Assembly (NCBI GenBank): GCA_964605745.1
Contig: CAZSDT010000004.1
Coordinates: 1-43,274 of the forward strand
Length of the DNA: 43,274 nucleotides
Direction: 5' to 3'
Source: an uncultured archaeon
GTDB taxonomy: Archaea; Iainarchaeota; Iainarchaeia; Iainarchaeales; JAAZKV01
Shown here in pieces: positions 1 through 43,274 of the stretch (positions within the stretch are counted from its first letter, which is position 1; every line of letters starts with the position of its first letter). Made by a program: the position numbers and the translations under genes. The notes beneath the pieces are model-generated. The model ran no database searches, was not told the origin of the DNA, and was given only the letters and a program-made list of their open reading frames with translations.

Positions 1-1
1 A

Positions 2-1120
2 GAAGAAATAATGATTGTAGGCCCAAAAAAACCGGTTTATGTATTTCATAGAGAATACGAAATGATGCTAACCAATATTGAATTTTATTCTGAACAAGAA
101 ATTGAAGATTTGGTAAATAAAATTGCAAGAGAAGTAGGAAGAAGAGTAGATGTTGCTTCGCCTCTACTTGATGCAAGATTAGGAGATGGTTCTCGTGTTA
201 ATGCTACAATTCCACCCGCAAGCATAAGCGGAGGAACGGTTACAATAAGAAAATTCCGACAAGACCCCTACTCTATAATTGATTTAATAAATATGGGAAC
301 ACTTTCAAGCGAAGTTGCTGCATTTTTGTGGCTATGTGTTGATGGATTTGGAACAAAACCAGCGAGCATATTAATTTCAGGGGGAACAGGTTCTGGAAAA
401 ACAACTTTACTAAATGTACTAGCTTCATTTATTCCTGATAGAGAAAGAGTAATAACAATTGAAGATACTGCAGAATTAATTTTACCAATAAAACATTGGA
501 TTAGACTTGAAGCACGACCACCAGGATTAGAAGGAACTGGAGAATTACGAATGGATGTACTAACAAAAAATTCGTTAAGAATGAGACCGGATAGAATAAT
601 TGTGGGAGAAATTAGACACGAAGAAGCATTTACTTTATTCACTGCACTAAACACTGGACATGATGGTTCCTTAGGAACCGTGCACGCAAACAGCGCAGAA
701 GAAACTTTAATTAGAGTAATGTCCCCACCAATGAATGTACCAAGCATCATGATGAGCGGACTTGATATGATAATTGTTGAACACCGATATTATGATAGAA
801 AAAAAGGAACTATTAGAAGAATAAGCGAAATTGCTGAAGTGTATGGGGCAATGGAAGGAAAACCAAAAATTGAAACAATATTTCAAAGAGATCCAATAAA
901 AGATAGTTTAGAAAGAACACTAATTCAAAGCAAATACCTAAAAACACTTCAAAACTTCACCGGATACGGGCCAGAAAGAATAGAAGCAGAATTAATTTCA
1001 AGGCAAAAATTTTTAGATGAACTAAAAGAAAAAAATATTAGAGAATTAGAACAAGTATCACAAAAAAGTAAAGACTTTTTGGAAAAAACTAAAGTGGCTG
1101 GTGAAGGAAATGAAATTTGA
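2..1120 (+). CDS. Type IV filament assembly ATPase (FlaI/TadA/EpdL-like); 5' end cut by the window edge
   Basis: The frame is open from base 2 (EEI precedes the first Met). Walker A GGTGSGKTT, DRIIVGEIR, His-box TGHDGSLGTVHAN and DARLGDGSRVNATIPP are typical of GspE/VirB11/FlaI ATPases. Two T2SSF membrane genes follow. Confidence 0.9.
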   Translation, partial: EEIMIVGPKKPVYVFHREYEMMLTNIEFYSEQEIEDLVNKIAREVGRRVDVASPLLDARLGDGSRVNATIPPASISGGTVTIRKFRQDPYSIIDLINMGTLSSEVAAFLWLCVDGFGTKPASILISGGTGSGKTTLLNVLASFIPDRERVITIEDTAELILPIKHWIRLEARPPGLEGTGELRMDVLTKNSLRMRPDRIIVGEIRHEEAFTLFTALNTGHDGSLGTVHANSAEETLIRVMSPPMNVPSIMMSGLDMIIVEHRYYDRKKGTIRRISEIAEVYGAMEGKPKIETIFQRDPIKDSLERTLIQSKYLKTLQNFTGYGPERIEAELISRQKFLDELKEKNIRELEQVSQKSKDFLEKTKVAGEGNEI

Positions 1121-2216
1121 AAGTGCAGCCAACAAAGAAGAAGTTGACCAAATCGTTGAAACAATGAAAAGAAAATATCGAAACGAAGGAATGGAATTTG
1201 AAGAAGTATCGGGAGGATTAAAAGAATTACGCGGAATAATTGAAGAAGATACTTATGCAAAAGCAGATATTAATAACAAAGATGATTTAGATGCATTCAA
1301 TTCTGATTTAGCTCAAAAAGTTGGAGCATTTTATTTAAAAATGAAAAAATATTTAACTCCAATAAAAGAAGGATTAAAAAAATTTCCACTTAGTAACGAA
1401 ACAGGATATTACTTATACTCTGCAAACATGAACTATTCTTCAAACCAATACCTTGCATTAACAAGTGCAGCAGGATTAATTGCATTATTATTTGGATTCA
1501 TTGCTGGATTATTTTTAGGAATAATATTTGCAACAACCACAAAAAATTATGCACTTGCAACAATGCTTCCTTTAATACTTGCTCCAATTTCTTCAATAGT
1601 TACAATGTTATTTGTTCTTAACATACCACGACAAAAAGCTAATGCTCGAGGAGCATCATGCACTGCAGAACTACCTTTTGCATTAAGACACATGGCAACA
1701 GAACTTAGAGCGGGTTTAGGATTATACAAAACAAGACAAGCAGTAACAGCAGCTAATTATGGAGTACTAAGCGAAGAATTTGCAAGAAGTATAACAGAGA
1801 TAGAAGAAGGAACAGAAACCAGCGTAGCACTAAAACACTTAGCACTAAGAACACAAAGTAAACCACTAAAAAGCGCACTTAACCACATGCTAAGAGCGAT
1901 GAGAGTAGGAGGAAACTTATCTGATATTATGAATGAAATTGCGGAAGAAGTTTCAGATGATTTGAAAAACAGAATAAATACATTCTCTCAAGAAATGAAT
2001 TTTTTTGCAGTAATATTTATTTTTGTTTGTATAGTAATGCCAACAGCAATACTAATTTTAGGGGCAATTAGAAATTCTGCAACTAGTGGAGGAAAAGAAT
2101 TATTTCGCGCAGTACCTTTAACTCCAGAAATAATGATAATATTTTATTTAATAATAATGCCTCTAATATTTATTGCACTAAATTATTTTATTTACATATC
2201 TCAACCAAAAATGTGA
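1101..2216 (+). CDS. Pilus platform membrane protein, T2SSF domain (TadB/EpdJ-like half of FlaJ)
   Basis: Cytoplasmic helical domain LPFALRHMATELRAGLGLY...LRAMRVGGNLSDIMNEIAEEV is flanked by TM segments. Overlaps the ATPase stop by 20 nt. Confidence 0.8.
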   Translation: MKEMKFESAANKEEVDQIVETMKRKYRNEGMEFEEVSGGLKELRGIIEEDTYAKADINNKDDLDAFNSDLAQKVGAFYLKMKKYLTPIKEGLKKFPLSNETGYYLYSANMNYSSNQYLALTSAAGLIALLFGFIAGLFLGIIFATTTKNYALATMLPLILAPISSIVTMLFVLNIPRQKANARGASCTAELPFALRHMATELRAGLGLYKTRQAVTAANYGVLSEEFARSITEIEEGTETSVALKHLALRTQSKPLKSALNHMLRAMRVGGNLSDIMNEIAEEVSDDLKNRINTFSQEMNFFAVIFIFVCIVMPTAILILGAIRNSATSGGKELFRAVPLTPEIMIIFYLIIMPLIFIALNYFIYISQPKM

Positions 2217-2222
2217 TTAAAC

Positions 2223-3188
2223 ATGGCTACACTAAAAGACCCAAACAACAAAATATCAAATGCACTATCCGAAATATATTATCAAATAACTGATAGTTCA
2301 CCAATTAGAAAATATCAAAATTGGATTGATTTTAGCCAAATAAATTATCCTGCACCAATTTGGATAGGGGCATCAATTGCAACAAGCATATTCACAGGAA
2401 TAATTGCATTCGCATTAAGCACATTACTAATACAAGAATTTACTCTAATTCCATTCTCTTTTGGACTCGCAACATTAATACTAATGCTTGGATACCCTTA
2501 CATGAAAAAAGAATCGCTAATTGACTCAATTGAAAAAAATTTTAGTGATGCATTAAAACAAATGGCGGATACACTAAAGGCTGGAGATACTTATGAGAAT
2601 GCATTAAGAGAAGTTGTAAATGCAGAATATGGAAGATTATCAGATGAAATGCAACTATCCTTAAGAAGAATGGAAGATGGGGAAAATTTAGATACAGCAC
2701 TAACAGGATTTGCTAATAGAGTAGATTCAATAAGAATAAAACGAACAATAACAATAATATTAGATTCAATAAAAACAGGATCATCTTTATCTGATATCTT
2801 AAACGAAATTGCGGATGATTTAAGAGATTACCAAAGATTAAAAGAAGAAAGAAAAGCAAGCACAACAATGCAATTCTTATTTTTAATTGCAGCAGGAGGA
2901 TTTATTGCTCCAATAATTTTTGGAGAAATTGGATCAGTAATGGGCGGATTTTCAAGAATAGGAATGCGAGAATTAAATTTAGATGCACCAAAAGATGTTT
3001 TCTTGACAACAATAATTCAACTTTATATTATAATTGAAGTAATTGGTTCAGGAGTAATGATGGCATTGATAAGAGAAGGAAAAATTAACAAAAGCATTAT
3101 ATACATCCCGCTGCTATTATTGATAGCATTTGTTGTATATCACACATCAAAAATTATTATTATGGGAATGGTTGTTGGTTCATTATGA
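2223..3188 (+). CDS. Pilus platform membrane protein, T2SSF domain (TadC/EpdK-like half of FlaJ)
   Basis: FSDALKQMADTLKAGDTYENAL...ILDSIKTGSSLSDILNEIADDL between TM segments. Paralogous to the preceding gene. Confidence 0.8.
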   Translation: MATLKDPNNKISNALSEIYYQITDSSPIRKYQNWIDFSQINYPAPIWIGASIATSIFTGIIAFALSTLLIQEFTLIPFSFGLATLILMLGYPYMKKESLIDSIEKNFSDALKQMADTLKAGDTYENALREVVNAEYGRLSDEMQLSLRRMEDGENLDTALTGFANRVDSIRIKRTITIILDSIKTGSSLSDILNEIADDLRDYQRLKEERKASTTMQFLFLIAAGGFIAPIIFGEIGSVMGGFSRIGMRELNLDAPKDVFLTTIIQLYIIIEVIGSGVMMALIREGKINKSIIYIPLLLLIAFVVYHTSKIIIMGMVVGSL

Positions 3189-3328
3189 TAGAAGAAAAAG
3201 CCCAAATAAATTTAGAATATTTACTAATAGTTGTTGCAGGAGTTGCATTAGTTACAATCGTTGCAATTTATATTAAAGGAATTGCAAACACAAGCGCAGA
3301 TGCTACAAGAGCAAAAGCAAATAATTAA
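3185..3328 (+). CDS. Very short prepilin (47 aa), class III signal peptide; not in the ORF track
   Basis: MIEEKAQINLEYLLIVVAGVALVTIVAIYIKGIANTSADATRAKANN. Its ATG overlaps the upstream TGA (ATGA). It has a KA|Q leader followed by a hydrophobic helix. Confidence 0.6.
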   Translation: MIEEKAQINLEYLLIVVAGVALVTIVAIYIKGIANTSADATRAKANN

Positions 3329-3349
3329 AAAAAAAAGTCAAAAGTAAGG

Positions 3350-3359
3350 TTTAAAAATA
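3350..3359 (+). promoter_or_regulatory. TATA-like box (tttaaaaata) upstream of the 59-aa pilin gene; GGGAGGG Shine-Dalgarno at 3389-3395
   Basis: AT box lies ~45-50 nt upstream of the ATG at 3403. A strong purine-rich RBS lies 8 nt upstream of the ATG. Confidence 0.35.
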
Positions 3360-3402
3360 ACAAAAACGTACTAAATCTAATAAATTAAGGGAGGGAAACC
3401 AC

Positions 3403-3582
3403 ATGGAGCAGAAAGCACAAGGAGCAATAGAATACTTACTAATAATTGGAGCAGCTATTTTAGTTGTTGCAATAGTAATAATCGCATTATCCGGAGTTTT
3501 GACAGGTGCAAGACAAGATCAAAACGGAATGGATGATCTTAATAAGGCAAAGGATCAATTAAGAAAAGATGGAAATCTATAA
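3403..3582 (+). CDS. Short prepilin (59 aa), candidate major pilin; not in the ORF track
   Basis: MEQKAQGAIEYLLIIGAAILVVAIVIIALSGVLTGARQDQNGMDDLNKAKDQLRKDGNL. It has its own TATA-like box, a strong SD and a downstream hairpin with a T-run. Confidence 0.75.
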   Translation: MEQKAQGAIEYLLIIGAAILVVAIVIIALSGVLTGARQDQNGMDDLNKAKDQLRKDGNL

Positions 3583-3596
3583 AAATTCTAATTTTT

Positions 3597-3625
3597 GGAG
3601 AGACCTATTATTTTAGGTCTTTTCC
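3597..3625 (+). terminator. Hairpin plus T-tract after the 59-aa pilin gene
   Basis: ggagAGACCTattattttAGGTCTtttcc. The 6-bp core stem is extendable with mismatches and is followed by T-rich sequence. Confidence 0.4.
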
Positions 3626-3680
3626 AATTTAACTTTTTTATTTTAATACAAATAACAACTTAATTTTTGAATCTAAAAAG

Positions 3681-3688
3681 TTTATATA
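3681..3688 (+). promoter_or_regulatory. TATA box (tttatata) for the 109-aa pilin gene
   Basis: aaaaagTTTATATAct lies ~36-43 nt upstream of the ATG at 3724, implying a short leader. Confidence 0.35.
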
Positions 3689-3723
3689 CTTGAACTTATC
3701 TAATAAGATAGAGTGTTTTAATT

Positions 3724-4053
3724 ATGAATTATAGGGGACAAGGTTCTTTAGAATATTTAATGTTAATTGCGGCAGCTGTTGTTATTGTAGCAGTAGTGAT
3801 TTCTTTTATTGCGAGCATGATACCAACCGTGCAAGATGCAGGGAATGAAAAAAATTATGATTTTATTTGCAACACTTTAGATTCAAATACATTTGAATGT
3901 GGGTGTTACTTGTGCGATAGCAGTAGGAGAGGAATTAATCCTGCTACAAATTCACCCACAAATTTAATTGAAACACCCAATACAATAGGATGCGAAGCAC
4001 TAGCTGATCTACGAAATAGCCCTTCATTAAAAAGATGCACAACATATAACTAA
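3724..4053 (+). CDS. Prepilin-like protein with a Cys-rich C-terminal domain
   Basis: MNYRGQGSLEYLMLIAAAVVIVAVVISF has an RG|Q leader and a hydrophobic helix. The C-terminal part has 6 Cys, including CGCYLC. Confidence 0.7.
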   Translation: MNYRGQGSLEYLMLIAAAVVIVAVVISFIASMIPTVQDAGNEKNYDFICNTLDSNTFECGCYLCDSSRRGINPATNSPTNLIETPNTIGCEALADLRNSPSLKRCTTYN

Positions 4054-4091
4054 AAAAAATAAATTAAACTTCAAAAAAGTGATTAAACAAA

Positions 4092-4265
4092 ATGGAAGAA
4101 CGTGCACAAGTTTCTTTTGAATACCTATTAACTGCTTCATTTGCAATATTACTTGCAATATTTGCTGCGATATTAGTTGAAACCTTAAGAGGAATTGCAT
4201 TAAAAGCACAGGCGGAAATACTTTCAACAAGAGCAAGAGTAATAGAAAATATACTTTCAAACTAA
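4092..4265 (+). CDS. Short prepilin (57 aa); not in the ORF track
   Basis: MEERAQVSFEYLLTASFAILLAIFAAILVETLRGIALKAQAEILSTRARVIENILSN. It shares the [KR]AQxx[FIL]EYLL signature of the other short pilins. Confidence 0.65.
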   Translation: MEERAQVSFEYLLTASFAILLAIFAAILVETLRGIALKAQAEILSTRARVIENILSN

Positions 4266-4364
4266 TTTGGAAAAATTTAATAAATAAAGAACAAAACCAA
4301 GACTCTTTTGTGTAAAAAACAAAACACTAAGATTAAAAACAAGAAAACCAATTAAATCTAACAC

Positions 4365-5486
4365 ATGGAAATAATCATCCTAAGCCAAATATTTTACATA
4401 ACAATAATTATTTCAATATTAGGGCTAATTGCTGCAACTTACACTGATTTGAAAGAAAGAATTGTACCAAATAAATTAAATTATGGATTAGCAATAATTG
4501 GATTAATTTTATTTGCAATACAATCAATAATGCAAAATAGCCCCTTGCCATTTATCTATTCTTTTTTTGGAATGAGTATTGGCTTCTTTTTTGGATGGAT
4601 AATGTGGAAAGCAGGAATATTTGCAGGAGGAGATGTTAAGTTATTTATGGGATTAGGCGCACTAAATCCTTTTACTCCAGCACTAATAAAAATAGGATTA
4701 TTGACAAATTCAAGTTTGCCACTATTCCCAATAACTTTATTTATTTACTCCCTATTTGCTTTTTTGCCTTATGGAATATTTATAGTATTAATTAGATTAT
4801 CTAAAAACAAAAAAATGCAAAAAGAAATATTTGAAGAAATGAAACCAAAAATACTTCTTTCAATCCACGTGGCTCTGTTTGCTTCAGCCGCATACGCAAT
4901 ACTCACAAATTATTCAATTAATTCTCTTTGGACGATTCTATTAGTGCTAATTTGGGGGGCATTCAAATCAAATAAAAAATATGTAACAATACTAACCATA
5001 CTTGTTGCACTAATTCTAAACTATCTTCTATTTACAAATGCATTAATTGCAGCAATGCTTTTTAGTGTAATATTTTATTCTTTAATAAAAATACTTTTTT
5101 CAGTAAAAAGGGTACTTGTTAGTGAAATAGAAGTAAAAAAATTGACAGAAGGAATGATACCTGCAAAAACCCTTATATGGAAAGGAAAAAAAGTTGTAGA
5201 ACTTGAGGGAATAAATTTAAGCACAATTGCAAAATTAATTAAAGAAAAAAATTCTAATGCTATAAAAGAAATGCTTGCACCAAAAAAAGAAATAATTTCT
5301 GGAGTAAAAGCAAGAGGACTAAATGATGAAGAATTGAAAATTGTAAAACAATTGGCAAAAGAAGGTCTTATCCCAAAGAAAATGCAAATAAAGGAAAGCA
5401 TGCCTTTTGTTCCCACAATGCTCTTAGGTTATATTTTATGTTTAATTTTAGGGGATATAATATTTTTATTTATAGGAGTAATTTAG
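4365..5486 (+). CDS. Prepilin/preflagellin peptidase, A24 family (PibD/FlaK/EppA-like)
   Basis: Polytopic membrane protein with both catalytic Asp contexts, TYTDLKERIVPN and FAGGDVKLFMGLG. A ~100-aa soluble insert precedes the last TM (ESMPFVPTMLLGY). Confidence 0.8.
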   Translation: MEIIILSQIFYITIIISILGLIAATYTDLKERIVPNKLNYGLAIIGLILFAIQSIMQNSPLPFIYSFFGMSIGFFFGWIMWKAGIFAGGDVKLFMGLGALNPFTPALIKIGLLTNSSLPLFPITLFIYSLFAFLPYGIFIVLIRLSKNKKMQKEIFEEMKPKILLSIHVALFASAAYAILTNYSINSLWTILLVLIWGAFKSNKKYVTILTILVALILNYLLFTNALIAAMLFSVIFYSLIKILFSVKRVLVSEIEVKKLTEGMIPAKTLIWKGKKVVELEGINLSTIAKLIKEKNSNAIKEMLAPKKEIISGVKARGLNDEELKIVKQLAKEGLIPKKMQIKESMPFVPTMLLGYILCLILGDIIFLFIGVI

Positions 5487-5487
5487 A

Positions 5488-5934
5488 ATGCAAAAAGGAC
5501 AAGCAGTTATTGAATTTATATTATTAATTCTAATAATAGTTGTTTATTTGGTTTCAGTAACTATGCCAATGGTCGAAAACACCCAAAAAATTATAGAAGA
5601 CACTGAAAACATAACAAGAGCAAATAATGAGTGCCAAAAAATAACTAATTCCATAAACGAAATAAATTTATTTGGAAATGAATCAAAACAAACGTTAGTT
5701 TTATTTGTCCCAAAAAACACTACAATAAATTGCGATAATACACTTGGAATAACATTCAAGACACAACTTACACAAACACCCTTTCCAGTAAATTGCACCA
5801 ACGGGATTTGCACTAAAACATTTAAAACAAACACCCCACTAAATTGCTTACTAAAAGAAATTAAAGGACCACAAAAAATAAATGTTCTAATACGAAAAAT
5901 AAATGATACAATTACTTTTTTAAAAAGTGAATAA
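5488..5934 (+). CDS. Prepilin-like protein (148 aa)
   Basis: MQKGQAVIEFILLILIIVVYLVSV (KG|Q plus hydrophobic helix). The globular part has 6 Cys and several N-x-S/T sequons. Confidence 0.6.
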   Translation: MQKGQAVIEFILLILIIVVYLVSVTMPMVENTQKIIEDTENITRANNECQKITNSINEINLFGNESKQTLVLFVPKNTTINCDNTLGITFKTQLTQTPFPVNCTNGICTKTFKTNTPLNCLLKEIKGPQKINVLIRKINDTITFLKSE

Positions 5935-5935
5935 A

Positions 5936-6268
5936 ATGAATCACTACGGACAACTTGCTTTTGAAAGTCTACTAATATTGTTAATTGTGCTTAGCTCGGC
6001 AAGTATAATACTTTCACTTTATTTACAACTCCATGATGAAACATTGGCTTTGGAATACGCGAGAATAGGAACGCTTGAAGAATTATCAAAACAAAGTAAC
6101 AATGTAATAATTGAAAAAATTGAGCTACAAAAAAAAAATCAAATACCAACAATAACAATTATGTTGGATCAAAATGCGATTATTAACAGCACGGCAATAG
6201 AAAATACAATAAAAGAAAATACAAGTTTAAAAAATATTAAAATAGAAGTAAAAGTTATACGTCAATAA
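5936..6268 (+). CDS. Prepilin-like protein (110 aa from the ATG)
   Basis: MNHYGQLAFESLLILLIVLSSASIIL. ATG 5936 is preferred to the track's GTG 5927 because it starts just after the upstream stop. Confidence 0.5.
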   Translation: MNHYGQLAFESLLILLIVLSSASIILSLYLQLHDETLALEYARIGTLEELSKQSNNVIIEKIELQKKNQIPTITIMLDQNAIINSTAIENTIKENTSLKNIKIEVKVIRQ

Positions 6269-6315
6269 ACGAAAACAAAGCAACTTATTTTTAAACAAGC
6301 AATCAAAAATTGTAA

Positions 6316-6639
6316 ATGAACGAAAAACAAATAGCACAACTATGTCTTTGCTTAACACTAATTAGTTTAATTATATTAATTTTTAGCTACAAACCTGATT
6401 TTGAAGAAAAAACAATTCAAGAAATTTTAGAAACGCCAAATTCAAAAGGAAAAATAATAGGAAGAGTTGAATATGTTGTAAAAAATTATCCAATTACAAT
6501 ATTTACTATAACTGACGGAACTAGCGCAACAATTTATTATCCAAAACCAATTACATTAGAACAAAATGATTTTGTCAGCGCGTATGTGGAAAATCAAGGA
6601 CAGCAAAGTTTATTCGCCCAAAAAGTGGTGAAAGAATGA
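6316..6639 (+). CDS. N-terminally membrane-anchored small beta-rich (OB-fold-like) protein
   Basis: One N-terminal TM (LCLCLTLISLIILIF), then KGKIIGRVEYVVKNYPITIFTITDGTSATIYY...FVSAYVENQG, resembling an OB barrel. The assignment is tentative. Confidence 0.35.
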   Translation: MNEKQIAQLCLCLTLISLIILIFSYKPDFEEKTIQEILETPNSKGKIIGRVEYVVKNYPITIFTITDGTSATIYYPKPITLEQNDFVSAYVENQGQQSLFAQKVVKE

Positions 6640-7802
6640 TTTTTTGGTGTATTCTTGGCACACTAGCTGGAATAATTGCAGGATTAATTCCAGGACTTCA
6701 CTCAAATAACATAGCAATCGCTCTTGCTTTTACTCCATTTTTTGGAATAGAAATAACTGCATTTATGTTATCAATGTGCATAACCCAATCTTTTGTTGAA
6801 TTTATTCCATCAACTTTTTTAGGGGCACCAAGCGAAAATACATTTGAAAGTATTTTACCAGCGCACAAATTACTTTTAGAAGGAAAAGCACTAGAAGCAA
6901 TAAATCACACGGTGTTTGGAGGAATAATTGCAGTAATTGTTGGAGCAATAATGACTATTCCTTTTTTTATTTTTTTAGAACAAAACTCAACGCAAATAAT
7001 AATTTTAACCCCTATAATATTAATTTTTGCTTTAATTATTTTTATAACTGAAGAAAAAAACACAAAGAAAAAATTAATTATTTTATTTATAATTATTTCT
7101 GCAGGCGGGCAAGGATTTTTATTTAAAAATCAAATATTCCCACTAATCAGCGGATATTTTGGAATTGCGGGATTAATTTATTCGTTGAAAGAACAAGAAG
7201 AAATAAAAAAAATTAATCAAAGCGAAGAATGCAAAATAGAAAAAGAAAACATAAAAGATGCCTTAGTGGGAGTAATAGGAGGAGCAATTGTTTCAGTAAT
7301 GCCAGGAATTGGGAGCAATACTGCAGGAGGAATAATTAATGTATTTCGAAAAACTACAAACCCCGAAAATTATTTAACAATGCTTGGGGCAATAAATGCA
7401 TCCAATTTCTTTTTCTCATTTGCAATGTTATTAGCATTATCAAAAGCAAGAAACGGAACTATGATTGCACTAGCTGACAAAATATTTTACACACAAGAAA
7501 CACTTTTTATTGGAACAATAATAATGCTTTTTGCAGCAGGGGTTGGGGGTTTATGCACAATAATTATTGCAAAAAAAGCAATTCATTTATTTAATGAACA
7601 AAACACAAAAAGATTAAACATATTCTGCTTAATTTTCATAATTGCACTCATTGGAATCACAAATGGGGTAGTTGGACTTATTGCGGCTCTTTTTTCCTCA
7701 GCATTAGGAATTTACACAATTAGCCAAAACATAAGAAGAAGCACACTAATGTCAAGTTTAATTGTGCCCACAATCTTTTTCTATCTTTTCATCCTACTTT
7801 AA
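6636..7802 (+). CDS. Polytopic membrane protein, TctA/DUF112-like
   Basis: About 10 or more TM segments. N-terminal GIIAGLIPGLHSNN and a second VMPGIGSNTAGG repeat resemble the duplicated G-x-x-PG-x-G motif of the TctA/DUF112 family. ATGA overlap with the upstream gene. Confidence 0.45.
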   Translation: MIFWCILGTLAGIIAGLIPGLHSNNIAIALAFTPFFGIEITAFMLSMCITQSFVEFIPSTFLGAPSENTFESILPAHKLLLEGKALEAINHTVFGGIIAVIVGAIMTIPFFIFLEQNSTQIIILTPIILIFALIIFITEEKNTKKKLIILFIIISAGGQGFLFKNQIFPLISGYFGIAGLIYSLKEQEEIKKINQSEECKIEKENIKDALVGVIGGAIVSVMPGIGSNTAGGIINVFRKTTNPENYLTMLGAINASNFFFSFAMLLALSKARNGTMIALADKIFYTQETLFIGTIIMLFAAGVGGLCTIIIAKKAIHLFNEQNTKRLNIFCLIFIIALIGITNGVVGLIAALFSSALGIYTISQNIRRSTLMSSLIVPTIFFYLFILL

Positions 7803-7804
7803 TT

Positions 7805-8167
7805 ATGTGGGAAATAAAAAAAGATTTACTTAATGAATTACTTAGTGCGGCAAAAAACAATTACCCTAATGAATTTATTTGTTTTTTAGGAGGAGATTCT
7901 AAAAATAACAAAATAACTGAATTTGTATTTTTACCAAGTGAAAATGACAAACATTCAGCGAGTGTAAATTTGCAATCAATTCCCCTGGATGATACAATAA
8001 TAGGAAGTTTACATTCACACCCTAATTCAAGCAATGCACCTAGTAAAGCTGATAAAAAATTATTTATTAAATATCATATCAACTTAATCTTTGGATATCC
8101 TTTTCTAATAGAAAATATAGGTGTCTATGACAACAAAAGTAATAAAATTTCAATAGACTTAATTTAG
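7805..8167 (+). CDS. JAB/MPN+ (JAMM) metalloprotease
   Basis: Complete JAMM motif: upstream Glu (YPNEFICFLGG) and HSHPNSSNAPSKAD (H-x-H-x7-S-x2-D). Confidence 0.8.
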   Translation: MWEIKKDLLNELLSAAKNNYPNEFICFLGGDSKNNKITEFVFLPSENDKHSASVNLQSIPLDDTIIGSLHSHPNSSNAPSKADKKLFIKYHINLIFGYPFLIENIGVYDNKSNKISIDLI

Positions 8168-8223
8168 AAAGACAAATTTGAAGATAAGGCATAATTTAAA
8201 AGAACAAAAGAGATTAATCTAAA

Positions 8224-8643
8224 ATGCAAAAAGGACAAATAAGCATTGATTTATTGCTTACCATTTTAGCGGCAATAATAATATTGGTTTCATTTAACAC
8301 CTTAATAAACTCTTCTTATTTAAGCCAAGATAAAATAAATACAAAACAACAACTTGACTTGGAAAATGAAAAAATAGTTAATTTAATTACACAAACACAA
8401 ATGATTGATGATTCTAATTTTACAATAAGTACAACACTCACAAAAATATATTATTTAACTGAAAATAAAATTCAATTACGCGAATACCCTGATATTAATA
8501 TTCAAAACAATACACTAATTTTGTCAATAACTACAGAAAAAGAAAAAATTGAATCATCAAAAAAATTTGCAAAGAACCAAAACACAAAAATAATTTTAGG
8601 AACCAATGAATTAAAAGGATCTATAGTGATTACAAATGAATAA
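8224..8643 (+). CDS. Prepilin-like protein (139 aa)
   Basis: MQKGQISIDLLLTILAAIIILVSF (KG|Q plus hydrophobic helix). Confidence 0.6.
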   Translation: MQKGQISIDLLLTILAAIIILVSFNTLINSSYLSQDKINTKQQLDLENEKIVNLITQTQMIDDSNFTISTTLTKIYYLTENKIQLREYPDINIQNNTLILSITTEKEKIESSKKFAKNQNTKIILGTNELKGSIVITNE

Positions 8644-9139
8644 AGGACAGCTTTTTTCAATTGATTTACTGTTCGGAGTAATCTTGCTATTGTTTGGAAT
8701 AGGAATATTAATAAGTGCGGCAGAAATAAACAGCTATAATCAAAAACAAGAAAATAATTATAATGAACTTTTAACTAAAACTATTTTGGCATCGCAGGTA
8801 ATAACAAACTCTACTGAATGGGACTGCAATTTTGGTGAAACTCACGCAGCATATTCATTGAATAAAGACAAGTTTTCAATTGCATTTGGCAACACAACAA
8901 CAAAAATAAAAGAAAAAGCAAATCTTTTGGATTATAACATAAGGATAACAGTAGGGGACACGCCTCCATTATATGAAGAATTAATAAATTCAAAAGATGT
9001 TGTTGTATATACTTTAGATATTCTCACATGCAATAACACAACAGATTTTAATATGCTAAAAAAATGCATGAGTACAGATTCAACTTGCTATAATAATTTT
9101 ATCAAAAAAGAAACATTCAAACTGATGGTGGCAAAATGA
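8636..9139 (+). CDS. Prepilin-like protein (167 aa)
   Basis: MNKGQLFSIDLLFGVILLLFGIGILI. Overlaps the upstream gene by 8 nt. Confidence 0.6.
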   Translation: MNKGQLFSIDLLFGVILLLFGIGILISAAEINSYNQKQENNYNELLTKTILASQVITNSTEWDCNFGETHAAYSLNKDKFSIAFGNTTTKIKEKANLLDYNIRITVGDTPPLYEELINSKDVVVYTLDILTCNNTTDFNMLKKCMSTDSTCYNNFIKKETFKLMVAK

Positions 9140-9423
9140 AAGGATTTCTATTCAGTATTGATTCACTAATATCAATAGGGTTGATACTTTTAGCCGCAAC
9201 TACTCTTTGGATTACGATTAGTGAAAAAACCAACACCCAAACAATATCAGCAGAATTGCAAAATATAGAAATCATGACATTATATTTTAATCAACCCGCA
9301 AAAGAAAATAACCTTACCACCCAAAACCAAAAATGTGAAGAACTAAACTATTATGATTCTAATCTTACAAAAAAAATGGGTAATCAAACCATGAGCAAAA
9401 AAAATGTTTGCGAGGGGATATGA
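9136..9423 (+). CDS. Prepilin-like protein (95 aa)
   Basis: MKGFLFSIDSLISIGLILLAATTLWI (KG|F). ATGA overlap with the upstream gene. Confidence 0.55.
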   Translation: MKGFLFSIDSLISIGLILLAATTLWITISEKTNTQTISAELQNIEIMTLYFNQPAKENNLTTQNQKCEELNYYDSNLTKKMGNQTMSKKNVCEGI

Positions 9424-9827
9424 TGAAAGGATTTGGAGGAATACTAATTTTGTTTACTGTATTAATTGTTTCAATAATTTTGATAAGCTCAATTTACACT
9501 ATAAAAAATGATGAAACTAACACATTATTTATTCCAAAAATAAAAAATTTTATTACAACATATGAATTTAATTTAAAAAATATGTCAACTGATTGCAACT
9601 GGAAAAAAGAACAACCAGTGGTGCAAAACTGCTTGCAAAATGGAACAAATCTAATTTTTGAAAAAGCAAATTTAAATGTTTTAATTTCATGCACAAACAC
9701 CTCGCTTTTAATGATTGATGCAAATAATTATTATACCGATATAAATTGCACAAACAAAATAATTATACAAAAACAAACTAGCTTTAATTTACATAAAAGA
9801 ATATTTTTAACAGCTCCAACTGAGTAA
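9420..9827 (+). CDS. Prepilin-like protein (~135 aa)
   Basis: MMKGFGGILILFTVLIVSIILISSIY. ATG 9420/9423 is preferred to the track's TTG 9408. Overlaps the upstream stop. Confidence 0.5.
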   Translation: MMKGFGGILILFTVLIVSIILISSIYTIKNDETNTLFIPKIKNFITTYEFNLKNMSTDCNWKKEQPVVQNCLQNGTNLIFEKANLNVLISCTNTSLLMIDANNYYTDINCTNKIIIQKQTSFNLHKRIFLTAPTE

Positions 9828-9888
9828 ATCTGCTTTCTAAAAAGTCCTAACAAAGAGGTTTTTATTGCTTTCCAAAACAGACTTGATT

Positions 9889-11640
9889 ATGAATGCAAAA
9901 AAAAGAATTGCTGTTATTGATTATGAAACATGCAATCCTAAACACTGCGGAAATTATTTATGTGAAAAAGTCTGCCCGATTAACAGATCTGGAAAAGAAT
10001 GCATTACTAATGAAAACTTAAAACAACCAATAATTTCTGAAGATTTATGCATTGGCTGTGAAATATGCCAAAACAAATGCCCATACAAATCAATAAGCAT
10101 CATTAATTTGTCAATGGAACTTGGAGAACCAATACATTCATTCGGCAAAAATCAGTTCAGATTGCACGGACTCCCAATACCAAAAGAAAAAGCGGTACTC
10201 GGATTTATTGGAAGAAATGGAATAGGAAAAACTACAATAGTTAAAATTTTATCAGGAAATATAATTCCAAATTTTGATCAAAAGGATTCTTCAAAGCAAA
10301 AAGTAATGGATTACTACAAAGGAAAAGAAGCTTTTGAATATTTTAAAAAAGTTTATGGAAAAGGGATAAGGGTGGCAGTAAAACCACAAAATATTGAATT
10401 ACTTAAACCAACAGGAACAGTACAGGAGCTTTTATCAAAAATTGATGAAAAAAATAAATTAATCCAAACTGCTAAAGCACTTAACATAGAGGGAATAATG
10501 CAAAGGGATTCAAGTAAATTATCAGGTGGAGAATTTCAGAAAGTTGCAATTGCAGCAACTGGATTAAAAAATGCAGAAGTATACTTTTTTGATGAACCAA
10601 GTTCATTTTTGGATATAAAAGAAAGATTAAGAGTTGCAGAATATATACGAAGTCTTGCAAAAGAAGCATCTGTAATAGTTGTTGAACACGACCTTGTTTT
10701 ACTTGATTATTTGTCAGATTATGTAAATTTAATGTATGGAAAACCAAGAGTGTTTGGATTTGTTTCAAATGTGAAAACAACACGAGAAGGAATCAACACT
10801 TATCTTGATGGATATTCAAAAGATGAAAATTACAGATTCAGAGATTACAAAATTGATTTCTTCGGAAAAGAAAGAAATGAAAAAAAGGACAGAAAAGAAC
10901 AGATAATTGAGTGGCCACTTATACAAAAAAAATTAGGAACATTTACTTTTGAAGCAGAGGCAAACAAAGTAAAAAGAAATGAAATAATTGGAATAGTTGG
11001 TCCAAATGGAATTGGAAAAACTACTTTTATGAAAATACTTGCTGGAGAATTAACACCTGATAATACTGCTTTAGAAAATCAAACAAAAATTTCTTACAAA
11101 CCCCAATACATTTCATACACTGGAGAAAAAACTGTTGAAGAATTATTTGAAGGAATATCAATAGGAGATATTAGACAAACTATCCTTAGACCTTTGGAAC
11201 TTGAAGAATTATTAGAAAAAAAAGCAAAAAATCTCTCCGGAGGAGAATTACAAAGAGTATCAATTGCTTTATGCTTAAGCAAAAAAGCGGATTTATATTT
11301 ACTTGATGAACCAAGTGCATATTTGGATGTAGAACAAAGACTTGCAGTCGGAAAAGCAATTAAAGGGCACATGGATATTACGGATTGCTCCGCACTAGTA
11401 ATTGACCATGATTTAACTTTTATTGATTTCTTAAGCGACAAAGTAATGGTTTTTAGCGGAGAACCTGCAATAAATGGAAAAGCACAAGGGCCATACCCAG
11501 TAAGCGAAGGAATGAACAAGTTACTTTCATACTTAAATATTACTGTAAGAAGAGATAAAGATACAAAACGACCGAGAATAAATAAAATAGATTCTGTTCT
11601 TGACAGAGAACAAAAACAACAAGGAAATTATTATTCTTAA
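9889..11640 (+). CDS. abcE1: ABCE1 / RNase L inhibitor-type ribosome recycling ATPase
   Basis: N-terminal Fe-S Cys clusters (CNPKHCGNYLCEKVCP; CIGCEICQNKCP). Two ABC cassettes with Walker A GRNGIGKTT/GPNGIGKTT and signatures LSGGEFQ/LSGGELQ. ATG 9889 is preferred to TTG 9865. Confidence 0.95.
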   Translation: MNAKKRIAVIDYETCNPKHCGNYLCEKVCPINRSGKECITNENLKQPIISEDLCIGCEICQNKCPYKSISIINLSMELGEPIHSFGKNQFRLHGLPIPKEKAVLGFIGRNGIGKTTIVKILSGNIIPNFDQKDSSKQKVMDYYKGKEAFEYFKKVYGKGIRVAVKPQNIELLKPTGTVQELLSKIDEKNKLIQTAKALNIEGIMQRDSSKLSGGEFQKVAIAATGLKNAEVYFFDEPSSFLDIKERLRVAEYIRSLAKEASVIVVEHDLVLLDYLSDYVNLMYGKPRVFGFVSNVKTTREGINTYLDGYSKDENYRFRDYKIDFFGKERNEKKDRKEQIIEWPLIQKKLGTFTFEAEANKVKRNEIIGIVGPNGIGKTTFMKILAGELTPDNTALENQTKISYKPQYISYTGEKTVEELFEGISIGDIRQTILRPLELEELLEKKAKNLSGGELQRVSIALCLSKKADLYLLDEPSAYLDVEQRLAVGKAIKGHMDITDCSALVIDHDLTFIDFLSDKVMVFSGEPAINGKAQGPYPVSEGMNKLLSYLNITVRRDKDTKRPRINKIDSVLDREQKQQGNYYS

Positions 11641-11702
11641 AAAAAATTGAAAGAATATTTAACAAAAAACAAATAAAACAAAAAAATTAAAAAAAACTTT
11701 TT

Positions 11703-12128
11703 TTAAAATCCAAAAATAGATATTTTTGATATTTGTGTTAAAGAAGATTTTTTTATTTTATCAGGATTAATAAATTTAAATGAAGAATGATCCACACTTA
11801 AAGTAACTAAATCTTTACTTAATTTGCACACATAAACTTTTAACAAAACCACTTCTTTTTTTCCCTTGAATTTGTGATTAAAACAAAAAACTTTTTTTAA
11901 ATTTACCTTTCCACACGCAAGAGAAGATTCTTCTTTAATTTCTCTTTTAATTGCTTTAAAAAAAGACTCTTTTGATTCAACTTTTCCGCCGGGCAATTGC
12001 CACTTATTTACCCAAGTAGAATTATTTTTTGAACGTTTAAGAAGAAGTATTTCTCCTTTAGAATTATATATTAATGCCTCAACTATCCCAAACCTTTTGG
12101 GTTTTTTAGTCTTTATTGAAGCACTCAT
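11703..12128 (-). CDS. Nudix hydrolase
   Basis: Nudix box GGKVESKESFFKAIKREIKEES (G-x5-E-x7-REUxEE). ATG 12128 is preferred to TTG 12137. Confidence 0.8.
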   Translation of the reverse strand: MSASIKTKKPKRFGIVEALIYNSKGEILLLKRSKNNSTWVNKWQLPGGKVESKESFFKAIKREIKEESSLACGKVNLKKVFCFNHKFKGKKEVVLLKVYVCKLSKDLVTLSVDHSSFKFINPDKIKKSSLTQISKISIFGF

Positions 12129-12186
12129 GTAGTACAAAAGAAGAGTAAAGTTAATTTAAATATTGCTAATTACTAATAATTCTATT

Positions 12187-13221
12187 ATGAAAGTACTAAA
12201 AATTGATAAAAGAGAAAATGAAATACAATGCATACCAGAAACTGCTGAAGATTTGTGGCACTTGGAAAAAATTATTTCTAAAAAGGACATTGTTTATGGA
12301 AATGTAGACCGAAAAATAAAACCGAAAAAAGAAGGAGAAAAAGCACAACGAATAAAACTATTTGTTGAATTGGAAGTGGAAAGCACACGCTTTGAAGAAT
12401 ACTCAAATGAATTAAGAATAAACGGAATCATACTAAGCGGAAAGCCAGAAGAATTCATTGAAATCAAAAGCCACCAAAATTTAGAAATTGGATACGGAGA
12501 AAAAATAAAAATAAAAAAAGAAAGCATCAAACAATGGCAGATTGACAGATTAAGAAAAGCTGAAAATGCAAGCACAAATGATGCACTACTAACAGTATTA
12601 CTTGATGATGAAGAAGCAGAACTAGCATTTATTAATTCTTATAATATCTCAAAAAAAGCAACTATAAAAGAAAAAATCAAGGGAAAGAGATATGCCCAGG
12701 AAAAAAGCACGTACTTTGAAGAAATACTTGAAAAAATAATTTCACTAAATCCAAAAAAAATAATTTTAGCTGGACCGGGGTTTACAAAAGATAATTTAAA
12801 AAAATTTATTGAAGACAAAAAAATAAAAAATTTTCCACAAATACTAACTGAAATTACAAATTCAATTTCAACAACTGGATTTAATGAATTAATGAAAGAG
12901 GGAAAAATAAACAAAGTTGAAAAAGAATTGCAATTATATAAGGAATCTAGAGTGATTGAAGAATTTTTAACTCTTGTTGCAAAAGGAAAAGGAGAATATG
13001 GAATAGAAAAAGTAAAAATTGCACTCGAGACTGGTGCTGTTGATAAATTAATCATGTCTGAAAACTATTTAATTCAAAATAGAGATATGGCAGAAAATAT
13101 ACTTGATTTGGCGGAAAAGAATGGAAGCATTACTGAAATTATTTCTTCTAAAAACCCACAAGAAAAAATAATTTGGGGATTTGGTGGAGTGGTTGCCACA
13201 TTAAGATACAAGGTGGAATAA
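12187..13221 (+). CDS. pelA: Pelota (aPelota/Dom34) ribosome rescue factor
   Basis: MKVLKIDKRENEIQCIPETAEDLWHLEKII N-terminus, central and eRF1-like C-terminal domains, and length ~344 aa are typical of archaeal Pelota. Confidence 0.9.
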   Translation: MKVLKIDKRENEIQCIPETAEDLWHLEKIISKKDIVYGNVDRKIKPKKEGEKAQRIKLFVELEVESTRFEEYSNELRINGIILSGKPEEFIEIKSHQNLEIGYGEKIKIKKESIKQWQIDRLRKAENASTNDALLTVLLDDEEAELAFINSYNISKKATIKEKIKGKRYAQEKSTYFEEILEKIISLNPKKIILAGPGFTKDNLKKFIEDKKIKNFPQILTEITNSISTTGFNELMKEGKINKVEKELQLYKESRVIEEFLTLVAKGKGEYGIEKVKIALETGAVDKLIMSENYLIQNRDMAENILDLAEKNGSITEIISSKNPQEKIIWGFGGVVATLRYKVE

Positions 13222-13766
13222 TGCATTTGACACGAAAAGCAATTATTCTTGCACGAAACAAAATAAGAAAAGTAGATAAAAGTCCAAGTTTTAAATTAAC
13301 TGGAAGTGGACAATATTCAATAATAAAAAATGGAAAAAAAGTTGTTTTGAACCTAACCTCAACAATTTACCAAGAAAGAGAAACATATATAGAATTCAAG
13401 CACGAAGGTCGATCTGTTGGAATGTTTGCTGCAAGCAAAAGCACTAATAACCAATGGAAAATATATCACCGAAGATTAAACCCTGACTTGAGAGGATATA
13501 ATATTGGAAGAGTGGGATTTAGACTTTTAGAACAACAAATAAAAAAATTAAATGGGAAAAAAATAATGGTTGAAACAAATCAAAGCGATGTAATAAGAAC
13601 ATTACTAAAAATTGGATATGTTTTTGAAAAAGATTATAGAAAAAAAATATGTACTTATCTAAAACTACCTCAAAAAGCTAAAAATATCGAAATAATTAAT
13701 TTATTAAATAAAAATACAACCGAACTTCCATATGAATCAGTTTTAATTCACGAAATAAAAAATTAA
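13221..13766 (+). CDS. Hypothetical protein, possibly GNAT-fold acetyltransferase
   Basis: LRGYNIGRVGFRLLEQ resembles GNAT motif A (R-x-x-G-x-G). The start ATG overlaps the pelota stop (TAATG). Weak assignment. Confidence 0.35.
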   Translation: MHLTRKAIILARNKIRKVDKSPSFKLTGSGQYSIIKNGKKVVLNLTSTIYQERETYIEFKHEGRSVGMFAASKSTNNQWKIYHRRLNPDLRGYNIGRVGFRLLEQQIKKLNGKKIMVETNQSDVIRTLLKIGYVFEKDYRKKICTYLKLPQKAKNIEIINLLNKNTTELPYESVLIHEIKN

Positions 13767-14122
13767 TCCATTTTTAATTTAAGCCACTCGATTTTTTTAT
13801 TTTCAACCAAATCTTTCACTTTCTTTTGAGCTTCACTTAATTGGCTTGTGTTTGTTTTGAACTCAACAAAAACTATTTTATCATCCTCAAAAGCAACTCC
13901 ATCAATTGGTTTGCCTATAAAGCGAAAATTCTGTGGATTGTATGGATATTTATCTGAAAAAGGAATCCACTGCTCGGTCAATTGACCATACTTCACACTC
14001 TGGGATTTTTTTGAAAATCTTAAATCTTCTAACTCAGATTTTAATGAAGAAATACTTTTTAATACAAAAAGCAAAACTATTGCTAAAATAATTATTATTG
14101 CTATCAAAACTAATTCATACAT
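13763..14122 (-). CDS. Membrane-anchored nuclease related to archaeal Holliday junction resolvase (COG4741-like)
   Basis: N-terminal TM (LVLIAIIIILAIVLLFVL), then GKPIDGVAFEDDKIVFVEFKTNTSQLSEAQKKV, a D...E-x-K restriction-endonuclease-like core. Confidence 0.55.
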   Translation of the reverse strand: MYELVLIAIIIILAIVLLFVLKSISSLKSELEDLRFSKKSQSVKYGQLTEQWIPFSDKYPYNPQNFRFIGKPIDGVAFEDDKIVFVEFKTNTSQLSEAQKKVKDLVENKKIEWLKLKMD

Positions 14123-14200
14123 AAAAACACCAAAAACACTATTTCTACTTATTATTACATAATACTTAAACCTCTAAAGTTATTAACAAACTTGGTTGAT

Positions 14201-15802
14201 TTAAATCTTCTTTGACATAAAAGGTTCTTCTTTTTTGTAATTAAAATTTTTTCTATAATACTCTCGAACACCCAAACCAGAAATTACAATCATTTTATTT
14301 GAAGAAAATCTTTCTTTAGCTATTTTTTCAGCTTCAAGCATTAATTGTTTTCCTAACCCTTGGTGCTGAGAAGAAGATGCATCATCTTTTTTCCCTAATG
14401 GCACACTTTTCCCATAAACATGAAGCTCTCTAATTAAAGCGGTTTTGTTTGTAATTTGTTTTAAAAAAGGAGAAGCTGGGTTTCTTAATCTTAAAAAACC
14501 AAACAAGTGCTCTTTTGATTCAATTGAAATAAAAGCTTCCTCTCCGCCAGAGGCACTATAAAATTCTGTATTCAACTTTGCTTTTTCTAATTCTTTTTCA
14601 AAATCAATATTTTTTCCCCTGGAACCTAAACCAATTTCCCTGCATCTAATACAATTACATTTCTTTCCCTGTTTGTGCAATTCTTCATCAATTAATTGAC
14701 GTAAATTAGTTTTCTTTATACCAGCCTCTATTACATTCCCAGGAATATCACGCTCAACTCTCATAACTCTCACCCATTTTGGGAGAGTGGATTTTAATTC
14801 CACAAATAATTTAACTGCTTCGTCTTCAAGCATTGGAGAAAAATTACCCTCTTTCCAATCTTCATAAAGTTTTGTTCCTTTAATTACTAAACAAGGATAA
14901 AATTTTACCATATCTGGTTTAAAATCCGGATTTGTAAAAACACTTTTTAGATTTTTTAAGTCTGTTTTATAATTACTGCCGGGAAGTCCAGGCATTAAGT
15001 GGTAAAGCACTTTAAATGAAGAATCTTTCAATCTTTTTGTTGAAGACACAACATCTTCTACAGAATGCCCCCTGTTTATTTTTTTATAAATTTCATCTGA
15101 AGGATTCTGAACTCCAAGTTCTACTCTCGTTCCCCCCAAATTAAGCATTTCTTCAATCTGTTTTTTTAAACACAAATCAGGGCGTGTTTCAAAAGTTATA
15201 CCAACTACTCTTCTATTTGATTTCTCTGCATTAAGTTTAGATTGTTTTAAAGAAGAAGAAGATTTTTCTGCAATTGCATCTAACGATTTTTTTACAACTT
15301 TTTCTTGCAAATTCTTGCTCAAAGCAGTAAAAGAACTTCCTTGAAAAATCAATTCAATTTTTTCTGCAAAATTTCCTGTTGCATCAAGCTGCTTTATTCT
15401 ATTTTGCACAATTTTATAAGCATCATAATTCAAACGCTGGGCACGAAGAGCACTTGGCTCAAATCCAGTATAGGATTTAGGCGATTTTTTATCATCTAAA
15501 GAAGTTGGACAATAAGTACATTTTCCAGGGCAAGGGAATGGAGGAAGCATTACTGCAATTACTTGAACTCCTGAAAGGCTACGAGTCGGTTTTATTGATA
15601 AAAAAGAAAGTACTTTTTTAGATGGGTTTTTTGCAAAAGACAAAATAAAAGGGTTTGAAGGAATTTCACTCAATCCAAATTGTTTTGCCCAAAAAAATAA
15701 ACTTTTTGAAAACTCTCTTTCTGTAGAAATTTTTCCAGAATTCAATTCTTCAACAATTTTTTTTGCAAACAAAATATCTTGCTTTGAATTGATTGAATTC
15801 AT
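14201..15802 (-). CDS. elp3: Elp3-type radical SAM / GNAT tRNA-modifying enzyme
   Basis: Radical-SAM CPGKCTYCP (C-x3-C-x2-C), a central Elp3 region, and a C-terminal GNAT motif (QHQGLGKQLM). Confidence 0.9.
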   Translation of the reverse strand: MNSINSKQDILFAKKIVEELNSGKISTEREFSKSLFFWAKQFGLSEIPSNPFILSFAKNPSKKVLSFLSIKPTRSLSGVQVIAVMLPPFPCPGKCTYCPTSLDDKKSPKSYTGFEPSALRAQRLNYDAYKIVQNRIKQLDATGNFAEKIELIFQGSSFTALSKNLQEKVVKKSLDAIAEKSSSSLKQSKLNAEKSNRRVVGITFETRPDLCLKKQIEEMLNLGGTRVELGVQNPSDEIYKKINRGHSVEDVVSSTKRLKDSSFKVLYHLMPGLPGSNYKTDLKNLKSVFTNPDFKPDMVKFYPCLVIKGTKLYEDWKEGNFSPMLEDEAVKLFVELKSTLPKWVRVMRVERDIPGNVIEAGIKKTNLRQLIDEELHKQGKKCNCIRCREIGLGSRGKNIDFEKELEKAKLNTEFYSASGGEEAFISIESKEHLFGFLRLRNPASPFLKQITNKTALIRELHVYGKSVPLGKKDDASSSQHQGLGKQLMLEAEKIAKERFSSNKMIVISGLGVREYYRKNFNYKKEEPFMSKKI

Positions 15803-15906
15803 AAGTAGGAAGAGAAGAGAAAGTACTTAAAAAACAATTGAATTAATCAAAAATTAACTAAAAAAATAATAAATTAAAATTAACAAATTAAATTTAATAA
15901 ACTAAA

Positions 15907-16698
15907 TTACATAAAAAAAGAAATTAGCCCATTAAAAAAATAACTTGGAAGCAAAGAAAAAGAGTAAAAAGGAAGACCATATACAACAGTTGAAAGTTTG
16001 CTTTTTAGAGTTGGCAAAGCATTAACTTTGAAAGAAAAATCACTAGATTTATTTTCGTAATAAACAATTGCCTTAAATTCCTTACTTCCCTCAAGACGAG
16101 GAAAAATATCAAAAGATTGTTCTAAAGAAGATCTCTTCGGAACAACTACAGTTATGGTTTTTTTATTAACTGCAAAAGCAGAAACATCAAACCAATTAGC
16201 AGGCAAGTCAGTTTCAATAGTAAAAACAGAATCTGAATCTGTATTATTTACAAAAAATAATTTGAAAGATGCACTCAAGTCAACAAAAGTAGTAACTTGG
16301 GCATTACTTGCTGGAGAAACACCCAAAACATTTGATACTACTTCAAAAGTCAAATCAATTGAATCGCTTGCTGAAGAACCAAAAAACTTAGCTCTAATTG
16401 ATTCAGTACCAACAACTGCATCCTTTGGAACAACAACAAATAATTTTATTGATTCTTTTTCATATCTAATATAATAATTCAAATCTTTTATTGAAGAGGA
16501 TTCTATTTCCAAAGATTGATACTTGTTTGTCAATTCTTTTGAAAAAATCATTTCCATTGTATTGCCCGGGGCAACAGTTCCTACAAAATTATCAGAAGAG
16601 GATAATTCTTTTGAAAGAGGATCAATCAATCTTACTGAAAAAACGCAAGAAGAGAGCAATACTAAAAATGCAACTAAAATCAATGCTTTTTTAAACAT
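15907..16698 (-). CDS. Secreted or surface protein of unknown function
   Basis: N-terminal signal peptide (MFKKALILVAFLVLLSSC), a beta-rich S/T/V/F composition, and a C-terminal hydrophobic segment. Confidence 0.4.
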   Translation of the reverse strand: MFKKALILVAFLVLLSSCVFSVRLIDPLSKELSSSDNFVGTVAPGNTMEMIFSKELTNKYQSLEIESSSIKDLNYYIRYEKESIKLFVVVPKDAVVGTESIRAKFFGSSASDSIDLTFEVVSNVLGVSPASNAQVTTFVDLSASFKLFFVNNTDSDSVFTIETDLPANWFDVSAFAVNKKTITVVVPKRSSLEQSFDIFPRLEGSKEFKAIVYYENKSSDFSFKVNALPTLKSKLSTVVYGLPFYSFSLLPSYFFNGLISFFM

Positions 16699-16745
16699 AA
16701 TAAATCAAATTAATTCAAGTTAGAATGAAATAAAAAGGTATTTAT

Positions 16746-17399
16746 ATGAACAAAAAAGCGAATTGTACTGAAAAAAAGACAACTAAAGAAAAAGATGAAC
16801 AAAAGCAAATATTTGCAGAAAAATCAAGATTTGACATGACTAAAAAACACCACAAAAAAACTTACGAAGAAGCAAAAGGAATAGGAAGAATGGATGAAGA
16901 TTTTATTCCACTTTGCGATTATATTATTAAAACAAAAAATTATTTTACTTCAAGTTCGTGCGCAGGAAGAATAGCATTAATTGGATTAGGCGAAGAAGAA
17001 ACAAAACAAGAAAGTGCATTTTATAGAAAATGGCACAGAACAGTAAAAGAAAATGAAGTAATTGAAGCAGTGCATGAATTTAAGGGCGCGGTTTTATGGT
17101 TCAAACAAGAGCCATTAATTTTACACTTAGGAACAAATAATATTGAAAATGCAAAAAAAATACTTACTTTGTGTGAAAAAGTTGGAATAAAAAGAGCTGG
17201 AATAAAAGTTGCTAAAGATGGAAAATTTATTGCAGAAATACTTGGAACGCAAAATATAAATGCCCCAATTAAAGAGGGAACAATGATTTCAAGCGATGAA
17301 TACCTAAAATATTTGGTAAAAAAAGGAAATGAAAAATTTAAGATAAACCAAGAACTAATTGAAAAACTTTATAATGAAGCAAAAAAAATGTTAAAATAA
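16746..17399 (+). CDS. taw3: tRNA wyosine-derivative methyltransferase Taw3/TYW3-like
   Basis: Hallmark FTSSSCAGRIALI (SSC[SA]GRI) motif. It carries a ~45-aa Lys-rich N-terminal extension. Confidence 0.7.
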   Translation: MNKKANCTEKKTTKEKDEQKQIFAEKSRFDMTKKHHKKTYEEAKGIGRMDEDFIPLCDYIIKTKNYFTSSSCAGRIALIGLGEEETKQESAFYRKWHRTVKENEVIEAVHEFKGAVLWFKQEPLILHLGTNNIENAKKILTLCEKVGIKRAGIKVAKDGKFIAEILGTQNINAPIKEGTMISSDEYLKYLVKKGNEKFKINQELIEKLYNEAKKMLK

Positions 17400-17425
17400 A
17401 TAAAATAAAAAAAGGATTTTTTAAA

Positions 17426-17956
17426 ATGAAAAAATTATTTGTTGCAATAGAAATTCCTAAAGAATTAAAAGAAAAAATTAATATAGAACTAATCGAGCCT
17501 TTAGGAGAAGTAAAAAAAGTTTCAAAGGAAAATCTTCATATTACACTTGCATATATTGGAGAGGTTTTTGAACAAAACGAAAAAGTAATAATTGAAAAAC
17601 TTAAAAAAATCCAATTTTCTAAATTCCCAATATTATTAGGAGGAACAGGAAGCTTTGATGAAAAGGTAATTTGGCTTAGTGCACAGGCAATTGAGTTATT
17701 TACTTTAGCTGAAAATATTTCAAAAGAACTGCGTATAGATAATGAATTTGCTGGGCACATAATAATTGCAAAAGCAAAAGAAGGGAAAGATATAACTGAA
17801 AATTTTAAAAAAATAAGAGGGAAAAGAATAAACCAAACAATTAAAGTCAATAAATTTGTTTTATTGGAAAATAAACCATCTATTGAAGGAAGCACTTATT
17901 GCAAAATAACTGAGTTTAAAGCAAATCTGAATTTAAAAAATATTAAAAAACAATAA
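17426..17956 (+). CDS. 2H phosphoesterase (LigT/ThpR-like 2'-5' RNA ligase family)
   Basis: First H-x-T-x motif LHITLAYIG. The second motif is GHIIIAKA, with Thr replaced by Ile. Length ~176 aa fits the family. Confidence 0.65.
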   Translation: MKKLFVAIEIPKELKEKINIELIEPLGEVKKVSKENLHITLAYIGEVFEQNEKVIIEKLKKIQFSKFPILLGGTGSFDEKVIWLSAQAIELFTLAENISKELRIDNEFAGHIIIAKAKEGKDITENFKKIRGKRINQTIKVNKFVLLENKPSIEGSTYCKITEFKANLNLKNIKKQ

Positions 17957-18011
17957 ATTTAAAAAAAAAATAAATTTAAAAAAAATAAACAATATATTTT
18001 CTAAAATAAAA

Positions 18012-19541
18012 TTAATTAAAATCTGAAATTGTTTTAAGAACTTTTTCTGGGTTGTAATAATAGGTATCAATTACTTCAAGAACCTCTAATGGTTTTCTTA
18101 TGCCTTCCTTAAGCATCCACTCCAAAACTTTTCTTCTAATAATAATTTCATTCATTACAGCTAATTTTGAAATAGAATTTTTAACTGCAATTTCTTCCAA
18201 AATTGTTCCTGAAATACCGGTTCTTTTTAATGAATCACTCTTATCTTCAAAATCAAACAAAGCACCGAATAATACTTTATCATCCATTCTTGACAACTCT
18301 ACAATTTGAGTAACTCTTCTTTGCATACCTTTCTCCTTCGAATATCTTCGCTGCATAATAACTATTATATCAAGAAGAGGAATCATGGATTGGGGAACCG
18401 AAAGGGGTTTCTCTTGCAATTTTACTACCGCTTCACGAGCGTTATTTGCATGAATTGTTCCTAAACAACCTTGGTGTCCAGTATCCATTGCATTAAACAA
18501 AGACAAAGCTTCTTCGCCACGCACTTCACCAATAATTAATCTATCAGGACGCATACGCATTGCATTCTTTAATAAAGAATCCATCAAAACTTCTCCGTTA
18601 GGATTACTTCGTGATTCAAGCGCAACCCAATTTTCTCTAGCTAAAAGAGAAAGTTCAATTGTATCTTCAATCGAAATAACTCTTTCATTTAATCTAATAA
18701 AATTTGAAAGAATATTCAAAAAAGTTGTTTTACCAGAAGCTGTTCCACCAGCAACAATTAAATTCTGTGGGGAATTACCAAAACCTTCAACTATCAGCCA
18801 CAAAAAAGCTGCAGCTTCACTTGAAATAGTATTATTTTCAATCAAATCTAAAATTGTTAATGGAATCGTTGAAAATTTTCTAATAGTTAATGTGGCGCCA
18901 GTCGGAGATAACTCAGAAATAGTTGCATTTACTCTTGAACCATCAGGTAAGCGAGCATCCAAAACTGCATTCCTCCCGCCAAGCTCCCGCCCTATCGTAA
19001 GAGCAATTTTTTGAATAATATCAGTTAAATCTTTTTCACTCAAAATAATATCAGTTCTACACATCCCATATTTTTTATGAAAAACAAAAATATTTTGAGG
19101 GGAATTAACCATTAATTCTTCCAAATCATCATCAAGAGAAAAAAAAGACAATTGCTTTAGACCAATTGAATTGTACAAAACATACGCAGAAAATAATTTT
19201 TTATCAACTATAAATTTTATTTGAGTTGTTAACTTTTGAAACGTGTTTAAAAGAAAATCAAAATCTTTTTTTGATGGAAGTTTTTCACTTAAGGAATTTA
19301 ATTGAATATATGAAACTACTTCATCAAAAAATTCATCATTAAAATCCTCTGGCAAACCTTCAAACTTTTTTTTAAACACTGAACCTTTTTGAATTTCTTT
19401 AACTAAAAAATCAGCTAAATTCTTTTCCTTTTCTGAAAAAATTGGAGCTTTTGGAGAATAAAAATTATTAGCTAATCCTTGATGAATGTCTGCAAAGGAA
19501 TTATTTTCAAGAAGAGTTAATTTAACTTCTGTAAATTGCAT
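18012..19541 (-). CDS. Second FlaI/VirB11-family secretion ATPase (full length, orphan)
   Basis: DARLPDGSRVNATI, Walker A GGTASGKTT, DRLIIGEVR, TGHQGCLGTIHAN. No platform or pilin gene is adjacent. Confidence 0.85.
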   Translation of the reverse strand: MQFTEVKLTLLENNSFADIHQGLANNFYSPKAPIFSEKEKNLADFLVKEIQKGSVFKKKFEGLPEDFNDEFFDEVVSYIQLNSLSEKLPSKKDFDFLLNTFQKLTTQIKFIVDKKLFSAYVLYNSIGLKQLSFFSLDDDLEELMVNSPQNIFVFHKKYGMCRTDIILSEKDLTDIIQKIALTIGRELGGRNAVLDARLPDGSRVNATISELSPTGATLTIRKFSTIPLTILDLIENNTISSEAAAFLWLIVEGFGNSPQNLIVAGGTASGKTTFLNILSNFIRLNERVISIEDTIELSLLARENWVALESRSNPNGEVLMDSLLKNAMRMRPDRLIIGEVRGEEALSLFNAMDTGHQGCLGTIHANNAREAVVKLQEKPLSVPQSMIPLLDIIVIMQRRYSKEKGMQRRVTQIVELSRMDDKVLFGALFDFEDKSDSLKRTGISGTILEEIAVKNSISKLAVMNEIIIRRKVLEWMLKEGIRKPLEVLEVIDTYYYNPEKVLKTISDFN

Positions 19542-19552
19542 CTAGAAACACG

Positions 19553-19564
19553 TTTATATATAAA
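19553..19564. promoter_or_regulatory. Palindromic TATA element (tttatatataaa) in the divergent ATPase/cca intergenic region
   Basis: 12-nt perfect palindrome, 12-23 nt from the ATPase start codon (19541, minus strand) and 38-49 nt from the cca ATG (19602). A second tatataa follows at ~19574. Confidence 0.35.
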
Positions 19565-19601
19565 GAAAAGGAGTATATAAGTTATTCTAAAATGTGAAAA
19601 A

Positions 19602-20966
19602 ATGGAAAAAATACTTTCAATTGTATCAAAAAAAATTACCCCTTCAAAAAAAGAAATACAATCAGAAGAAGAGCTGGTTAGAGAAATAAGGCAGAAATTA
19701 TCAAAAATTAAAGGAAAACACTCTTATCTTGAATGGTGCGGTTCAAGCGCAAGAGGTACACATTTATGCGGGGATAGAGATTTGGATTTATTCATAATGT
19801 TTGATAAAAAATTAAATGAAGAAGAACTGGAAAAAGAAGGACTCAAAACCGCCAAAAAATTATTCAAAGGGTCAAAATGGGAAAAAGCATACTCTCAGCA
19901 CCCATACTTACGAGGAGTAATTAAAGGATTTGAAGTAGAACTTGTGCCAAGCTACATTGTTGAATCAGGTGCAGAAAAAAAAAGCGCGGTGGATAGAACC
20001 CCCTTTCATAATAAATATTTGTTAGAAAGAATGAATGATAAACAAAAAAATGATGCAAGATTACTTAAACAATTTTTAAAGGGAATTGGGGCATATGGGG
20101 CAGATTTGAAAAACTGCGCACTTCCAGGGTATGGAGTAGAATTATTAATTTTATATTATAATTCATTTGAAAATGCACTTAAAGATATTAGTGAAATGAA
20201 ACACGGAAAAATAATTGATTTTTTGGGCGAAGAAGAAAAAGCAAAACAATTATTTAAAGACCAAAATTATCCTTTAATTATAATTGATCCAGTAGACAAA
20301 AGCAGAAATGTTGCTTCAGCATTAAGCGAAGAACAATTTGAAAGAATGATTTTAGGAGCACAATTATTTTTAAAAAACCCCAGAAAGGAATTCTTTTTTC
20401 CAAAAAAAATAAAGCCTATGAATAAGTGCAAAGTTGAAAAATGTTTAAAACAAAAAGAACTAATTGCAGTAAAAATGCCTTTTCCAAAAAAAGAATTGGC
20501 TGACCTTGTGTGGGGACAATTAAGAAGAGAATTAAGAAAACTAAAAAACCAACTTTTGGAAAATGATTTTATAGTAAACCAAGCAAATCTTTGGAGCGAT
20601 GAAAAGAAAGTTTATTTCTTATTTGAATTAGAGGATATTAACTTACAAAAAGCTAAAAAAATATTTGGGCCAAAAGCAAGCGATGAAGAAAACTCCAAAA
20701 AGTTCCTTGATAAAAAAAGAAAATTGATTTCTGGACCGAGAATAGAAGAAGGAAGATTAGTGTTGGAAATAGAAAGAGAATATACTAATGCAAAAGAATT
20801 TTTACAACACGAATTAAAAAACGAAACTAAAAGCGAAACCAAATCAATCAAATATGGATTAAAAAAAGCAAAAGTATTAACTGAAAAAGAAATACTAAAA
20901 GAATACAAAGGGAACTTTGCAAAATATTTTACAACATATTTAATAGGAAAAGAATCTTTTGAATAG
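19602..20966 (+). CDS. cca: CCA-adding tRNA nucleotidyltransferase, archaeal class I
   Basis: GSSARGTHLCGDRDLDLFIMF (G-S...D-x-D nucleotidyltransferase motif). Length and layout match archaeal Cca. Confidence 0.9.
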   Translation: MEKILSIVSKKITPSKKEIQSEEELVREIRQKLSKIKGKHSYLEWCGSSARGTHLCGDRDLDLFIMFDKKLNEEELEKEGLKTAKKLFKGSKWEKAYSQHPYLRGVIKGFEVELVPSYIVESGAEKKSAVDRTPFHNKYLLERMNDKQKNDARLLKQFLKGIGAYGADLKNCALPGYGVELLILYYNSFENALKDISEMKHGKIIDFLGEEEKAKQLFKDQNYPLIIIDPVDKSRNVASALSEEQFERMILGAQLFLKNPRKEFFFPKKIKPMNKCKVEKCLKQKELIAVKMPFPKKELADLVWGQLRRELRKLKNQLLENDFIVNQANLWSDEKKVYFLFELEDINLQKAKKIFGPKASDEENSKKFLDKKRKLISGPRIEEGRLVLEIEREYTNAKEFLQHELKNETKSETKSIKYGLKKAKVLTEKEILKEYKGNFAKYFTTYLIGKESFE

Positions 20967-21534
20967 GGGCGAAAAATTGATCAATAAAATAATTTTGGAT
21001 ATACAAGCAGTAAAACAAAACGACCCTTCTGCAAAAAATTATTTAGAAATACTTTTATGCCATACCCCATTATGGACAATAATTGCATATAGAATTGCAC
21101 ATGCCTTAACTAAATTAAAATTGAGGTTATTGCCAAAAATGATTATGACTTTAATGAAAGTAATAACAGGAATTGATCTTAATCCATCTGCGCAAATAGG
21201 AAAAAGTTTTTTTATTGATCACGGAGTAGGAGTGGTTATTGGAGAAACTACACAAATCGGAGATAATTGTATATTATTTCAAAATGTTACTCTTGGCGGA
21301 ACTGGAAAACACACTAAAAAAAGACACCCAACTATTGGAAACAATGTTCTAATTGGAGTAGGAGCAACTATTTTAGGACCGGTTAGTGTTGGAAATAATG
21401 TAAAAATTGGAGCAGATACTTTTGTTATAATGAAAAATATTCCATCTAACTGCACGGTTGTCGGAGCGCCAGGAAAAATTGTTAAAATAAACGGGAAAAA
21501 AACAAATCTTTCGCTTAAAAAAACAACTAATTGA
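20959..21534 (+). CDS. cysE: Serine O-acetyltransferase (hexapeptide transferase)
   Basis: NDPSAKNYLEILLCHTPLWTIIAYRIAH plus IDHGVGVVIGETTQIGDNCILFQNVTLGG. The conserved N-terminal region lies upstream of any ATG, so a TTG start (20959 or 20977) is required. Overlaps cca by 8 nt. Confidence 0.8.
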   Translation: MNRGEKLINKIILDIQAVKQNDPSAKNYLEILLCHTPLWTIIAYRIAHALTKLKLRLLPKMIMTLMKVITGIDLNPSAQIGKSFFIDHGVGVVIGETTQIGDNCILFQNVTLGGTGKHTKKRHPTIGNNVLIGVGATILGPVSVGNNVKIGADTFVIMKNIPSNCTVVGAPGKIVKINGKKTNLSLKKTTN

Positions 21535-21549
21535 AGTAATAAAAAAAAG

Positions 21550-21638
21550 CGGGCCTGGAGGGAATCGAACCCCCATCCCGGGATTTCTTCACTAAAAAGC
21601 CCCGAAGTCCCGTCGCTTATCCATTGGCAGACAGGCCC
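21550..21638 (-). tRNA. tRNA-Arg (anticodon UCG) with a 17-nt canonical intron
   Basis: Hand-folded cloverleaf: acceptor GGGCCTG/CAGGCCC, anticodon stem CGGGA/TCCCG, loop C-U-UCG-G, T arm GGGGG-TTCGATT-CCCTC, discriminator G. No encoded CCA. Confidence 0.85.
21585..21601 (-). other. tRNA intron (GGCTTTTTAGTGAAGAA) at position 37/38 in a bulge-helix-bulge motif
   Basis: CTTC (nt 32-35) pairs with GAAG of the intron as a 4-bp helix. It is flanked by 3-nt bulges (GGG and AAA) and an inner GCT/AGT helix. Confidence 0.75.
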
Positions 21639-21841
21639 ATTAAAATAAATAATACCCCCCTCAATTTTTAACCTTTAGGGAAAGAAGAAATTACAAAAAA
21701 CAACAAAATTAACTTTTTCTATCAACAAAAAATACATTACCAATTCATTGTTACTTTTTAGAGCACAAATGAACCTTTTTAAAGGTTCCACTCAAAGAAA
21801 TATTGTATTAGAAAGTTAAGTCTTGTAAAGCTGGTGAAAAT

Positions 21842-21997
21842 ATGAAAACATGCACAACATGCAATAAAGTTGTTACAAACAAACATATAGAATTCAAATG
21901 CCCAGAATGTGGTAAATCAACAATAGTTAGATGCGAAAGTTGCAAAAAAGATGCAAAAGTATACAAATGCAAAGAATGCGGGTTTGTTGGACCGTAA
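21842..21997 (+). CDS. Zn-ribbon protein (COG2888-like, translation-associated); not in the ORF track
   Basis: MKTCTTCNKVVTNKHIEFKCPECGKSTIVRCESCKKDAKVYKCKECGFVGP has four CxxC pairs. It sits upstream of aEF-1beta, the usual archaeal pairing. Confidence 0.7.
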   Translation: MKTCTTCNKVVTNKHIEFKCPECGKSTIVRCESCKKDAKVYKCKECGFVGP

Positions 21998-22047
21998 AAT
22001 AATAAATTTAATTTTAGAAACAGAATAATTAAAACACAGGGATATTT

Positions 22048-22308
22048 ATGGGAAAAATAATGGTAATATTTAAAGTATTCTGTGACCCTGAACATTTAGA
22101 TGCTGTTGAAAAATCTTTAAGGGCAATAACTGTCGGAGAATTTAAAGATTTAAAGAGAGAACCAATTGGTTTTGGAATAGAAGTAATACGAGTAGGCTAC
22201 TTAATATCTGATAAAACTGAAGGAGTTATGAATTTGCTTGAAGATGCAGTAAAAGCAACTCCATTAATTAACCAAGCAGAAGTAGAAGTTGCAACTATAA
22301 TAAGTTAA
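22048..22308 (+). CDS. ef1b: Translation elongation factor aEF-1 beta
   Basis: An 86-aa protein. MVIFKVFCDPEHLDAVEKSL...PIGFGIEVIRVGYLISDKTEG...QAEVEVATII matches the aEF-1beta pattern. Confidence 0.85.
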   Translation: MGKIMVIFKVFCDPEHLDAVEKSLRAITVGEFKDLKREPIGFGIEVIRVGYLISDKTEGVMNLLEDAVKATPLINQAEVEVATIIS

Positions 22309-22363
22309 ATTCAAATCAATTCAAAAAAAAACTTAATTCTTATTTTATTTTAAATAAATTAGA

Positions 22364-22386
22364 ATGCAATGCACCCTTGCATTTTT
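22364..22386 (+). terminator. Hairpin plus T5 after ef1b
   Basis: ATGCAAtgcacccTTGCATtttt: a 6-bp stem and 7-nt loop, followed by TTTTT. Confidence 0.4.
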
Positions 22387-22413
22387 AATGATTTTCTGAT
22401 TAATAATTAATGT

Positions 22414-24858
22414 ATGATCACTTCCCTTAGTCTGATAAATTGGAGAACACACTCACAAACCACGCTTGAATTTGGGAAAGGAACTAATGTAATTGTCGGA
22501 GTAATGGGAAGTGGAAAAAGTTCAATTGTAAATGCTATTTGTTATTCCTTATTTGGAACATTTCCAGCACTAAAAAACAGAAGTGTTTCATTAGAAGAAG
22601 TAATAATGAACAAACCAAACACCCAAAATTTTGCCCAAACAAAAATAGAATTTAAACAAGAAGACAAAAATTACCGCGTGGAAAGAATAATTAAAAGAGA
22701 TTCTACGAACGAGGCAAAGCTATATGAAAATGATAAATTAATCGCCGGACCAAAACAAAAAGATGTAAATGAAAAAGTTGAACACCTTCTCGGACTCAAT
22801 TATGAACTTTTTAGCAGAGCTGTTTATTCTGAACAAAACGAAATGGATTTCTTTTTGAAACTATCCCCATCTGAAAGAAAAAATAAATTTGATGAACTAC
22901 TTGAACTTGAAAAATATGAAATTGCAAGAAAAAACGCAATTGCCCTGCAAAATGATTTGGCTAAGGAAAATAAACAAAGAAAAGAACTTATTGATTCACA
23001 AAAAGAGGCAATTAAAAGCCACGAAGAGGAAAAAATATTAAATCAAATAAAAGAAGAAGAAAAAGTAATTTTAATACTTGAAAAAGAACAAAGCGAATTG
23101 ACAAAAACAATTCCAAAAATTGAAAAAACGCACTCTGAGCTTTTAGAAAAAGAAAAAATACAAAAAAATCTTGAAGAAACAAAATTGAAAACAACAGAAC
23201 GAATAAAATCTTTGCAAGAATTTTTAATTAAAAACAAAATTATTAATGAAACAAAAACACAAGAAGAACTAGAAGAGCAAAAGCATAAACTGAAAGTAGA
23301 AACTGATTTGTTGACAAAAATTTCCAATACACTTGAAGATTTACTTAGAAAAGAAAAAGAAAACAAGCTAATTGAAGATTTAATATTGAAAATGAATTCT
23401 AAAATAGAAACTTTCAAAGAGGACTTGGCAAAAAACCCAAAAACTGATTTAAGTGAAACAAATAAACTTTTGGAAAAAACACAAAAAGAATTAGAAGATA
23501 ACAAATTAAAATTTAAAGATATAGAAAATAATGAAAAGGAATTATTGTTAATAATAAAAAAATGTGATGAAGAAATAAAAATAAACGAACACGAAATAAG
23601 CAAAATTACAATTGAAGAGGATGAAATATCAAAACTTACGGGAAAATGTCCTACTTGCAGGCAAGAATTAAATGAAGAACACAAAACGCACCTAACTAAG
23701 GAATTGACTCAAAAACTTAAAGAACTTGAAAAACAAAACGAAAAAGTTTTGCAAAATAAAAAAGCAACTGAAGAAAACTTAAAATTAGTTCAAACTGAAA
23801 AAGAAGAAACCAAAAAAATTAATGAAGACAAAACTAAACAAAAATATGAACTTGAATCAACTCAAAAAAGATTAATTGAACTTGAAGAAAAAATAAAAAT
23901 ATGCAAAAATTTAGAAGAAGAACTGCCAAAATTAAAAAAACAATTAATAGATATTGGATTTAACAAGGAAAATCTTGAAAGCGCAAGGCAAAATCAAAAT
24001 AATTCCAATAAGAAAATTAGTGAAATTAAAAACCAAATATCATTAAAAGAACAGGAACTTAAACTTGCTGTAGAAAAAAAGCAAAAAGAAGAACAACTTA
24101 ACAAAGAAAATGAATTAATAAATAAAACTGAAGAAGAACTTATAAAAAACAATTTTAATAAAAAAGAACTTGAAAAAATTAAGGAAGAATTAAATCTAAA
24201 TAAAACAAATCTTGCTATTACTTTGGAAAAAATAAAGTCAAAAAATGAATTAAAGAAGAGTTATGAATTAACTCTTGAAAAAATTACTCAAATAAAAAAA
24301 TCAATTAAAGAGCAAGAAGAACATAATGAAAAATCCACAAAAGCCAGCGAAAAATTGGGTGTGTTTGCAAATTGTTTAATTGCAACACAAATTGAATTAC
24401 GCGAAGCTATGCTTGATACTATTAATCAGGCAATGACAACTATTTGGCAAGAAGTTTATCCTTATGCGGATTTTGTTGATGCAAGACTCTGTGTTGTAGA
24501 AGGAGGATATGATTTACAAGTACTTACAAGAAATAGTGAATGGACTCGAGTAGAAGGAATACTTTCTGGCGGAGAAAGAAGTGCTGCGGCGCTTTGCATT
24601 AGAATTGCTTTTGCGCTAGTCTTGACTAAAAAATTATCAATGCTCATACTTGATGAACCAACCCACAATCTTGATACAAACGCAATTTCTAAATTAAGCG
24701 AAATGCTGCGCGAAAAACTACCAAAATTAGTTGAACAAATATTTGTTATAACCCATGATAAAAATTTAGAAAATGCGGCATCGTGCAATTTATATTTATT
24801 GAAAAGAGACAAAAACAGCGATGAACCAACTAAAGTAGAACAAATTTCGGCTTACTGA
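22414..24858 (+). CDS. rad50: Rad50 DNA double-strand break repair ATPase
   Basis: Walker A GVMGSGKSS, long K/E-rich coiled coil, zinc hook CPTC, signature LSGGERSAAAL, Walker B MLILDEPT, VITHD. Confidence 0.9.
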   Translation: MITSLSLINWRTHSQTTLEFGKGTNVIVGVMGSGKSSIVNAICYSLFGTFPALKNRSVSLEEVIMNKPNTQNFAQTKIEFKQEDKNYRVERIIKRDSTNEAKLYENDKLIAGPKQKDVNEKVEHLLGLNYELFSRAVYSEQNEMDFFLKLSPSERKNKFDELLELEKYEIARKNAIALQNDLAKENKQRKELIDSQKEAIKSHEEEKILNQIKEEEKVILILEKEQSELTKTIPKIEKTHSELLEKEKIQKNLEETKLKTTERIKSLQEFLIKNKIINETKTQEELEEQKHKLKVETDLLTKISNTLEDLLRKEKENKLIEDLILKMNSKIETFKEDLAKNPKTDLSETNKLLEKTQKELEDNKLKFKDIENNEKELLLIIKKCDEEIKINEHEISKITIEEDEISKLTGKCPTCRQELNEEHKTHLTKELTQKLKELEKQNEKVLQNKKATEENLKLVQTEKEETKKINEDKTKQKYELESTQKRLIELEEKIKICKNLEEELPKLKKQLIDIGFNKENLESARQNQNNSNKKISEIKNQISLKEQELKLAVEKKQKEEQLNKENELINKTEEELIKNNFNKKELEKIKEELNLNKTNLAITLEKIKSKNELKKSYELTLEKITQIKKSIKEQEEHNEKSTKASEKLGVFANCLIATQIELREAMLDTINQAMTTIWQEVYPYADFVDARLCVVEGGYDLQVLTRNSEWTRVEGILSGGERSAAALCIRIAFALVLTKKLSMLILDEPTHNLDTNAISKLSEMLREKLPKLVEQIFVITHDKNLENAASCNLYLLKRDKNSDEPTKVEQISAY

Positions 24859-24966
24859 ATAATAAAATAAATTAATTAAATAAAATAATTTTAAAAAAAT
24901 TGGAAAAACACTTAATAAAATACTTATTGAAATAAAAAAAATAGATTAAAAGCTATTAAACTAAAT

Positions 24967-25173
24967 TTACTTTAGTTCATTAGCTTTCTTTTTCTTTGCT
25001 TCTCTAACAATATAACCAGCAAGAATATTTCTTGTAGTTTTTGATAAATGCAAATCCTTAATATTATTTAATTCAGTTTTGTTTTTCTCAAAATTTTCCC
25101 CAAATTTTTCAGGAAATTCTTCAAGCAAAACTTCTCCCTTATACTTAGTTTGTTTAGCTACTGATTTACCCAT
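24967..25173 (-). CDS. rps17e: Ribosomal protein S17e
   Basis: MGKSVAKQTKYKGEVLLEEFPEKFGENFEKNK...TRNILAGYIVREAKK. ATG 25173 is preferred because it has a GGTGAT SD-like element upstream and removes the overlap with rpoK. Confidence 0.8.
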   Translation of the reverse strand: MGKSVAKQTKYKGEVLLEEFPEKFGENFEKNKTELNNIKDLHLSKTTRNILAGYIVREAKKKKANELK

Positions 25174-25189
25174 TTTTAAATCACCAAAT

Positions 25190-25399
25190 TTATTCGAATA
25201 ATTCAACTCTCTTAATCATTCCATTAGGGAACTTTCTAAGAACTGATAAAGGCAAAACTTTCTGTAAAAATTCTTTTTCAGCAACTTGAAGCATACTAAG
25301 TTCGCTAGTTCTTTTAACTAAAGGAGGAGCTCCTAAAGATAATTGCAAAGAACGTGCACTCAAAACTCTTGTTAATTCAAATCTTGTAAGTCTAGACAT
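25190..25399 (-). CDS. rpoK: DNA-directed RNA polymerase subunit K (Rpo6)
   Basis: LTRFELTRVLSARSLQLSLGAPPLV...LPLSVLRKFPNG matches the Rpo6/RpoK core. Confidence 0.85.
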   Translation of the reverse strand: MSRLTRFELTRVLSARSLQLSLGAPPLVKRTSELSMLQVAEKEFLQKVLPLSVLRKFPNGMIKRVELFE

Positions 25400-25510
25400 T
25401 TTAATTCACCAGTAGTTAATATGATAACTTTCATAAAGCAACCTTTAAAAACGTAGCTAAGAGGATGAAAAAAAGAATTAAAATGGCTCATTTTGGCAAA
25501 TAAATGGGTT

Positions 25511-27160
25511 TTATGCAAACACTTTATTTCTTTTATTTGCAAAACCAATTATTTGAGGCTCTGGCAACTTAGTTTCTTTTGCAAAAGCCTTTGCAAGTTT
25601 TAATGAAGAAAAACCTTTTACAAAAGCATTATTTTTATTCGCATTAAGAACCCGATATCCATTTTGCGCAGAAAACTCTTTAAACTTTGAAATAGTTGCT
25701 TCCTGAATGGAAATAATGGATTTAGCAAGCGAAGTTGAGTAAAACTTTGAAGAAGAATTGGTTAATTGATTTGGTAGTTCCAAAAGAACACTATGCAAAG
25801 TGTTGTGAAGAGAACGAGCAAACAAATACCCAAAATTTTCCTTAAAAAACAAATCATTATCAAAAAAACTGGATGCTTTGTGCAAAGAAGCAAGTTTGGA
25901 ATTAGTTAAACGCACCTCTTTTGAAAAAAAACTTTCTTTATTTAAGCAAAACCAATTAAGATCATGAATTGAATTTAAAGAATTTATTGGTGAATTACTT
26001 TTGATTGGTGATGAATTTAATTCAGAATTAACATCTTTACTTGAAATTAATTTTACTCTATTATCAGAAATTAATCTTTTTGCATCAATAAATGGAATTT
26101 GACAAAAATCATCCTTAAAAAAAGGGCCAACTGGAAACGAGTTTAAGAAAAATTCCTTTCTTTTACTTAATCTTACATCCTTGTAAGGCATTTCTTTATG
26201 AAATGAGAAAGAGAAATTATCTGAGGAAGATTCAAAGAAAAAATTATCCTCTAAAAATTGAACTTTTATTAAAGAAGATGGCAGAATATTTTTTGCGTCG
26301 AGAGTAAATGGACTACAGCAAGAACAATTTTTTGTCTCAGGGCCGATGTTGAAAAAAGTATTTGAAAATAAATCAAACCAAATTGAAGAAAAATTTATTT
26401 TTGACAAATCATCTTTTTTTGGAAGAGAATCATAGCCGTTACTAGCAAAAATATTCTTTATTGGTTCAAAAGAAATACTTTGAGCATTCTTAAAAAAAAT
26501 ATTTTCTAAAAACAACTCTACTTTATCATTAATTGATTTAGGAACCATGTTTAATGGAACACAAAGAATATTACTCCAAGAAGAAAGAGTAACTAAAAAC
26601 AAAGCATCTTCTTTATTCATTTTTAGTGCTTCTGAAAATAAAACTTCTTTAGTTAAGACAAATCCCAAATCAAATTTATCCCAAAATAATTTATTTAATT
26701 TTTCTTTTTCTATTTCAACTTTAAACAACAATTCATCTTTCTCCTCAAATACATCAAAAAAAGACCAATTTTTTTCAATTAGAAACGCCCGTTCAGGCTC
26801 TAAAACTATAGGCAAATTATTTGTGTGAATTGCAATTGAAGTACATATTTTTTTTAAATCAGAAAAATTAATTGTTTTTAAAACCAATTTATTTTGCTCT
26901 TCCTCAACATTAAAATTCTTAAAATCGGATTCTAAAATTAAATTTACTAATTTTTCTTTTTCTATTGTATTTGGAAGCAAAACATAAGGAAAAAATTTAT
27001 AACGCTTAACCAATTTTTTGGTTTCGGAAGAAAATTCAACTAACACTTCGTGCCTTTGCTCAATGTAATTTACTTTAGTCAAATAAATCAAGGAAGAATA
27101 ATTCTTGCCTATTTTGAATTGTGAAAAATCTTCACTTAAAACTTCATTTTCTTGTAACAT
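25511..27160 (-). CDS. Truncated family-B DNA polymerase homolog with substituted catalytic carboxylates
   Basis: RYKFFPYVLLP resembles the PolB N-terminal FRPYFY motif. KINFSSIWFDLFSNTFFNIGPET stands in place of motif A (DFxSLYPSIIxxxNxSPDT, Asp to Asn). NGYRVLNANKNNAFV stands in place of motif C (GFKVLYxDTDS, DTD to NKN). No Exo I motif, and only ~30 aa follow motif C. ATG at 27160 is preferred to the track's TTG 27268. Confidence 0.55.
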   Translation of the reverse strand: MLQENEVLSEDFSQFKIGKNYSSLIYLTKVNYIEQRHEVLVEFSSETKKLVKRYKFFPYVLLPNTIEKEKLVNLILESDFKNFNVEEEQNKLVLKTINFSDLKKICTSIAIHTNNLPIVLEPERAFLIEKNWSFFDVFEEKDELLFKVEIEKEKLNKLFWDKFDLGFVLTKEVLFSEALKMNKEDALFLVTLSSWSNILCVPLNMVPKSINDKVELFLENIFFKNAQSISFEPIKNIFASNGYDSLPKKDDLSKINFSSIWFDLFSNTFFNIGPETKNCSCCSPFTLDAKNILPSSLIKVQFLEDNFFFESSSDNFSFSFHKEMPYKDVRLSKRKEFFLNSFPVGPFFKDDFCQIPFIDAKRLISDNRVKLISSKDVNSELNSSPIKSNSPINSLNSIHDLNWFCLNKESFFSKEVRLTNSKLASLHKASSFFDNDLFFKENFGYLFARSLHNTLHSVLLELPNQLTNSSSKFYSTSLAKSIISIQEATISKFKEFSAQNGYRVLNANKNNAFVKGFSSLKLAKAFAKETKLPEPQIIGFANKRNKVFA

Positions 27161-27241
27161 ACAAATGAAGCATTTTTGGTTGCTTAAAAAGGCTTTGAGA
27201 CCAATTTGCCGGCGTAGCAAAATCAAAGATTTTACTTTCAA

Positions 27242-27318
27242 GTGAAGCAATAGCTTCACAGCCCCCAATAAAGCAAAAAGCTTTATTAGGTCGCCACAAA
27301 AGCTAGCGCTTTTGTTGG
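27242..27318. other. Cluster of three hairpins sharing an AAAGC/GCTTT stem core
   Basis: GTGAAGC-aata-GCTTCAC (27242-27259). AATAAAGC-aaaaa-GCTTTATT (27267-27287). CCACAAAAGC-tagc-GCTTTTGTTGG (27294-27318, one bulge). Locally GC-enriched spacers (cagccccc, aggtcg). Confidence 0.5.
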
Positions 27319-27470
27319 TGTAAAGTAAAACTTTAAATGTTGGACAAATTTTAAATTAATCCAAAAATTATTTTTAAATATTTTAAAAATATGTCCAAGA
27401 AATAAAGCAAAATAATGTTTTGAGTATGACATAAATAAGGTTTGCTACGAACAGAGTTTGCAAGAAATAA

Positions 27471-29003
27471 TTATAAGAACGAATTTACTTCTTCAGCTGT
27501 TTTTTTATCATCCGCATAAAATGCTTTTGCAGAATCTTCTAAAGTTGATTCGTGTCTGCTTGGTTGAGATTTTCTCAAACGCACTTTAAAAAAAGTAGGG
27601 GCACCAACAGCTTCACCAACAATTAAAGCTTCACCAACTCTAAGAGAAGAAATTGAATTAATACTTTGTTTATCCAACCCCTCACAAGATTGTGCGATGT
27701 GATCCAAATCATAAGGATTAGTTATTCTAAGAATTACATTAGTATTGCAATTTGCTAGAGTAGTTGTATCTAATCTTTTTGGTCTTTGAGAAATTACTAC
27801 TAGAGCAGCACCAAACTTTCTTCCTTCTCTTGCAATAGTTCTAAGATAACTTCTTGCAACAGCGTGTTCACTTGCAGTTCCTTCAGGGATAAAATTATGA
27901 GCTTCTTCAACAAATAAAGCAAACGGAGGAATCTTTTTACTTACCCCTCTTCTCTCGTGGAACAATTTATTTGAAATATAAGCAACAATAACTTGCTTCT
28001 TCTTCTCCGAAATAACCATATTCAAATCAATTACAACCAACTGATTTGGTTTTACAAAATCAACAATACCCGGTTCATCAATTTTCCCAAAAATATTTAA
28101 TTCTTCCAATTCAGAAATAATCCCATACAAAGAACTTTGAGTTTTTTCATTATCAATAGAATCAATTTCCGATTTCACTGCAGTTAAATCAAATGGACCT
28201 GAACCAGAACGCATTTCTTCATTTAATTTATTTAAAATTCTCCCCAAAGCTCTTTTTTGATTTGGAGAAAGTTCAACCATAGAAGAAATCATGTGAATGC
28301 TTACTTTTGATAACGCAATTTTAATTCTAGTTCCATCAATTATTTTTGTTCTAGCTGAAAAATCAATAAATCCTTCTTCCTCGCTTGACTTCTTTAATGG
28401 TTCTCCAAAGCAAGTATATTCTCCATGAGTATCAAAAACAACTACACCAATTTGGCCCTGCTCTTTTTTTCTAACTAAAAGTTCTTCAAGCAAAACCGAA
28501 ATAAAATAACTTTTGCCCGCCCCACTAGTTGCAACAATTGCTAAATGCTTTTGCAAAAGTTTTGATAAATTTAATTTTAATTCAACATCATGAAACTGCA
28601 ATCTACCTAAATTTAATCCATTTTCTTGAATAGAAAGAAATTTTTTTATCCGTTCATTATCTGCACAAAAAACTTTTGTTCCAGGAGAAGGGGGAAAAGT
28701 TGCTCTTTGAATTAAATTATTATTAAAAACCCCAATCGGTTTTGCAGTTGCAACCAAAAACTCCCACTCAGCAGAAGGAAAATTCTTTTCCAAATCCTCT
28801 CCAATTACTTTAACTGAATCAGGCCTTTGAAAATATCTATTAGTCTTAATGACTTCTTCAACTAAAAGCATCATTACTCCTTCAGAGTAATCAAGCTCCA
28901 CAAACATTCCTTTGTGAGCTTTTCCATTATTAACTACAAAAGCAACATTGCTTGGAGAAGGCCCCTCCATTGTTGAAACAACTGTACCTAACTGTTCACG
29001 CAT
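27471..29003 (-). CDS. herA: HerA-type hexameric DNA helicase/translocase
   Basis: N-terminal HAS-barrel-like region, Walker A VATSGAGKSY, Walker B region FALFVEEAHNF, and VVISQRP. Confidence 0.85.
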   Translation of the reverse strand: MREQLGTVVSTMEGPSPSNVAFVVNNGKAHKGMFVELDYSEGVMMLLVEEVIKTNRYFQRPDSVKVIGEDLEKNFPSAEWEFLVATAKPIGVFNNNLIQRATFPPSPGTKVFCADNERIKKFLSIQENGLNLGRLQFHDVELKLNLSKLLQKHLAIVATSGAGKSYFISVLLEELLVRKKEQGQIGVVVFDTHGEYTCFGEPLKKSSEEEGFIDFSARTKIIDGTRIKIALSKVSIHMISSMVELSPNQKRALGRILNKLNEEMRSGSGPFDLTAVKSEIDSIDNEKTQSSLYGIISELEELNIFGKIDEPGIVDFVKPNQLVVIDLNMVISEKKKQVIVAYISNKLFHERRGVSKKIPPFALFVEEAHNFIPEGTASEHAVARSYLRTIAREGRKFGAALVVISQRPKRLDTTTLANCNTNVILRITNPYDLDHIAQSCEGLDKQSINSISSLRVGEALIVGEAVGAPTFFKVRLRKSQPSRHESTLEDSAKAFYADDKKTAEEVNSFL

Positions 29004-29084
29004 AATACAATAAGTAGAATTAGTTGTTTTTAAATTAGTTAGGGAGTAAATTACCGGCGCAAAGTTCCATTTTTTTTAAAAAAA

Positions 29085-29312
29085 CTAAATTCTTGGTCTT
29101 TTGACTTTAAAAGATTTTAATAATTTTTTAGCCGCAGCACGACTAGCAGCTGCTTTTTTTAATTCGACTTTTCTAGCAAGAACTGCTTTTTCTATAAGAA
29201 GAAATCTTGGGTTTAATGAATCTGTTTTTAATTTACTTGCTCTTGCATTAATCTGAGCCATTTGGGTTTCTATTTCTTTTATTTTTTGTTTTCGTTCTGC
29301 ATCAGTCGCCAT
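29085..29312 (-). CDS. Small basic coiled-coil protein, unknown function
   Basis: 75 aa, K/A/R-rich. Abuts the stop of the upstream HAD gene, so likely co-transcribed. Confidence 0.4.
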   Translation of the reverse strand: MATDAERKQKIKEIETQMAQINARASKLKTDSLNPRFLLIEKAVLARKVELKKAAASRAAAKKLLKSFKVKRPRI

Positions 29313-29969
29313 TTACAACTCACCTAACACTTTATTTATATCCTTTAAAGTATTTAATTCAAACTCGGGCGTAACTTTTGCTAAATCAAAACTCTTACCC
29401 TTACGATTAATCCAAGCGTTATGCATGCCCATACTTTGCGCACCAATAATATCACTTCTTAAAGAATCCCCAACCATTAATGCTTCACTTTCTTTTACTT
29501 TAAAATGCTTTAAGACAGTTTGAAACATTTTCTTATCCGGCTTAATTGCACCAATTTTATAACTCAAACCCAAAAAATCAAAATACTTTGAAACACTAAT
29601 TTTTTTATCAACCTTTTCAAAAGCAATACTTTCTGTATTAGTAAGCAAAGCCAATTTGTAACCATCCTTACGAAGCATTTCTAAAACACTTACAACCTCA
29701 GGAAAAAAACAAATAGTATTCAAACGATTTGTAAAAACCTCATACAACTCAGCTTCCAAAACAGCAGAGTCTGTGCCAAATTCTTTTAAAAAATCTTTTC
29801 TTAATTCACTAAAATTTTTATAATTTTTTAATTGAGTTGCACGCTCATACCTTGCAAGATAATCTCCCAAAGACACTCCTTGGTTTTTAATTAAAGAAAA
29901 TAAAAAAGGCCAATCAATAGTAGTTGGAATTAAAGTATTCCACAAATCAAAAATAACGAGTTTAATCAT
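29313..29969 (-). CDS. HAD-superfamily hydrolase, subfamily IA
   Basis: Motif I VIFDLWNTLI, motif II LLTNT, motif III/IV K...MVGDSLRSDIIGA. Confidence 0.8.
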   Translation of the reverse strand: MIKLVIFDLWNTLIPTTIDWPFLFSLIKNQGVSLGDYLARYERATQLKNYKNFSELRKDFLKEFGTDSAVLEAELYEVFTNRLNTICFFPEVVSVLEMLRKDGYKLALLTNTESIAFEKVDKKISVSKYFDFLGLSYKIGAIKPDKKMFQTVLKHFKVKESEALMVGDSLRSDIIGAQSMGMHNAWINRKGKSFDLAKVTPEFELNTLKDINKVLGEL

Positions 29970-30078
29970 TCAACCAACAACCCAAATTTATTTAATTTAA
30001 AAAAAATTAATTTAATCATTTTTTTCACAAACACAAAATAATTAAAGTTCATACTTAAAAAAGCTTACTTTTAGAATT

Positions 30079-31161
30079 TTATCCAAAAGGTCTGTTTGTT
30101 CTACGCATCCTAATTTTGCTTCCAAGTTTATCTACTAATCTTTCATACACTACACTAATTTCCTGCTCATTTAATCCTGCTCTAAGATCAGCTTCAATTA
30201 AAACACTTGGAAAAGAATATTCTTTATGAAGAGAAGACAAAGAAAATACCACTCCTGCAATTTGGTTAGCAACACCCAACAAATCAGATTTATCTTTTAA
30301 AATAAATTCTACTCGAAGAGGTTTATCAAATAAAGAACATTTTAAATAAAAAACAAAAATACTCTTAGCCCATTCTGGCGAATAATCTTTTAGAATTACA
30401 TGCTTAGAAACATCATCAGTATAAGGAAAAGCAAAAGTTCTCTCCCCCTCTACTAAATAATAATCTAGTAAAGAAGCATCAAACGAATTATCAAGAAGTC
30501 TTGATTCTATTTTTGATTTACTATTAGGAATTATTTCTTCTTGTAAAATTTGCCTAAAACGCGTACCCCGAGAATCCTCAACACAACCTATTAAAATAGT
30601 TGAATTAATTTGGGCAATTTTATACAACTGTTCAAACAATTTAACAATGGAAAAATAATCTTCATTAATTCCAGACTCCTTTCTTGGTTTATCCTGATAC
30701 TGTGGAACGAGCGAGCCGTCAATAAACAAATACTTTGGCTTGTATTTTATTATTATTTGAATTGCACACTTAACTTCCTCCTCCAACCTAATAAGAGAAA
30801 CACTTTGTGCTTCCTCATCTTTTTCAAGACCACTCTTAAGCAAAATAGGTTCAGGAAAAGAAAATGGAGCAGGAAAATAATCTGATTTAACTAAGGTTCC
30901 TTTAGTATAAGAAAAAACTGTACCGATTGTTTTAATTAAAACTAAATCAATAAAAGATAATTTTTTTGAAACAAACCCTGAATCAACCCCCGCCACTGAA
31001 AAGTCAAGAGGCCCTTTTTTTACTAAAATTGCAATTGGTTCAATTTTGTTAGGAGAAGGAAGTGATTTTAGAGGAGAAAGAACTTGCGAAAGTTTTTCAT
31101 TAAAAGAATGCCTCTCTTCTATAGCGCGAACCGCATTCTTAAAAAATTCATCAAAAGCCAC
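30079..31161 (-). CDS. nurA: NurA-type 5'-3' nuclease
   Basis: VAGVDSGF and YLFIDGSLVPQ motifs (catalytic Asp contexts of the NurA domain). Size ~360 aa. HerA lies nearby. Confidence 0.75.
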   Translation of the reverse strand: MAFDEFFKNAVRAIEERHSFNEKLSQVLSPLKSLPSPNKIEPIAILVKKGPLDFSVAGVDSGFVSKKLSFIDLVLIKTIGTVFSYTKGTLVKSDYFPAPFSFPEPILLKSGLEKDEEAQSVSLIRLEEEVKCAIQIIIKYKPKYLFIDGSLVPQYQDKPRKESGINEDYFSIVKLFEQLYKIAQINSTILIGCVEDSRGTRFRQILQEEIIPNSKSKIESRLLDNSFDASLLDYYLVEGERTFAFPYTDDVSKHVILKDYSPEWAKSIFVFYLKCSLFDKPLRVEFILKDKSDLLGVANQIAGVVFSLSSLHKEYSFPSVLIEADLRAGLNEQEISVVYERLVDKLGSKIRMRRTNRPFG

Positions 31162-31362
31162 TCTTATTTCACCTTAATCAATTAAGAAGCATTTGAAGCT
31201 ATTTAAAGCTATTTTAAGTAAATTACCACCCCCTCCAACCCTGAGCAAAACAAGATTTGAACCAGTGGATAAAGAAGGGGTGCAAAAAAGCAAGTTTTAT
31301 AAACAATGCAAGCTTCTACTTGTTCGGGTTAAACTAAACCCATATCAAGAAAGGTGTTTATC

Positions 31363-31680
31363 ATGAAGGCAAAGTTTGAAGTACGGACAATAAAAAGTTC
31401 TTGGAAACCTCCGTTCAAGAAAGATATAACAGACGAAATTTTTGAAGCAAGTGAAGGAGAATCATTTGACAAAATACAAGGAAATGGAAATACAGATGTT
31501 GTTTATACAGTGATGAAAGTTGCTGGAGACAGAGCAGTAGTAAAATACTCACGATTCTTTACATTAAAAGGACCAAACCCAGGAGATAAACAAATAATAC
31601 TTGAAAAAGACAAACCCGTTGAAATGACCTACATGTGGGGCGAAGACGGAATGACAAAAAAAATAACTTACAAAGGATAA
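31363..31680 (+). CDS. Hypothetical protein (105 aa)
   Basis: ATG 31363 has an AAGGTG SD 8 nt upstream and is preferred to GTG 31354. No recognisable motif. Confidence 0.45.
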   Translation: MKAKFEVRTIKSSWKPPFKKDITDEIFEASEGESFDKIQGNGNTDVVYTVMKVAGDRAVVKYSRFFTLKGPNPGDKQIILEKDKPVEMTYMWGEDGMTKKITYKG

Positions 31681-31698
31681 AAAACTTTTTTGATATAC

Positions 31699-31718
31699 TT
31701 GAGGAAAATTTTCCTCAA
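31699..31718. promoter_or_regulatory. 20-nt perfect palindrome TTGAGGAAAATTTTCCTCAA
   Basis: Lies 19 nt after the stop of the 105-aa gene and 61 nt upstream of the ArsR-family gene. Candidate terminator or operator. Confidence 0.4.
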
Positions 31719-31759
31719 TTATTGATTAATTCTTTGCTTAAGATAAGAATAAAAACCCT

Positions 31760-31781
31760 CATATGAATACTATTTCATATG
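31760..31781. promoter_or_regulatory. Inverted repeat CATATGAA-n6-TTCATATG overlapping the ArsR-family start codon
   Basis: Perfect 8-nt arms. The right arm contains the ATG at 31779. Candidate autoregulatory operator. Confidence 0.4.
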
Positions 31782-32102
31782 AAACAAACACAAATCAAAC
31801 CACACCAACCCCACAAATGCTTAGAGGTGTTAGGTAATGAAGTGCGCATGGGAATAATACAATTACTAATAAAAAAAGAAATGACAGTTCTGCAAATATG
31901 CCAGAATCTAAACAAAGAACAAAGCTTAATCAGCCACTCCCTAAAGCAATTACGAGAATGCTCTTTTGTTGATTTTAAAAAAAGAGGAAAGCAAAATGTT
32001 TATTATTTAAAAAGCGAAATTTTTAAAGACAAAAATAAAACCTTGCTTGAAATGTTCACTGAACACTCAAACAAATACTGCAAAGAAAAAAATAAAAATT
32101 AA
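31779..32102 (+). CDS. ArsR/SmtB-family winged-helix transcriptional regulator
   Basis: CLEVLGNEVRMGIIQLLIKKEMTVLQICQNLNKEQSLISHSLKQLRECSFVDFKKRGKQNVYYL fits the ArsR HTH pattern. It lies upstream of iscS-iscU. Confidence 0.75.
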   Translation: MKQTQIKPHQPHKCLEVLGNEVRMGIIQLLIKKEMTVLQICQNLNKEQSLISHSLKQLRECSFVDFKKRGKQNVYYLKSEIFKDKNKTLLEMFTEHSNKYCKEKNKN

Positions 32103-32165
32103 AAATAAGTTAAAAGAAAATAAAAAAACAATGTACATTTAAAAAAGAAATAAGGTGAACAAAAA

Positions 32166-33338
32166 ATGAAAGAAATCTATTTTGATTATTCTGCAACTAC
32201 TCCTGTTCGAAAAGAAGTTCTCAAAAGCGCTATACCTTATTTTTCAAATGATTTTGGAAACCCATCAAGCTTTCACTACAAAGGACTTTGCGCAAAAAAA
32301 GCACTCAATGATTCAAGAGAAAAAATTGCAAAAATATTAAATTGCGAAAAAGAAGAAATAATTTTTACCGGAAGCGGAACTGAAAGCATTAACTTAGCAA
32401 TCAAAGGAATTGCATTTAGAGAATTAGTTTTAGGAAAAAAAGGAACAATAATAAGTCAAGTTACAGAACACCACGCAGTAATTGAAACACTCACTTGGCT
32501 TGAAAAATTGGGTTTTAAAATAATAATGTTAAAACCAACAAAAGAAGGAATAATAGAAACTGAAAATTTAAGAAAAGCACTCGTGGAAAACAAAGATACA
32601 ATTTTAGTAAGTATAATGTATGCAAATAATGAAATAGGCGTAATACAAAACTTAAGCGAACTTTCTAAGGTTTGCAAAGAATTTAATGTTCCATTGCACA
32701 CTGATGCCTGCCAAGGAGCAGAATATTTAGATTTAGATACAAAAAAATTAGGAATTAATTTAATGACCATTAACGGAAGTAAATTATATTCATTCAAAGG
32801 AACAGGATTACTTTACAAAAATAAAGATTTGAAAATAGAACCCCTATTGCATGGAGGATCGCACGAATTTAAGTTACGAGCAGGAACTGAAAACGTTGCA
32901 GGAATAGTTGCACTCGCAACCGCGCTAAATTTAGCTACAAAAGAAAAGAAAAAAGAATCAAAAAGATTAACTCAATTAAGAGATTACATGATTAAAAAAA
33001 CTCTAAAAGAAATTCCAAAAAGTTACTTAAATGGAGATGCTCAAAATCGATTACCAAACAATGTTAATATTTCTTTTGAAGGAATAGAAGGAGAAAGTAT
33101 TTTGCTACGATTAAATGAAAAAAAAATATTTGTAAGCACAGGGAGTGCATGCGCTTCCCAATCACTCGACCCAAGCCACGTGTTACTCGGAATAGGCAAA
33201 AGTCACGGACTTGCACACTCAAGCATAAGATTTTCTTTAGGGAAAGACACAACAAAAAAACAAATTGATTACACATTAAAAGAACTTAAAAAAATTGTAA
33301 AAGAGTTAAGACAAATGAGTGCAGCTTGGAGAGGGTGA
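32166..33338 (+). CDS. iscS: Cysteine desulfurase (IscS/NifS class)
   Basis: SGTESINLAIKG, HTDACQG, a PLP-Lys region, and the active-site loop STGSACASQSLDPSHVL. Confidence 0.9.
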   Translation: MKEIYFDYSATTPVRKEVLKSAIPYFSNDFGNPSSFHYKGLCAKKALNDSREKIAKILNCEKEEIIFTGSGTESINLAIKGIAFRELVLGKKGTIISQVTEHHAVIETLTWLEKLGFKIIMLKPTKEGIIETENLRKALVENKDTILVSIMYANNEIGVIQNLSELSKVCKEFNVPLHTDACQGAEYLDLDTKKLGINLMTINGSKLYSFKGTGLLYKNKDLKIEPLLHGGSHEFKLRAGTENVAGIVALATALNLATKEKKKESKRLTQLRDYMIKKTLKEIPKSYLNGDAQNRLPNNVNISFEGIEGESILLRLNEKKIFVSTGSACASQSLDPSHVLLGIGKSHGLAHSSIRFSLGKDTTKKQIDYTLKELKKIVKELRQMSAAWRG

Positions 33339-33344
33339 AGGAAA

Positions 33345-34841
33345 ATGAAAGTAGAAGGAAATGATTGGGTTTATTCAGGAAAAGTAAAAGAGCACTTTCT
33401 TAAACCACAAAACTTTTTAAAAAATGAAAAAGAAGTAAAAACATTTAATGGATATGGAAAAGTTGGAAATATTAAGTGCGGAGACTTAATGGAAATGTGG
33501 ATAAAAGTAAAAAATAATAAAATTAAAGATGTTAAATGGAGAACTTTTGGATCATTACACCCAGAAGAAAAAGTTCTTATGAAGGATTACTCCTACAAAT
33601 CCGCAAAAGATATAAAAAAAGGAGAGATTATTATTGACGGGGATGGAAAACCTAACTTAATTGAATCAACTCTAGTAAAAAACTACTCAGGAAAAATGCT
33701 TACTTTTGTATTATCAACATCAAAATTTTATAATATTACACTAACTCCAAACCACCCAGTACAAGCTATAAAAAGAAATACTATTTCATTAGTAAATCGC
33801 ACATCTAAAAAACGTTGGTCAGAAATATCAGAGAAAAAAGCAATTAATGCATCACCCCAAATTTACTCTGCGAGTGAAATAAAAAAAACTGATTTTCTCT
33901 TATTTCATGCACCCAAATTAATACAAGATGATAAAGAGCTTACAGAAGATATTTGCACCTTACTAGGATATTATGTTTCCGACGGAGGGTTACCTTCAAA
34001 AAACAGAGTAATATTTTACTTAGGGCTTGGTGAAACTGAATTTGTAAATGAAATAGTTAATATTTGTAAAAAAAATAATTGGAAAACAACTCAATATAAA
34101 AGAAAAACAGAAAACGTGTTTTGTGTACAAATTAATGAACCAAAAGTAGTTTCGCTCCTCAGAACTTACGGCGGTGGCCCAAGCAAAAAAATTTTTTCAG
34201 ATATGATTCTAATATTACCACCAAAAAAACAAATGAAAATAATTGATGCTTACATCAAAGGAGATGGTTGGGTTGAACAACAAAAAGAAACTTGGAAACC
34301 ACAATACTTTATTTCTACTTCAAATGAAAGACTTGCAAACCAAATACAAATAATGCTTGCAAGAAACCAAATATTTGCTCCACAACACTATAGAAAACCA
34401 AGACAATTTTGCTGTAGAGGAAAAACCTACAAAAATAGTGGCGAAATTAATCTAGTCTTCAGAAAAGATACAAAATATTCTAGAATAAAATTTAGTAAAA
34501 AAGAAAATGCTTTTTTGATTCCAATACAAAAAATAATTAAAAGTGATTATAAGGGAAAAATAATTGATTTAAGCCTTTTTGAACAACCAAACACATATCG
34601 TATAAAAGGCATTTCAATACACAACTGTGCGTCAGCAATTGCTTCTACTTCAGCATTAAGTGAAATGCTTAAAGAAAAAGGCGGAATGAGTCTAGAAAAA
34701 GCAAAACTTTTAACTGGAAAAGATATTGTAGAAAGACTTGAAGGACTACCTGCAATAAAAATACACTGCTCCGTTCTTGGAGATGAGGCTTTACGCGAAG
34801 CAATTAAAGATTATGAAGAAAAAGCAAAAGCTACTAAATAA
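33345..34841 (+). CDS. iscU: Fe-S cluster scaffold IscU/NifU-N interrupted by an intein
   Basis: Extein N (aa 1-69) has GNIKCGDLMEMWIKV...WRTFG. Extein C (aa 428-498) has CASAIASTS...IKIHCSVLGDEAL. The joined exteins give a ~140-aa IscU with all three ligand Cys. Confidence 0.85.
   Translation: MKVEGNDWVYSGKVKEHFLKPQNFLKNEKEVKTFNGYGKVGNIKCGDLMEMWIKVKNNKIKDVKWRTFGSLHPEEKVLMKDYSYKSAKDIKKGEIIIDGDGKPNLIESTLVKNYSGKMLTFVLSTSKFYNITLTPNHPVQAIKRNTISLVNRTSKKRWSEISEKKAINASPQIYSASEIKKTDFLLFHAPKLIQDDKELTEDICTLLGYYVSDGGLPSKNRVIFYLGLGETEFVNEIVNICKKNNWKTTQYKRKTENVFCVQINEPKVVSLLRTYGGGPSKKIFSDMILILPPKKQMKIIDAYIKGDGWVEQQKETWKPQYFISTSNERLANQIQIMLARNQIFAPQHYRKPRQFCCRGKTYKNSGEINLVFRKDTKYSRIKFSKKENAFLIPIQKIIKSDYKGKIIDLSLFEQPNTYRIKGISIHNCASAIASTSALSEMLKEKGGMSLEKAKLLTGKDIVERLEGLPAIKIHCSVLGDEALREAIKDYEEKAKATK
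33552..34625 (+). mobile_element. Intein (358 aa) with a LAGLIDADG homing endonuclease domain
   Basis: Ser1 (SLHPEEKVLMKD), block B TLTPNHPV, LAGLIDADG motifs LLGYYVSDGG and IDAYIKGDGW, and terminal GISIHN followed by +1 Cys. Confidence 0.8.
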
Positions 34842-34865
34842 AAAGAGAATAACTAATATTATTTT

Positions 34866-35879
34866 ATGAAAAAAATAATTAAAATAAGCACTGACCCAAA
34901 AAGAAGATTTGGAGCAATGGCAAAACCGGGAGAAATTGTTTTTGGAACACACACACATTTAATTACAAGACCAAAAACGCAACCAACCATACAACAACTT
35001 TTAATTGAAGCCCAAAAAAAAGCAAAAGAAATGAAACTTAAACACAAAATAGCACAAAAATCAAAAAATAATCCAGTTCAAACAAAAATTACTGAATTAA
35101 GACACTTAGAAGCAGTAGAAAATTTGCACCAACTCCGCCGAGCAATGGCGCTAAAAGAATATAATGCACTACAAAAACAATTAAAAAATAAAACAGTAAC
35201 TGATCCAATTGAATTTCTTGCAAACAAAAACTCTATTTACACGCTTGCAAATAGAGTAAAATTTATTGAAAATTTAATTGATGTAAACAAAAGCCAACAA
35301 GAAACAATTAAAAGAGACTTAACTGAATTTTTAAGATCCCCTATTAAATTAAAAGCAAAAAAGTCAATTCAAGTAAAAAAAGTAAGTGCAAAAAGAGAGT
35401 ACACTTTAGAACAACAAAAAAATTTAGACATTCTTTTAGATAGTTTAAGCGAACAAAAAAAACTCGAGGATGGTCTAATTAACATAATAAAACGCTTGCC
35501 TTTAAACGACCCACGCAGAACAAAACATCTTGCAGAGCTAAAAGGAGTAAGAACAAATTTAAAATATTTGCCTGACCTTTTGGTAGAAGAAAGCCGATTT
35601 TTTGAACCAAAAACTAAAAAAATAAAAACCAGGTTTGAGAAAGCAAAAGAAGCTGAAATAATCGCTCTAGAAGATTATCAAAAAACAGCCAGAATACTTC
35701 GACCCTGGCACGCAGAAACAAAAGAAATGAGAATTGATTATTTAAGAGCAAAAAGAAGCCGATTATATGAAGAAGAAAGAATAACCACTAGCAAAAAAGA
35801 AAAAAGCAGAGTTAATTCAATGATACGCGCAGTCGAAAACGAAATCATAAAAGCTCAAAAAGAAAAAGAAAGAGAATAA
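34866..35879 (+). CDS. Lys/Glu-rich helical protein, unknown function
   Basis: A 337-aa uninterrupted ORF in a coding-dense region. No recognisable motif. Confidence 0.5.
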   Translation: MKKIIKISTDPKRRFGAMAKPGEIVFGTHTHLITRPKTQPTIQQLLIEAQKKAKEMKLKHKIAQKSKNNPVQTKITELRHLEAVENLHQLRRAMALKEYNALQKQLKNKTVTDPIEFLANKNSIYTLANRVKFIENLIDVNKSQQETIKRDLTEFLRSPIKLKAKKSIQVKKVSAKREYTLEQQKNLDILLDSLSEQKKLEDGLINIIKRLPLNDPRRTKHLAELKGVRTNLKYLPDLLVEESRFFEPKTKKIKTRFEKAKEAEIIALEDYQKTARILRPWHAETKEMRIDYLRAKRSRLYEEERITTSKKEKSRVNSMIRAVENEIIKAQKEKERE

Positions 35880-35940
35880 ATAAAATAGAAAAATACGCTA
35901 ACAAGCTGATTTAAAAAGAAAAACAACCAAACAATAGAAT

Positions 35941-36282
35941 ATGGAACTAGCACAATATATTATTGTAAATTCTTCACTTGGAATGAACAAAGGAAAAATT
36001 GCAGCTCAAGTGGCACACGCAGCTGTAAGTGTATTAGACAAAGCAGATAGAGAAACAATATCAGAATGGAAAATGACAGGAATGAAAAAAATTGTTCTAA
36101 AAGTTGCTAGTACAGAAGAACTAATTGAATTATTTGAAAAAGTAAAAAGAAAATTACCATGCGCATTAATAACTGATGCAGGAAGAACACAAATAGAAGC
36201 AGGAAGCAAAACATGTTTTGCATGCGGACCGATTGATGAAAATGAAGGAAAAAAATATTTTTCGCATTTAAAATTATTATAA
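35941..36282 (+). CDS. pth: Peptidyl-tRNA hydrolase, archaeal/eukaryotic type (Pth2)
   Basis: YIIVNSSLGMNKGKIAAQVAHAAV...ITDAGRTQIEAGSKTCFACGP matches the Pth2 family. Confidence 0.9.
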   Translation: MELAQYIIVNSSLGMNKGKIAAQVAHAAVSVLDKADRETISEWKMTGMKKIVLKVASTEELIELFEKVKRKLPCALITDAGRTQIEAGSKTCFACGPIDENEGKKYFSHLKLL

Positions 36283-36318
36283 ACAAAAATAAAAAAACAA
36301 AAAGAAGGGAACTATAAC

Positions 36319-37098
36319 ATGGGCGGCGGATTTTTAACACACATTGCTAATCTAATAAAAGAATCAGATATTGTAATAGAAATTATTGATGCGCGAAGAC
36401 CGGATGAAACACGAAACATACAACTAGAGAAAGCAGTTAAATCAAAAAGAAAACAATTACTAATTGTAATGAACAAATCTGATTTGGTTGAAGACAAAAA
36501 ATTTTTAGAACAAAAAAAAGCTGAAATCAGTGCAAGTTCTCGGTCAAAAGTAATTTTTGTTTCAGCGCTTGAGCGAGACGGAATGAACATGATTAGAAAA
36601 GAAATAGGAATGGGTCCGAACAAGGAAGAAGGAAAAGATACAATTGTGGGAATAATTGGATACCCTAATGTTGGAAAAAGCACTTTACTTAATTCACTCG
36701 CAGGAAAAGGCAGAGGAAGAGTAGCAACAAGCAGAAAAGCAGGACTTACTCGAGGATTATCAAGAGTAAAAGTAACTGATGATGTTTACTTAATTGATTC
36801 GCCCGGAATTATTCCATTCAAGGAAGAAGAATTTAATTTATTTTTAGTTGAATCAAAAAACCCAAACCAATTAACTGACCCAGAGCTAATAGCAGTAAAA
36901 TTAGTTCAATATTTGGGAAATGAAAAAATTGCAAAAGCATATGAGTTAGATTTAGAAAAAGCAAAAAGCGCTGATGAAGATGAAATAATTGAAATGATTG
37001 CAGCAAAAAGAAACATGCTCCAAAAAGGCGGAATACCAGATTATAGAAAAGGGGCAAGAGATATACTTGAAAAATACCAAAGACATGAATTTAAGTGA
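36319..37098 (+). CDS. Circularly permuted GTPase (YlqF/RbgA / MMR-HSR1-like ribosome biogenesis GTPase)
   Basis: G4 (MNKSDL) precedes G1 (GYPNVGKSTLLN) and G3 (DSPGI). N-terminal DIVIEIIDARRP. Confidence 0.8.
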   Translation: MGGGFLTHIANLIKESDIVIEIIDARRPDETRNIQLEKAVKSKRKQLLIVMNKSDLVEDKKFLEQKKAEISASSRSKVIFVSALERDGMNMIRKEIGMGPNKEEGKDTIVGIIGYPNVGKSTLLNSLAGKGRGRVATSRKAGLTRGLSRVKVTDDVYLIDSPGIIPFKEEEFNLFLVESKNPNQLTDPELIAVKLVQYLGNEKIAKAYELDLEKAKSADEDEIIEMIAAKRNMLQKGGIPDYRKGARDILEKYQRHEFK

Positions 37099-37341
37099 AA
37101 AAAAAATAAAAGAGAAAAAATAAACTTTTTAGAAATTAATTTATAAAATAAATTTAAAAAATAAAATTTAAAGTTGTTTAATTTCTTCAATCAATTGTTT
37201 TAACTTCATTTTTTTGCTCAAAGAAGTTTCTTTCTCTAAACGAAGTTTTAATTCGTGAATAATCTCATCATTTCCAATACGCATACCAAATACAAATTAA
37301 AAAAGAGTTAAAATACTATTCAATTGAAAAAAAGCTTTTGA

Positions 37342-37746
37342 TTAAGGAGAGATTAGGGCTTCAAGAGAAATTGTGTTTTTTCTTGCTTCTTCTAGCGAAA
37401 TCATAAAATTTTTTCCAGCATTGTGAAAATGTTCAAACTTTACAAAAAGCCAACCTTCTCTAGGAATCTTCCACCCCACAAAAAATTCTGCTCCGGCAGT
37501 TTTTGCCCAGTTAACTTCATCACTCATTGTAATACAAGGAATTGCTAAGTGCTTTCCTTTCCAAGCTTTGCACTCAATTGCTAAAATTCGACCACTCTTT
37601 AATGCAACTACATCAGGAGAAGGCAAAGGACTTACTCCACTTCCCGCAACCCTTAACACTGCAAAACCTTTATCAGAAAGAGTGTGAATTAATTCCCGCT
37701 CTGCATTTGCACCTTTATTATAATGAGCCATTTTTTCACAAACCAT
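37342..37746 (-). CDS. hjc: Holliday junction resolvase Hjc
   Basis: GANAERELIHTLSDKGFAVLRVAGSG...PDVVALKSGRILAIECKAW gives the E...D...E-x-K core of archaeal Hjc. Confidence 0.85.
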   Translation of the reverse strand: MVCEKMAHYNKGANAERELIHTLSDKGFAVLRVAGSGVSPLPSPDVVALKSGRILAIECKAWKGKHLAIPCITMSDEVNWAKTAGAEFFVGWKIPREGWLFVKFEHFHNAGKNFMISLEEARKNTISLEALISP

Positions 37747-37795
37747 TTTTAAGTTAAAAATGCATATACTAAAAAAATTGAATTAATTTATTTAT

Positions 37796-37978
37796 TTACT
37801 GATACAACCCTTTTGGAGAATGCGCATCCTTTGTTGATAAATCAATTAACTGGTCTTTGCTCAAATTTCTTTTCTCTGCCTTTGAAAGAGTTTTGTTTTT
37901 TGTTGATTTTGAGTTACGCTCATTAAGAAGGCGTCTTCTTTCTTTTGAAGATTCACTAAAAGGATTCTTTTTTTCCAT
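37796..37978 (-). CDS. Small basic protein (60 aa), tandem paralog B
   Basis: MEKKNPFSESSKERRRLLNERNSKSTKNKTLSKAEKRNLSKDQLIDLSTKDAHSPKGLYQ. The start was chosen by alignment with paralog A. The track's longer ORF overlaps paralog A. Confidence 0.5.
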   Translation of the reverse strand: MEKKNPFSESSKERRRLLNERNSKSTKNKTLSKAEKRNLSKDQLIDLSTKDAHSPKGLYQ

Positions 37979-38006
37979 TTTTTTCAACTCCATAAATTTG
38001 TTAAAT

Positions 38007-38189
38007 TTAATCATTAATTGCAGTAGGTAAACGATAAGCATCTTTTGAAGACAAAGCAACTAATTGAGCTTTAGTCAAAGTCTTGTTTTCTGCACCCTTA
38101 ACTGAATCCTTTTTGGACCCTGAATTTTTGGCATTTGCAAGCAACCTTCTTTCTTTTGAAGCTTCACTAAAAGGATTCTTTTTCTTCAT
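38007..38189 (-). CDS. Small basic protein (60 aa), tandem paralog A
   Basis: MKKKNPFSEASKERRLLANAKNSGSKKDSVKGAENKTLTKAQLVALSSKDAYRLPTAIND. ATG 38189 is preferred to TTG 38201. Confidence 0.5.
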   Translation of the reverse strand: MKKKNPFSEASKERRLLANAKNSGSKKDSVKGAENKTLTKAQLVALSSKDAYRLPTAIND

Positions 38190-38449
38190 ATATTTAATCA
38201 ACTCTAAATTTAATTAATACTAAATACAATATAAGGTTCCCCACTTTAAAATCTTATCCAATTATTAAAAAACTCTCTTTTATGCAAATTAGCCAAAACG
38301 CCCAATACAATCAAAACTTGAGCCTAAGAAAACCTTTATATTCCCTTCAATAACTAAATTAATTGTAAAGAGCTCTAAAAGAGCTGTGTAAATAAAACAC
38401 GAAAAGTGTTTTTACGGGTATTAAAGAAAAAGTTTTGTGCGAGAATGCA

Positions 38450-38719
38450 ATGGAAACAATATTGAACGCTAAAATAAGCACTGGGAAAAATAAATTTGAA
38501 TTATCTTTTGATAAAGAAAAAGAAATTATTTTAATTAAAGCAACCCAGCAGCCAGAAAAAAATAAAGCGAACAAAGAAATCATAAAAGAATTAAAAAAAT
38601 TCTTCAAAGTTGACACACATATTGTTTTCGGACTTACGAGCAAAGAAAAAAAAATTAAAATTTATTTGCCAAAAGAAGAAGTCATAAAAAAATTAGAAGA
38701 ACACACAAACTATTTCTAA
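38450..38719 (+). CDS. DUF167 (YggU/UPF0235) family protein
   Basis: ATQQPEKNKANKEIIKELKKFFKVDTHIVFGLTSKEKKIKI fits the DUF167 signature (P-x-x-G-K-A-N...G-x-t-S-r-x-K). ATG 38450 is preferred to TTG 38435. Confidence 0.65.
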   Translation: METILNAKISTGKNKFELSFDKEKEIILIKATQQPEKNKANKEIIKELKKFFKVDTHIVFGLTSKEKKIKIYLPKEEVIKKLEEHTNYF

Positions 38720-38830
38720 AAAAACCCAATTAAGTAATGCAAATTACTGAGTTTGAAAAAAAAACAAAACAGCAAATTGCTTTATTAATTTACAAAATAA
38801 AATGCCAAAAAACAAGGAGAAGTGGTTAAA

Positions 38831-40324
38831 ATGGCAAAGACATATTTAAGCGCAGTAAAGTACGAAGTACTTGCAAATTATGAAGTACAAGGAGTAGTTG
38901 AAAAACCAGACATTGTGGGAGCAATATTCGGACAATGCGAAGGTCTTTTAGGCGAAGACATGGACTTAAAAGAATTACAACAAGCAGGAAAAATCGGCAG
39001 AATAGAAATAACTGTTAACAAAGGAAAAGGAACAACAAGCGGAGAAGTTATTATCCCTAGTTCTTTAGACCAAGTAAAAACAAGTATATTAGCTGCAACA
39101 ATTGAAACTGTTGAAAAAGTTGGACCATTCGAAGCGAAAGTAAAAGTTCTAAAAATTGGAGACACTCGAAAAGAAAAAAGAGATGTTATTGCAGACAGAG
39201 CAAAAGAACTACTAAAACACATGCAAAAGTTTGAAGGAGTAGAAAGCTCTGAACTTGCTGCAGAAATAAAAACTGATATTAGAACAGAAAAAATTCTTTT
39301 ATTCAACGGACTACAAGCTGGACCAGAAGTAGAAAGTTCTCCAGAAATAATTGTTGTTGAAGGACGAGCAGATGTACTAAAATTACTAAGCTACGGAATC
39401 AATAACGCAGTAGCAATGAACGGAGGAAATATTGATACTCCACTAATTGCATTATGCAAAGAAAAAGTAGTAACTGTTTTAATTGACGGGGATAGAGGCG
39501 GAGAATTAAATGTAAAAAAATTAGCTTCATTAACAAAAGTTGATTTTGTTGCAAAAGCTCCTGATGGAAAAGAAGTTGAAGAACTAATGCAAAAAGAAAT
39601 ACTACAAGCATTAAAGAAAAAAGTTCCATTCAGCGAAGCATTCACTGGAAAAGAAAACTCTAGTGAACAAGCACCAGCATTTTTACAACAAAGAAATGAT
39701 TTTAGACCAAACAACTTTGAAAGAAGAGACTTTGGACACCGAGATAATTTCCGACCAAACTTCAACAATGGTCCAAGAAATGATTTTAGACCACAAGGAT
39801 TCAACAACCAAAGACATGATGATCGAGGAGTTCGACCATTTGATAATCGAAATAATTTCAGACCAAACAACTTCGAAAGAAGAGACTTTGGACACCGAGA
39901 TAATTTCCGACCAAGTTTCAACAATGGTCCAAGAAATGATTTTAGACCAAACAACTTTGAGAGAAGAGACAATTTTAGACCAAACTTCCAACCAAGAGAA
40001 GAAATTGTTAATATTCCAAGAGTAGAAATCAAGCAAGAACTTCCAAAAGATTTGGAAAAATTGCGAAAAGTTTTTGACAAATTGAAAGGAAAGTCAAAAG
40101 CAACTCTACTAGATTCTAAGAAAAAGAAAATCAAGGAAGTAGATGTAAAAGATTTACTTTCAGAAGTTCAAGACTCAAAGAAAAAAGTAGATACAGTAAT
40201 GTTTGATGGAATAATCACAAACAGACTAATAGAGGCGGCAAGTGCAAAAGGAGTAAGCACCATAATAGGTGTAAAGAAAGGAAATATTACTCCAAACGAA
40301 AAAGTAAAAACATTCACAATGTGA
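38831..40324 (+). CDS. dnaG: Archaeal DnaG (Toprim primase / exosome-associated protein) with an internal repeat insertion
   Basis: YEVQGVVEKPDIVGAIFGQCEGLLGEDMDLKELQQAGKIGRI N-terminus. Toprim motifs IIVVEGRADV and LIDGDRGGE. ATG 38831 has an AGGAG SD upstream. Confidence 0.9.
   Translation: MAKTYLSAVKYEVLANYEVQGVVEKPDIVGAIFGQCEGLLGEDMDLKELQQAGKIGRIEITVNKGKGTTSGEVIIPSSLDQVKTSILAATIETVEKVGPFEAKVKVLKIGDTRKEKRDVIADRAKELLKHMQKFEGVESSELAAEIKTDIRTEKILLFNGLQAGPEVESSPEIIVVEGRADVLKLLSYGINNAVAMNGGNIDTPLIALCKEKVVTVLIDGDRGGELNVKKLASLTKVDFVAKAPDGKEVEELMQKEILQALKKKVPFSEAFTGKENSSEQAPAFLQQRNDFRPNNFERRDFGHRDNFRPNFNNGPRNDFRPQGFNNQRHDDRGVRPFDNRNNFRPNNFERRDFGHRDNFRPSFNNGPRNDFRPNNFERRDNFRPNFQPREEIVNIPRVEIKQELPKDLEKLRKVFDKLKGKSKATLLDSKKKKIKEVDVKDLLSEVQDSKKKVDTVMFDGIITNRLIEAASAKGVSTIIGVKKGNITPNEKVKTFTM
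39704..39970 (+). repeat. In-frame direct repeats inside dnaG: two 90-nt copies plus a 27-nt partial third
   Basis: 39704-39793 and 39860-39949 differ at 3 of 90 nt. 39944-39970 restarts the unit. They encode RPNNFERRDFGHRDNFRP(N/S)FNNGPRNDFRP. Confidence 0.9.
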
Positions 40325-40336
40325 AAACTATTTTTT

Positions 40337-40378
40337 AATAAGTGAAGGGGAAAATCCTTTCACTTATTTTATTTTTTT
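40337..40378. terminator. Long hairpin plus T-tract between the convergent dnaG and a membrane-protein gene
   Basis: AATAAGTGAAGG-ggaaaat-CCTTTCACTTATT (12 bp with one bulge), followed by ttttattttttt. Confidence 0.5.
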
Positions 40379-40471
40379 AAAAATAAATAAAATATTTTAT
40401 TAAAAACTAAAAAAAGAAGAAATGAGTAAAAGCAATTTTTAATTTACTTTTACCCAAAATTAAATTAATTT

Positions 40472-40960
40472 TTATTTTCTCTTAAATGGTCTTGCAACCT
40501 GTTCAACTTCTTCAATCGGTATTACTACAGCATTATTGAACATTAAGAACAATGCTAGTAGGAACAAAGCCGCCCAAACAAAGAAACAAGCTACTGGTTG
40601 AACCAATGCTGTTGCTGCTTGACGAGAAGTCATACTTAATTGCATAGCAGGAACCTGAGCCCCTGTAATTTGATACAATGAATTCTTACAATCTTGGAAC
40701 CTTAATTCAGCTAAAAGCTGGTCAGACCCCACAAGAGAAGTTAATTCATTTTTTCCTGAAAATTCAACACACTTATTGAAATCCCTAACTGACTGCCAAG
40801 AATCAAACATCACAGCAGCTGACTGAACAAGCATTAGAACAGTTATTATTCCTAGAAAAACTCCGAGAACTTGCGTCCAGCGAAATTCCTTAGTTCCAAG
40901 CCTGAGCAAAATAGTTTTCCGCACAAACATCACCTTTAGTAATAACAACCAAAAACCCAT
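40472..40960 (-). CDS. Membrane protein, unknown function
   Basis: Two clear TM segments (VLGVFLGIITVLMLVQSAAVMF; CFFVWAALFLLALFLMF). The start is uncertain. Composition differs from its neighbours. Confidence 0.4.
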   Translation of the reverse strand: MGFWLLLLKVMFVRKTILLRLGTKEFRWTQVLGVFLGIITVLMLVQSAAVMFDSWQSVRDFNKCVEFSGKNELTSLVGSDQLLAELRFQDCKNSLYQITGAQVPAMQLSMTSRQAATALVQPVACFFVWAALFLLALFLMFNNAVVIPIEEVEQVARPFKRK

Positions 40961-41157
40961 ATTTAAGCTTATGGCAAAGGACCCAAAATTAAGAAAAAAT
41001 ATAATTTAACTACAAATTAAAATTATTTTATTGCATTAATGAAAAAATAGAAAATTTTAAAAAAAAACCCTAAAGTCAAGGTTTAAAAAAACACTTCAAG
41101 AAACATTTTCTTATACAACAATAAAAATAGCTACAAAGTGGCTAAAAATAGTAAAAT

Positions 41158-41230
41158 GGGCTCGTAGCCTAGCGGTTATGGCATCACCCTTACAAGGTGG
41201 GGGTCGTCGGTTCGAATCCGACCGGGCCCA
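41158..41230 (+). tRNA. tRNA-Val (anticodon UAC)
   Basis: Hand-folded cloverleaf: acceptor GGGCTCG/CGGGCCC (one G-U), anticodon stem TCACC/GGTGG, loop C-U-UAC-A-A, T arm GTCGG-TTCGAAT-CCGAC, discriminator A. No intron and no encoded CCA. Confidence 0.9.
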
Positions 41231-41326
41231 TTTAAATTAATTAAAAACTAGAAAAAAACAACTCTACTTTTAAAAATCAAATTCTTAACCAAATATTAAT
41301 AATAACTAAAATCATACTAATTGTAC

Positions 41327-43057
41327 ATGAAAAAAATAATATTTTTTTTAGTACTCCTCTTTTGCATAAGTTTTTGCTATTCAGAAGATATTTCTGCTGA
41401 ATCTATTTACCCAACCACTGTTGGAGAACTAAACGCCATAGTGACTTTGTATGGGCAAGGAACAATAAGCGGACTTAAAACTGGAGAAGAAGCAAAATTT
41501 CAAACAATAACTTTTCAAAACACGCCACTACAAAATGTAAAAATAATTAAAGAAGAATTAATTATAGATGGAACAATTTTTTATTCAAAACCAATTCTTG
41601 ATAAATTTGGAAACAAATACGCTTTATTTAACATAACAAAAAATGGTTCTTTTAGTTATGAAATAGTTGCAGAGGTAAATATCATTACAGCAATCCCAGA
41701 AATAATTGATTCAAAAATAATTGAACCAAGCGAAGCACTAAAACAATACACTCTTGCAAGCGAAAAAGTAGAAAAAGATTCAGTAGAAATAATAAATCTT
41801 ACAAAAAACAAATTAGTAACAACTGATTTTCTTGATACTTTAAACACAACCATACTTTGGGTAAATGATTACGTTGAATATGCAACAGGAAATGAATTTA
41901 ACAAATATTATTTACAACAAAAAACAGCAGTTGAAACACTATTAAACAAAAAAGGGGTTTGTGATGAATTTGCTAATCTTGCAACCGCTATGCTTCGAGC
42001 AAAAAATATACCAACTAAACTGGCTATGGGAATAACATATGATGGATCAAATTGGGGAAACCACGCTTGGCTTGAGGTATACAATGAAAAACAAAAAGAA
42101 TGGATTCCTTCTGACCCAACATTTAGAGAAACCGGATTTGTTGATGCAACCCACATAAAAATGGGTTCATTTAGCGATGTTTCATTATCTTTGGCAAAAG
42201 CAACTTACCCACAAACAGCAAATATTTCATTCGACACCCAATCAAAATTACCAAAAGTAGAAATAAAAAATTTAAAATATTTTAATTTAGTAACACTAAG
42301 CGCAAAAGACCAAGAAATAAAAACAAACACGTGGAATGAAATAAAAATAAATATTACTAACAACACTAACCGAGTGTTAAACGCACCAATAAGCATAAAA
42401 GAAAACTACAACGAAATACTTTTTATGGAAAAAAAACAAACAGAAATACTTGCCCCAAAAGAAACAAAAGAAATTACTTTCAAGATATACCCAACTATAG
42501 ATTTAGAAGAAAACCAAATCGCAAAAGCAACTTTGACTTTTAATAGTTTATCTCAACCAATAAAACAAAATATTACTATAACAAAAAGCAAACCAATAGA
42601 AAACGGTGAACTAATAATTGAAGATATTACACCAATTGCACACGAAGGAACACTACTAATCCAAATAAAAGCAATTAATTATTTTAATTCAGACAAACAA
42701 ATTGATTACAATATAATAAGCAATTCATTTTCAAAAACACAAACAGAAATTATTCCTAAACTAAGCGAAAAACAAATCGAAATAAAAATTGATAATTATA
42801 AAAACGAAAATTATTTAATCAAAATAAACACTCCTACAAGCATCTACACTCAAACAATAACAACCACGCAACAAACACTAATCACTTCAAAACCTTTAGA
42901 AAAACAAACAGTAGTAGAACAAAAAATCGATTCAACCGATACAAACAATGCAGAAGGAATAATGCTAAAAAATCCGCTAATTATAATGATAGGAATACTA
43001 ATTGTTGTAGGACTACTTCTAATGGGAATCCTTTGGACAAACAAAAGATATGTTTAG
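41327..43057 (+). CDS. Surface-anchored transglutaminase-like cysteine protease-fold protein
   Basis: Signal peptide (KKIIFFLVLLFCISFCYS). Cys-His-Asp contexts GVCDEFANL, GNHAWLEVY and IPSDPT. Beta-rich C-terminal repeats. C-terminal TM plus a KRYV tail. Confidence 0.75.
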   Translation: MKKIIFFLVLLFCISFCYSEDISAESIYPTTVGELNAIVTLYGQGTISGLKTGEEAKFQTITFQNTPLQNVKIIKEELIIDGTIFYSKPILDKFGNKYALFNITKNGSFSYEIVAEVNIITAIPEIIDSKIIEPSEALKQYTLASEKVEKDSVEIINLTKNKLVTTDFLDTLNTTILWVNDYVEYATGNEFNKYYLQQKTAVETLLNKKGVCDEFANLATAMLRAKNIPTKLAMGITYDGSNWGNHAWLEVYNEKQKEWIPSDPTFRETGFVDATHIKMGSFSDVSLSLAKATYPQTANISFDTQSKLPKVEIKNLKYFNLVTLSAKDQEIKTNTWNEIKINITNNTNRVLNAPISIKENYNEILFMEKKQTEILAPKETKEITFKIYPTIDLEENQIAKATLTFNSLSQPIKQNITITKSKPIENGELIIEDITPIAHEGTLLIQIKAINYFNSDKQIDYNIISNSFSKTQTEIIPKLSEKQIEIKIDNYKNENYLIKINTPTSIYTQTITTTQQTLITSKPLEKQTVVEQKIDSTDTNNAEGIMLKNPLIIMIGILIVVGLLLMGILWTNKRYV

Positions 43058-43114
43058 AAACTTCAAAAAAAGCAGGTTTTTAAACAATACACGAAAGAAG
43101 AATAATTAATGATG

Positions 43115-43274
43115 TTTGCAAAGCAAATGAACAAAACAAAGCGATCGTTGCCATAGCGACCTTTTAAAAAAAGGTCGACGAAAAACGCAACGATTAAAAG
43201 CTGCAAAGCAGCAAAAACAAAAACAAAGCGATCGTTGCCATAGCGACCTTTTAAAAAAAGGTCGACGAAAAACG
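43115..43274. repeat. Tandem ~87-nt repeat with nested hairpins, truncated by the window end
   Basis: An identical 47-nt core, GCGATCGTTGCCATAGCGACCTTTTAAAAAAAGGTCGACGAAAAACG, occurs at 43141-43187 and 43228-43274. A related flanking hairpin occurs at 43115-43127 and 43200-43212. Confidence 0.8.

Follow-up and report, generated by a model that had tools for sequence, protein, structure and literature searches.

An intein inserted before a cluster-ligand cysteine of the IscU-like iron-sulfur scaffold in an uncultured DPANN archaeon

An intein interrupts the iscU reading frame

In this study, a 43,274-nt stretch of DNA from an uncultured archaeon (contig CAZSDT010000004.1, positions 1 to 43,274; hereafter the window) was found to carry an intein inside the ORF for the iron-sulfur (Fe-S) cluster scaffold IscU, an identification far beyond chance. 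The ORF (33345-34841, plus strand, 498 aa) encodes an IscU/NifU_N scaffold split by 1074 nt (33552-34625), and the position given for the intein in the initial annotation was borne out to the nucleotide by comparison with an intein-free allele. Judged from the sequence and a structural model, the product is a 57-kDa IscU precursor with a class-1 LAGLIDADG intein between Gly69 and Cys428, which very probably excises itself and most likely homes. Inteins are thought to persist by occupying the most conserved, indispensable positions of essential proteins. With the IscU intein, a second Fe-S scaffold joins the known intein hosts.

Host gene and operon

The iscU gene is the third of a cluster on the plus strand, in which the following features were recognized:

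31779-32102, plus strand: ArsR-family HTH regulator, first gene of the HTH-iscS-iscU cluster (Pfam HTH_5, E = 8e-11); it also precedes iscS-iscU in four metagenome contigs (L001-L004)
32166-33338, plus strand: cysteine desulfurase (IscS/NifS-like, class-V aminotransferase), 390 aa (Pfam Aminotran_5, E = 5e-70; STGSACAS active-site loop in the translation)
33345-33551, plus strand: IscU N-extein, aa 1-69, ending ...WRTFG (N-terminal half of NifU_N; 87% nucleotide identity to the intein-free allele)
34626-34841, plus strand: IscU C-extein, aa 428-498 and stop codon (C-terminal half of NifU_N; 90% nucleotide identity to the empty allele; aligned to FGCGAAIA of Methanothrix 7c8m)

On the unspliced precursor, the match to Pfam NifU_N fell in two stretches. 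Joining the exteins (aa 1-69 and 428-498, 140 aa) gave one unbroken match covering profile positions 2-125 of 127 (E = 1.1e-35), in agreement with the earlier proposal that the two ends of the ORF together make up an ordinary IscU. Scores of the joined exteins against the NCBIfam models TIGR01999 IscU (110 bits, cut-off 192) and TIGR03419 NifU_clost (143 bits, cut-off 188) were below the equivalog cut-offs, and the host is therefore described as an IscU-like archaeal scaffold, not as a strict equivalog.

The joined exteins were matched end to end by two archaeal IscU proteins of solved structure, those of Methanothrix (7c8m, E = 2e-32) and Archaeoglobus fulgidus (4eb5, E = 3e-29), with which they have the motifs CGD, FGC(G/A)(A/S)AIA and HCS in common and in alignment. 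Both solved proteins belong to a minimal IscS-IscU pair, and a cysteine desulfurase gene likewise adjoins iscU in the window; unlike the window IscU, they have no intein. Ligand Cys45 and Asp47 are carried by the N-extein (KCGD, nt 33474-33485), and His474-Cys475 by the C-extein (IHCS). The C-extein opens with Cys428 (codon 34626-34628), so that the +1 nucleophile is also the second cluster ligand, as the initial annotation had claimed; this residue aligned to the second ligand Cys in the FGC(G/A)(A/S)AIA motif of the solved archaeal IscU. In the homologue alignment, the cluster-site residues C45, D47, C428, and H474 were invariant and C475 was conserved in at least 90% of the sequences. The predicted spliced product contains exactly three Cys, which are the three canonical cluster ligands.

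The stop codon of the cysteine desulfurase gene is separated by 6 nt from the start of iscU (TGA AGGAAA ATG), and with the HTH_5 and Aminotran_5 genes upstream the ArsR-iscS-iscU operon described earlier was recovered. The HTH-iscS-iscU synteny, including the pairing of iscU with a cysteine desulfurase, was kept in L001-L004, which are independent of one another. By tblastn over the whole window, neither a second iscU nor a second copy of the intein was detected. The gene is thus the sole iscU in the window, as had been stated, and compensation by another copy inside the window was rejected.

Insertion point and intein-free alleles

The insertion boundary was set by ungapped DNA comparison of the joined exteins with the empty allele on the syntenic contig L001. 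This contig carries an uninterrupted iscU of 140 aa with 92% protein identity and no gaps relative to the joined exteins. At the DNA level, the joined exteins (423 nt) and the 423-nt intein-free allele aligned without gaps at 88.7% identity, which places the 1074 nt between GGA (Gly69) and TGT (Cys428). Directly after the insertion point, the window has the variant codons TGT GCG TCA. The empty site is located at about 6178-6237 of L001 and reads ...AAATGGAGGACTTTTGGA^TGCGCAAGCGCAATTGC....

Among relatives, where the initial annotation had suggested looking for them, intein-free alleles were found; they encode exactly 140 aa, are 90-92% identical to the exteins of the window, and include one at the fully syntenic locus. 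Their existence speaks against a non-intein domain conserved inside IscU. No contig was found on record as encoding the window protein itself. The same architecture is present in many independent assemblies and the HTH-iscS-iscU synteny is kept in four independent metagenome contigs; an assembly chimera was therefore rejected. The GC content of the intein (29.4%) is close to that of the window (29.6%).

Splicing motifs and predicted fold

The features of the insert were as follows:

33552-34625, plus strand: intein, 358 aa (aa 70-427), 41.4 kDa, predicted class 1, Ser1...His-Asn (exactly these 1074 nt lacking in L001; PI-SceI and VMA inteins matched in fold; invariant splice residues; pN far below pS)
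33552-33569, plus strand: block A, SLHPEE (aa 70-75), with Ser70 as intein residue 1 (position 1 across 61 homologues: S 41, C 18, A 1, Y 1)
33744-33755, plus strand: block B, T134-P-N-H137 (TxxH); T134 and H137 invariant in 61 sequences and aligned to the block B region of PI-PkoII
33915-34379, plus strand: LAGLIDADG homing-endonuclease domain, approximately aa 191-345 (Pfam LAGLIDADG_3; PI-PkoII and TliVMA profile matches; I-DmoI and I-Tsp061I fold matches; dN/dS 0.10-0.17)
33960-33989, plus strand: LAGLIDADG motif 1, LLGYYVSDGG (aa 206-215), with catalytic Asp213 (G208, Y210, and G214 invariant; position 213 D 44, E 15, N 2 of 61)
34242-34271, plus strand: LAGLIDADG motif 2, IDAYIKGDGW (aa 300-309), with catalytic Asp307 (D307 and G308 invariant in 61 sequences)
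34548-34625, plus strand: blocks F and G, YKGKIIDLSLFEQPNTYRIKGISIHN, with Asp408, penultimate His426, and terminal Asn427 (SIHN, 424-427); block F aligned to PI-PkoII

All motifs quoted in the initial annotation (SLHPEE, TPNH, LLGYYVSDGG, IDAYIKGDGW, the terminal HN, and the +1 Cys) were present in the insert, and the splice residues aligned among homologues: in addition to T134 and H137 of block B, H426, N427, and C428 were invariant (61/61). Two homologues have a non-nucleophilic residue 1, Ala in P0039 and Tyr in P0026. Class 1 inteins are defined, among other features, by a block A nucleophile that is Cys1 or Ser1 (PMC4031507), and the residue is Ser in the window. Block F position 408 was Asp in 46 and Asn in 15 of the 61 homologues; position 416, where His is common, was Asn in the window and K, N, or H across the family. 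These assisting residues (Asp F:4 and commonly His F:13) are described as less conserved among inteins generally (PMC4031507).

The profile scan of aa 70-427 proposed earlier gave a divided answer. Pfam LAGLIDADG_3 matched the insert with 29.8 bits, above the gathering score of 22.5, and the intein N-terminal region model TIGR01445 matched weakly (E = 0.015, below the cut-off). Pfam Intein_splicing gave no reported match to the window sequence; PF14890 was matched by many homologues of the intein. Since the intein N-terminal HMMs match weakly, a splicing domain is argued here from the structure, the conserved motifs, and the relatives. An AlphaFold2 model had a pLDDT of 86.3, and its best PDB matches in a Foldseek search were all intein homing endonucleases (PI-SceI, E = 1.9e-18; TliVMA, PhoVMA, PI-PkoII, and PI-PfuI). 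The presence of a +1 nucleophile and the conserved host led to the rejection of a bacterial-intein-like domain. By these residues and the modelled fold, the insert is assigned as a canonical class-1 LAGLIDADG intein.

In the endonuclease domain, profile matches were obtained with PI-PkoII (E = 9e-15) and TliVMA (2e-11). An acidic residue is kept at position 213 in 59/61 homologues (D or E) and at 307 in 61/61 (D), and endonuclease activity with homing is considered most likely for the free intein.

Relation to known inteins

The best structural matches of the model, PI-SceI (the yeast VMA1 intein), TliVMA, and PhoVMA (E = 1.9e-18 to 1e-12, about 410-450 aligned columns), share its architecture, in which a LAGLIDADG endonuclease splits the HINT splicing domain. 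They differ in having 11-15% identity to the window intein, a V/A-ATPase catalytic subunit as host, and Cys1; TM-scores were just 0.44-0.59 because the domain orientations differ. Among single PDB sequences, TliVMA also matched the endonuclease domain best. The top profile-to-sequence PDB match was PI-PkoII (Thermococcus kodakarensis Pol intein-2, 2cw7; E = 9.4e-15), in separate stretches at block B, the endonuclease, and block F; it is longer (537 aa), has extra domains, and is hosted by a DNA polymerase.

The closest inteins outside IscU lie in SufB and OFOR-beta, each before a critical cysteine: the C254 equivalent in SufB and the Cys46 equivalent in OFOR-beta. The OFOR-beta residue matches Cys46 in numbering and presumably has its role. 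SufB inteins accounted for 8 of the top 10 non-IscU matches in a search of 1.84 billion representatives. In a neighbour-joining tree with bootstrap, a joint clade of the window intein with SufB inteins was weakly supported (43% bootstrap; about 25% identity to them). The deep branch uniting IscU-b, OFOR-beta, and SufB inteins had bootstrap values of 21-43% and is therefore not claimed.

The Mycobacterium tuberculosis SufB (Pps1) intein, known here by its description, is like the window intein a class-1, LAGLIDADG-containing element in an Fe-S scaffold. The two are similar in length (359 aa, PMC8891592, and 358 aa), in the position of the block B His (67 and 68), and in ending with His-Asn followed by Cys+1. 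The window intein differs from SufB inteins in its host protein (IscU), in Ser1 instead of Cys1, and in its occurrence in a DPANN archaeon. Among same-site homologues, P0039 has Ala1 with Cys+1, the residue pattern of the KlbA-type class 2 inteins, whose N-terminal junction is attacked by Cys+1 without an intermediate step (PMC2807308). The window intein has Ser1 and is of class 1.

Selection and distribution

In every part of the intein, pN was 0.11-0.21 and pS 0.56-0.70, similar to the exteins. The dN/dS values, imprecise since dS exceeded 1, were 0.10-0.17 for the endonuclease domain and 0.06-0.08 for the HINT-C part. These sequence comparisons show purifying selection on both the splicing and the endonuclease parts.

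About 75 database clusters carry such IscU inteins, and the intein is widespread in DPANN archaea, according to a thin taxonomic survey in which the narrow intein alignment yielded only 5 GTDB loci, all DPANN. IscU was found to have a second intein site, located at its first ligand cysteine; both inteins occur together in some proteins. On the extein tree, intein-plus and intein-free alleles were interleaved with at least 20 presence/absence changes; the apparent interleaving is inflated by the choice of the best matches to the window extein as the intein-free sample. The closest extein neighbours of intein-plus alleles were intein-free, with identities of 92% (window), 97% (P0003), and 99% (P0005). 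Within the Ser1 clade, intein and extein identities fell in step (75/75, 58/58, and 50/50%). Because intein identity tracks extein identity, the patchiness could stem largely from vertical descent with precise loss and not from ongoing homing.

Proposed splicing and homing, and alternative readings

Splicing would begin with an N-O acyl shift at Gly69-Ser70, aided by Thr134 and His137 of block B. The thiol of Cys428 (+1) would then attack the resulting ester, Asn427 would cyclise with the assistance of His426, and an S-N shift would restore a peptide bond between the exteins. The expected products are a 140-aa, 15.7-kDa IscU (...WRTFG-CASAIAS..., ligated junction peptide ...WRTFGCASAIASTSALSEMLK) and a free intein of 41 kDa; until spliced, the scaffold would presumably be unable to work. 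The free intein would cut intein-free iscU at the conserved ...TGGAGRACTTTTGGA^TGYGC... site and be copied in by repair. Homing at empty iscU sites would account for the patchy distribution among close DPANN relatives.

The same pattern could arise if the intein splices with an inactive endonuclease. Such a passenger would be handed down by vertical descent, without homing, and would now and then disappear, either through precise deletion or through gene conversion in which an intein-free allele is the donor. The identities falling in step in the Ser1 clade are what co-descent predicts, the intein GC shows no sign of recent arrival, and Asn occupies position 213 in 2/61 sequences. The catalytic acids are nevertheless kept in nearly all homologues, the extein-like dN/dS is unexpected for a decaying endonuclease, and intein-free alleles with 97-99% identical exteins fit a running homing cycle at least equally well; we consider an inactive endonuclease rather unlikely. 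A remnant that does not splice is very improbable, whether as a permanent domain inserted in a variant IscU or as a dead intein, with iscU then being a pseudogene. Such a remnant would suit the weak scores of the intein-terminus HMMs and the Ala and Tyr at residue 1 in P0039 and P0026. Against it, the frame is intact, every class-1 catalytic residue is present and, residue 1 apart, invariant across the 61 sequences, and the exteins and the splicing blocks (HINT-C) are under purifying selection. Moreover, one would expect the cluster site to be disrupted by a permanent 41-kDa insert between Gly and the ligand Cys, and this gene is the sole iscU in the window, inside a conserved iscS-iscU operon.

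Whether some inteins act as environmental sensors is openly debated, mainly for mycobacterial SufB, DnaB, and RecA. With a cluster ligand as splice nucleophile, the IscU intein offers a clean natural system for metal, sulfur, or redox control of splicing. It might even have been co-opted as a conditional switch, in which redox state, Zn/Fe binding, or persulfidation of Cys428 would gate splicing and the supply of active scaffold, a reading we regard as distinctly unlikely. Indirectly, it would fit the retention of the intein under purifying selection across very divergent DPANN lineages and the location of both IscU intein sites at ligand cysteines and of the nearest relatives at the C254 equivalent of SufB and the Cys46 equivalent of OFOR-beta; the mycobacterial SufB and DnaB inteins, for which conditional splicing and inhibition by metals are reported in PMC7360933 and PMC13347336, provide a precedent. 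On the other hand, the sequence contains nothing that calls for regulation, and the closest relatives do well without the intein. Selfish inteins as a rule occupy catalytic or ligand residues, since these offer conserved homing targets. In addition, most of the clade has Ser1 and not Cys1, leaving no Cys1-Cys+1 disulfide route. Slightly more doubtful still is the broader proposal that a single LAGLIDADG intein lineage has colonised Gly^Cys sites at functional cysteines in unrelated Fe-S proteins (the ligand Cys of IscU, the C254 equivalent of SufB, and the Cys46 equivalent of OFOR-beta) and acts in IscU as a metal-, persulfidation-, or oxidation-gated switch. If true, organisms with minimal Fe-S machinery would in this way control how much active scaffold they have. 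Self-splicing with most likely homing is retained as the preferred reading.

Occurrence in the literature and databases

The insertion site had been thought to be unusual or undescribed. No published description of an IscU intein was found in the searchable literature on inteins with IscU, NifU, DPANN, or the cluster assembly scaffold, nor in the text of the Novikova 2016 survey, and to this extent the claim stands. It does not hold for the databases, in which the roughly 75 clusters are already deposited and one JGI automatic annotation names the element ('NifU-like protein.../intein/homing endonuclease'). The element is thus of an ordinary mobile kind, in a host protein for which no published description was found. 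Intein-plus and intein-free pairs are plentiful, with exteins up to 99% identical, and constitute material on the homing cycle in uncultivated archaea. At NCBI, these proteins of 480-600 aa are named simply 'iron-sulfur cluster assembly scaffold protein'; surveys of DPANN gene content may therefore mis-size or mis-align IscU.

Insertion of an intein at a cluster-ligand cysteine of IscU

The gene under study and its insert are as follows.
33345-34841 (+), 498-aa ORF, IscU precursor (exteins, aa 1-69 and 428-498)
33552-34625 (+), 358-aa intein (aa 70-427)

The initial annotation had read, from sequence alone, a LAGLIDADG intein at a cluster-ligand Cys of IscU, and its coordinates for the 358-aa insert were exact. 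The precursor matched Pfam NifU_N in two separate stretches; the joined exteins (140 aa) gave a single match spanning profile positions 2-125 of 127 (E = 1.1e-35). They also aligned full-length with the NCBIfam models NifU_clost, NifU, and IscU, all scores being below the equivalog cut-offs, and end to end with the solved archaeal IscU proteins of Methanothrix (7c8m, E = 2e-32) and A. fulgidus (4eb5). RTFG-C-ASAIAS was aligned over RTFG-C-GAAIAT of solved archaeal IscU, confirming that the +1 Cys is a conserved cluster ligand. The spliced product contains exactly three cysteines, C45, C428, and C475, in the motifs CGD, FGC, and HCS; these and the D and H of the motifs are invariant or nearly so across the family. 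The cysteines are equivalent to E. coli IscU C37, C63, and C106, alongside D39 and H105. It is reasonable to infer that the unspliced precursor is unable to serve as a scaffold. As had been claimed, tblastn of the window revealed no further iscU; a second copy of the insert was likewise absent.

Searching with the joined exteins retrieved intein-free IscU proteins (P0117-P0120) of exactly 140 aa and 90-92% identity. The gene for P0118 is located on a 132-kb metagenome contig (L001) with the gene order of the window: NurA, small ORF, ArsR-type HTH, cysteine desulfurase, IscU, 334-aa unknown, PTH2, GTPase, Hjc, and Toprim. The joined extein DNA (423 nt) and the L001 allele (423 nt) aligned gap-free at 88.7% identity; thus, the window has 1074 extra nt between GGA (Gly69) and TGT (Cys428). 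The proposed ArsR-iscS-iscU operon agrees with the HTH-cysteine desulfurase-IscU order, which the window shares with L001 and three further contigs (L002-L004). The latter, from independent samples, carry intein-plus alleles in this identical context, ruling out an assembly artefact.

Synonymous differences between the window and L001 were concentrated in the three codons 3′ of the insertion (window 34626-34634, TGT GCG TCA; L001 6208-6216, TGC GCA AGC; both Cys-Ala-Ser); the serine codon is switched entirely (TCA/AGC). The clustering may bear on recognition by the endonuclease or on co-conversion.

Anatomy of the intein

Insert-bearing IscU/NifU_N proteins, 480-760 aa long, occur in about 75 database clusters. 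When 61 proteins carrying the insert at the same Gly|Cys site were aligned, invariant residues were T134 and H137 of block B (TxxH), G208, Y210, and G214 of LAGLIDADG motif 1, D307 and G308 of motif 2, and H426, N427, and C428 at the C-terminal splice junction. Intein position 1 was Ser in 41 and Cys in 18 proteins, with one Ala and one Tyr, and the first catalytic acid (position 213) was Asp or Glu in 59. The conserved residues are those that define class-1 inteins (PMC4031507, PMC2807308). All motifs quoted in the initial annotation were present at their positions.

An AlphaFold2 model derived from the 61-protein alignment had a mean pLDDT of 86.3. Its best PDB matches were all intein homing endonucleases, PI-SceI (E = 1.9e-18), TliVMA, PhoVMA, PI-PkoII, and PI-PfuI, followed by the free-standing LAGLIDADG enzymes I-Tsp061I and I-DmoI. 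The insert sequence profile matched PI-PkoII (E = 9.4e-15), with block B, the endonuclease domain, and block F aligned as separate stretches, and also TliVMA. Pfam LAGLIDADG_3 was matched at 29.8 bits (gathering score, 22.5); the N-terminal intein model TIGR01445 was matched weakly (E = 0.015). On the basis of the splice and catalytic residues and the fold and profile matches, the insert is a canonical class-1 LAGLIDADG intein, which upholds the first reading; splicing and endonuclease activity are predicted for it, and the predicted mechanism is the standard one.

The exceptions at position 1, P0039 (Ala) and P0026 (Tyr), retained His-Asn and Cys+1. They may splice in a class-2-like manner, be dead inteins, or reflect sequencing errors.

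Intein sites and types in IscU

A second IscU site was found at the first ligand Cys (site a; GSPA|C...HN|CGD), its inteins forming a separate clade with 100% bootstrap; it is occupied in P0068-P0075, P0272, and P0373, with an HNH_3-type endonuclease replacing LAGLIDADG in P0074 and P0075. Two proteins, P0037 (756 aa) and P0242 (638 aa), have inteins at both the first and second ligand Cys, in each case a mini-intein at site a and a LAGLIDADG intein at the second (site b). Site b hosts at least three intein types: a Ser1 clade including the window (100% bootstrap; one Cys1 member nested within), a group of Cys1 LAGLIDADG inteins that share only about 30% identity with that clade, and a non-LAGLIDADG intein. 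The last, in P0067 and P0072, is unrelated, approximately 295-335 aa long, and matched Hint/PT-HINT Pfam models; no LAGLIDADG or HNH endonuclease was recognisable in it.

Extein-only matches included P0076-P0105 (444 aa; Methanoperedens and other Methanosarcinales), in which an N-terminal NifU_N/IscU is fused to a thioredoxin-reductase-like pyridine-nucleotide-disulfide oxidoreductase.

Possible relatives in other Fe-S proteins

The intein alone, searched against 1.84 billion representatives, gave 1380 matches at E ≤ 1e-3. The best non-IscU matches were SufB inteins (8 of the top 10; within P0239-P0254), inserted at EG|C(T/S)AP, the equivalent of E. coli C254 (sufB, L010 5523-7010), and an OFOR/PFOR-beta intein (P0240) inserted at GIG|CGSK. 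The +1 Cys of the latter aligned with Cys46 of Sulfolobus tokodaii OFOR-beta (5b46_B), presumably one of four [4Fe-4S] ligands. In both hosts, too, a Gly precedes the intein and a critical Cys with an Fe-S-related role follows it, and the intein termini (CLPxxE ... GFAVHN) are very similar to those of Cys1-type IscU inteins.

On average, the Cys1 IscU type was 34% identical to SufB inteins and 39% to the OFOR-beta intein, and the Ser1 type shared 29-30% identity with both the Cys1 type and the OFOR-beta intein; values for other inteins were 23-28%. These comparisons suggest that IscU, SufB, and OFOR-beta inteins may form a loose super-group, a lead rather than a result at bootstrap values of 21-43%. 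The Mtu SufB intein has 359 aa and block B His67 (PMC8891592), compared with 358 aa and His68 here.

No IscU or NifU intein was described in the texts covered by a full-text literature search, including a 2016 intein survey, in keeping with the initial suggestion of an unusual or undescribed insertion site. Many such sequences are already public, one carrying the automatic JGI annotation 'intein/homing endonuclease'; the novelty lies in the host and in where the inteins are inserted. The IscU intein is of moderate interest, chiefly because it complements the much-studied SufB intein and offers a natural system for testing conditional splicing at a cysteine that serves as a metal ligand.

Selection and mobility

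The window gene was compared with the three syntenic intein-plus alleles (L002-L004). In every part, non-synonymous differences were far rarer than synonymous ones; dS exceeded 1 (saturated), so the ratios below are rough, and the contrast of pN with pS is robust.

dN/dS of the window gene against L002-L004
Exteins: 0.10-0.19
Whole intein: 0.10-0.15
Endonuclease domain: 0.10-0.17
C-terminal splicing region: 0.06-0.08

By extein similarity, the closest neighbour of the window protein was intein-free (92%), as were those of P0002-P0006, P0009, and P0010; the most extreme intein-plus/intein-free pairs were P0003/P0123 (97%) and P0005/P0169 (99%). An NJ extein tree was built from 61 intein-plus and 120 intein-free sequences, the latter biased toward relatives of the window extein; on it, Fitch parsimony required no fewer than 20 changes between presence and absence of the intein. 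GC content of the intein (29.4%) equals that of the window (29.6%), indicating that the element is no recent arrival from a distant genome. The data fit an intein that persists in related DPANN archaea through gain and loss in a homing cycle. A less likely alternative is vertical inheritance with frequent precise losses, to which the parallel between intein and extein identity would point.

Organism and genomic surroundings

The window is assigned taxonomically by similarity. Named relatives of the host protein belong to Ca. Iainarchaeum, Diapherotrites, Pacearchaeota, Woesearchaeota, and Nanoarchaeota, and the same intein occurs at five GTDB loci, all of them DPANN (Nanobdellati). The window encodes the archaeal markers Hjc, PTH2, NurA/HerA, Rad50-like, ABCE1, Elp3, archaeal CCA-adding enzyme, a DnaG-type Toprim protein, aRF1, and TYW3. 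Two of these, ABCE1 and Elp3, carry Fe-S clusters, so a functional scaffold is required in this organism.

A DNA-repair cluster occupies 22414-31161 on both strands; Mre11 was not recognisable among the scanned ORFs.
22414-24858 (+), Rad50/SbcC-like ATPase
25511-27268 (-), 585-aa ORF, no Pfam match
27471-29003 (-), HerA
29313-29969 (-), HAD hydrolase
30079-31161 (-), NurA

Directly 3′ of iscU, a Lys/Glu-rich ORF of 337 aa (34866-35879, +) had no Pfam match; counterparts of 334-335 aa occupy the same position in L001 and L002.
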